A stretch of 64,000 bases of DNA from Candidatus Heimdallarchaeota archaeon (GTDB taxonomy: Archaea > Asgardarchaeota > Heimdallarchaeia > JABLTI01). Of the stretch, positions 1-64,000 are shown in pieces (positions within the stretch are counted from its first letter, which is position 1; each line of letters opens with the position of its first letter). Position numbers and translations under genes: made by a program. Location of the stretch: positions 128,001 to 192,000 of the forward strand of contig JABCTZ010000026.1 in assembly GCA_018238155.1 (NCBI GenBank), read 5' to 3'. Under the pieces are notes generated by a model that had not been told where the DNA came from, searched no databases, and worked only from the letters and a program-made list of their open reading frames with translations.

Positions 1-35
1 GTAGCTAATACTATCTTATAACTAGGTGAAAATAA

Positions 36-524
36 TTGAAAAAATTAGTCGTTTATTATTCATTTGAAGGTGACACTAAACTCATTGGAGATGCTATTGC
101 AGAAGAAATTGGTGCAGATGTTTTAGAACTCAAATTATTAAAAGAAGTTAAGAAAAAAGAATATATGAAAAATTACCTCGGAGAAAAACAAGTTCTAATG
201 AAAACTAAGCCAATTTTATTACCATTTGATATTAAGCCACAAGATTACGATCTAATAATTATTGGCACGCCGATTTGGTCTGGGACATTTGCTCCAGCAA
301 TTCGAACATTCTTCACTGAAGAGAAATTTAGCGATAAAAAGATAGGATTGTACTATTGTTTTACTGTTAAAGCGGGACTGATATCAGAACATCTAAAGAA
401 AGAATTAAAAAACAATATCATTTTAGATGAAATCGGTTTTAAAGATCCAAAAAAAATTAATCCTGAAAAGGGAATTGAAAGAGCTAAGAAATGGGCTAAC
501 AACTTATTAGATAACATTCAATAA
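36..524 (+). CDS. Flavodoxin (short-chain, Flavodoxin_4-like)
   Basis: N-terminal LVVYYSFEGDT FMN-binding loop; YDLIIIGTPIW motif; TTG start after GGTGA SD. Confidence 0.85.
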   Translation: MKKLVVYYSFEGDTKLIGDAIAEEIGADVLELKLLKEVKKKEYMKNYLGEKQVLMKTKPILLPFDIKPQDYDLIIIGTPIWSGTFAPAIRTFFTEEKFSDKKIGLYYCFTVKAGLISEHLKKELKNNIILDEIGFKDPKKINPEKGIERAKKWANNLLDNIQ

Positions 525-624
525 ACATTTAAACATTGAAATCGGTTCTAGTGCTATTATTATTGAAATGAAAATAATAAAACAAATTCCAATTTGAAGG
601 GCAGCATATTATTGGTGGATATCT

Positions 625-1965
625 ATGAACAAATCAGAGTCTAAACACGATGATAGTATAAACAAGATGAATGATAAGGATGAAGTACCTCTGAAAATAA
701 CCAAATACAAAGTTGACACTTCAGGAAAATTGTTTTCTTTCATTTCTTCACCAAAAATTCCTTGTGTCTATCGATTTTGGGCTACTTTGAAGGATAATAT
801 CAATGTCATTGATTTACAAAAAGCAGTCAATAATGTAATGAAACGCTTTCCTTATTATCATGTTACTCTTAAGAAGGGATTTTCTTGGTACTATTGGAAA
901 AGTACAACAAAGAAAGTACAGGTTTCAATGGAAGGGGAATATCCTTGTCAGTACATACCCATTCGTGAACCAAACACTATTCCATTTAGAGTAATAGCTA
1001 AGAATAATCAAATAATAGTTGAATTTAATCATAGCTTGACTGACGGCACAGGTGCTTTGACTTTTCTAAAATCATTAATAGCAGAATATTATCAAATCCG
1101 AGGGCTATCTTTAACAGATTGGGAAGGAATTTTTAGAGCAGATAAAAAACCAGAAAAAATGGAGACAGAATATTCTGTTCGAAAACACTTTAGATTAGGA
1201 ATACCAAAAGTAGGCAAATTATTCAAGGCATTTCACCTTCCATTCCATAGGGTTAATCATGGAATCTTCTATGTCACAAATGGAAAAATGAATGCTAAGG
1301 ATGTTCTAAAAGTCTCAAAACAATTTGGTGTGACTCTAACTGAGTTTATTGCAGCAGTCTATATTGATGTTTTACAAGATATCCTCCTCAGCTTGCCAAA
1401 AAAACAACAAAAGAAGCTGAAACGACCTATTCGAATAATGGTACCAATTAATATTCGAAATCACTTGCCTTCAAAAACAATGTGGAATTTCACCGCTTTT
1501 GTTGTTCCCGGAATTGATCCTCGATTAGGTGATTTCACACTTCAGGAAATTATTGATCAAGTTCATCATTCCAAAAATTTGCATGCAAATAAGAAATTCA
1601 TTGTACAACAGATATCTTCGTATATGGCCATTGAAGGAAACGTAGGACTCTTTTCTCCACGATTCATCAAAAAATGGATTCTAAGACTTATTTATCGAAA
1701 TTTAGGTGAAAATGTTTTTTCAGCATTTATGACAAATCTAGGCATTACTTCACTTCCTCCGCCATTAAACAAAGAAGTAAAGAGTATTCAACTTCTTCCT
1801 ATGAATCATCCATATGTTAAATCAAGTTGTTCATTATTAACTTATAACAATGAACTCAACATTAATTTTGGAAGATGTTTCGTGGAAAGCATTGTTGAAG
1901 ATAAATTCTTTGCCAAATTACAAGAATTTGGTATCAAGGTAAAAGTTACAAAAACGAATAGTTGA
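625..1965 (+). CDS. CoA-dependent acyltransferase (alcohol acetyltransferase/condensation-domain, CAT fold)
   Basis: HxxxDG motif FNHSLTDGTG; PINIR motif; C-terminal TNLG motif. Confidence 0.75.
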   Translation: MNKSESKHDDSINKMNDKDEVPLKITKYKVDTSGKLFSFISSPKIPCVYRFWATLKDNINVIDLQKAVNNVMKRFPYYHVTLKKGFSWYYWKSTTKKVQVSMEGEYPCQYIPIREPNTIPFRVIAKNNQIIVEFNHSLTDGTGALTFLKSLIAEYYQIRGLSLTDWEGIFRADKKPEKMETEYSVRKHFRLGIPKVGKLFKAFHLPFHRVNHGIFYVTNGKMNAKDVLKVSKQFGVTLTEFIAAVYIDVLQDILLSLPKKQQKKLKRPIRIMVPINIRNHLPSKTMWNFTAFVVPGIDPRLGDFTLQEIIDQVHHSKNLHANKKFIVQQISSYMAIEGNVGLFSPRFIKKWILRLIYRNLGENVFSAFMTNLGITSLPPPLNKEVKSIQLLPMNHPYVKSSCSLLTYNNELNINFGRCFVESIVEDKFFAKLQEFGIKVKVTKTNS

Positions 1966-1970
1966 TGAAA

Positions 1971-2942
1971 TTAATCATTATGAATAATTTCACCAATACT
2001 TTTGAGAACTGCAACTGATTTCTCATCAGTGAGAACCTTGGGTGTTGTATCAACTAATTTTTCAGGTATTTTTTCTAATAATTTGAATTTCAATTTATGA
2101 ATAAAAATTTCAAACAAATAGATTAGTGCAATCCATTCGATATAAAACATAATAACAATATATACTAATGCACCTAGGAAAGCGACTTGTCCAGTGCTTT
2201 GAATTATAGCAATGATGAATGTTATAAATGTAACAAGAGCTAATGAATATGCTGATCCTGTTAAGAGACTCACAAAATAAGTTGAAGGACCCTGGATGTC
2301 TGGGAGTTTTCTTTCACCTTCAGAGCGTTTACGAATAGAAATAATGCCAGCATCATCTAACAACCAAAGGGGAGTTACAACAATAACAGTAATAGGTGAA
2401 AACATAATCGCATAGAGGAATAATAATAAAACAGATACGGTATCTCCAACTGTTTCTCCAAAAAACCAATTACTGAACCAATAACCTATAGAGAAACTCA
2501 ATAAAAAGGGAACAATAGCTCTTCCTAGTACTTCTGGAAATTCAATCAAAGTAGCATCCATTGAAATTAAACTGTATTTGTATTTGCCGAATTTTGCTGC
2601 TTTGTGCAGATAAATATAGAATATGGACAAAAATCTTACGAATAGAATAGATAAGAGTAAAAACAGAAAAGGAAATGTCCAAAAAATAATTATTTCCACA
2701 ATAAAATTGCCTGGAAACCATGAAAGAGCTCCTGTTCTAGCTCCACCATCTTTTTTAATATATAATTCATTAAACACAAAAGCAAAGGTGAGCGATATTA
2801 AAAAAGAAAAGGCTACAAGTACAATACCTATTATCGTGGTCATTTTTCGAGGATCATTTCTTATAACTTCAGGTATTGCAGGTAAATCTGGTAAATCATT
2901 AACAAGATCATTTTCAGGTATTTCTTGAGACATAATAATCAA
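1971..2942 (-). CDS. Multi-pass membrane protein of unknown function
   Basis: About 6 hydrophobic segments; PLWLLDDAGI loop motif. Confidence 0.6.
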   Translation of the reverse strand: MIIMSQEIPENDLVNDLPDLPAIPEVIRNDPRKMTTIIGIVLVAFSFLISLTFAFVFNELYIKKDGGARTGALSWFPGNFIVEIIIFWTFPFLFLLLSILFVRFLSIFYIYLHKAAKFGKYKYSLISMDATLIEFPEVLGRAIVPFLLSFSIGYWFSNWFFGETVGDTVSVLLLFLYAIMFSPITVIVVTPLWLLDDAGIISIRKRSEGERKLPDIQGPSTYFVSLLTGSAYSLALVTFITFIIAIIQSTGQVAFLGALVYIVIMFYIEWIALIYLFEIFIHKLKFKLLEKIPEKLVDTTPKVLTDEKSVAVLKSIGEIIHND

Positions 2943-3075
2943 GTTTATTTGATTTTAATGGTTTAAATGAATAACGCAAGTGGTATATTATACCAAATAC
3001 TCTCACCATCTTACAAAAAATTATAATGCTTAAAGAATGATAAAATATTAGAGCGCATTTATTGAGTGATAGCAA

Positions 3076-4605
3076 TTGAGTAAAGTGGAATTTAAACAAC
3101 TTAGTCCTGCGGATTTCTTCTACCGCAACAGGGAATTAGCTGGTTTTGACACGCCTATAAAAAGTCTCTATACAGCCTTCAGAGAAATATTGGAAAATTC
3201 TTTGGATGGCGCAGAAATAGGCGGTATAAATCCAGATATATTTATTGCAATTAGAAAACGAAGTGATGACGTTTACACGATTTTTATAAGTGATAACGGA
3301 ATAGGCATCCCAAGTAAAAAAGTGCCGGGTGCACTTGCGAAGCTTCTTTTTGGTGGGAAATATGTTGAAAGACAATCTCGAGGGCATTTTGGACTCGGAG
3401 CATCTATGACTGTTCTTTATTCTCAAATTACAACCAATCTGCCAACACGAGTATTAAGTTGTACGAGAGGGAGTAATGAAATTGATGAATATCACCTTAT
3501 GATCAATATCCAGCGAAATGAACCAATCATAAGGTATCACAAAAAATTACCCAACAAAAAGAAATGGCATGGCGTGACTGTTGAAGTCAATATTGAAGGA
3601 GATTATGCACGAGCGCATCCAAAAATCTTGGAATATGTTAAAGCAACAGCCATGGTTGCACCTTATGCAGATATAACATTCATTGATGCCTATGGTACTC
3701 TGTACAAATTCAATAAAGTAATCAACGAAGTCCCAAAACTAGGTGAACCTGTTTTACCACATCCAAGAGGTGTTGATACAGAAAAAATGCTTAGGTTGTT
3801 GAGAGTTGCAAGACAAAGATCAATGAACAAATTTCTCCAAAGTAATTTCCAACGAATAGGAGAAATTACAGCAAAAAATTTCTTGAAATATGTGGATATT
3901 AAATTAGATAAAGACCCGCAAAAATTAGAACACGATGAAATTGTCCGAATAGTTCAAGGAATGAATTCCTTTGAAGATTTTCTCAGCCCAGAAACGAAGT
4001 GTCTCTCTCCAATTGGAGAGGATGTTCTTACAAAAGGAATAGTGAAAGAACTGAAACCGGAATTTATTACAGCAATAACGAGAAGACCACAAGCATATTC
4101 AGGACATCCTTTCGTCATAGAAGTAGCTTTTGCTTATGGAGGAAAAACAATTGAGAAAAGCTCTGAACCGAACTTATTTAGATTTGCAAATAGAATACCT
4201 CTACTTTATGATCAATATGCAGATGTCTCAGCCAAAGTAATTCGAACATTCAACTGGCGAATGTACAAGGTACCAGACAATGCTCAATTAGCAATCATAA
4301 CTCATGTTGCTTCAACGAAAGTTCCTTACAGAACAGCAGGGAAGGAGTCTATTTCTGATCGAGATGAAATTGAACGTGAAGTAAGATTAGCGATGCAAGT
4401 TTGTGCAAGAAAACTTCGAGTGTATCTTTCGAGAATAGATCGAGAGCTAAGACAAGCACAACGAACAAGTATTTTTGAGAAATATGTACCGTACATTGCT
4501 CAATTTGCTACTAGACTCAGTGGAAAGAAGACTGTTCCCTCTACTGACTTTGTTTTAAGAGGAACAAAAGCGGAAAATCATAAAGTCAATTCAGGTGAGA
4601 AATGA
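3076..4605 (+). CDS. top6B: DNA topoisomerase VI subunit B
   Basis: GHKL motifs EILENSLD, DNGIGI, QSRGHFGLG; RFANRIPL transducer motif. Confidence 0.97.
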   Translation: MSKVEFKQLSPADFFYRNRELAGFDTPIKSLYTAFREILENSLDGAEIGGINPDIFIAIRKRSDDVYTIFISDNGIGIPSKKVPGALAKLLFGGKYVERQSRGHFGLGASMTVLYSQITTNLPTRVLSCTRGSNEIDEYHLMINIQRNEPIIRYHKKLPNKKKWHGVTVEVNIEGDYARAHPKILEYVKATAMVAPYADITFIDAYGTLYKFNKVINEVPKLGEPVLPHPRGVDTEKMLRLLRVARQRSMNKFLQSNFQRIGEITAKNFLKYVDIKLDKDPQKLEHDEIVRIVQGMNSFEDFLSPETKCLSPIGEDVLTKGIVKELKPEFITAITRRPQAYSGHPFVIEVAFAYGGKTIEKSSEPNLFRFANRIPLLYDQYADVSAKVIRTFNWRMYKVPDNAQLAIITHVASTKVPYRTAGKESISDRDEIEREVRLAMQVCARKLRVYLSRIDRELRQAQRTSIFEKYVPYIAQFATRLSGKKTVPSTDFVLRGTKAENHKVNSGEK

Positions 4606-5731
4606 AATGTCAAAACAAAAACCGGAAAATCATGCAGAAAAAATCAAGGAAAAATCATATGAAAAATTGGTTGCACTTGGAAATAAAATATACAAACAAC
4701 TCCAAGAAGAAAAATATCCTGAATTTGACATGCCATCAAGAACGAGCTCTAACATCTATTATGATGAGAAGACAAGGCAATTTTCACTCGGAAAAAAGAA
4801 AATTAAAAGATCATCAAGAAATGTTAGACATTTAAAACCATTTCTGCAAACAATGTTCGTAGCGATGTTCGCCGCACGAGACCTTTTAGAACCCGGAAGA
4901 ACAAGCACATTAAGAGATCTATATTATTCCTCTGAATCATCATTAGCAAAAATGTTCAAAAGCCAATCTGAATCTGATAACATTATTACAGATGTAGAAT
5001 CAATTATCGGAATGGCTCGAGAAGATTTCAATATTTTTCCAGATGCTCGAAGCACAATTTATGGTGATCTTACAATTTCTTTCAAAGATAAGAAAACAGG
5101 AAATAAACGAGAGATAAATCTCACATTTAACCCAGATGGACAGACAATAGGACCTACAATGGTTCGAAGCGATTTTGAAAAAACATCAGCAAAAAAAGTA
5201 ATCTGTATAGAATCTGGTGGTATGTTTCAAAGATTAATAGAGGAAGATGCTGACGAACAATTTGATGCTATCCTCGTTCACCTGGCAGGCCAAGCTCCTC
5301 GAGGAACTAGACGGATTATTAGAAGGTTAAATGAAGAACTCGGTTTACCTGTCTATGCTTTTGTTGACGGCGATCCATGGGGAATACACATTTACAACGT
5401 CATTGCGGCTGGTAGTGCAAGTGCAGCTCATCTTTCCGGTTTAACCACTCCGGATGCGATTTGGATGGGCTTAACAGCTACAGATATAACCAGATATGAG
5501 CTTCCAACAGATCAATTTTCAAAAGGAGACACAACACGCACTGTTCAATTACTTCGCGACCCCCGTTATCAGAAACCCTATCTCCAAGAAGAACTAAAGA
5601 AATTTCTGAAACTCAAACGAAAGGCAGAGCAGCAATCTCTCACTTCTAAGAGTCTTACTTTTGTTGTCGATGAATATTTGCCCGCAAAATTTAAGGAAAT
5701 TGAAAAGATGAAAAAGGAAGGAAAGTTATAA
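4595..5731 (+). CDS. top6A: DNA topoisomerase VI subunit A (Spo11 homolog); likely start ATG 4607
   Basis: Catalytic TLRDLYY; TOPRIM IESGG and VDGDPWG; KAEQQS; adjacent to top6B. Confidence 0.97.
   Translation: MRNEMSKQKPENHAEKIKEKSYEKLVALGNKIYKQLQEEKYPEFDMPSRTSSNIYYDEKTRQFSLGKKKIKRSSRNVRHLKPFLQTMFVAMFAARDLLEPGRTSTLRDLYYSSESSLAKMFKSQSESDNIITDVESIIGMAREDFNIFPDARSTIYGDLTISFKDKKTGNKREINLTFNPDGQTIGPTMVRSDFEKTSAKKVICIESGGMFQRLIEEDADEQFDAILVHLAGQAPRGTRRIIRRLNEELGLPVYAFVDGDPWGIHIYNVIAAGSASAAHLSGLTTPDAIWMGLTATDITRYELPTDQFSKGDTTRTVQLLRDPRYQKPYLQEELKKFLKLKRKAEQQSLTSKSLTFVVDEYLPAKFKEIEKMKKEGKL
5385..5731 (+). repeat. Left copy of direct repeat (3' end of intact top6A)
   Basis: Aligns to 12833-13176 at offset 7448; 18 mismatches in the first 277 bp by hand count. 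Confidence 0.95.
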
Positions 5732-5836
5732 CTAAGAAATCATTTCTTCCTTTTAATATTTAAAATACGATTAATATAGTAGTGAAAACAAAAAAACATA
5801 ATTTTAAATTATTTTTAGTTTCGGAACCTATGAAAG

Positions 5837-6853
5837 CTATTCAATAATAAATCTAACTTCATTACTCACATCAAGTTCATAAGGATCATAATACCTTTCT
5901 TCAGAATTGTCGAAAAATTGTTTTATTATTTTAATTGCTTCAATTGAGCTAATTTCAGCAAGAAAATTAAGAGCAACTTCAATGACTTTATAATGAATAT
6001 CACTTAATCGAGAAACATACACATCGAAGAATTCTTCTTTACCAATTTGCCATTAAGCTTCTAATGCTCGTATTCGATACTTGTAGTAATGTTCACGCTC
6101 AAAGATTTCTTTCCGCTCTATATGAAAAACCAAAACTAAATTTGCATAGTTTTTCACCAGTGGAATTGCTTCTCTAATATTTACTTGTCCAATAATTGGC
6201 AGATAGTATTCAATTTCATAAACATCAATTGGAAATTCACTCTTGCTTGCTTTTTCGTAGAAAGTATTTAATTCATCTAAGATTAATGATATAAAATCCT
6301 GAATCTCAGATGCTTGAATATCTCCTTCCTTGATTTTCTTTGCTATAATTTCCAAAACATCAGGTATTTTATAATCTTTACCAATATCATACCATTCATC
6401 TAAAGTATAAGATAGTATTTTACCCCATAAATTTTTATCTTCTAGTTTTGCCATTACTTTCTCAGTTGTGATTTCCTCCCAATTATCGAATAAATCATCA
6501 TAGGGAACCTTCGTCTTTAATTTCCCTTTTGTTTTTTTGAATGTAGATACAATACATATTATTTCAAATACAAAATGAAAAATGAAGTAAAACATGCTCA
6601 TATAGAAACCGAAGGTAAATCTAACTTTGGGTATATATTCTGCTTGCATAAAGCTATATGGTTGAACAATAGTATACTTGAAAACACCAAAATAAGCTAA
6701 TCCAATTATTCCTAATATCCCACCGATTATTGAAATGATTGCTCCAATTAATAGACTTATTCTAATGTTATTTATTAATGACTTAATCATTATAAAGTTA
6801 ATTTTTTTTGCTTTTCTTAAATTTAGTTGCAATGAATATGCTGGAAATAGCAA
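5837..6853 (-). pseudogene. Membrane-anchored HEAT-repeat-like protein interrupted by nonsense codons
   Basis: ORFs 6053-6853 and 5837-6022 are in frame, separated by TAA plus 10 codons, reading RIRALEA*WQIGKEEFFDV (HEAT-like RxxALxALxxIG). Confidence 0.6.
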
Positions 6854-8666
6854 GTATTGAAAATGTTATTATCCAAGAAAATCCTGAATTATTTTCTGTT
6901 GTACTTGTAGAATAACCCGCTTTTGTGACATACTCTTTTGCCTTAATAATATTATGACTATATCTTACGATATTAGGATTCTTCCAAATCCCCATGTTAG
7001 GAAATATTGGGTAATCATTAATGAATAAACTACCATTATAAACGATATTATTGATTTCATCTCGATTAATAGCAAAGGATACTGCTTTTCTAATAGCCAA
7101 TCCAATTGAAATTGAAGGATCATTTATGCATGGTAATCTGTTACCAAAAATAGGTCTCATTTCATGTAGATTATAACCCAAGAGACTCAGACTAGTCTCA
7201 ATCTTCCTTTGAACACTATAATTCGGATTTAATTGATATTGATTAATATCATGATAATTTGTGATTAAATTTAATATGTCAATATAGCCATTATTAAATT
7301 GCTCAGTAGCAGTCTCAACATTTTTTATTATTCTTATACTTAATTGACTTAAATCCCAATTAGCTCCGAATCTATTAACAAAATCCATTCCAGATTTATT
7401 TATTGTTTCATTCATTAACCAGCTGCTATTAAAATTAATAAGTTTAATTTCACTATTGGGAATTATATTATTAATCATTAAACTACTTGTTCCAAAACAG
7501 TTATCTGAGAATTTCCCCCAAGAACTATCATTAATGTTAGGAGTAACACCATCAGCTATTTGTGTTTGATTTAAATAATGTTCAGGAAGAATATTTTGAG
7601 TAAGTGTTGATAGGAATTCTGGATACAGATTATTTTCAACAGTGGTTGAGTCGCCATCAATGAAAAAATCAATGATATGTTCATCAATAATTGACATTTC
7701 TTCAATCCATGAGTAATCCTCTGAATTTGTTGCTAGATTTTTCCAGCAATAATAAGTGAAGAAAACATCTTCAGCAGTTAAATATTCATTAGTATAAATC
7801 CCATCTGGATCTTGTTGCCATTTAATTCCTTCGCGTAGATGAAATCTTATATGTGTGTCATTTATGTATTCCCAATTTAATGCTAGATGAGACCAAACAT
7901 TTCGATAGTCATCATAAAATATGAGTGGGTCCATAGTCAATTCATTTACAAAGGCTGAAGTAGAATCATATGAGAATAAAGGGTTAAAATCAGTCCAATT
8001 AGGAGAATTTATTATTAATTCATCAGTTGAATTTTGGTTTGGGTGTAAAGATGTCCATTTCATTTTACCCCAAGATTGCTTAATCCCTTCTGTGATATTA
8101 TAACCTGAAAGTGTTGACCAAATTGCTTCATTGAACCATGTTCCAAATGTGTACAATGCAGGATTTATTTCATCCATTAAATATTGTTGCCAATTCCAAT
8201 AATGTTGAATTCGTTCATTTGAGTTAGGTGGCATTAATATTTTTCCACAATCTAAATACCATTGGTTCATGCCCTTATCATATGTAGAACTATAATCTAA
8301 TGTAGAATCATAGGAAAAAATATTGAGTTCACCATTTTCTCCATAAACATTCGAAAAATCTGGATCATTTCCCGAACCAGCAAGATTAAAATAGCATATA
8401 TCAAAATTTTTAAAAAACAATATTTCATTTATGAAATCTGACCAACTTAAGAATTCTGCCTCTATATTTATACCAATTTTCTGAAGCTGGATCTTAATCA
8501 AATCTGCTATTTCTCTTTGAGAATCAAAATCTCTCATCTTCAATGTAAGTGTAAAAAAAGCATCAGAAGTAGCTGCATCTAAAGTTAAATTTTGATAAGG
8601 TGATAAAAAAAGTATCATGTATAAAATAAAAATGATATAATTTTTACCCTTGAATAACCTTCTCAT
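6798..8666 (-). CDS. ABC transporter substrate-binding protein family 5 (OppA/DppA-like), circularly permuted, with C-terminal membrane anchor
   Basis: IADLIKIQLQKIGINI, FHLREGIKWQ, TAEDVFFTY, IRKAVSFAINRDEI motifs; signal peptide; SGF-TM-basic tail. Confidence 0.85.
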   Translation of the reverse strand: MRRLFKGKNYIIFILYMILFLSPYQNLTLDAATSDAFFTLTLKMRDFDSQREIADLIKIQLQKIGINIEAEFLSWSDFINEILFFKNFDICYFNLAGSGNDPDFSNVYGENGELNIFSYDSTLDYSSTYDKGMNQWYLDCGKILMPPNSNERIQHYWNWQQYLMDEINPALYTFGTWFNEAIWSTLSGYNITEGIKQSWGKMKWTSLHPNQNSTDELIINSPNWTDFNPLFSYDSTSAFVNELTMDPLIFYDDYRNVWSHLALNWEYINDTHIRFHLREGIKWQQDPDGIYTNEYLTAEDVFFTYYCWKNLATNSEDYSWIEEMSIIDEHIIDFFIDGDSTTVENNLYPEFLSTLTQNILPEHYLNQTQIADGVTPNINDSSWGKFSDNCFGTSSLMINNIIPNSEIKLINFNSSWLMNETINKSGMDFVNRFGANWDLSQLSIRIIKNVETATEQFNNGYIDILNLITNYHDINQYQLNPNYSVQRKIETSLSLLGYNLHEMRPIFGNRLPCINDPSISIGLAIRKAVSFAINRDEINNIVYNGSLFINDYPIFPNMGIWKNPNIVRYSHNIIKAKEYVTKAGYSTSTTENNSGFSWIITFSILAISSIFIATKFKKSKKN

Positions 8667-8876
8667 TTTCTCACCCAGATGATATATTCATCTTTAGATA
8701 TTTAAATTTATACCTTTTTAAAAATCTTATTCAGAGGATACAAGTAAAATAATAACGATTAAACATTATCTGAAAAAGTTAAATGTAAGTCATTGGATTA
8801 GTAAAAACAATGATAATTGTAGATTTTTACGGAAAATACTACAAGCAATGTAATTCGATTAATAATAAATTATCAT

Positions 8877-9302
8877 ATGGATGTTAAATTGATGAGTATG
8901 TTGAAAAAAACACAATTAATGAAGAAAACAATCATATTTGTATTTTTAATAGGGTTATTAGTTGGCTTTATCACAATAATGCATGTTAAAGCGAGTGCTC
9001 CACGAGAATATCATGGGTATGTATTTGATCGAAATACACATAATGCATTACAAAATGTTCATGTGACATTATGGGTGACAGTTTTTCCTGATCCAACTCA
9101 TGGATCAATCAAAGATTCTGATTATACAAATAGTATAGGATATTATTATGTTGATTGGGAACCTTGGTTGGGAGGCAATAATTACTATTCAGTCTTTATT
9201 CATTATGAAAAAAGTGGATATATGTCTAGATGGATCGAACTTGAATACCCTGAGCATCTTGGAGGATTATTACCTGCAATGTATTTAAGAGCCTATTATT
9301 AA
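8877..9302 (+). CDS. Small secreted protein with carboxypeptidase-regulatory/transthyretin-like beta-sandwich
   Basis: Signal peptide ending VKASA; GYVFDRNT..LQNVHVTL..TNSIGYY..EKSGY pattern. Confidence 0.55.
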   Translation: MDVKLMSMLKKTQLMKKTIIFVFLIGLLVGFITIMHVKASAPREYHGYVFDRNTHNALQNVHVTLWVTVFPDPTHGSIKDSDYTNSIGYYYVDWEPWLGGNNYYSVFIHYEKSGYMSRWIELEYPEHLGGLLPAMYLRAYY

Positions 9303-9456
9303 ATCAAATAGGCATATTTCTTTTTTTCTTTCAAACATTAATTTCATTTGAAAAACCAATAATATATATTGATCTAAGGATACTGAACTTTAGCTTTAAA
9401 TTGTTAGTAGATAATATAGAAATGTTATAAAGTAACTATAGTTATAATAAATACTC

Positions 9457-12306
9457 GTGATGGTGTTGGGATTTGGGTATTATTGTAAAATTGCAATATT
9501 AAACATCTGGAACGGGAGAAGAAACGCTATAATATATGTCGTTGGAGTAACAATTGCAATAGCGTCTATTACATCAGTAAATATGTGGGCAACAGCATCT
9601 GAATCATTTGTTGTTCATGAGTTTATTGAAGAGCTGGATTACGAATTAAAGGTAAGAGCATTTGACACTGAAAAACTATCTCTAGTACAAAATTGGCTAA
9701 ATAATGAGTCATTAATAAGTGCAACTGATAAACTCTATTACAATTTAGCATTCTTTAACGCTGAAGATAAAAATCCTTTATATAATTTTTTTCCATTTAC
9801 TAATCAAGAGGATATGAAAGATCGAGTATCAATGTCCTCCCTTCTATTATTCCCAAAAAATTCTATTTCAAGGATTGCTAATCAGTTCACAATAAAAGGA
9901 GAATTTGCTTTAGAAGTTAATGAGGTATTAATTAGTGAACATCATGCTAATATACTTGAAATTGTATATGGTCAACCAATTTATCCTGGAATGACTTTAA
10001 ATCTAAGTGTTTGTAGACAAAGTACTTGGGGGGGAATCTATCTCTATCAATACTCACCAAGACATTTCTATAACATTACTATTAAGGGAATCTATAAGAT
10101 AAAACCCACTACATCAATGTTACAAAAATCATTCTCAATGAACTTTCTTAAGGATTCCATTATTTTCTTAAAAGAAAACCTAATCCAAGCAGATATTGAA
10201 TTAATGGAAGATAATGGTCTTATACCATTTGTTGTAGCAAAAATTAATTCAGATTTTTTGATGGATGATGGTGTTGATGAAATCATACCAAAATTAGATA
10301 ACATTCAGTCAAGATTAGTAACTTCGTTTACAAATATATTTCCCACAATATTAGAGGTACCATTTAACAGTCTTTCACAAGAATATGCACGCTCAAAAAT
10401 GGTTTTTGTTATAATGCTACCTGTTATTGTTTTAGGATTGATGCAAGCAGCACTTACTTCAACCAAAGTACTGGAACGTAGAAAGAAACAAATATCAATT
10501 TTTATTGTTCGAGGTGGGCAAAAAAGGCAAATATTCACATTCTTTATGTTAGAATTCATAATTTTAACTATCATAGCAATTGCATTCTCAATTATGTGTT
10601 CTTATCTCTTAGCTCCAATATTTCCATCATTTACTCAATCAAGTTTTTCTAGTAGTAAATATTTATTTTACTTAACACGATTACAAATCCCAATTATTCC
10701 ATTAATTTTATCCTCAGTAGCAATAATTGCTCTTTCATCAATCTTCATTCTAAATAATGTAAATAGACTATATTCCGAAAATAAGCTTTCAGAAGGATCA
10801 ATTGAATACAGAAAAAAATTTGAGAAAAATGTTCCTTTAATACTCTTAGGAATTATTGCTGTAGCAGTAATAACTATTCTTATTGTATTAATTATACCAT
10901 TTAAACAAGAAATTTCTGATATATACTACTTTTCAATACAACAAACAAAAGTAGCAGCTTTTATCTTAGCATTACTATTAACTCTACAAATGATAATTAT
11001 CATTTTAGCTTCAGTTAGCTCATTCAAAATACTCGGATTACTGAGTAAGTTATATGCTAGAATTTTTAAACGTAATTCATTTTTTTTAACACATAATTTC
11101 AGAAGAACAAAACATAAATCAAATGCTTTATTTTTTATTATAATAATGCTGAGTAGCTCAACATTTTTTTCTATAATAATATTAACAACTTTACAAAACA
11201 ATGAAAAAGCTTCTGACTTTTACAATAATGGTTCAGATATACGCGTTGAGACTATTAAAACGAGCGCTGATTTCAATGAAAATATCACCAATATCGATGG
11301 CGTAGAAGAAACCATACCTATTTATCAGATAACTGGGCAATATGGCTATGATTATTTAACTATTTATGGTATTAATCCAGAAAAGTATTCAAGAATTGGT
11401 CGATGGGATGAGAGTAGCTTTAGGAATGATTTAGCACCTATAGGAAAAAGTAATTATACAGTTACTCAATGGCTTTTAGAATTAGAAAATCAAAAATATG
11501 GAGTGTTTATTAGTGATGGTTTGGCAAAGAAATATGGGTTGTCAATTGGTGAAATCATAAATATATATCAAATACGAACAGAGACATCAATTGGTGATGA
11601 TACATTTATTATTCTTGGAATAATTCATTCTGCTCCTGGATTAGGATTAGCATCTGGAAAAAACATTGTAATGAGTCAATTAAGTGAAGAATATATTATT
11701 ATTAGTGATTGGAAAATGCAACAAGATTATGAAGTTACTACTGTAAGATTATTTTTTGCTAAGACAATGGGAAATTGCTCCCTAAATCAAATAGAAGAAG
11801 AAATTGCTTTACTAGATCCAGTTGTTGAAATAAATCATCCTTCATCTGAAGTAGCAGTAACAGAATTCATAAATAAATTTATCCCGAAATTATCGTTTTT
11901 TATCTTGGCACAATTGACTTTTCTTTGTATCCTCGGAACATTAACCATTATTACAAATACTAATTTTATACTATATCAAAGAAAACAAAACTTTGTTATT
12001 ATGCTTACTTTAGGAAAAACGTTTGGTAGTTTAATAAAACTTATTATTTTAGAATTAGTTATTCTTATTATATGTGGACTTATTATTGGTTTATTAATAG
12101 GTTTGCCATTTGCTTATTTAACAATTCTTTTAGCACAACCTTTCCTAGCAAATTATATAATTATCCCATTCAAAATGGCTTTCAATCCTTTATGGATGAC
12201 AATATCAACAATAATAATAATAGGTGTTGTTCTTGTATCAACAATCCCTTTCTTATCAAGATTCAGAAAACAAAAATTAGTAGAGTTCAACATGAGCAAT
12301 CAATGA
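9457..12306 (+). CDS. FtsX/MacB-like ABC permease with two FtsX domains
   Basis: ERRKKQISIFIVRGG and QRKQNFVIMLTLG motifs; GSDIRV; two extracellular domains. Confidence 0.85.
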   Translation: MMVLGFGYYCKIAILNIWNGRRNAIIYVVGVTIAIASITSVNMWATASESFVVHEFIEELDYELKVRAFDTEKLSLVQNWLNNESLISATDKLYYNLAFFNAEDKNPLYNFFPFTNQEDMKDRVSMSSLLLFPKNSISRIANQFTIKGEFALEVNEVLISEHHANILEIVYGQPIYPGMTLNLSVCRQSTWGGIYLYQYSPRHFYNITIKGIYKIKPTTSMLQKSFSMNFLKDSIIFLKENLIQADIELMEDNGLIPFVVAKINSDFLMDDGVDEIIPKLDNIQSRLVTSFTNIFPTILEVPFNSLSQEYARSKMVFVIMLPVIVLGLMQAALTSTKVLERRKKQISIFIVRGGQKRQIFTFFMLEFIILTIIAIAFSIMCSYLLAPIFPSFTQSSFSSSKYLFYLTRLQIPIIPLILSSVAIIALSSIFILNNVNRLYSENKLSEGSIEYRKKFEKNVPLILLGIIAVAVITILIVLIIPFKQEISDIYYFSIQQTKVAAFILALLLTLQMIIIILASVSSFKILGLLSKLYARIFKRNSFFLTHNFRRTKHKSNALFFIIIMLSSSTFFSIIILTTLQNNEKASDFYNNGSDIRVETIKTSADFNENITNIDGVEETIPIYQITGQYGYDYLTIYGINPEKYSRIGRWDESSFRNDLAPIGKSNYTVTQWLLELENQKYGVFISDGLAKKYGLSIGEIINIYQIRTETSIGDDTFIILGIIHSAPGLGLASGKNIVMSQLSEEYIIISDWKMQQDYEVTTVRLFFAKTMGNCSLNQIEEEIALLDPVVEINHPSSEVAVTEFINKFIPKLSFFILAQLTFLCILGTLTIITNTNFILYQRKQNFVIMLTLGKTFGSLIKLIILELVILIICGLIIGLLIGLPFAYLTILLAQPFLANYIIIPFKMAFNPLWMTISTIIIIGVVLVSTIPFLSRFRKQKLVEFNMSNQ

Positions 12307-12832
12307 GCACTACTGCTATTTATTGATGATAATGCCTATTGTAAAAAAATCAAGTGACTAATGTCAATAGAAAAGCAATTTCAGGTAAAATTTGGCTTTC
12401 TGACATTCGAGAGTTGTATAATCTTCTTGTTGATGATATTCTTGTTTTCCTTCAGGAAATCATCTTGAATCATCTGAGCAGAGAATCAAATATAGACTAA
12501 TCCTTCTGGATTAGAACCTAGTTAGAAATAAGTTTTCCACATTGATTTGAGAGTTTTTAACTGGACGAGAGCAGAGAGGAACCCTCGTCTCAAGAAAATG
12601 GAGTTCTAATTGGGAGAGAGGTTTATGGAATTTAAAGAATATTCAATTCTTCAATAGAGCATATAGAATTTAGGTATATAAAGCTCTAAATGAATACTTT
12701 CTTGTATCTCCCTAAGCGAACAAATTTAATGAAATAGATACACTTCTAAAGTATAATCCGAAGTCAACTTTACAATGATGTGGAACAGTTAATCTCATCA
12801 TCAATCGCAATCATTCTTACGCTAACGGAGAG

Positions 12833-13176
12833 TACATATTTACAACGTTATTGCTGCTGGTAGTGCAAGTGCAGCTCATCTTTCCGGTTTAACCACTCCA
12901 GATGCAATTCTGATGGGGTTAACAGCTACAGATATAACCAGATATGAGCTTCCAACAGATCAATTTTCAAAAGGAGACACAACACGCACTGTCCAATTAC
13001 TTTGCGACCCCCGTTATCAGAAACCCTATCTCCAAGAAGAACTGAAGAATTTCCTAAAGCTCAAACAAAAAGCAGAGCAGCAATCACTCACTTCTAAGAG
13101 TCTTACTTTTCTTGCTGAATAATTACCAGTCAAATTCAAGAAAATTGAGAAATTACAGAAAGCAGGGAAAATATGA
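12833..13176 (+). pseudogene. top6A: Displaced, diverged 3' fragment of top6A (right repeat copy)
   Basis: Encodes HIYNVIAAGSAS...SKSLTFLAE*LPVKFKKIEKLQKAGKI*; no 5' part; internal TAA and a 3-bp deletion. Confidence 0.93.
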
Positions 13177-13553
13177 TTTTTCGCTCTATTTATCCTTTTC
13201 TTTATTAATTTTGATAATTATTATGCACAGATTCTAGTTACTAATTCTTTTCACGAAAGAGCGTATGATTACTTCTTTTTTTTAACCAATTTTTATGGTG
13301 TTGATAAGAAGAATATTGCACCAATGTTTAATTTACATTCTTCCTAGATATCTCCATTATAATGACAAGGCCTATGATTAATTTATCACATCAAATTAAT
13401 TTTTTCGTAAATTAAAGAAAAAGTTATTCTTTCTATATTTATCAAAAATATTTATAGTGGCATTGAACCACTAATATATTATCCTTGAACCTTTCTTTGA
13501 GTTCTAGGTTTGGCAACACATCCTTTACGGAAATGGGTTGGTGACTCATCACA

Positions 13554-14651
13554 ATGCAGAGATCAACAAAAGTTACAGAACAGACACTTACTGGGACAAA
13601 TATTGTCAATTGGATTCGATTATTACGAGAAAACAAGTTTAAAATTAGTTGGCGTTATCTTCCCCGAGCTCTTTTCATTAGTTTAGTTACTACCTTAACA
13701 GCACCTATTGCTCTCTACGAAAAGCTTCGTTACCGAAAAAAGATTAAACAAACAAAAATTACCAAACCTCCTGTTTTTATCATTGGTCATTGGCGTAGTG
13801 GCACTACCTTCTTACATACGTTAATGATTAAAGATCAACAATTTGCTTATGTTTCAAATTTAATTGCATTCATGCCTTCAATATTCATCAGTGGAGGACG
13901 CTTTTTCAAGCATGCTCTCAAGCGTTTTATGCCTTCAAAACGAAGAATGGATAATATGAAGCTTGGTATTTACGAACCTCAAGAAGAAGAATATGCTTTA
14001 GCAAATCTCTCGAGTATGTCTCTCTATCATGGCATGGTTTTTCCTCAAAATTTGCGTGAATATTCCAAATACTGTTCTTTTGATGGTCTTTCTGAAAAGA
14101 AAGTTACCAAATGGAAGAAGATCTTTCAACGGTTCCTTCAAAAAATCACCTATTATTCAAATGGCAAACAGCTCATTTTAAAGAATCCCTCGAACACTTT
14201 TCGAATTAAGCTTCTCCTTGCAATGTATCCTAATGCAAAATTCATACACATTTTTCGCAATCCTTTCGATGTTTTTCTCTCAACTCTGAAAATGTATGAA
14301 GAATTATTTCCTTATTTCTTCTTACAAGAACCTTATACAGATAATGAAGGTCAAGAATTTATTATTGATCTATATGAAGAAATGTTTATCAAATATTTTG
14401 CTGAAAAAGATTTGATACCTGCAGGTAATCTCATTGAAGTCAAATACGAAGATTTTGTTCAAAACCCTCTTCATGGTTTACAAGCTATTTACCAAAATTT
14501 AGGTTTAGAACATTTTGACGAATCCTGTGCCTGTTTCAATGACCATTTAGAATCCATTAAAGGGTATAAGATAAATAAGCACAAACTTGATGAAACGATT
14601 ATTGAAAAGATTTCTAACAGATGGCAACTTACTGTTCAAAAATGGGGTTAA
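13554..14651 (+). CDS. PAPS-dependent sulfotransferase (Sulfotransfer_3 family)
   Basis: 5'-PSB motif PVFIIGHWRSGTTFLH; LKNP; HIFRNP; VKYEDFV. Confidence 0.9.
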   Translation: MQRSTKVTEQTLTGTNIVNWIRLLRENKFKISWRYLPRALFISLVTTLTAPIALYEKLRYRKKIKQTKITKPPVFIIGHWRSGTTFLHTLMIKDQQFAYVSNLIAFMPSIFISGGRFFKHALKRFMPSKRRMDNMKLGIYEPQEEEYALANLSSMSLYHGMVFPQNLREYSKYCSFDGLSEKKVTKWKKIFQRFLQKITYYSNGKQLILKNPSNTFRIKLLLAMYPNAKFIHIFRNPFDVFLSTLKMYEELFPYFFLQEPYTDNEGQEFIIDLYEEMFIKYFAEKDLIPAGNLIEVKYEDFVQNPLHGLQAIYQNLGLEHFDESCACFNDHLESIKGYKINKHKLDETIIEKISNRWQLTVQKWG

Positions 14652-14797
14652 GGTCGTGTTCAGCGTGTTGCAAAACGTGTTGAACGTAAAGGTACCCGAC
14701 TTGAAAAACGCTCTACAAGAAAAGAGAAGCGCTCAGAACAAGATAGTTCTTGAGCTTACCTTTTTTCTCAACAATAGTTTGTTCTTTAAATGAACAA

Positions 14798-16006
14798 TTA
14801 CCAATCATCAGGAGTTGTTAGTCCTGAGCCTGTTATGAATAGAACTGTTTTATTATTTTTATCAATAAATCCAGATTCAGTCAATTTAATTGCTGCCGCT
14901 ATAGTTGCTGCTGCTTCTGGAGCAACCATAATTCCTTCTTTTTTGGCGAAATCAAACATTGCGTCCTTAATTTCTTCATCATCTACAGCTATCGCAGTGC
15001 CATTTGATTCTCGGAGAGCACTTAAAATGAGATAATCACCTATTGCTCCTGGCACTCGTATACCTGCAGCAAATGTTTGTGCATTCTCCCATGGTTTTGC
15101 AAATTTATCACCTTGATGAAATGCTCTTACCATTGGTTGACATCCACTGGGTTGCACACAGACCATTTTTGGTCGTTTGCTATCAATTAGATCCATTTGT
15201 TCCATTTCATCAAATGCTTTCCACATACCAACTATTCCGGTGCCACCACCTGTTGGGTAAATTATCACATCAGGTAATTCCCAATTAAACTGTTCTGCCA
15301 GCTCTAAACCCATTGTTTTTTTACCTTCAACACGATAAGGTTCTTTCAGTGTTGACATCGAAAACCAGCCATGTTTCTCCCCAGCAGCTTTTGCTTTTAC
15401 TCCTGCATCGCTAATCAGACCATCAACTAATGTCAATTCTGCACCCATTGCTTCTATTTCTTTCTTGATAAATTCTGGAGTATCTATTGGAACAAAGATA
15501 TGTGCATTTGCTCCTCCATGAGCGGTGTAAGCCGCTAATGCTGCTCCGGCATTTCCTGCACTTGGTAAAACAAATTCCTTTTCTCCCAATTCCAATGCTT
15601 TAGCTACTGCAGCACATAAACCTCTACTCTTGAATGTTCCAGTAGGATTCTGTCCTTCATCTTTGATGTAAAGATTGTTTAGCCCAATTTTCTTTCCAAA
15701 GTTGCCTGTTTTAATAATTGGCGCCCAACCCTCTCCTAAAGTAATTCGATATCTGGGATCTATTACGGGCATTATTTCATTCCATCGCCAAATATTGTAT
15801 ACTTTTCTCATTTGAATTGATTGTTTTGTAATTGTTTCTTTTGCTTTTTCTAAATCATAGCGTGCATAGAGCACTTTGCCACAAGCATCACAAAGAGTGT
15901 TTATTTCTTTATGGGAGAATTCTTTCCCACAATTTGTACATTCTAACTTTATTATTGTTGAACCAGAATAAGTGCTAATTAATATCACCAATCTAAGTGA
16001 AACCAA
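14798..16006 (-). CDS. thrC: Threonine synthase (PLP fold II) with N-terminal Zn ribbon
   Basis: NPTGTFKSRG PLP lysine; SAGNAG; PTGGGTG; ITGSGL; CxxC..CxxC at the N-terminus. Confidence 0.85.
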   Translation of the reverse strand: MVSLRLVILISTYSGSTIIKLECTNCGKEFSHKEINTLCDACGKVLYARYDLEKAKETITKQSIQMRKVYNIWRWNEIMPVIDPRYRITLGEGWAPIIKTGNFGKKIGLNNLYIKDEGQNPTGTFKSRGLCAAVAKALELGEKEFVLPSAGNAGAALAAYTAHGGANAHIFVPIDTPEFIKKEIEAMGAELTLVDGLISDAGVKAKAAGEKHGWFSMSTLKEPYRVEGKKTMGLELAEQFNWELPDVIIYPTGGGTGIVGMWKAFDEMEQMDLIDSKRPKMVCVQPSGCQPMVRAFHQGDKFAKPWENAQTFAAGIRVPGAIGDYLILSALRESNGTAIAVDDEEIKDAMFDFAKKEGIMVAPEAAATIAAAIKLTESGFIDKNNKTVLFITGSGLTTPDDW

Positions 16007-16058
16007 TTAGGAAATATTTAATGTTTTACTAAATTTCTGAAATAAATATCTATGATAA

Positions 16059-16380
16059 TTATTTCTTTACTTTCCTTCTTCTGGGTAATTTTAATGGTAA
16101 TGAAGAGACAAATAAAAATGAGTATTCTATCCATTTCTCCAGTATGGGAATATCTCTACAAATGGTCTCAGCTAAAGTCATATATTCTCTCATCTTTTTC
16201 CCCTCGAGAGGTTCGAAATGTTCCAAATCAGGATAACTCTTCTTGTATTACTTCTCTATCTTCCTCTGACAACCTTATGAAAATAGTATCTTCGTGTACT
16301 CCAGCAAACATATTATTATTTACGAAATAGGTAGTGCTCCCAAACATTCTCTTTAGAGAACACTTATAGGATTCGAGTAA
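16059..16380 (-). pseudogene. TfoX/Sxy N-terminal-domain family protein, frameshifted
   Basis: Minus-strand reading KRMFGSTTYFVNNNMFAGVHEDTIFIRL, then a frameshift to FEPLEGKKMREY...EKWIEYS..VSSLPLK; not in the ORF track. Confidence 0.75.
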
Positions 16381-16513
16381 CTATTCTCCATAATGAAATA
16401 TGTTAAGGTAAATCAATAATAACAGCAAAAGTAGCTTTTGGTAAAATCATATCTCGTACTTTTTGTGTAATTGCTATCAATGATCTATGTTTTTCTATCA
16501 AGTTCTTTTTTGA

Positions 16514-16720
16514 CTATTTTCCAGAATGCATCCTTTGTTGGCATTTACTAATCTGGAAACCAAACAATTCATCTAAGTAAATAGAATCTATAGAAAGAAT
16601 TTCACACAGTGATTTAACTAAAATGGTTTTATCATTTCCAGAAGCACCATTAATTACTGTTCTTTCAAAATTGGTCAATGAACCATCACTAATTAATCCA
16701 AAAACCACTAATTTAGCCAT
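16514..16720 (-). pseudogene. Degraded adenylate-kinase-like P-loop protein (FlaR/topology-modulation type), N-terminal fragment
   Basis: RTVINGASGNDKTILVKSLCEILSIDSIYLDELF resembles GxSGSGKTTL...LDxLFW with a broken P-loop. Confidence 0.6.
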
Positions 16721-16942
16721 TTTATGCTTATTGAAAAAAGTTTTACTTGTAATGTTAACCTAATTGTATGACAACTTTACTACAGTTATTGAAGTAAAGT
16801 GTAATTATATTAGATTTAGCTCTAAAACCTTTTTCTGTAAATATTTTCAGTAAGTTTATATATGACTGAGCAAAATATATTATTAATACTTAATGAAAAG
16901 AAGTATTGAAGTGAGAGAGAGTATCGTAAGAAAGATTGTGAG

Positions 16943-16983
16943 TCTTCACTAAACTTTTCTTCACTAAACTTTTCTTCACTAAA
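16943..16983 (+). repeat. 15-bp tandem repeat TCTTCACTAAACTTT, about 2.7 copies
   Basis: Read directly; ends 14 bp upstream of the ATG at 16998. Confidence 0.9.
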
Positions 16984-16997
16984 GGAATGATAAGAAA

Positions 16998-18215
16998 ATG
17001 AAAAAAATAACTACAATTAATACTTTACTGGTATTTTTGGTTATCATTGGAACAATCTTTGCTAATTTGAGCACAGTAGTTTCAATAATGCCAAAACATG
17101 AAATGCAAATGATTAAGAGCAAAGTAGAGAATCAAGTTGTTGATGATATTGATAACGACTTTGGTTATGAACTTGTACTACAAATTGATACTTACTTCAG
17201 GAGGGAAGCGGATTTCAACAAAATCAAAATTTCAACTTCTGTCTATTCTACTGGTATATTATTTGAAATAGATAATTCATTAATAATTATTGGACATGGT
17301 TACTATGATTCAAATAATCAATATTATATAGCTGATTATTCAGCTAATAGAATAAGTCAAATGGCTGAAAATAAAGAATTTGTAGCTTTATTAGCTTGCT
17401 ATTCAGATAATATAGATTTGGTTAATGAGTTAACATTGACTTATGAAGGTAAAATTGACTTAAAATCTGCAGTTAATGAATTAATCAAAATCCTTGATTG
17501 GAATCAGAATTCCAAATTTATTCCTATAAAAAATATCAGATTATTTGATCTTGATCCTGGCGGGGGTGGAGGACCAGTTCTATCCAGACATTATCAAAAT
17601 GGCATATGCTATGCATATACTGGTGCTGATGATGGCCATTATTGGAATCTAAATACACAAGCTGGTTTTTATGGTGCGGGTAATTGGTTGATGAGCCACA
17701 AAGGATATATTGCTGAGGTTTACGTTTCAGATTATTACTACGAAAAAATAGGTGAAAATACTTACAATTTGGTTTTCTCAGAAACAACTTATATTACCAA
17801 AGTTACAACAAAAAGCGATACATTGGACTATTTAAACATGGATGACATTGTTATTAATGGAGAATCTATAAATGACCATTACGAAACTAAAATCAATGGT
17901 TTAATAATTGTACTTGATAATGATCAAATCCTTGCTGGTATAGTTATTACTGCTGTTTTTGCATTAGTTTCTACATTAGTAACCGTAGGAGCCACTTTAT
18001 TGAAAGTTGGCTTAGCTCCAGTTGTTAAAGAAATATCAGTTACTTTAGCTGCAGCTGAAGCAGCAAATCTTGGTTTGGTGGCTGGTACATATACTTATAC
18101 TTACACAACAATAGCATCACTTACAATGACATTAATTGGTGTTACTTTATTAGTAATTGCAGTATTAATTATTGCAGGTGCAATTATATTTGGTATGTAT
18201 TACTTACAAAATTAG
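16998..18215 (+). CDS. Secreted protein: clan-CD (caspase/gingipain/CHAT-like) peptidase-like domain, DPGGGGG linker and hydrophobic C-terminus; candidate toxin precursor
   Basis: Signal peptide; LIIIGHG (His100) and VALLACYS (Cys134); Gly linker at residues 186-192; about 100 hydrophobic C-terminal residues. Confidence 0.55.
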   Translation: MKKITTINTLLVFLVIIGTIFANLSTVVSIMPKHEMQMIKSKVENQVVDDIDNDFGYELVLQIDTYFRREADFNKIKISTSVYSTGILFEIDNSLIIIGHGYYDSNNQYYIADYSANRISQMAENKEFVALLACYSDNIDLVNELTLTYEGKIDLKSAVNELIKILDWNQNSKFIPIKNIRLFDLDPGGGGGPVLSRHYQNGICYAYTGADDGHYWNLNTQAGFYGAGNWLMSHKGYIAEVYVSDYYYEKIGENTYNLVFSETTYITKVTTKSDTLDYLNMDDIVINGESINDHYETKINGLIIVLDNDQILAGIVITAVFALVSTLVTVGATLLKVGLAPVVKEISVTLAAAEAANLGLVAGTYTYTYTTIASLTMTLIGVTLLVIAVLIIAGAIIFGMYYLQN

Positions 18216-18223
18216 GAGTTGAT

Positions 18224-18682
18224 ATGATGAAGGATGTAAATATCATAGAACTAAATAAACTACATCTCGAAAATGAGCAACAGGTAATAGCTAAGGAACG
18301 ATTTGAATTCATAATGAAATTTTACTTAATTGTATTTTTCATTGCTTCATTTATTTCAATGTTAATAACGATAATTGGTGGAATATTAATTGGAATTGAA
18401 ATTAATTTTCTGGATCCATATTTAATCTTAATACTATTATCACTACCACTACTAATCTTCATAACAAATCTATTAATCTATTTACTTCCTATCATCAAAT
18501 TAAAACCAAATAAAAACGAACCATTTTATGGTATTAACTTTATCAAAATAGTAGAAGAACAAAAAAAACCTACTATGATTAAATATTTGATTAGAAAAAT
18601 CTTTCTAATCACTTTTTCTATTTTAGGAATTATCTCTACATTAGGAAATATCATTCTTTTTATTGTAGAAATTATAATCTAA
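18224..18682 (+). CDS. 3-TM membrane protein, candidate immunity protein
   Basis: Starts 8 bp after the preceding stop with a GGAG SD; paralog of 19434-19922. Confidence 0.6.
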   Translation: MMKDVNIIELNKLHLENEQQVIAKERFEFIMKFYLIVFFIASFISMLITIIGGILIGIEINFLDPYLILILLSLPLLIFITNLLIYLLPIIKLKPNKNEPFYGINFIKIVEEQKKPTMIKYLIRKIFLITFSILGIISTLGNIILFIVEIII

Positions 18683-18876
18683 TAGTTCAATCTATTTATT
18701 CTACCTTCTTTTATTTTATACCCCCACAATACTCAACTTTTTTTGGAATTACTCTGTTATTTTTTATAATTAAATAGTAATAAACCTGCTTCTAGAAAAA
18801 ATCTATTCCTCTTTACTATACTATATAACTCTGTAGGACAGATTAGTGAAGATTGTTAGAGCAAATTTACTAATAA

Positions 18877-19467
18877 AATAACAAAAAAATAAAATCACAA
18901 AAAGATACTTTTATTATCTACATAGGATTTGCAATTATTCAGCTACTGTTTCTTATACTTTCAGTGATTCTTCGAAATGGAACAGAAAATAAATTTCATG
19001 ATGAAATTGCCATACTAAATCAAAATTACTATTACACATTTTCGTTCTTTATGCGTCTTGTAACTTTTCTATTTTTCTTGGCAATTTTAATTTATATCAG
19101 CTTTTTAGGCTCTGAAATTAAATGCATAAAAAATATTGCTCTGGATGAAATTGACTTTGGAAATGCATTAGAAGAGATGTTTAACTCTACACGCCAAAAA
19201 TTCAAAAAAAGAAGAATTCTCTTATTGGTTGTCCTATTACTAGGATTTCTTGTGATAATTGGATCTCAAATCTATGTGCAGATTGGCATATTGTTTTTGT
19301 TATAACCTATTTTGGAAGGTTATTCTTCTAAATTTTTTTGGGTTAGCTTCAATATATTATTAAAGCTAGTTGAATTTGGAATTTACACTGGTATAGTGAT
19401 TGTAGTAATTGCAGTGGTTTTAACAATTGGAGCATGTATAATTTACTTTGTCCAAAAATACAGTTAG
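18877..19467 (+). pseudogene. Interrupted membrane-protein frame whose last about 28 codons resemble the C-terminus of the 16998 protein
   Basis: ORF 18964-19305 continues in frame past TAA to GIVIVVIAVVLTIGACIIYFVQKYS* (19467); compare GVTLLVIAVLIIAGAIIFGMYYLQN*. Confidence 0.5.
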
Positions 19468-19922
19468 AGATGATAAATTTGTCAACAAAATCAGAAAACG
19501 AAATCTATCGTACACAAGAATTAGCTTCAAAAATGTACTTTATTGTAATGATATTTTTGTCAATATTTGTTATGATAGCCTTCTTTCTTCTTTTCATTTA
19601 TTTTAACAATTATGAAGAAAGATTTAATGCATTAGATTTCAAATATGAAATAAGTATTTCAATCACAATTATAATACCAGTAATTCTATCGTTGCTCACT
19701 TTGATAATTTACATGAATCCATTGATTTCATATTTAGTGGGAATAAACAAGAAAGATAACGGCTTAATTGATTTCAAAGCCATTATGAAAGAACAATCGA
19801 ATCCTACAAAAAAGAGCTATAAAATTAGAAATTATCTAATTGTAATTCTTTTTCTTCTAACAATATTAACAATTATTGCTTCTTATGTCTATTTTTATAT
19901 CATAATATTTTTCTTGCTATAA
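19434..19922 (+). CDS. 3-TM membrane protein, paralog of 18224-18682 (orphan immunity candidate); true start probably 19470 or 19479
   Basis: GLIDFKAIMKEQSNPTKKSYKIRN versus GINFIKIVEEQKKPTMIKYLIRK; same topology. Confidence 0.65.
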   Translation: MYNLLCPKIQLEMINLSTKSENEIYRTQELASKMYFIVMIFLSIFVMIAFFLLFIYFNNYEERFNALDFKYEISISITIIIPVILSLLTLIIYMNPLISYLVGINKKDNGLIDFKAIMKEQSNPTKKSYKIRNYLIVILFLLTILTIIASYVYFYIIIFFLL

Positions 19923-20353
19923 AAAATGGTCATTCTCAGATACCAAAAAAACGATTTTTTCTTCTTTTTTTTTATTAATTATTTTGTTTGTGAATTTATT
20001 TAAGCAAATGAATAAACCAAATTAAAATTCTTGGATGCGTTTTTCTGAGATAATGAAAATATAATGATGTACTACAGAAACATTGAGAATTACTTGAAAG
20101 AACATTTTTTACTCTCAAAAAAAATGAAAAAAGTAGAGGGAAAGAAGATTCCTCCTCTCTATTGGTACTCACATTCACTTGCATATTACTATTCCAGACG
20201 TTTGCGTCGAATGACTGGTACAGCAAAAGATAAAGCAGTGCTAAGTGTTACCATAGAAACGGCGATACAATACCACCTTCTTTAGCAATAGTAGTATTCG
20301 ATCTGGAATTGTTATATTCTTCTGTATTGAACGGTGTATCTAAATTGGCATCA

Positions 20354-21559
20354 TTAGAATCCTTCTGTTAACCAAGGCTTCTTCATTGGGAACCATTTAT
20401 CTAGTAAGTCAATATCTGCTTTCTTTGCTTTATTTATCCAATTAAATGGTCCAAGGTCAGTTGCAGGTAATATACCAAAAACTAATGAAGTTAACCCTTC
20501 GATAGTCATTTCTGTGTCTGCAGGTTTATCACCCAAGATATCGATTTTCAATTTGTTCTTCTCAGCAGTTAACTTAAAAGTTTGATTGTTTTTTGAAATG
20601 TGATTATCAGTAATCTTTAATTTGATTTGCCCATCAAATGGCACTTCCATATCTTGTAATGTTTCTTTTACATCTACTATTCGTGCCATAAACACAGTAT
20701 AGGGGGCTAATTTGGTTGTATAATAATTCTGTAACCATGTATAGTGATCAGATTCATTTGGGTTAATTGGAATAGCTACTTCTATTATTTGATCTGTATG
20801 TAAGAAAAGGTAGTTGAACAATGCATGTCTTGCGTATGGAGTTAAAGTAAACATTTCACTAATAGTTAGTGAACCATCTTCCGCCCAATCAAAACCGGTG
20901 CTAAATCCTTTACTTCTGTATTGCAGAAATCCTTCCGGTTCTTTCTTTTCATTGAAAGCAATTGCAAACCACGTTGGGGAAGGACCGACGTATTCTTTCC
21001 ATCTTTTTTCTGATCGTCGAACTCCTCCATGAATATTTTTAACGGCTTTATTATGAATTTCTTTGTAGATTTCAAATGCTTCTGTTTGAGTCATTCTTTC
21101 AACAGTGTATCCTTTTGGCAAGTGTTTCCATTTACTGAAATATTTCGGGTTCAATTTCATTTTAACAAAAGGAGGAGCATTTACATAGCCAAAGGCTGCA
21201 TAGAAAGTATCTTTGAACGGATAGAGAGTGGTTACTGGGTACTTCTCATCACTCATCTTCTTGAGAAGATAATTCATTATTTCTCTTACGTATCCTTTTC
21301 TTCGAGAAACAGGGTCACTAACAACCATGGCGATACCACCCATTTTCAACCATTTACCTCGAATATTTTGTTCTAAGGGGATACATCTCGTATTTGCTAC
21401 GATCTTATTATCAATTTCGAGACAATAGTTCTCATCAAATGTTAGTTCATATCTTAACAAGAAACGATCTTTCGCTGCATTTGCATCGAATCCGTAACAA
21501 TAGCCATTCAATTCATTTATTCTGTCAAAATCTTCTAAAGTGGCTTGTCGTACTTTCAT
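20354..21559 (-). CDS. eis: Eis-like GNAT acetyltransferase with C-terminal SCP2-like domain
   Basis: MGGIAMVVSDPVSRRKGY; LYPF..FYAAFGY; MARIVDV; LTSLVFG. Confidence 0.85.
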   Translation of the reverse strand: MKVRQATLEDFDRINELNGYCYGFDANAAKDRFLLRYELTFDENYCLEIDNKIVANTRCIPLEQNIRGKWLKMGGIAMVVSDPVSRRKGYVREIMNYLLKKMSDEKYPVTTLYPFKDTFYAAFGYVNAPPFVKMKLNPKYFSKWKHLPKGYTVERMTQTEAFEIYKEIHNKAVKNIHGGVRRSEKRWKEYVGPSPTWFAIAFNEKKEPEGFLQYRSKGFSTGFDWAEDGSLTISEMFTLTPYARHALFNYLFLHTDQIIEVAIPINPNESDHYTWLQNYYTTKLAPYTVFMARIVDVKETLQDMEVPFDGQIKLKITDNHISKNNQTFKLTAEKNKLKIDILGDKPADTEMTIEGLTSLVFGILPATDLGPFNWINKAKKADIDLLDKWFPMKKPWLTEGF

Positions 21560-21591
21560 TCAATTCAGCTCGCATATTCTGTTAGCCCTAG

Positions 21592-22191
21592 CTATTTTTT
21601 AGAGTCTCTCGAAGCTTTATCCCAGAGATCTTTTGAGCTCATTCTAAATAGCTGTGCTTTCTCTTCCAAGAAACCGTAAACTGTTCCATGTTTTGCTCCA
21701 CCTAACAGCATGCGAATTGCTTCCTTGGCTACTTTTAATCTTTCATATTGTCCAATTATTGCTACTGTATATCCATATACAGAAATACGTGTTCCTGTCG
21801 TTTCTTCGACAACCTTTCGGGTTCTTCCTTCTCGACCAATAATTCTTCCTCGAAATCGTTTGATTTTGTTTGCATTATCTCCAACGATTAATTTCAAATT
21901 GATTATTTCAAAATAAATATCATCATCTAGCAAAATAAATACTACATCAGGGTTGAAGCCCCGTGCAACTGCATGAACAAAATCTCTTGCCTTAATCGCT
22001 AAGAAAGGGTCTTCTGCATTTGGGAGAGCAATAACTTCTACTTCTCCAGAAGCACTATCAATTACAATTTTTACTCCGGCATCTTCTTCTAGTCTTTTTT
22101 TCACTCGTCCTTTTGGACCGATAAGTGCTCCAATCCTATCTTTTGGTATTGTGATGTAAAATCTACTTGTATTTTCAATATTAGAATTCAC
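21592..22191 (-). CDS. dim2: KH-domain pre-rRNA processing protein (Dim2/Pno1/Krr1 family)
   Basis: RIGALIGPKG and GRIIGREGRT GxxG loops; GAKHGTVY. Confidence 0.92.
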   Translation of the reverse strand: MNSNIENTSRFYITIPKDRIGALIGPKGRVKKRLEEDAGVKIVIDSASGEVEVIALPNAEDPFLAIKARDFVHAVARGFNPDVVFILLDDDIYFEIINLKLIVGDNANKIKRFRGRIIGREGRTRKVVEETTGTRISVYGYTVAIIGQYERLKVAKEAIRMLLGGAKHGTVYGFLEEKAQLFRMSSKDLWDKASRDSKK

Positions 22192-22283
22192 TGAGTTTTC
22201 ACCAGATTTTTTTTCTTGCTTTTCCGTCTTTAACCATTTTGATTATATTGATTTGTAGAGCTATTAATTTATTTAGTCTCTAT

Positions 22284-23240
22284 TTAAAACGTTTTCACTT
22301 GAATAGAAGGGGGTTCTCCTACTAGTTTTTCGAATAGTTTATCCGGGTCTTTTACTTTCACTCCTTGTGAATAAAAGTATCTAGTTATATTTTTAATATC
22401 TCGATAAAGAAATATTTCTGCATAAGGATGATCAACTAGCACCGCTTGAGAAATATCTATGAAATATACTTTAGGTGTATATATAATGTTATACTCTGAC
22501 AAATCAGCATGAACCAAATTAGCTTTTGTATAGAGTTTTCTCATATTTACTAATACTTCTTTATAAGCTGCTTCAGGGTCAATTAGCTCTTGTTCTTTCA
22601 TTATTCGATGTGGTAATCCTTTCTCGCCAATAAATTCCATTACAACAACATCTTTGAGACATGCAATAGGTTTTGGAACTGTAACTTTGGCGTTCATTGC
22701 CCGTGATAAATTCTTAAATTCTTTTTTGGCCCAAGCATACACAAACGATCTTTGATCACGTTTTATTCGATTAAATCTTGGATCTCCAAGAATATATATT
22801 TGTAACCCCTTGAAAATATTGGTTGAAGTTCTGTAGATTTTTACTGCTAATTCGTCTCCTTTAGGAGAATAGGCATGATAGACATTGGCTTCCTTTCCTG
22901 TTGAGATTACTCCCGTCATATAATCAATTACTTTTCTTTTTCGTAAATTGAAGAGTGTTGTTCGTGTTTCTACATCTAGAACAGATTCTACAACCTTTCG
23001 AGCATCAGAATCTTTTATTTTGATCTTTTGATCATCAATATACTTTACTTGTAAATTATCTGCATCTCTTAATTCTCGGTCATGTTCAATATCTTCATCA
23101 ATATCTAGCAAAACTTCATCAAGAAATTGTTCTTCATTCTCTTCTTTCACTGCTTTTTTTGACTTACTACCTTTAGAAGTAGTTTTTGTTGTTCTTTTCT
23201 TTTTGTTAATTTTAGAAGATTTCTTTGAAGACTTTGTCAT
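22284..23240 (-). CDS. rio1: RIO1 serine/threonine kinase
   Basis: ISTGKEANVY; AVKIYRTS; LVHADLSEYN; IDISQAV. Confidence 0.95.
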   Translation of the reverse strand: MTKSSKKSSKINKKKRTTKTTSKGSKSKKAVKEENEEQFLDEVLLDIDEDIEHDRELRDADNLQVKYIDDQKIKIKDSDARKVVESVLDVETRTTLFNLRKRKVIDYMTGVISTGKEANVYHAYSPKGDELAVKIYRTSTNIFKGLQIYILGDPRFNRIKRDQRSFVYAWAKKEFKNLSRAMNAKVTVPKPIACLKDVVVMEFIGEKGLPHRIMKEQELIDPEAAYKEVLVNMRKLYTKANLVHADLSEYNIIYTPKVYFIDISQAVLVDHPYAEIFLYRDIKNITRYFYSQGVKVKDPDKLFEKLVGEPPSIQVKTF

Positions 23241-23340
23241 GTATTCTTACATCGTTCTTTCGAAAATAAACCTTTCTCAAAATACCTTAGTTGTAAGAAT
23301 AATAACACATTAATGATAATAGAAAAATAAGAATATTTAA

Positions 23341-23781
23341 TTAATCTAATTTTATATAACCATTCTTTTCAAGCCAGTTTGCTTGGTTGTGATTATAACG
23401 ATATACTAAATCTGCTCTTGTATCTTCTTGTAAGCCATACCAAGGCATGACACTCACAATATCATTTTGTCTACACCAAAGTCTTTTGCGATATTTTCCT
23501 GGAATTCTAACCACTCTTGTTAGACCATCATTACATCGTACTTGAAGTCGATCTGCTCCGAGAATTTGTGTAACAATACCGAGTTTTTCACCTGTCTTTG
23601 GCATTCTTACTCTAATATATTCTGTTTGACCTGTAGGACCTACTATTGGAATTGCTTTCGAATAGACTGCTCCATCGTCTCTTCTTTTTCTTCTTCTGTT
23701 TCCGCCTTTCTTAGGCTTGGCTGTTTTCTTTTTACTTAAATTTTCCACTTTCCTTAAATTTAACTTAATCCAAAATGTCAT
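23341..23781 (-). CDS. eif1a: Translation initiation factor aIF-1A; likely start GTG 23748
   Basis: LGADRLQVRCNDG..RIPGKYRKRLW..DIV; ADLVYRY. Confidence 0.93.
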   Translation of the reverse strand: MTFWIKLNLRKVENLSKKKTAKPKKGGNRRRKRRDDGAVYSKAIPIVGPTGQTEYIRVRMPKTGEKLGIVTQILGADRLQVRCNDGLTRVVRIPGKYRKRLWCRQNDIVSVMPWYGLQEDTRADLVYRYNHNQANWLEKNGYIKLD

Positions 23782-24012
23782 TCACTCACTAAAAAGTCTT
23801 TGGATAACAAAGCAAGCACCTACACATTCTTTTCATCAATAAATAACTATGTTTAAACATATACTTCAAATAATTAATGAAATAAGGAATTATTTGTCGA
23901 CAAAACAAAAATTATTTGTAAAAGAATTGTAAGAAAAACTATTATATGTCTAATCAAATAATATACAAGATTAATACAGTAAGAATTAGAGAACTGATAG
24001 GGGACTGTATTC

Positions 24013-25065
24013 ATGCAAAGGGAACAATGCAATATCAATGGGAATTCCGAAATCGAAAACGTATATCTTTGCAAGATTTTGCTTTTTACTGAAGATGCAC
24101 GTAAACTTGCGGAAAAACTCAGACCAATTTCAGGGAATTCTGTGAGTACAAATTGTCTTGATACTATTGGCATGTATCCTCTTGTAGAGCATATCGAAAC
24201 ATCTCTAGGAACGCTTGCCATGTCCATTTGGATAATTAATACTGAAGAGAAATTCTCTCAGTTTAGAATGGGCTATTTTTCAGGAGCATCTCAATCTATC
24301 GTTTTATGCAATGATCAAGAAGAATTAAACAACTTTGAAAAACTTTATCTGATGACTCCAACGGGAGTTCCTACAACAGTTTTATCAAAAAATGCTAACG
24401 ATAATGAACTTCCACTTGATCAAGAAAATATCTTATTAGCTAACGAACCTTTATTTGAAAATCAAGGACGTATGATAAATTATCGAAAAATATCTGATTT
24501 ACAGTCAATTAGAACAGTTTTCAAAGATATTGGAAATAAAATATCTGAGGATATTGCCTCAGGACATTATCACATATTTACTCCAGATTTGGTTTCTCCT
24601 TCTAACATTTATAGGTTCTATAACAAGGAATCTTTCAATAAAGTCCAGGAATTAGTTGGCAAACTCGGGTATGAACTAAACGAAAAAGGTATTGTCAGCA
24701 TTTCACAAACCGAATTTTCCTTTGAAGTCGATTTCTATCGAAATCAAGTTGCCGCTTTCATTAGCAATTGTTTACATTGTGAAAAGAAGTGCAAACATTA
24801 TAGAAAACTCTGTGTAATTGAAGAGGATCAAGGATATTCCAACAAAATACATTTCGATAATCTCCGAGCGTTGGCAATTTTGTATGCGATTCATGACGGT
24901 GATTTCGAAAAATTGCATGGCAAGAATGAAAAAGAAAATATTAGTTTTCAGCTTCAACGGTTGAGAAATCATTACCAGGTTAATTGTGAATTTGAACAAA
25001 AAGAGAGAGAATTTCAAGAACAATCACTAAAAATCCTCCGAAAGAAGAGAAAAAAATCAAATTGA
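24013..25065 (+). CDS. Degenerate Rab/Ras-like small GTPase domain fused to a Cys-rich C-terminal domain
   Basis: KILLF..., DTIGMY, SIWIINTEEKFSQFRMGYFSGASQSIVL mirror the Rab strand/switch pattern but lack GxxxxGKS and DxxG; CLHCEKKCKH..C. Confidence 0.55.
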   Translation: MQREQCNINGNSEIENVYLCKILLFTEDARKLAEKLRPISGNSVSTNCLDTIGMYPLVEHIETSLGTLAMSIWIINTEEKFSQFRMGYFSGASQSIVLCNDQEELNNFEKLYLMTPTGVPTTVLSKNANDNELPLDQENILLANEPLFENQGRMINYRKISDLQSIRTVFKDIGNKISEDIASGHYHIFTPDLVSPSNIYRFYNKESFNKVQELVGKLGYELNEKGIVSISQTEFSFEVDFYRNQVAAFISNCLHCEKKCKHYRKLCVIEEDQGYSNKIHFDNLRALAILYAIHDGDFEKLHGKNEKENISFQLQRLRNHYQVNCEFEQKEREFQEQSLKILRKKRKKSN

Positions 25066-25178
25066 TATTAGCTATTGCGAAAAAGTTTAATTTCAGTACT
25101 TTTATTCATTCACAAAGCATCTTATAGAATAGCGAATAGTGTTTATAGTTAATTACTAAACTAATACTGGTGAAATGA

Positions 25179-26741
25179 ATGAGTATACAAAGAGAAAATG
25201 TTATTCCGTTTATTATTGATTCTAAAGATAATCTGGTTCCAATTGAAGCTGAGTTGGCGTTTGTGGTTGGTGTTGTAGGGGATAAAATAAAAAAAAGAGG
25301 TCTCTTTAAAAAAGCCAAAGAACGATTGACTCAAGTATCCAAATTTTATTGGCGTATTACTGTTGATACCTATGCTCGACGCTTAATTTTAGTTGATTCA
25401 TTAGGATTGTATGGAGGAGGAACAGCTATTCAAGATTTACCTCTAGCAAATATTGAAGCTCACCTCAAAGCCATAGATGATGCAACAACATTAAATGCAT
25501 ATTCAAATAGTCTTAGTGAAGCAAATGATGTACTTGTACTCTCTACAGTAGATTATCCTGTTTTTGATCAATTTTTCACCAAAACAACACTTAATTTAGC
25601 ACGAAAAAAATCAAGTGAAGATATGATTGACACACCATTAATTTTGCCCTCTTTTGAAAATACTATTAGTAATGATTTCCTGGAATCGCAAACAGAAGTC
25701 ACCAGGTTGCAAGAAATTCAAGAAATAATACAGGAAATGGCTCAAAATTGGCTTGCGGATATTAATGATAAAACTGAATCAATTGAAAATGAATATGCTA
25801 ATAGAATTAATCATACACAAGAAGATGTTGAAGAGCGTTTGGAAAATTATGAAGAGAGAATGAATACCTATATCGATTCTGACCTTGAAAAAGCAAATAA
25901 TGCCATATATAAATTACTCTCGAAATTTGAAGGGAGTACTCTTGGACTAACCGGAATTATTACCCCTCTACAAGAAGGGACTCGAGACATTTTACGTAAT
26001 ATTCCTTCAACAGAAACACCAAAATTCCATGCAAATATCACAGCTTACTTAAAAAAAGCCAAAAATCAAACTGGGAAAATAAGTGCAAAAGTAAAGGATG
26101 TTGAAAATGAAAGAAAACAATTAGAAAAAGCTCTCTTATCAATTGCACAAACACATCTGAATAATAAACAAAAGGCAGGCGAAACTTATGAAAAAAATAG
26201 ATCCTCTGCACTCTCTCAAGTAGATGAATTGCAAACCAAAAGAGATCGAGCTTTATCAAATCTTCTAAATCATAAGGATTCTATTATACAAAATACAAAT
26301 GAAATTATAAATAAAATTGAAACAATGATCAAAAATCGTTTCGAGTTAGCAAAAAATGCAACAGTAAGCTCTTCTGGAAACGTTCCTTCTGATATTATTA
26401 TTTCAGCATTTTTAGTGAAGTTTCAAGATAAAGATAAATCAAGATATTTTGTTATCCCACCATTATCTAAACCTCGCAGTCGGCATATTGATTATCCAAT
26501 AGCTGATAGGAATTCTGCCATTTCAGGAGGAAAAGAAACAGCTGATAAATTAGCTGCCGAAATAGTTTTTAATCGCAGATTGAAATCATCATTTGATGCT
26601 TTGAATGCAACAAATTACATTAAGACAGGTGAATTTGCCGGAGCAGTTCGACAAGGATTAGCTTATTTGATGAAAAACAAAATGATGAGCAAAAAAAACT
26701 CTAAAAAGATTATTGATTTATTAAATGAATTAGGGTTTTAA
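25179..26741 (+). CDS. Hypothetical protein with long central coiled coil
   Basis: Heptad-rich region at about residues 170-385 between globular ends; GGTGA SD. Confidence 0.65.
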   Translation: MSIQRENVIPFIIDSKDNLVPIEAELAFVVGVVGDKIKKRGLFKKAKERLTQVSKFYWRITVDTYARRLILVDSLGLYGGGTAIQDLPLANIEAHLKAIDDATTLNAYSNSLSEANDVLVLSTVDYPVFDQFFTKTTLNLARKKSSEDMIDTPLILPSFENTISNDFLESQTEVTRLQEIQEIIQEMAQNWLADINDKTESIENEYANRINHTQEDVEERLENYEERMNTYIDSDLEKANNAIYKLLSKFEGSTLGLTGIITPLQEGTRDILRNIPSTETPKFHANITAYLKKAKNQTGKISAKVKDVENERKQLEKALLSIAQTHLNNKQKAGETYEKNRSSALSQVDELQTKRDRALSNLLNHKDSIIQNTNEIINKIETMIKNRFELAKNATVSSSGNVPSDIIISAFLVKFQDKDKSRYFVIPPLSKPRSRHIDYPIADRNSAISGGKETADKLAAEIVFNRRLKSSFDALNATNYIKTGEFAGAVRQGLAYLMKNKMMSKKNSKKIIDLLNELGF

Positions 26742-26761
26742 TTAACTTGAAGTGAAAGAGT

Positions 26762-27355
26762 ATGGGCAATGAAGGAAAAATTGTTATTGTTGGAGGAGTT
26801 CCAGGCGTTGGAAAAACTACTGTAATCAATAATGCTCTAGAACATACAAAAGCCGAAGGAATGAAAATAACAACTATCATTTTTGGTACTGTAATGATGG
26901 AAATAGCATCTGAACTGTTCAATGTTCAAGATAGAGATAATTTACGCAAACTTCCTGAGAATAAACAAAAACTTATCCAAAAAGAAGCCGGTCTTAGAAT
27001 TGCAGAACGTTCCTGGGGTAGAATGTCAATCGTAGATACACATTTCACAATTAAAACTAAAACAGGTGTTTATCTGCAAGGCATTCCAAGTTGGGTTTCA
27101 AATGCTTTAAAACCTAAATTACTTGTACTTATAGAAACAAATCCCGAAGATATTTCAAAGCGAAGGTCATATGATGATTCGCGTTTACGTGATAAAGAAA
27201 ATATCTATCATCTCAAAGAACATCAAGAAGTGAATCGCACTTCAGCAATCACCATCTGTCAGAAAACAGGTGCTTTACTTGTAATAATAAAAAATAAACA
27301 AGGTCATGCTGATAAAGCAGGAGAAAACCTTTTCAAATATTTGAAGAGTCTCTAA
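26762..27355 (+). CDS. adkA: Archaeal-type adenylate kinase
   Basis: GGVPGVGKTT P-loop; FGTVM; DRDNLRKL; VDTH; HQEVNR. Confidence 0.88.
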   Translation: MGNEGKIVIVGGVPGVGKTTVINNALEHTKAEGMKITTIIFGTVMMEIASELFNVQDRDNLRKLPENKQKLIQKEAGLRIAERSWGRMSIVDTHFTIKTKTGVYLQGIPSWVSNALKPKLLVLIETNPEDISKRRSYDDSRLRDKENIYHLKEHQEVNRTSAITICQKTGALLVIIKNKQGHADKAGENLFKYLKSL

Positions 27356-27483
27356 GGGCTCTTTTTGGATATATTTTTACTTTCTTTTTAGGGAAAAACC
27401 TATAAAATTAAAAACAGTCTTATATTATATGGTCATATAATAAGCTGAGAATCTTAAAAATAATAAAACAGGTTGAAATACAA

Positions 27484-28722
27484 ATGGCAGGAATATGGTT
27501 AATAGGAGCTTATGGAGCTGTATCCACAACTACTCTTACAGGTATAGCAGCAATTAAAGCTGGCGCCGCTCCAAGAGTTCAATCAGGAATAGTCACTGAA
27601 TCACCAGAATGTGATCCAATACGTAGCAAGTTTCCAATCGAAGATATAAATCTCGGCGGAAGTGAAATACGATTTCTGGATAAAAATGCTTATCAAGCAT
27701 CTGAAATAATCTGGGAAGAAAATTATCATTTTCAAAGGAAATATCTTGAAGCAGCAAAGAATGAACTTTCAAAATTAAAAGCAACAAAAGGGACAGCTAT
27801 CAATGGTGGTCCTGGAGTAGAAGCAATTGGAGAACTCAAGACACTCGAAGATGATGGTCTTACTCTAAAAGAAATTTCAAAGAAGCTTATGAAGGATTTT
27901 GAAAGTTTCAAGAATAAAAATGGAGAAGTTTGTGTAATGAATACTTCTTCAACAGAACCTCATATCAAACTTACTGAAGAGCATCAAACGCTTGATGGAT
28001 TCGAAGGATTAATTGATGGAAATAAAACTGAAAAAGTAACTGCAAGCATGCTCAACGCTTATGCAGCATTAAAACAAAAGATACCTTATGGAAATTTCAC
28101 TCCATCTCATGGTGCATCGTTTCCAGCATTAAGAGAATTGGCACTTAAATCAAAAATGCCTTATTATGGTGATGATGGTAAAACAGGCGAGACTCTTATG
28201 AAAACCACACTCGCTCCTATGTTCAAAATGAGAAACTTGAAGATCCTCGGTTGGGCTGGATTCAATATCCTTGGCGACTTGGATGGTGTTACTCTCAGTA
28301 AAGACGCAAATAAAGCCAGCAAAATCGAAAGCAAAGACAAAGCAATCAGCAGTAGTATTGGTTATTCTCCATTCTCTATTACTGAAATCAAATACTTCCC
28401 ACCTCTTGTCGACCACAAAGTTGCTTGGGATTACATTAGCTATCGAGGCTTTTTAGGTCAAAAAATGGCTCTAACATTTACTTGGTTAGGCATTGATTCT
28501 ATATTAGCTGCACCAGTTGTCATTGATATTGCTCGAAGTTTAATGTTTGCGAAATCCAGAGGTGAATCCGGACCGATTCATGAACTCGCTTTCTTCTTTA
28601 AACATCCAATAGATGATATAATTGGCAATACATTCATTCAACATGATATTTACATGAAATGGGTAAACGAAGGTACAAAGATTAATGTAGAGGAAATGCA
28701 AGCAAAGATAATTCAAAAATAG
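27484..28722 (+). CDS. ino1: Myo-inositol-1-phosphate synthase (archaeal type)
   Basis: WLIGAYGAVSTT Rossmann motif; DGKTGETLMKT; NILGDLDG; KVAWD; GIDSILAAP; FFFKHP. Confidence 0.92.
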   Translation: MAGIWLIGAYGAVSTTTLTGIAAIKAGAAPRVQSGIVTESPECDPIRSKFPIEDINLGGSEIRFLDKNAYQASEIIWEENYHFQRKYLEAAKNELSKLKATKGTAINGGPGVEAIGELKTLEDDGLTLKEISKKLMKDFESFKNKNGEVCVMNTSSTEPHIKLTEEHQTLDGFEGLIDGNKTEKVTASMLNAYAALKQKIPYGNFTPSHGASFPALRELALKSKMPYYGDDGKTGETLMKTTLAPMFKMRNLKILGWAGFNILGDLDGVTLSKDANKASKIESKDKAISSSIGYSPFSITEIKYFPPLVDHKVAWDYISYRGFLGQKMALTFTWLGIDSILAAPVVIDIARSLMFAKSRGESGPIHELAFFFKHPIDDIIGNTFIQHDIYMKWVNEGTKINVEEMQAKIIQK

Positions 28723-28731
28723 TTTTTACTA

Positions 28732-28775
28732 AAGGAAAAGCTTTTTTTCCTTCTTTCTTTTATTTTTTTCTATTT
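28732..28775 (+). terminator. Hairpin plus U-rich terminator after ino1
   Basis: AAGGAAAA...TTTTCCTT followed by T-tracts. Confidence 0.5.
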
Positions 28776-28842
28776 TCATAAATGATTGAGCATCTTTACA
28801 AGATTAATAAAAAATGATTATTATTGTGTGGGATTAAGTTAA

Positions 28843-29898
28843 ATGACTAAAAAATCAGGTGAAAAATACTCACTGTTATCAAAAAGTGAACTACAAATAC
28901 TTCTTGAATCAAATAATCGTGACAAAAGAATGCAAGTAATTCACTATTTAGTAGAAACAAAGAGTTCACAATCAGTTGACATTTTATCAAAAATATCAAT
29001 TGCTGATTCAGATCATTTAGTTAGAGAACTTGCAATAATTGGTCTTAGCAATTTCCAATTTGAAGAGTATATAGAATTTTTCGCTGAAATTATTCATTCC
29101 TCTGAAGAGCAAAAAAGCAATGTAAAAGCTAGAGCAATTTGGGCTTTGGGGAAAAGAGATTCTCTACAAGTTTTCAATATCTTAACGAAAGGGTTAAGAG
29201 ATGAAAATGTTGAAATTCAATATTGGAGTATTCGTGGATTACTAAATCAAACAATTGCTTTTCCATTTCAAGAAATTGAAGAAATACTTTTTTCAAGTAA
29301 AACTCATCTAATTCGTCAAACAATCACATGGGCATTAGGAATAATTAAGGATAGAAATTCAGTGAGAATATTAATTGACACATTACTCAGAGACAAAAAT
29401 GCTCACGTTCGAATGAATGCCGCTTGGTCTTTAAGAAATATCGATAATCCGAAATCAATCTCAGGACTCTGCCATGCATTAAATAACGAAGGAAACGAAT
29501 TAACAAAAAGACAAATTGTTATTGCTATTGGTAATATTTTAGATAAATCAAAAGCACAAACTGAAAGAAATTCTGAAGAGTTAGGCAATATAAGAAAAGA
29601 AGCAGTCTTAGCTCTCATAGAAAGAATTCGACGAGATACTTGTTATTATATTCGTAGAGCTTGTGCTGAAGCTCTTGGAAAAGTAGGTGATAAGCAAACT
29701 GTTCCTATTTTAGTTCAAAAATACTCATCAGATGTTAATAAGTTCGTTCGGAAAGAAATTGCTTATGTTTTGGGGATTTTTGGAGATGAGCGTGCTCTAC
29801 CTGTTCTAAGAAAATCTCTTAGAAGTCGTTATAAGCGAGTCGTTGAAGCAGCAAAAATAGCAATTGAACGAATTGAATCAAATTGTGGACAAAATTAA
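28843..29898 (+). CDS. HEAT-repeat (PBS lyase-like) protein
   Basis: Repeated VRxxAxWALG motifs. Confidence 0.88.
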   Translation: MTKKSGEKYSLLSKSELQILLESNNRDKRMQVIHYLVETKSSQSVDILSKISIADSDHLVRELAIIGLSNFQFEEYIEFFAEIIHSSEEQKSNVKARAIWALGKRDSLQVFNILTKGLRDENVEIQYWSIRGLLNQTIAFPFQEIEEILFSSKTHLIRQTITWALGIIKDRNSVRILIDTLLRDKNAHVRMNAAWSLRNIDNPKSISGLCHALNNEGNELTKRQIVIAIGNILDKSKAQTERNSEELGNIRKEAVLALIERIRRDTCYYIRRACAEALGKVGDKQTVPILVQKYSSDVNKFVRKEIAYVLGIFGDERALPVLRKSLRSRYKRVVEAAKIAIERIESNCGQN

Positions 29899-29979
29899 AC
29901 ATTCATATTAATTTGGATTCTTAATAAAACCGAAATAGTTTTATGTAAGACCAATGAAAAATAATTAGTCTTCAGTGTT

Positions 29980-31824
29980 GTGAAATTAAACATGCATCCA
30001 CTATTACGTATTCTCAAATATATGAAAAAGAAAACTCTCTTTGCTATTTGCATAGTTATTTTTACAGCAATAGTGGATTCAGGTTTTACTCTTGCCACAC
30101 CTTATGTTATCAAACAAATTATTAACAGTATTTTTTATGAACAGAATTTTGCTTTAAGATTCTATGCCTTAAAATTGTGGATACCTATTTTTATTGGAAT
30201 AGGTTTTCTCGCATCAATCTTTCGGTTCGTTCAAAGGTATATTAATGAATATATTTCTCAAAATGTCATCTATGATCTCCGAAATAGATTATACTCTAAA
30301 ATTCAGAGACAATCTATCGATTTCTTTGATCGAATGGAAACAGGACAACTAATCTCGAGAGGAACAAGTGATGTCGAAGCAATTCGACGATTACTTAGTA
30401 TTGGTTTGCGAATTTTCTTGAGATCAATCTGTCTCTATATTGGTATTTTCATAATTGTCGGTTTGATGGATTGGAAATTAATGCTGATTTTCGCAGGGTT
30501 TGCACCGATAATGTTCATATCGATGTTTATGTATGCCAAAAGAATTCGTCCATTAATGAGACAAATTCAAAATAAATTTGGTGATATGAATTCCGTTCTT
30601 GCAGAAAATGTTTATGGCTCTCGAGTTGTCAGAGCATTTGCAGCAGAGAAATTCGAGAGTGCAAAGTTTGAAAATGAGAATGAAAAATATTTAAAGTTAA
30701 ATTTAAAGTTGGCAAAATTGCGTGCTTATATTAATACTATTTTTCCATTGCTTCTAACAATAGGATCATTTCTTATTCTATTATTTGGTGGAAGAGCGGT
30801 TCTTGCAGGAACACTCGTTGGCGGTATAGGAACTTTGGTTGCTATTAATAGCTATTTAATTATGATGCGGATGCCAACGCGATTTATGTCATTTGCCATT
30901 TTACACTTACAAGAAGGAACAGCATCTCTTAACAGGATATTTGAAGTTATAGATATGGAAAAGAAAATAATTGAAAAAGATGATGCTATAGAACTACCGA
31001 GAATTTCAGGTAAAATCGAATTTAAAGATGTTACTTTTACTTATATCGAAGGAAATCCTCCTGTATTAAACGAAATAAATTTAACAATTGCACCTGGAGA
31101 AACGATTGCATTCTTAGGAACTACTGGTTCGGGTAAAAGTACGATTGTAAGTTTGATTCCAAGATTTTATGATCCAATTGAAGGTGCAGTTTTCATTGAT
31201 GATGTAGATATACGAGATGTTCAGCTTGAACCTTTCAGAAAGCAAATAGCAATTGTTCAACAAGAAGCATTTCTCTTTGCCAAGACAATAAAAGAAAATA
31301 TTGCTTTTGGTAAACCTGATGCTACAGATGAAGAAATTCTGCGAGTGTCAAAAATTGCTCAAGCTCATGAATTTATTACTTCATTCCCTGATGGTTACGA
31401 TACAGTAGTTGGTGAACGAGGGTTAACTCTTTCAGGTGGACAAAAACAACGTTTGACAATTGCTCGAGCATTGCTTCTAAAAACACCTTTACTAATTATG
31501 GATGATTCTTCAAGTGCTCTTGATTTTGAAACTGAAAACCAATTTCAAATTGCAGTGAGTGAGTTAATTAAAAATAAAACAACATTAATTGTTACTCAGA
31601 GATTATCAACAATAAAGTTTGCAACTAAAATTGTTGTCATGGATAAAGGAAAAATTGTTGAGTTAGGTAAACATGATGAATTGATGAGCAAAGGTGGTCT
31701 CTACAAACACCTCTTTGAAACTCAATTAATCGATCAGCAAAATGCTATGGTATCTTTCAATAAATTGGGTTCAAATTCTAAAGGCTCAGTTGAGAAAACA
31801 AAAAATAATGGAGGACAAAAATAA
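29980..31824 (+). CDS. Heterodimeric ABC exporter subunit (TMD-NBD) with degenerate site
   Basis: GTTGSGKS; LSGGQKQR; degenerate Walker B IMDDSSS and TQR switch. Confidence 0.92.
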   Translation: MKLNMHPLLRILKYMKKKTLFAICIVIFTAIVDSGFTLATPYVIKQIINSIFYEQNFALRFYALKLWIPIFIGIGFLASIFRFVQRYINEYISQNVIYDLRNRLYSKIQRQSIDFFDRMETGQLISRGTSDVEAIRRLLSIGLRIFLRSICLYIGIFIIVGLMDWKLMLIFAGFAPIMFISMFMYAKRIRPLMRQIQNKFGDMNSVLAENVYGSRVVRAFAAEKFESAKFENENEKYLKLNLKLAKLRAYINTIFPLLLTIGSFLILLFGGRAVLAGTLVGGIGTLVAINSYLIMMRMPTRFMSFAILHLQEGTASLNRIFEVIDMEKKIIEKDDAIELPRISGKIEFKDVTFTYIEGNPPVLNEINLTIAPGETIAFLGTTGSGKSTIVSLIPRFYDPIEGAVFIDDVDIRDVQLEPFRKQIAIVQQEAFLFAKTIKENIAFGKPDATDEEILRVSKIAQAHEFITSFPDGYDTVVGERGLTLSGGQKQRLTIARALLLKTPLLIMDDSSSALDFETENQFQIAVSELIKNKTTLIVTQRLSTIKFATKIVVMDKGKIVELGKHDELMSKGGLYKHLFETQLIDQQNAMVSFNKLGSNSKGSVEKTKNNGGQK

Positions 31825-33698
31825 TGGGTTTTGGCGGAGGACAGACTGGCGGTCATTTTGATTCCTTAATTGAGGAAGAAGAACAAAAACAAAGAGCACG
31901 AGTAACTTCGGATAAAAATCTAGGTAAATGGATTCTAGGTTATTTAAAAGACTATAAAGGAATGGTTATACTAGCAATAATCTTAGTAGTGATTAGTGCC
32001 ATAATAGGTCTTGTTGCACCACAAATTTTACGATTTATTATAGACGGTGTTTTAGGAGAAAAATATCTTTTATTTGCAGAAGATAGAGATAAATGGTTAT
32101 TAATCTTAGCGCTATCCTTACTTGTTGTTGCAATTGTTAGCTCTACAATAGACATCTTTAGGATTTTCCTTCTTTACAAAATTGGCTATCATACAGTTAA
32201 AAAAATCCGAACAGATTCATTCAATCATCTTCAGAGCCTCTCAATGAAATATATTGACCAGCAAGAAACTGGTAGGCTTATTTCCAAAGTAACAAACGAT
32301 TGTGATAAAATTAACGAGTTAATGAGCGGTGGGATTATCACCTCTCTAATAGATTTCATTACTTTGATTGGTGTAAGCATTGTTTTGCTCTGGATGAATT
32401 GGGAATTAGCTCTCTGGGTTTTTCTATTTTCAATTCCAACAACGCTACTTATCAGTTGGTCTTTCAAAAAACGAGCACGAAAAGCATATCGAAAAACAAG
32501 AAAGACAATAGCAAATGTTACAGCTAATCTTTCTGAAAGTATTTCTGGAGCAAAAATATCAAAATCATTCAGTAGAGAAGGAAAAAACATCAAAGATTTT
32601 GATACTGTAAATAAAGAAAACAAAAAAGCTAACATGAAAGCAATTGCGGTTTTTGCAACTACTTTTCCACTCTTCAATTTCCTAGCGGCAGCAGTAACAG
32701 GATTTGTTTACTTTTATGGTGGATACACAATGATGTTCAATTCGATGCATGTCCCACTAACTATTGGTGTTGCTATAGCTTTCACATCGTATGTTGGTAT
32801 CTTCTTCAGACCAATTCTCAATTTAACTATGTTTTATAATACATTTCAATCAACCATGGCTGCAACAGAAAGAGTTTATGAATTAAACCACATAATTCCA
32901 GATGTATTAGAAAAAGAGAATGCAATTGAATTACCAGAAATATCTGGTAGCGTGAAATTTAATGATGTTGTTTTTGGTTACAAAGAAAACGAACTAGTAC
33001 TTAATGGGTTTAATTTGGATGTTCAACCTGGAGAAACAATAGCAATTGTTGGACCGACGGGAGCTGGCAAAACAACAATTATCAATCTTCTTGTTCGCTT
33101 CTATGAGATACAAGAAGGATCAATATCAGTTGATGATCACAATATTCAAGATATCACATTAGATTCATTACGCCGTCAGATTGGCGTTGTTTTACAAGAT
33201 CCTTATTTATTTTCAGGAACTATTGCAGAAAACATCTCTTATAGTCTGAAGGATGTTCCTATGGAAGATATCCAACAAGCAGCTTATGCTGTTAATGCTA
33301 ATGAATTCATTGATAGAATGCCCAATGGATATAATACTGCTGTGGGAGAACGTGGAAGTAGACTTTCAGTAGGGCAAAGACAGCTTATTTCCTTTGCTCG
33401 AGCTTTATTATCAAATCCAAAAATTCTTGTGCTAGATGAAGCAACATCCTCTGTTGATCCTTACACAGAAATTATTATTAAAAGAGCATTAGACAAGCTT
33501 CTCACGAGTAGGACATCATTCATAATTGCTCATAGATTATCAACTGTAAGAACAGCTGATAGAATCATTGTTATTCGTGATGGAGAAATTATAGAAGAAG
33601 GAACAAATGATGAGCTTCTTAGTAAAAAAGGTGAATATTATCATCTCTATCAATTACAATTCAAAGATCAGGAAGAAGAAGAAAACGGTGAAAAGTAG
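31824..33698 (+). CDS. Heterodimeric ABC exporter subunit (TMD-NBD) with consensus Walker B
   Basis: GPTGAGKT; LSVGQRQ; VLDEATS; AHR; start overlaps the partner's stop (TM287/288-type pair). Confidence 0.92.
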   Translation: MGFGGGQTGGHFDSLIEEEEQKQRARVTSDKNLGKWILGYLKDYKGMVILAIILVVISAIIGLVAPQILRFIIDGVLGEKYLLFAEDRDKWLLILALSLLVVAIVSSTIDIFRIFLLYKIGYHTVKKIRTDSFNHLQSLSMKYIDQQETGRLISKVTNDCDKINELMSGGIITSLIDFITLIGVSIVLLWMNWELALWVFLFSIPTTLLISWSFKKRARKAYRKTRKTIANVTANLSESISGAKISKSFSREGKNIKDFDTVNKENKKANMKAIAVFATTFPLFNFLAAAVTGFVYFYGGYTMMFNSMHVPLTIGVAIAFTSYVGIFFRPILNLTMFYNTFQSTMAATERVYELNHIIPDVLEKENAIELPEISGSVKFNDVVFGYKENELVLNGFNLDVQPGETIAIVGPTGAGKTTIINLLVRFYEIQEGSISVDDHNIQDITLDSLRRQIGVVLQDPYLFSGTIAENISYSLKDVPMEDIQQAAYAVNANEFIDRMPNGYNTAVGERGSRLSVGQRQLISFARALLSNPKILVLDEATSSVDPYTEIIIKRALDKLLTSRTSFIIAHRLSTVRTADRIIVIRDGEIIEEGTNDELLSKKGEYYHLYQLQFKDQEEEENGEK

Positions 33699-33763
33699 TA
33701 ACAATTTTCGTATATTATTTTCTAGTTAAAAAATTAGACATTAAATTAAAAGGAAACAGAATC

Positions 33764-35155
33764 TTGAATATAAAATTCATTTCGAAAGTTGGAAGCTATT
33801 TACCGCCCAAAAATCTTTTACCTTTATTATTTGGTTATTCAATTGATCATATTGCACTTTCAACTTACTGGATTTTTTTTGGTATCTGGCTAAATGATAG
33901 TCTTATAGGACCTAATGAAACTATACCCTATCAATATCTATTACTAGCAGTTATTTTAGCCACTCCAGCTATCGTTTCTATTATTGGCACATCGATATTC
34001 AGTTCATTATCAGATAAAATTGGTCGCAGAAAAGAGATTATGTTACTTTCAAGATTATTATTAATGGTTCAATACATTCTACTGATATTCTTTGGTAGCT
34101 CTACGTTGAATGTTATTTTAATCCTAGGTACCTTTGGTTTATTCACTCAAATGTTCTATACAATGCATAGCGCATTATTAACATCAATTTGTCACCCTGA
34201 TAAAAGGGGACAAGTATCTAGTTTTCAAGTTCTTTTTGCTAGCTTTGGATGGATGATTGGCAGTGGTGTTTCAAGTCTTATCTACAGTTCATTTGACATT
34301 GTAGGAAGCCTTGGATTTGCTGCGGCGTTTGCTCTTCTTGCTGGTGTGATTGTTATGTTTTCACCTGCAAAACCATGGAATCATAAAGAATTGATACAAA
34401 AATCTATTGACGTTTCTATTGAGAGTGAAGAGCTTCTCATTAGTGAGATACAAGAGAAAGAGTCATCTCCAACTAAAATAGAAATAACAAATTTGCGAAC
34501 TGCAGCAGAAATCGTTCCTGAAAAGAAAAAACTTACAGCTTCGTACTGGCAGATTTTCAAAAGAAAAGAAGTTTTAAGCTTGTTAATTTCTCTTGCAATC
34601 GTTGATTTCGGATTTGGACCATTCAATGTTGTGGGGAATGTTTTTTTGAAAGAAGTTGGTTTAACAGATGATAATATTTCAGTAGCTAATGTGATTGCAA
34701 CGTTTCTGGGTATGCTAATGTTATTATTTATTGGTAAAGCTCTTGACAAAAGAGGGAGAAGACCAATCTTCTTAGTTGCCATTATTACTTATCCTATTCT
34801 TTATGGTCTTATATTTGCACTTATCAGTTTTCCAATCGCAATGTTCATCCTTTATCTCTATCCATTATACGCTTTGAAGGTCCCTGCTTCTAATGCAATT
34901 ATGTCTGATCTCACAACAGAAGATGAACGCGCAAGGGGGATGAGTTTAATTCAGTTTGAACAAATAATTTTTGCTAATTCAGGAGCGTTCTTAGCTTGTT
35001 TTATTGCAGACATATCAGCACAAGGGATATTTATTATTCCTATCTTTCCATTTGCATTTGGGATAATAGCGGTGATAGTTTCATTTCTAATCATGAAAGA
35101 AACTGACAAAAAATTATTATTACAAAGAAAAGGAAAAAGTGAACCTGTTAGTTAG
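33764..35155 (+). CDS. Major facilitator superfamily transporter
   Basis: SLSDKIGRRK and ALDKRGRR motif A; about 12 TMs. Confidence 0.9.
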   Translation: MNIKFISKVGSYLPPKNLLPLLFGYSIDHIALSTYWIFFGIWLNDSLIGPNETIPYQYLLLAVILATPAIVSIIGTSIFSSLSDKIGRRKEIMLLSRLLLMVQYILLIFFGSSTLNVILILGTFGLFTQMFYTMHSALLTSICHPDKRGQVSSFQVLFASFGWMIGSGVSSLIYSSFDIVGSLGFAAAFALLAGVIVMFSPAKPWNHKELIQKSIDVSIESEELLISEIQEKESSPTKIEITNLRTAAEIVPEKKKLTASYWQIFKRKEVLSLLISLAIVDFGFGPFNVVGNVFLKEVGLTDDNISVANVIATFLGMLMLLFIGKALDKRGRRPIFLVAIITYPILYGLIFALISFPIAMFILYLYPLYALKVPASNAIMSDLTTEDERARGMSLIQFEQIIFANSGAFLACFIADISAQGIFIIPIFPFAFGIIAVIVSFLIMKETDKKLLLQRKGKSEPVS

Positions 35156-35216
35156 TTGGTTAGTATGGTAGTCAATTATACTACTGCTGCTTACTAAGAG
35201 TTTCACGATACATTGA
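35156..35216. terminator. Imperfect hairpin between convergent genes
   Basis: TTAGTA..GGTAGT/ACTACT..TACTAA inverted arms. Confidence 0.35.
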
Positions 35217-38200
35217 TTATGATTCCAATGCTTTTTCCACTACTTCTTCACAAGAAATTTCTCTTAAAACTTCCTTAATGATATCAGGAGGAATCTCTAG
35301 TTTAGTTGCAATTTTCATTGGGTCAAACATTGGATCTTTCTTTCGCTCTTTTTTCGCTATTAGAGAAATCTCAGCTTTCAACCGTTCGATAGAAAAGAAA
35401 ATTGTCTGAGTGTTATTTAATACAGACATATAAAATGATGATTTGAATTCCCTTCGAATAATAGATGCAGCATCATTTGGTTGTATTTGAAACTCTTTCA
35501 CAAGATTATCGACTTCAATCCGACCCCAAAGCTCGAATTCTGAATAAAAGTAATCCCGGATAATTTTGATTTTTTGTAGAGAAATAAAAACATCTTTGTT
35601 TACTAATTGTCCAGCTATTTTTCGCCTATTTACCAAACTTTGGATAAGATATTCTGATAATGCTAATGACCGATCGGTTGTTGAGAATATTGTTCTATCA
35701 AATATTCCCTTAAGTGATAAATCATAAACAATTCTATTTCTTATTGAATTCATAATTCGTCTAATTCTTCCATGTGAAACAAACGGCAGTGCAGCAATAA
35801 CATTCCAAGCTTCATCTACTTCTGATTTATTGATCAACTTGAGTGTCTTCGAGATGCTTTTCAAGAACTTTGACTTTTTCATTTCTGTTAATTCCATTAC
35901 CCTCAAGAAAATGGTTTCCAATGAGTCCATGTCGCAACTTGCCATTCTATTTACAGCAATCTTGGTTAGCAACTCTGTTATTATTGATTCAGTGTTTTTT
36001 CTCGTGTTAACTATTCGAATATACTTCAACAAGGCATTATCATATGCATTTGCTGCTTCCTTTACTGCGCCAATATCTTCCAGCGTTTTTCCAGCTAGAG
36101 AAATAAATTTGAAGGTTAGATTTGAGGGTATTCGTGGTTGATCAATAAAAGCTATTCCTCTGTTGAAACATTTTGTAGCAATTTCTTGAGCTCGAGGATA
36201 AGCTTTCCGACGAATCGCTGAATCAGATGCAATTTGATAACACTTATAGGCTATTGTTACATCTGCATCCCATTCTCGCGTTTGGAATATTGTGCTAATC
36301 AATCTGCTTGAGCTTTCTTCATCTTTTGCATGATCAAAAGCTTCTACTGCGATTTCATAGAAATCCATTGCTTCGTGAATTTTTCCATCACGAATAACTT
36401 TATCACCAGAGTTCAGAGCAAACATGCCAATGTTTCTTAATTCAGCGTCTATACCTAATTCACTGTTCAATTTGACAGCTGCTTCTGCAAAAGCCATTGA
36501 ATCAGAGTATTTTTTCTTTTGGAAAAGTTCATTTGCAGTTTTGAAAACTGACGCTGCATAATGAATTGCTTTATTTCTACTCACTAAATCAATTAATATT
36601 ATGCCGGCATGCCTAAACTTATATGAAGCATCTTTGTTCCCTTTTCGAAGATATTTCTGTTCATTCTTCTCTACATCAACTAGTATCTTCTCTAGCTGTG
36701 CTTCATTTCTTGTGAGAGCTAATATTCGCATTAATAGTTCCACAATTTTCTTACCCAAAGAATAATTATTTTCATTTTTGGATAGTTTTTCTCCTAAACT
36801 GATTAATGCTTCAAGATAATTGCCTATTTTTTCATAAGTCACCATTGCTTTGTTTGAATTTGGCACTTCGAATGCTTCGAGACCATCAATAATGTCCTCA
36901 AGTGTAGAGAGAGCTGTTCGAGGGTTTTGTATGAATAACTGTTTGGCGAAATCCAACATTGCCATTGTTGTAGTTTCCATTAGTAAATCACTTTGAGTTC
37001 TAATAGAAATATCTCGTGCGGTTAACAATGCCTCGTAACCTCTTATCGAATGAAAGTTATTGATGAGATCTTTTGATCCAAGTTTAACGAATTCAAAACC
37101 AACTTTTTCTATATATTCAATACTATTATTTTCCATATACATTTGATAGCTAAATCCAAGCATACGGTAACTAATGTCTAATGGCGTTTCAGGATTGAAT
37201 TTCGAAATTTGTTCAAAACATTCATCTCCAATGTGCAATAATAATTCAGGTATTTGTTCTTCTAAGGCGATTTTCACTGCGAAATCTAAGTAGAAGTATC
37301 CAAGCGGTGAAGAACTGTTCGTCAAAATATCAGCATTTGCTCGTTTCATCAACAATGAAACTAATAGCGAAATCTTTTCTAGGTCATTTGTTTTCTTGAA
37401 AAATTCAACAGCATCTCGAGTAATTTTTCCAATCATATTCCATTCTGCAATGATTGTTGCTTTTAGAGCTTCAATATATGTCTCAGCAACTTTTTCATGC
37501 ATTAATTCAACAGCAATTGGATTGTTTGTTATTAATTCGAGGACCTTTGCTCCTGCAAGAGAATGCTTGTTTCTAATCGTTTCTAGGGCCAGAGTAAAAC
37601 TTAAATTAATAATTCTAGTGTTTTCTTCAGGATCAGGACTGCTCGTTGCTAAATCAAATGCTCTGTTTAAGAAGAAAATACCAATTGATGATTTTCTGTT
37701 TGGGAGATTTTTACCTGCTGCATTTAAGTAAATAGTAATTATTGATGCAAGCAAATCAAATTGCCCTATTCGTTCGACTAAAATTCTACCGCGTTCTAAA
37801 ATATGAACTGCTTTGGTTAATTCATTTCGTTCCATTAATTTTCGAGCAGAATCAATTGATTGCTTTGTTGATACAGATGCCGATTCAGCATTATTATCTT
37901 GCAGATAGTAATTAACTGCATCTTCAGAATATTTAATTGAATCTTCAATTTTCTCTGCACTAAAGTACATTGCAGAGACGATGGAACAAATATCTCCTGC
38001 CCTTGTGAAAGCTTTCGCACTATCAAAAAGATGAATAGCCATAATATAAATCTCTATAGCTAAAGAAGCATTACTATTTGTTGTTTCAGATCCTTTCTTA
38101 TATGCAATTTCACCTAACTCTATACAACCAACAATGTTTTGAGCTTGTTTTTCAATCTCAACTGCTTTATTTATTGCTAAATGACCACTATCAATAAAGC

Positions 38201-41200
38201 TAGTTTCTAAGAGTAAAAACCCGGAAGTTAAGTAACTTTTAGCTGCTTCATGAGCACCCTCTAAATCATTGGCTATTTTTGCTGCAAGGTCAATTAATGC
38301 AATGCAATTTTTTTCATCACCTTTAGCAATAAAATTCTGACTCATAGATAGACAAAGACTCTTCCCTTTTTCGCTGTTTTTCGCTTTTTGATAAAATTCT
38401 ACTGCAGTGATTATAAAATTCATTGTTAATTCATATTCTTCTTTTGAGAACAGATTTGCAGAAATATTTGTAATGGTGTCTCCAAGGTGAGTCAATTGTT
38501 CTTTATCTTTTTCAAGAATAGTTAGAATTTGTTTGAAGGCATTATTTGTGGAATTGTGCATTCCTGCAGCCATGAGTGTTTCTACTCTTTTATTGTGAAT
38601 TTCCATTGCATATTCCATATTTGTTGAAACACTGAAATTGAAAACTTGTTCCCACAGATTTTCTCCTTCCATTATTTTTCCTTTCTTTATTACTTCAATT
38701 GCCTTATCAACTAATACACCAATAGCTTTCTTTTGTTCCTCTAAATTACCTGTCTGTTGATGGACGGTTACTATTTGCCCGATAACAATTGAAGCATGGT
38801 CGTAATCTTTCATTTTAAAGAGTAAATCACCAATTTCTTCTAAAATTTTCACTGCAGCACCACTTTCATCAGCAACCATTAGTGAGTCGGATGCGAGAAG
38901 AACTAATTTTACCCCTTCAACAATATTGTTCATTTTAAGTAAAGAATTACAAGATTTCATATACACTTCAGAAGCATTTATTGGTTGTCCTAAGCGCATA
39001 AACACATTTGTTGCAAGATCAACCAACTTTATCCCAATTTCAAACATTCCCTCCAATAACAATTTACTTGCCAACTCAGAAAGATCTTTTGCTAATTCAG
39101 GAGATTTAATTGTTTCATTTTCTTGTTCCAATATTTGGACAACTTGAGTGAAAATTTTCAATGCGTCTTTATAGTCATTAATTACAGTAAATGCTTGTGC
39201 TTGTTTTAGATAAATGTCTACTTCTTCTTCTAGAAGTTTAGCGCTTTTACTGAGATCAATTGCAATTTCAAAACAACTTATTGCAAAATCTCTATTGTCT
39301 GCAGGATTAGCAGTGAGTGATTTTACACCTATTTCAGTTGTTTTTTGAATGGAGGTTTTTAGTTTCTCAACATTCTTTGAGTCAATATAGGATTTATTAG
39401 CTAAAGTAACTTGTTTTAATGCATCTTTCCATAAGCTACGTAAAATATTAACTTCTGTAAGTGAGAGAAACGCATCACCAGATCGTTCTATATCATTTAT
39501 TTCAATGAAGATTTGAGCGCCAGTTTCTATTAATTCAATACCTGTTACAAAATTTTCAATTTCAATGAACGCATTTCCTTGTGCAAGAGCAGCTTCTCCT
39601 GCTTCACCTAATTTTCCAACTTGTCTAAGAACTTTAACTCCTTCATTAATAAATTCAGTAGCTTCAACTAGCATTTCATTTTTATCTCTTAAAGCTGCTC
39701 CTTGAACCACAATTAGTCTTCCTAATTTGCTCATATAATCCTTCTCGCCCTCAAGATTATTCTTTGCAAAATCATAAAATTCTCTTACGCTGTATAAATC
39801 TTTCAAATCCAAAAAATGAGTTGTTGCATTTAAAAGAATCAAATCTTGGGCTTCAAGGTCTACTAATGAGCTAAATTCCATAGCAGCAATAAAGAGATGT
39901 TTTGCCGATAATCTTTCATCTTTTTGTAGCTCCATTGTTGCTACTTTGGAGCAAAACTTAGCTATTTCAGTAACCGGTTTGTTCTTAGCTTGTGCTAAAT
40001 ACGAACCAACAGCTTTTCGCAGTTGTTCAATACCTTCGTTAGTAAAAGAATATTCAATTAGTAATTTACCGGCGGTCGAAACTTTTTCGGCAAATTCTTT
40101 TGGTGATTTTTCATTTGTTAAAATTTTTGAAACTTGAATTAGTAATTCCTTAGCAATTTCTAGTTGCTGTTGTTTGTAGTAGAGTTGACCAATATCTATC
40201 ATAATAATTGCAGCAGAAATAAATTCTTCTAATTTAATATAAAGCTCTAAGGAACAATCAATAAAAGACTTCGCTATTACCAAGTCTTCATTAGTAGAAA
40301 TCATGTTTTTACCAATTTTAGTTGCTTTCCCTGCAAGTATTTTGGATTCCTGTGGATATGAAATATCCAAAATTTGCAACGCTTGAGAAAGAGTTTCGAA
40401 AGCTATAAGATAACGACCATTTTCTAAAGCATGCTCAGAAAATTCTGAAAGAATTTTTGATTCTGTGAGCAAATCTTTTTCATGAGCACATTGTGCAGCA
40501 TTAAATATTAAGAAACGGGAGTTTTCTTCATCACCTTTTATCAGGAGGTTTTTAGCTGTAATAACCAAAGGTGTAAGGGATGAAATAATTTTATCTTCTT
40601 GCTTAGCTACTTTGAATAATTTTGCAGAGTCTATTAAATGAACTGAAGCAGATTTGTAGATTTCTAATCTTAGAAGAGCTTCACCAATAATTTTATTTGA
40701 ATCTGCTGCACCAATTTGATCACCTGCTTTAATCAGAAAGCCAATTGCTTTTCTTGAATAGTCCTCTGCCTCATCAATATGGTTTGTTTTGACAAGTTCT
40801 ATAGCAATTGAAGTGAGATTCTTTCCAATTTGCTCATGAGCATCAATTCCTTCCAATATTTCTGTTATACTCTCAACAAATAGTAAAGCATTTGATAAAT
40901 CTTGATTTTTAAGTAATGTTGTAGCAGTTTTATAGATAGCATTTGTACCTTTGGAAAAATTTTTCGTATCCTCTGCTAAGAGATATGATTTAACTGAGTT
41001 TAACATATTTTCCAAAGTAAGGTTGAGTTTTCCTCTTTTGAGCATTTCATCTGCTTTTTCAGATAATTTATCTCCAAGATAAACAGAATCTATTGCTTCA
41101 AACTGATCTATCAGAGAATAAAATTCTAACCCAGTTTCAAATTTGCTCTTTGCATCAAGCAAGCCTTTTGCAAGTTTGAGTATGTCATCAGCTATTATGA

Positions 41201-60388: not shown

Positions 60389-61219
60389 GTGAAATTGGTT
60401 ACCATGTTTACGGTTGGCGATTATACGAAGGGTGACTTTCCAAAAAATAGAGAAATTATGATTGATGCATTAGATGTGTCTAAATACTATAATCACATCG
60501 TAGGATTATTTGATCTTGATGTAACAGATGCTATGAGAGTTTTTGATGCCTATAAAGATGAAGGTAAACCATTATCTTTCACATCATGGATTATGAAATG
60601 CATTGCTCAAGCAGTTTCTGAGCATAAAGAAATACAAACGTTGAGGTATGGAAAGAAAAAAATAGTTACTTTTGAAAATGTTGATATTAAATGCATGGTA
60701 GAAAAAGATGATGCTGAGGGTAACAAAATTCCTATTCATCATATTATTCGTAAAGCAAATGAAAAGACTTTTCTAGAAATCCAAGAGGAAATTCGTGTTG
60801 CTCAAAAATATAAGGAAGAGCGTCGATCTGGTGAAAAACGAATTAAGAAGAAACAAGGAACTATAATGAGTTTCCCAAAATTCATTCGCAATATTATTTG
60901 GCACACTGTAATGACCAATCCTTTCAAAGTGAAAAAACATCTTGGCACCATAGGAGTCTCTGCATTAGGAATGTTTGGTAAGGGCATGCGCGGTTGGGCT
61001 ATTCCAAAAACACCTCATTCAACACAGTTTCTTTTAGGTTCAGTTGTAAAGATGCCTGTAGTTACTGATGACGATCAAATCATTATTCGTAGGATTCTTA
61101 ATGTAACGGTTAGTTTTAATCACGATATTGTTGATGGAGGTCCTGCAGTTAGATTTGTTGGTAGACTTCAGGAATTAACAAATGAAGCATTTCAACTAGA
61201 AGATTTGATGAAGAAATAA
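60389..61219 (+). CDS. 2-oxoacid dehydrogenase E2-type acyltransferase, catalytic domain only; likely start ATG 60404
   Basis: SFNHDIVDGGPAVRF; GTIGVSALG; no lipoyl domain. Confidence 0.85.
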   Translation: MKLVTMFTVGDYTKGDFPKNREIMIDALDVSKYYNHIVGLFDLDVTDAMRVFDAYKDEGKPLSFTSWIMKCIAQAVSEHKEIQTLRYGKKKIVTFENVDIKCMVEKDDAEGNKIPIHHIIRKANEKTFLEIQEEIRVAQKYKEERRSGEKRIKKKQGTIMSFPKFIRNIIWHTVMTNPFKVKKHLGTIGVSALGMFGKGMRGWAIPKTPHSTQFLLGSVVKMPVVTDDDQIIIRRILNVTVSFNHDIVDGGPAVRFVGRLQELTNEAFQLEDLMKK

Positions 61220-61317
61220 TCGGTTCAAATTTCCTCTCTTATTTTTCTTCTTCATCAAAGAAATCTCGATTCAATTTATTCATCTATTGGCATTTTTGAG
61301 TTATGAATAACAATGTT

Positions 61318-62541
61318 TTATTTAATATGGGAATCTAATGAATCCCTTATTCGTCCTAGAGCTTCTTCCAAAATCGATTTTGGGCATGCTAGATTAAACC
61401 TTTGAAATCCACTGCCAGATTCACCAAACATTGCACCATCATCTAAACCCACTTTCGCTTCTTTCTTGATTATTTCATCTAATTTCTTTGGATCCAAACC
61501 TAAAGCTCGAAAGTCAACCCAAGCTAAATATGTCCCTTCTAAATCAAATACAACTGCTCCAGGTATGTTCTCTTCAAAATATTTTACCATAAAATCAAAA
61601 TTAGATTTCAAATACACAAGAAGATCCTCTAACCAATCCTCACATTCATTGTAAACAGTTTCAAGTGCTAATCCACCAAAAATTCCGGAAGAACGTATTG
61701 ATACATTTTGCATTGTAATAGCTAGTTTTTCTCTCAGTATTTTGTTAGAAATTATTGTATTACTTGTTTTCAATCCAGCAATATTGAATGTCTTTGATGG
61801 AGCTGTACATGTAATAGACTTATCAGCAAATTTCTTAGTGATAGATGCATAAGGAACATGGGTTTGATCTGGGAGAACTAAATCACAGTGAATCTCATCT
61901 GAAATAACAAGGACATTATATTTATTACAAATATTTCCTAGTTTTGTAAGTTCCTCCTTTGTCCAAACTCTAGCTACAGGATTATGTGGACTGCAAAGAA
62001 TAAGTATTTTCACTCGAGGTGTCTTACATTTTTCTTCTAAATCTTTAAAGTCAATTTCATACCGATTGTTTTTGATTACCAATTGATTATTAAGGACAAT
62101 TCGACCATTTTCTTGAATACTTGATTTGAAAGGATAATATACCGGTTCTTGAATGATGATTTTATCACCTGGTACAGTAAACGTTTGAATAATGAATTGG
62201 ATTGCAGGAACTACTCCCGGAGCAAATAGCAACCACTCTTTCTCTATGATCCAATTATGTTTTCTTTGAAACCAGTCAATTATAGCTTTATAATAAGAGT
62301 CTCCAGGCAGAGAATAGCCAAAGATACCATGCTCAACTCTTCTTTTAAGAGCATCAAGAAGTGCTTTAGGTGCGCGAAAATCCATATCTGCTACCCAAAG
62401 AGGTAATAGTTCAACATCTACTTTGAAATAATCTTTCATAAACTCCTGATCCCACTTGATTGCTTTTGTATCTTTTCTACTAACTACTTCATCAAAGTTC
62501 CAGTTTCGCTCTTGCGTCATAAAATCAAATCCAACATTCAA
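61318..62541 (-). CDS. patB: MalY/PatB cystathionine beta-lyase-like PLP enzyme
   Basis: LWVADMDF; HGIFGY; CSPHNP; SDEIH; APSKTFNIAGL. Confidence 0.92.
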   Translation of the reverse strand: MNVGFDFMTQERNWNFDEVVSRKDTKAIKWDQEFMKDYFKVDVELLPLWVADMDFRAPKALLDALKRRVEHGIFGYSLPGDSYYKAIIDWFQRKHNWIIEKEWLLFAPGVVPAIQFIIQTFTVPGDKIIIQEPVYYPFKSSIQENGRIVLNNQLVIKNNRYEIDFKDLEEKCKTPRVKILILCSPHNPVARVWTKEELTKLGNICNKYNVLVISDEIHCDLVLPDQTHVPYASITKKFADKSITCTAPSKTFNIAGLKTSNTIISNKILREKLAITMQNVSIRSSGIFGGLALETVYNECEDWLEDLLVYLKSNFDFMVKYFEENIPGAVVFDLEGTYLAWVDFRALGLDPKKLDEIIKKEAKVGLDDGAMFGESGSGFQRFNLACPKSILEEALGRIRDSLDSHIK

Positions 62542-62645
62542 TAATTAGAAATAATTACTCTTAATGTTTTTGACTTATAGTCAAACAATCAAGTATAAAT
62601 TTTATGATAAAAAGTAGATTTATTCAAAACTCAGAAAAGTGAATT

Positions 62646-62786
62646 TCAAATAGTTTTTTCATTAGTAGTGATTTCTGTAGAACGCGCATGAAAAATTTTA
62701 GCGTCTTCATCTATTGTTATTTGAACTCTTTCAACGATTTTAATTTCAATAACGACTTCTTTTCTTATTAATTTCAATTGAGACAT
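62646..62786 (-). CDS. Putative 46-aa small protein MSQLKLIRKEVVIEIKIVERVQITIDEDAKIFHARSTEITTNEKTI
   Basis: ATG-to-TGA frame with a GTGG SD-like element upstream; co-oriented with neighbours; below the ORF-track cutoff. Confidence 0.4.
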   Translation of the reverse strand: MSQLKLIRKEVVIEIKIVERVQITIDEDAKIFHARSTEITTNEKTI

Positions 62787-62894
62787 GTTAACCACATTCA
62801 GATATCAATTAATCAAATATGAAAATGAAAGAATATAAACACCAAAAAAAAAGAAAAAAAGCATACAACGATTCTTTCTTGCAGTTCATTAAAG

Positions 62895-63617
62895 TTACTT
62901 TTTCACACCAATAAGTAGACCACGATCAAATTTAGGATCATTTTTGAATTTTGCTGTTTCTAAATTGTTTTCAATCATTATAGACAGAAGCAGCTCAGTT
63001 GGATGCATAGCTAACTCATGATGCTCTACGAAATGATTAACTGTCTTCCCCCTTTCAGCAATTAAATAATGCATATCAAATATTGATATTTCTCCTTTCA
63101 CTTCTGAAGTATTCACTCGAGTAATAATGAGATCATCGTTTTTATATGTAGCAATGTGTGGTTCTCCAGCTCTAAAAATATCTTTATCAAGCCACTGCTC
63201 AATGAGCACAACTCCGCCTGGTTTAAGGTGTTCAGCAAATCCCTTGATAGTTTTAGACAAGCGTTCTTTGGATATAATGTAAGCAATTGAACTAAACAAG
63301 CAAGTTATTACATCAAATTTCTTCCCTAGTTCTAATTCAGACATATCTGCTACTTCAAAATTAATTTCAGGATGCTTTTCCTTTGCGACGGCTATCATAT
63401 CAGCATTTAGATCAGAACCAGTACAAGTAAATGCTTCTTTTAGAAAAGCCAAATGAGTACCTGTTCCACAAGCAACATCAAGCAATTCTTTTCCAGCACT
63501 CCTTTTATATTGTTTGATCAATTGCTTTAGGATTTCTGATTCGCCTTTGTAATCCTTTAGCTCATAGATCTTATCATAATATTTAGCTAAAGTTTGATAG
63601 CTGTTCGTGTCAGTCAT
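62895..63617 (-). CDS. Class I SAM-dependent methyltransferase (TylM1/DesVI-like)
   Basis: LLDVACGTGTH; ADM; FDVITCLFSSIAY; HLKPGGV. Confidence 0.9.
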   Translation of the reverse strand: MTDTNSYQTLAKYYDKIYELKDYKGESEILKQLIKQYKRSAGKELLDVACGTGTHLAFLKEAFTCTGSDLNADMIAVAKEKHPEINFEVADMSELELGKKFDVITCLFSSIAYIISKERLSKTIKGFAEHLKPGGVVLIEQWLDKDIFRAGEPHIATYKNDDLIITRVNTSEVKGEISIFDMHYLIAERGKTVNHFVEHHELAMHPTELLLSIMIENNLETAKFKNDPKFDRGLLIGVKK

Positions 63618-63861
63618 AACTAAAAGTAGATTTAGTAAATATCAATTTTCGCATTTCCGCACTAAATTAATTTTCAATTCTTAATTTAATTAAAATTAAT
63701 AGATAATTCAATTTCTAGCAAATAAATAGAGTACTTTGGTATTTTCCTTTTTATCATCTTTTATGAATATTTTTTGATGGATCAACACTATTTTGATAAA
63801 TTCTATTGACATTTGGAAAACTATCTGATAGTTTTAAAAAAGAATGCTATAAGATGAAACC

Positions 63862-64000
63862 ATGAGATATTTATTTCGTAAATTAGTGAGAAAGGATATT
63901 CAAGCAATAGCTGAAATAGCAAGTTATATGCCTGTTCATTTTCAAAATATACTTGAATATGCAGAATCACTCATTGATGATCCAAAATGCTACTATTTTG
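63862..64000 (+). CDS. Partial ORF running off the window, GNAT-like N-terminus
   Basis: MRYLFRKLVRKDIQAIAEI resembles the GNAT start pattern IRxxxxxDxxxI. Confidence 0.45.
   Translation, partial: MRYLFRKLVRKDIQAIAEIASYMPVHFQNILEYAESLIDDPKCYYF

Follow-up and report, generated by a model that had tools for sequence, protein, structure and literature searches.

The window analysed here (the whole stretch of 64,000 nucleotides, from a Candidatus Heimdallarchaeota archaeon) carries two adjacent open reading frames on its forward strand. Gene 1 (P0001; 16998..18215) encodes an exported membrane protein of 405 residues. Gene 2 (P0002; 18224..18682), which starts 8 nt past the gene 1 stop codon, encodes its cognate partner of 152 residues, with three hydrophobic segments predicted to cross the membrane (3-TM). 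The gene 1 protein consists of a Sec-type signal, a 135-residue domain containing His100 and Cys134, a linker, a beta-rich domain (D2) and a hydrophobic tail. The signal peptide or N-terminal anchor (residues 1-30; 17087 is its last nucleotide, from 16998) starts with MKK and a hydrophobic stretch of 18 residues, and G18, A22 and N23 are conserved; these 30 residues are 67-100% identical among five of the six in-genome paralogues and 44% identical in the C10 copy. The putative mini CHAT/caspase-like domain, here called the head (residues 52-186; 17151..17555), is assigned from conservation, an AF2 model, and fold and profile matches, and includes the codons for His100 (17295-17297) and Cys134 (17397-17399). 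The LDPGGGGG linker (17553..17573, DPGGGGG being residues 186-192) is the breakpoint between the 5' and 3' modules and a candidate cleavage site. It is followed by D2 (residues 200-312; 17595..17933), a variable alpha+beta domain that is modelled with confidence and has no clear known fold, and by a tail that is likewise variable, hydrophobic and made up largely of small residues (313-405; 17934..18212), predicted to form two long helices in a membrane hairpin. A preliminary description of the locus had named a signal peptide, His100 and Cys134 34 residues apart, the DPGGGGG sequence, a globular domain, a hydrophobic tail and a coupled 3-TM gene, and all of them lie where it had placed them.

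Gene 1 is not a chance open reading frame, because it has 34 representative homologues among 1.8 billion proteins and six in-genome paralogues, and the GHG and [A/S/G]C motifs are kept. The named homologues all come from Heimdallarchaeota, apart from one marginal match in Hermodarchaeota (E 0.15). This genome holds six paralogous pairs, while 82 other genomes of the class have 0-2 copies, with any match in only 13 of them. A partner-family gene is found right after each large gene for which downstream DNA was read (the six pairs of this genome, L007, L008 and G009). Two relatives without the head, P0026 and P0032, retain D2 and the tail and are followed, 12-17 nt downstream, by genes whose products match the partner family (hhalign P 1e-12 and 1e-13). 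The tight coupling to a cognate gene that had been suggested is therefore borne out, in that the 3-TM gene is an obligate neighbour and varies together with gene 1, although the statistical co-variation is weak (Spearman 0.28 for the tail, not significant, and 0.44 for D2, from pairs that are not independent). The partner has a conserved loop motif, E-x-x-x-P-T...K, and conservation of this cytoplasmic loop suggests a role beyond simple neutralisation. No known toxin or immunity family matches the pair in Pfam, NCBIfam, PADLOC or PDB sequence searches.

The pair lies within a 3.97-kb block (16377..20349) in the spacer between a PALP-family enzyme gene and a GNAT acetyltransferase gene. Six congeneric genomes lack this block at that site. 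The block-free flanks are 74-86 bp apart in G009:C71 and G001:C295 (86-87% nucleotide identity), and they also adjoin without the block in G002, G003, G006 and G008, at approximately 70-72% identity. Judged by these comparisons, the locus holds a recent insertion relative to the six congeners. The insertion ends are gene fragments, and neither a target-site duplication nor terminal inverted repeats nor a recombinase was found there. At the left edge is the 5' fragment of a P-loop NTPase gene on the reverse strand (16514..16720), which has AAA-type Pfam matches and a degenerate Walker A motif, GASGNDKT; intact homologues in G009:C21 (L028 7301-7900) and C44 read GASGSGKT. At the right edge, sequence comparison identifies a degenerate 3' fragment of a gene for a large TSP3-repeat surface protein, also on the reverse strand (19967..20349). 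Neighbours of the cassettes are surface proteins with LVIVD, Big_7 and TSP3 domains.

Upstream of gene 1, on the same strand, is a conserved 5' leader (16912..16997), which is common to the six paralogues and to other secreted-protein genes. The leader carries two 15-nt tandem repeats (16943-16972, TCTTCACTAAACTTT). A structured RNA is not supported here: the leader has no Rfam match, and its folding z-score of -1.37 is not unusual. The high N-terminal identity of the family may come partly from concerted evolution with this leader, which is common to unrelated genes.

Downstream of gene 2, and again on the forward strand, lie three further pieces of the same kind of cassette. A decayed second partner gene (18877..19305) is the orthologue, at 57% amino acid identity, of the partner in G009, which has a single cassette with its partner intact. 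The decayed copy has lost its canonical start, and the remaining open reading frame, from a GTG at 18964, lacks TM1. It is followed by an orphan tail tip (19306..19467), a frame that is open, has no start codon and looks like the final helix of the family's proteins; its best matches are to their extreme C-terminus, with a score equalled by 8 of 1000 composition-matched shuffles. A third partner-family gene (19470..19922), encoding 150 residues from the ATG at 19470, starts 2 nt past the stop of the orphan tip, and its product shares at most 30% identity with any other partner. These orphan modules, as well as the multi-copy status and the insertion polymorphism, fit evolution in the toxin-immunity style.

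The clan-CD signature is a His-Gly and a small residue followed by Cys, each after a hydrophobic strand. In the head, His100 lies within LIIIGHG and Cys134 within VALLACYS, with a spacing of 34 residues, and beta-strands are predicted before both, at protein residues 94-98 and 128-132 (55-59 and 89-93 in the numbering of the model). All 31 homologues that span the domain carry GHG and [A/S/G]C (in the contexts IIIGHG and ALL[A/S/G]C), so that the expected conservation of both residues holds. Asp113 was considered as a third catalytic residue, and homologues carry G, K, S or E at this position; because Asp113 is not conserved, the head has no catalytic triad.

AF2, run with 35 sequences, models residues 40-315 at a pLDDT of 85 and a pTM of 0.80; a whole-protein model built with 10 sequences was poor (pLDDT 54). 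An exhaustive structure search (VIA-align) is topped by SAVED-CHAT (PDB 8tl0), with 109 residues aligned at Z 6.1, a value in the range that the search tool calls common; the matched chain residues, 317-463, include the catalytic H375 and C422. Legumains, metacaspases, separases, caspases, GSU0716 and gingipain come next at Z 3.9-4.8, and approximately 14 clan-CD chains from six families are among the best 50 structural matches. Frataxin and CyaY match the same head residues at Z 4.5-5.0 (frataxin 5.0). A separate search of the ESM atlas returned a CHAT cluster (TM 0.45, 112 residues, rmsd 3.4). The caspase-hemoglobinase fold that had been anticipated for this region may be present: the SAVED-CHAT and atlas CHAT matches speak for it, and the frataxin score and Foldseek, which gave no match against the PDB at E <= 0.001, speak against it. 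MALT1 rows in the Foldseek output, with an rmsd of approximately 20 Å, are meaningless. An ESM-atlas feature search of the head returned unnamed clusters at 0.91-0.92 and DUF6345 at 0.87, which are leads only.

Profile comparison gives a similar picture. Aligned by hhalign with eight Heimdall CHAT domains, the head gives a weak signal that owes part of its strength to the motifs themselves (P 0.0049, score 24.9), with both catalytic residues in register (GHG with GH[GA], ACYS with ACE[ST]). None of 40 column-permuted controls reaches this score, the best of them scoring 15.8. Searches of gene 1 against Pfam, NCBIfam, PADLOC and PDB sequences found nothing significant, and the Pfam models for CHAT, caspase, C25, C13, C11 and C80 do not significantly detect the family. 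The clan-CD protease domain of the preliminary description is plausible from the fold searches and the in-register CHAT profile, although no Pfam model detects it. Its suggested link to the C80/CPD family fares worse, coming down to one weak match in 35 members to the Peptidase_C80 model (E 0.043, below the cut-off), with no C80 chain among the top structural rows listed. A PF12770 search of this genome finds a canonical CHAT protein of 987 residues and none of the six paralogues. A six-frame search of the same genome found a divergent copy of the head in a surface protein of 1090 residues (P 6.6e-5), and a head-profile search among longer proteins for other fusions returned only the same architecture of approximately 400 residues. 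In the AF2 model three consecutive short strands precede His100 in a meander-like arrangement, unlike the parallel beta-alpha-beta units of caspases, and with its approximately 135 residues the head falls far short of every characterised clan-CD domain in size. From these sequence and model comparisons, the head is probably a minimal clan-CD (CHAT-like) putative protease.

Conservation falls sharply beyond the head. Mean pairwise identity is 58% in the signal and 53% in the head; D2 has 28%, the tail 22% and the partner 21%. At the DNA level, homology to G009 and to each of the paralogues stops at residues ~156-191 (17463-17570 of the window), and the four longest DNA matches stop at residues 187-191, in the linker (~17560-17570). 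Against the G009 protein, gene 1 shows 58% identity before the linker and 25% after it. The homologue survey thus agrees with the earlier expectation of a conserved N-terminus with variable C-termini, and the break falls exactly at the Gly linker. In this genome the LDPG[GD]SGNG motif is confined to family members and two Big_7 proteins. D2 is modelled with a pLDDT of ~86-95 over most of its length, and in the structure search it drew only matches at Z below 5.

The tail (93 residues, 313-405) is 54% A/V/L/G and only 4% charged. Its profile matches MakA, VCA0883 and Nhe/Hbl L1 in the PDB at E 0.11-0.13, with compositional bias and below significance, and in an ESM-atlas feature search all scores, including 0.77 for a colicin cluster, are below 0.8 and at chance level. 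A similar hairpin in the paralogue C31 is followed by approximately 600 residues of extracellular TSP3 repeats, and because of these repeats the C31 hairpin is read from its sequence as a membrane-spanning anchor. The tail of gene 1 likewise looks like a stop-transfer membrane hairpin, hydrophobic enough to stay in the membrane of the producer, and for this reason release of a soluble pore-former is unlikely. The release of a membrane-active domain, which had been put forward earlier, is accordingly doubtful. Provided that the signal peptide comes off, a cut at the linker would release the putative protease head and not the tail.

Polymorphic toxin-immunity systems are central to social conflict among bacteria. 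In bacterial polymorphic toxins, caspase-like releasing peptidases are found just upstream of variable C-terminal toxin domains, and such systems have been reported to be rare in archaea (Zhang et al., 2012; PMC3482391). The family described here shares with those systems a conserved export part, a caspase-like domain before a hypervariable C-terminal module, a junction motif, a linked downstream gene, orphan tips with partners, and a patchy occurrence in multiple copies (Zhang et al., 2012; PMC3482391). It differs from them in being archaeal, in having no T5, T6, T7 or PVC delivery part and no known toxin or immunity family, and in a variable module made of a membrane hairpin and a beta-domain rather than a soluble nuclease or deaminase, with toxicity that is putative (PMC3482391). 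As for trafficking, Pfam scans for T5SS, T6SS, T7SS, PVC, RHS or similar domains found none, leaving only the Sec-type signal peptide.

Other known systems resemble single parts of the cassette. The head has the His-Gly...small-Cys dyad after consecutive strands that is seen in CHAT proteases (PF12770; SAVED-CHAT 8tl0, TPR-CHAT/Craspase), but it is approximately 135 residues long as against ~250-290, its His-Cys spacing is 34 residues as against 47 in SAVED-CHAT, and it would be extracellular and membrane-tethered where they are cytoplasmic signalling proteases. An Ala/Gly/Val-rich hairpin next to a small polytopic membrane protein recalls the pore-forming colicins (A/E1/Ia type) and the ClyA-family alpha-pore-forming toxins. 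The immunity proteins in that comparison have 3-4 TM segments, and gene 2 could likewise neutralise the hairpin in the bilayer. Neither sequence nor fold, though, matches the colicins or the ClyA family significantly (MakA/Nhe E 0.11; colicin cluster 0.77), and there is no amphipathic bundle that would keep the hairpin soluble; lacking it, the tail probably goes into the membrane of the cell that makes it. Junction motifs are known from CdiA (VENN) and from Rhs proteins (DPxGL), where the motif is also the site of self-cleavage. LDPG-Gly is similar in being the exact point at which sequence conservation and DNA homology stop; the motif itself is different, cleavage is putative, and the Cys-protease-like domain is a separate one upstream. 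Lastly, IdsD-IdsE of Proteus mirabilis are also products of adjacent membrane-protein genes, in which variable, partly intramembrane regions would set cognate binding. IdsD is delivered by a type VI system, whereas the pair described here has no homology to IdsD-IdsE and no known delivery route.

Taken together, we tentatively favour, with somewhat less than even confidence, the reading that the locus is one copy of a polymorphic and mobile membrane module of two genes, which is lineage-specific, belongs to Heimdall-group archaea and works as follows. The gene 1 protein would be exported through its Sec-type signal, the leader, signal and head with its His100/Cys134 dyad making up the conserved front. 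The hairpin would stop transfer and sit in the membrane, leaving head and D2 on the outer side, and a cut by the head at or near LD|PGG would follow, so that D2 and the tail are activated or the head is shed. D2 and the tail would act as the effector or identity determinant, and the cognate 3-TM partner would neutralise or recognise them within the membrane. Recombination at the linker may swap in new modules of D2, tail and partner, with displaced remnants staying downstream. The pair varies and moves like a bacterial toxin-immunity cassette. Toxicity, immunity and cleavage are putative, as are the protease activity, the place of the cut, the harm that non-cognate cells would suffer and the protection that the partner would give. 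That the putative effector is part of the membrane itself, with no delivery apparatus visible, counts against its reaching another cell.

Several features of the module suit other explanations too. Recognition loci would go equally well with the gradient of polymorphism, the break at the linker, the orphan modules, the patchiness and the multi-copy state. The cassette could then be a self/non-self recognition or adhesion pair without toxicity, in which D2 and the tail bind only the cognate 3-TM partner and the head merely matures the protein, serving kin recognition, cell-cell contact or membrane-protrusion interactions. That both proteins are integral to the membrane, that variation reaches into the membrane segments, and that neither a toxin fold nor a delivery system was found would agree with this. 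We nevertheless consider it improbable: the pair resembles none of the known recognition systems, six divergent pairs in one genome are more typical of effector arsenals, and the extra partner-only genes and the decayed partner resemble the accumulation of immunity genes seen with toxins. Head-less variants with a partner, orphan tips and displaced partners are left unexplained if gene 1 is a resident surface-maturation protease, an anchored head that cleaves exported proteins at LDPG-Gly with the 3-TM protein as a regulatory or anchoring subunit, and so is the variability of D2, tail and partner against a conserved head. Paralogues would in this case differ in substrate or in surface variation. 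The tail does look like a permanent anchor, the neighbours are LVIVD, Big_7 and TSP3 surface proteins, and the two Big_7 proteins, which have LDPGDSGNG directly after the signal peptide and whose genes lie two genes upstream of the C4 and C10 cassettes with the same leader, are candidate substrates. With just these two candidates in trans, we regard a surface protease as quite unlikely.

The remaining question is whether the head is a protease at all. Its His and Cys could be there for metal or ligand binding, or to stabilise a small alpha/beta module of the frataxin kind, with the clan-CD likeness being convergent. The unusually small size of the domain, the failure of every clan-CD family sequence model to match, the negative Foldseek result and the frataxin/CyaY scores on the same residues would all suit such a module. 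It is hard to reconcile with clan-CD chains of six families among the best 50 structural matches and an independent CHAT match in the atlas, with a CHAT profile alignment that is in register at both residues and above 40 of 40 permuted controls, or with H-G and small-C motifs that each follow a hydrophobic strand as in clan CD. A non-proteolytic head therefore appears unlikely, and we retain the reading of a polymorphic membrane module with a probable protease head.

Asgard archaea are the closest prokaryotic relatives of eukaryotes, and their competition and mutual recognition are almost uncharted. A stronger claim would be that Asgard archaea have in this module a polymorphic system of their own for conflict or kin discrimination, without sequence relationship to its bacterial counterparts. 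In it, a miniature extracellular caspase/CHAT-like protease would license a hypervariable effector in the membrane at the LDPG junction, the 3-TM protein would give self-protection, and recombination at the junction would bring in new effector-partner modules. This claim is possible but doubtful; if true, it implies that archaeal cells exchange or contact membrane proteins. If our reading of the cassette holds, then within approximately 1.7 kb it would provide a family-level addition to the caspase/CHAT superfamily, the smallest so far and extracellular, an archaeal case in which effector modules are swapped at a defined junction motif, and an effector of a new type, embedded in the membrane and paired with a three-helix protein.

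The source genome (4.08 Mb, 46 contigs), to whose contig C20 the window belongs, encodes at 16998-18215 (+) a protein of 405 aa, P0001, which begins with MKK and a hydrophobic run carrying conserved G18, A22 and N23; a signal-peptidase site between FA and N, read by eye, is plausible. There follow a head domain with the motifs LIIIGHG (His100) and VALLACYS (Cys134), a DPGGGGG linker (residues 186-192), a second folded domain (D2, residues 200-312) and a 93-aa tail with two long predicted helices (A/V/L/G 54%, A/G/S/T 42%, charged 4%). The partner gene (18224-18682, +), 8 nt past the stop codon, encodes 152 aa with three hydrophobic segments. The preliminary description had drawn this architecture (16998-18682) accurately, from the signal-like N-terminus through His100, Cys134, DPGGGGG, globular domain and hydrophobic tail to the 3-TM gene.

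Sequence searches of Pfam, NCBIfam, PADLOC and the PDB gave no match to P0001, and no description of its family was found in the literature searched. Among 1.8 billion representatives, an exhaustive HMMER search returned only 34 relatives, and those with named hosts are all from Heimdallarchaeota except for one marginal Hermodarchaeota match. In the closest relative, on a metagenome contig (L008:5738-6969), the orthologous big gene is broken into two frames, of 98 and 322 aa, that overlap at 6001-6034, through either a frameshift or an assembly error; the partner gene 3′ of it is intact.

Conservation within the family is concentrated at the N-terminus. Mean identity over eight pairs is 58% for the signal and 53% for the head, but 28% for D2, 22% for the tail and 21% for the partner. 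DNA homology to the paralogues on contigs C4, C43, C44 and C45 and to two other genomes (G009, G005) stops at 17463-17570 (residues ~156-191), with the four longest matches ending at 17560-17570, within the LDPGGGG linker, and identity between P0001 and the G009 protein drops from 58% ahead of the linker to 25% beyond it. The linker thus separates a conserved 5′ module from a 3′ module that can be exchanged, and the expected pattern of a conserved N-terminus with variable C-termini is borne out. VENN in CdiA and DPxGL in Rhs are junction motifs between conserved and exchangeable parts, and the LDPG-Gly linker parallels them.

Displaced C-terminal modules are a known picture at CDI and Rhs loci, and the remnants 3′ of the P0001 cassette match it. 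A decayed partner gene (18877-19305), its canonical start gone, shares 57% identity with the intact partner in the only cassette of G009, and a start-less frame (19306-19467) resembles the last helix of family proteins; both sit 3′ of the cognate partner gene. The best matches of this orphan tip are always to the extreme C-terminus of family proteins, and equally high scores came from 8 of 1000 composition-matched shuffles. A third partner gene (19470-19922) begins 2 nt past the orphan frame.

All six paralogues in the genome are directly followed by a 3-TM gene of one family (138-161 aa), whose products conserve the motif E-x-x-x-P-T...K in the loop from TM2 to TM3. The same order recurs on three further genomes or metagenome contigs (L007, L008, G009). 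P0026 and P0032 are relatives in which D2 and the tail occur without the His/Cys head, and both still have a partner-family gene 12-17 nt downstream (hhalign P 1e-12 and 1e-13); the partner therefore goes with D2-tail, not with the head. On C44 (110-2500; L025) one big gene precedes two partner-family genes, the second with its own partial leader copy upstream (1976-2019), so that this locus is a further array with surplus partner genes.

The head had been described as a clan-CD protease domain. GHG and [A/S/G]-C are kept in all 31 domain-spanning sequences of a 35-sequence alignment, confirming the conservation of His100 and Cys134; Asp113, considered as a further catalytic residue, was rejected as it varies among the homologues. 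An AlphaFold2 model of residues 40-315 from this alignment (pLDDT 85, pTM 0.80) places one beta-strand immediately before His100 and another before Cys134. A Foldseek search with the model gave no match. The top match in an exhaustive VIA-align search was SAVED-CHAT (8tl0_A; Z 6.1, 109 residues aligned), over chain residues 317-463, a range that includes its catalytic residues H375/C422 (bioRxiv 10.1101/2023.06.23.546230). Two legumains, three metacaspases, two separases, caspases 3 and 8, Dronc, GSU0716 and gingipain RgpB scored Z 3.9-4.8, but frataxin reached Z 5.0, and 6.1 is not outstanding. A separate ESM-atlas model search found a CHAT cluster (112 aa, rmsd 3.4 Å, TM 0.45 by the hit). 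Against eight Heimdall CHAT domains collected with PF12770, hhalign set GHG onto GH[G/A] and ACYS onto ACE[S/T] (P-value 0.0049, score 24.9; column-permuted controls, n=40, peak at 15.8), yet PF12770 itself does not detect the head family, and known clan-CD domains are about twice as large as the head. Homology to clan CD is judged probable, with membership unproven. The suggested C80/CPD affinity did not hold up, Peptidase_C80 matching 1 of 35 members (E 0.043). The genome also encodes a canonical 987-aa CHAT protein (C26:14153-14908, (-); L011; PF12770 E 4.9e-37), and therefore the mini-head family and a standard CHAT protease coexist.

A paralogue with a divergent head (IEHGYY ... LLASCDS; hhalign P 6.6e-5) is a 1090-aa surface protein (C31:3-3272, (-); L027), whose gene adjoins the contig end, the sequence stopping there on its downstream side. 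It is a second architecture carrying the head domain, with an Ala/Gly-rich hairpin like the P0001 tail followed by ~600 aa of bacterial-type TSP3 repeats. There the hairpin spans the membrane as a loop whose two flanks lie outside, and this layout supports a membrane-resident P0001 tail. Being strongly hydrophobic, the tail should itself halt translocation and remain in the membrane of the producer, and release of a soluble pore-forming domain, as originally proposed, is therefore doubtful. Were the signal peptide removed, a cut at the linker would detach the head, and D2-tail would stay behind in the membrane, accessible there to the 3-TM partner.

Immediately 5′ of the start codon lies a conserved leader of ~145 nt, comprising a purine-rich box (AAGTATTRGAG..GAGAGAG..GTAAGAAAG), 2-7 tandem 15-nt repeats (TCTTYACTAATCTTT) and GGAATGATAAGAAA-ATG. 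Copies lie in the window (16912-16997) and at C45:1-144, C43:59649-59792, C10:1-61, 3047-3092, 4942-5008 and 132542-132668, C4:109383-109499 and 112479-112539, C44:9-109 and 1976-2019, C21:228132-228288, C22:1-157, and C26:19-119 and 34941-34996. As so many lie at contig ends, the leader evidently breaks assembly. Besides the six paralogues, all of which have it, the leader also stands before unrelated genes for secreted proteins, one of them a Big_7 protein and another a protein of 554 aa encoded on C26. It has no match in Rfam and folds with a z-score of -1.37. The genes of a surface-protein regulon may share it as their promoter/5′-UTR, or it may act as a homology arm in recombination.

The motif LDPG[GD]SGNG occurs in this genome, besides two chance look-alikes, only in family members and two secreted Big_7 proteins (C4:111246-112478, (-); C10:62-1303, (+), L024:62-1300), which carry LDPGDSGNG, the motif of the family linker, right behind the signal peptide. 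Their genes sit two genes upstream of the C4 and C10 cassettes, in the order Big_7 gene, LVIVD-repeat protein gene, cassette. The Big_7 motif may be a trans-cleavage site, as would suit a family of surface-maturation proteases, or a domain-shuffling junction. We regard a surface-maturation role as unlikely; it leaves the variable end unexplained, as well as the head-less variants and the orphans.

The cassette lies in a 3.97-kb block (16377-20349) between PALP-enzyme and GNAT genes that are 74-137 bp apart in six congeners without it. The block is edged by fragments of two genes, a piece of a P-loop NTPase gene and the 3′ end of a TSP3 surface-protein gene, which adjoin each other in G009:C21 and on C44; the cassette was therefore first in that spacer and later moved with truncated flanks. 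Inspection of the block ends turned up neither a recombinase nor any target duplication or inverted repeat. Of the 83 class genomes searched, 14 gave a match of any strength; the nine with strong matches carry 1-2 copies each, against six in the source genome.

In concept, the P0001 family comes closest to bacterial polymorphic toxins in which a caspase-like releasing peptidase lies directly upstream of the variable toxin, a type of system reported to be rare in archaea (PMC3482391). It differs from that type in host lineage, in being without any delivery domain, in a variable module that would be embedded in the membrane, and in a head that is miniature and predicted to be extracellular. For D2-tail and its 3-TM partner, genomic behaviour argues for an effector-protector pair or an identity pair.
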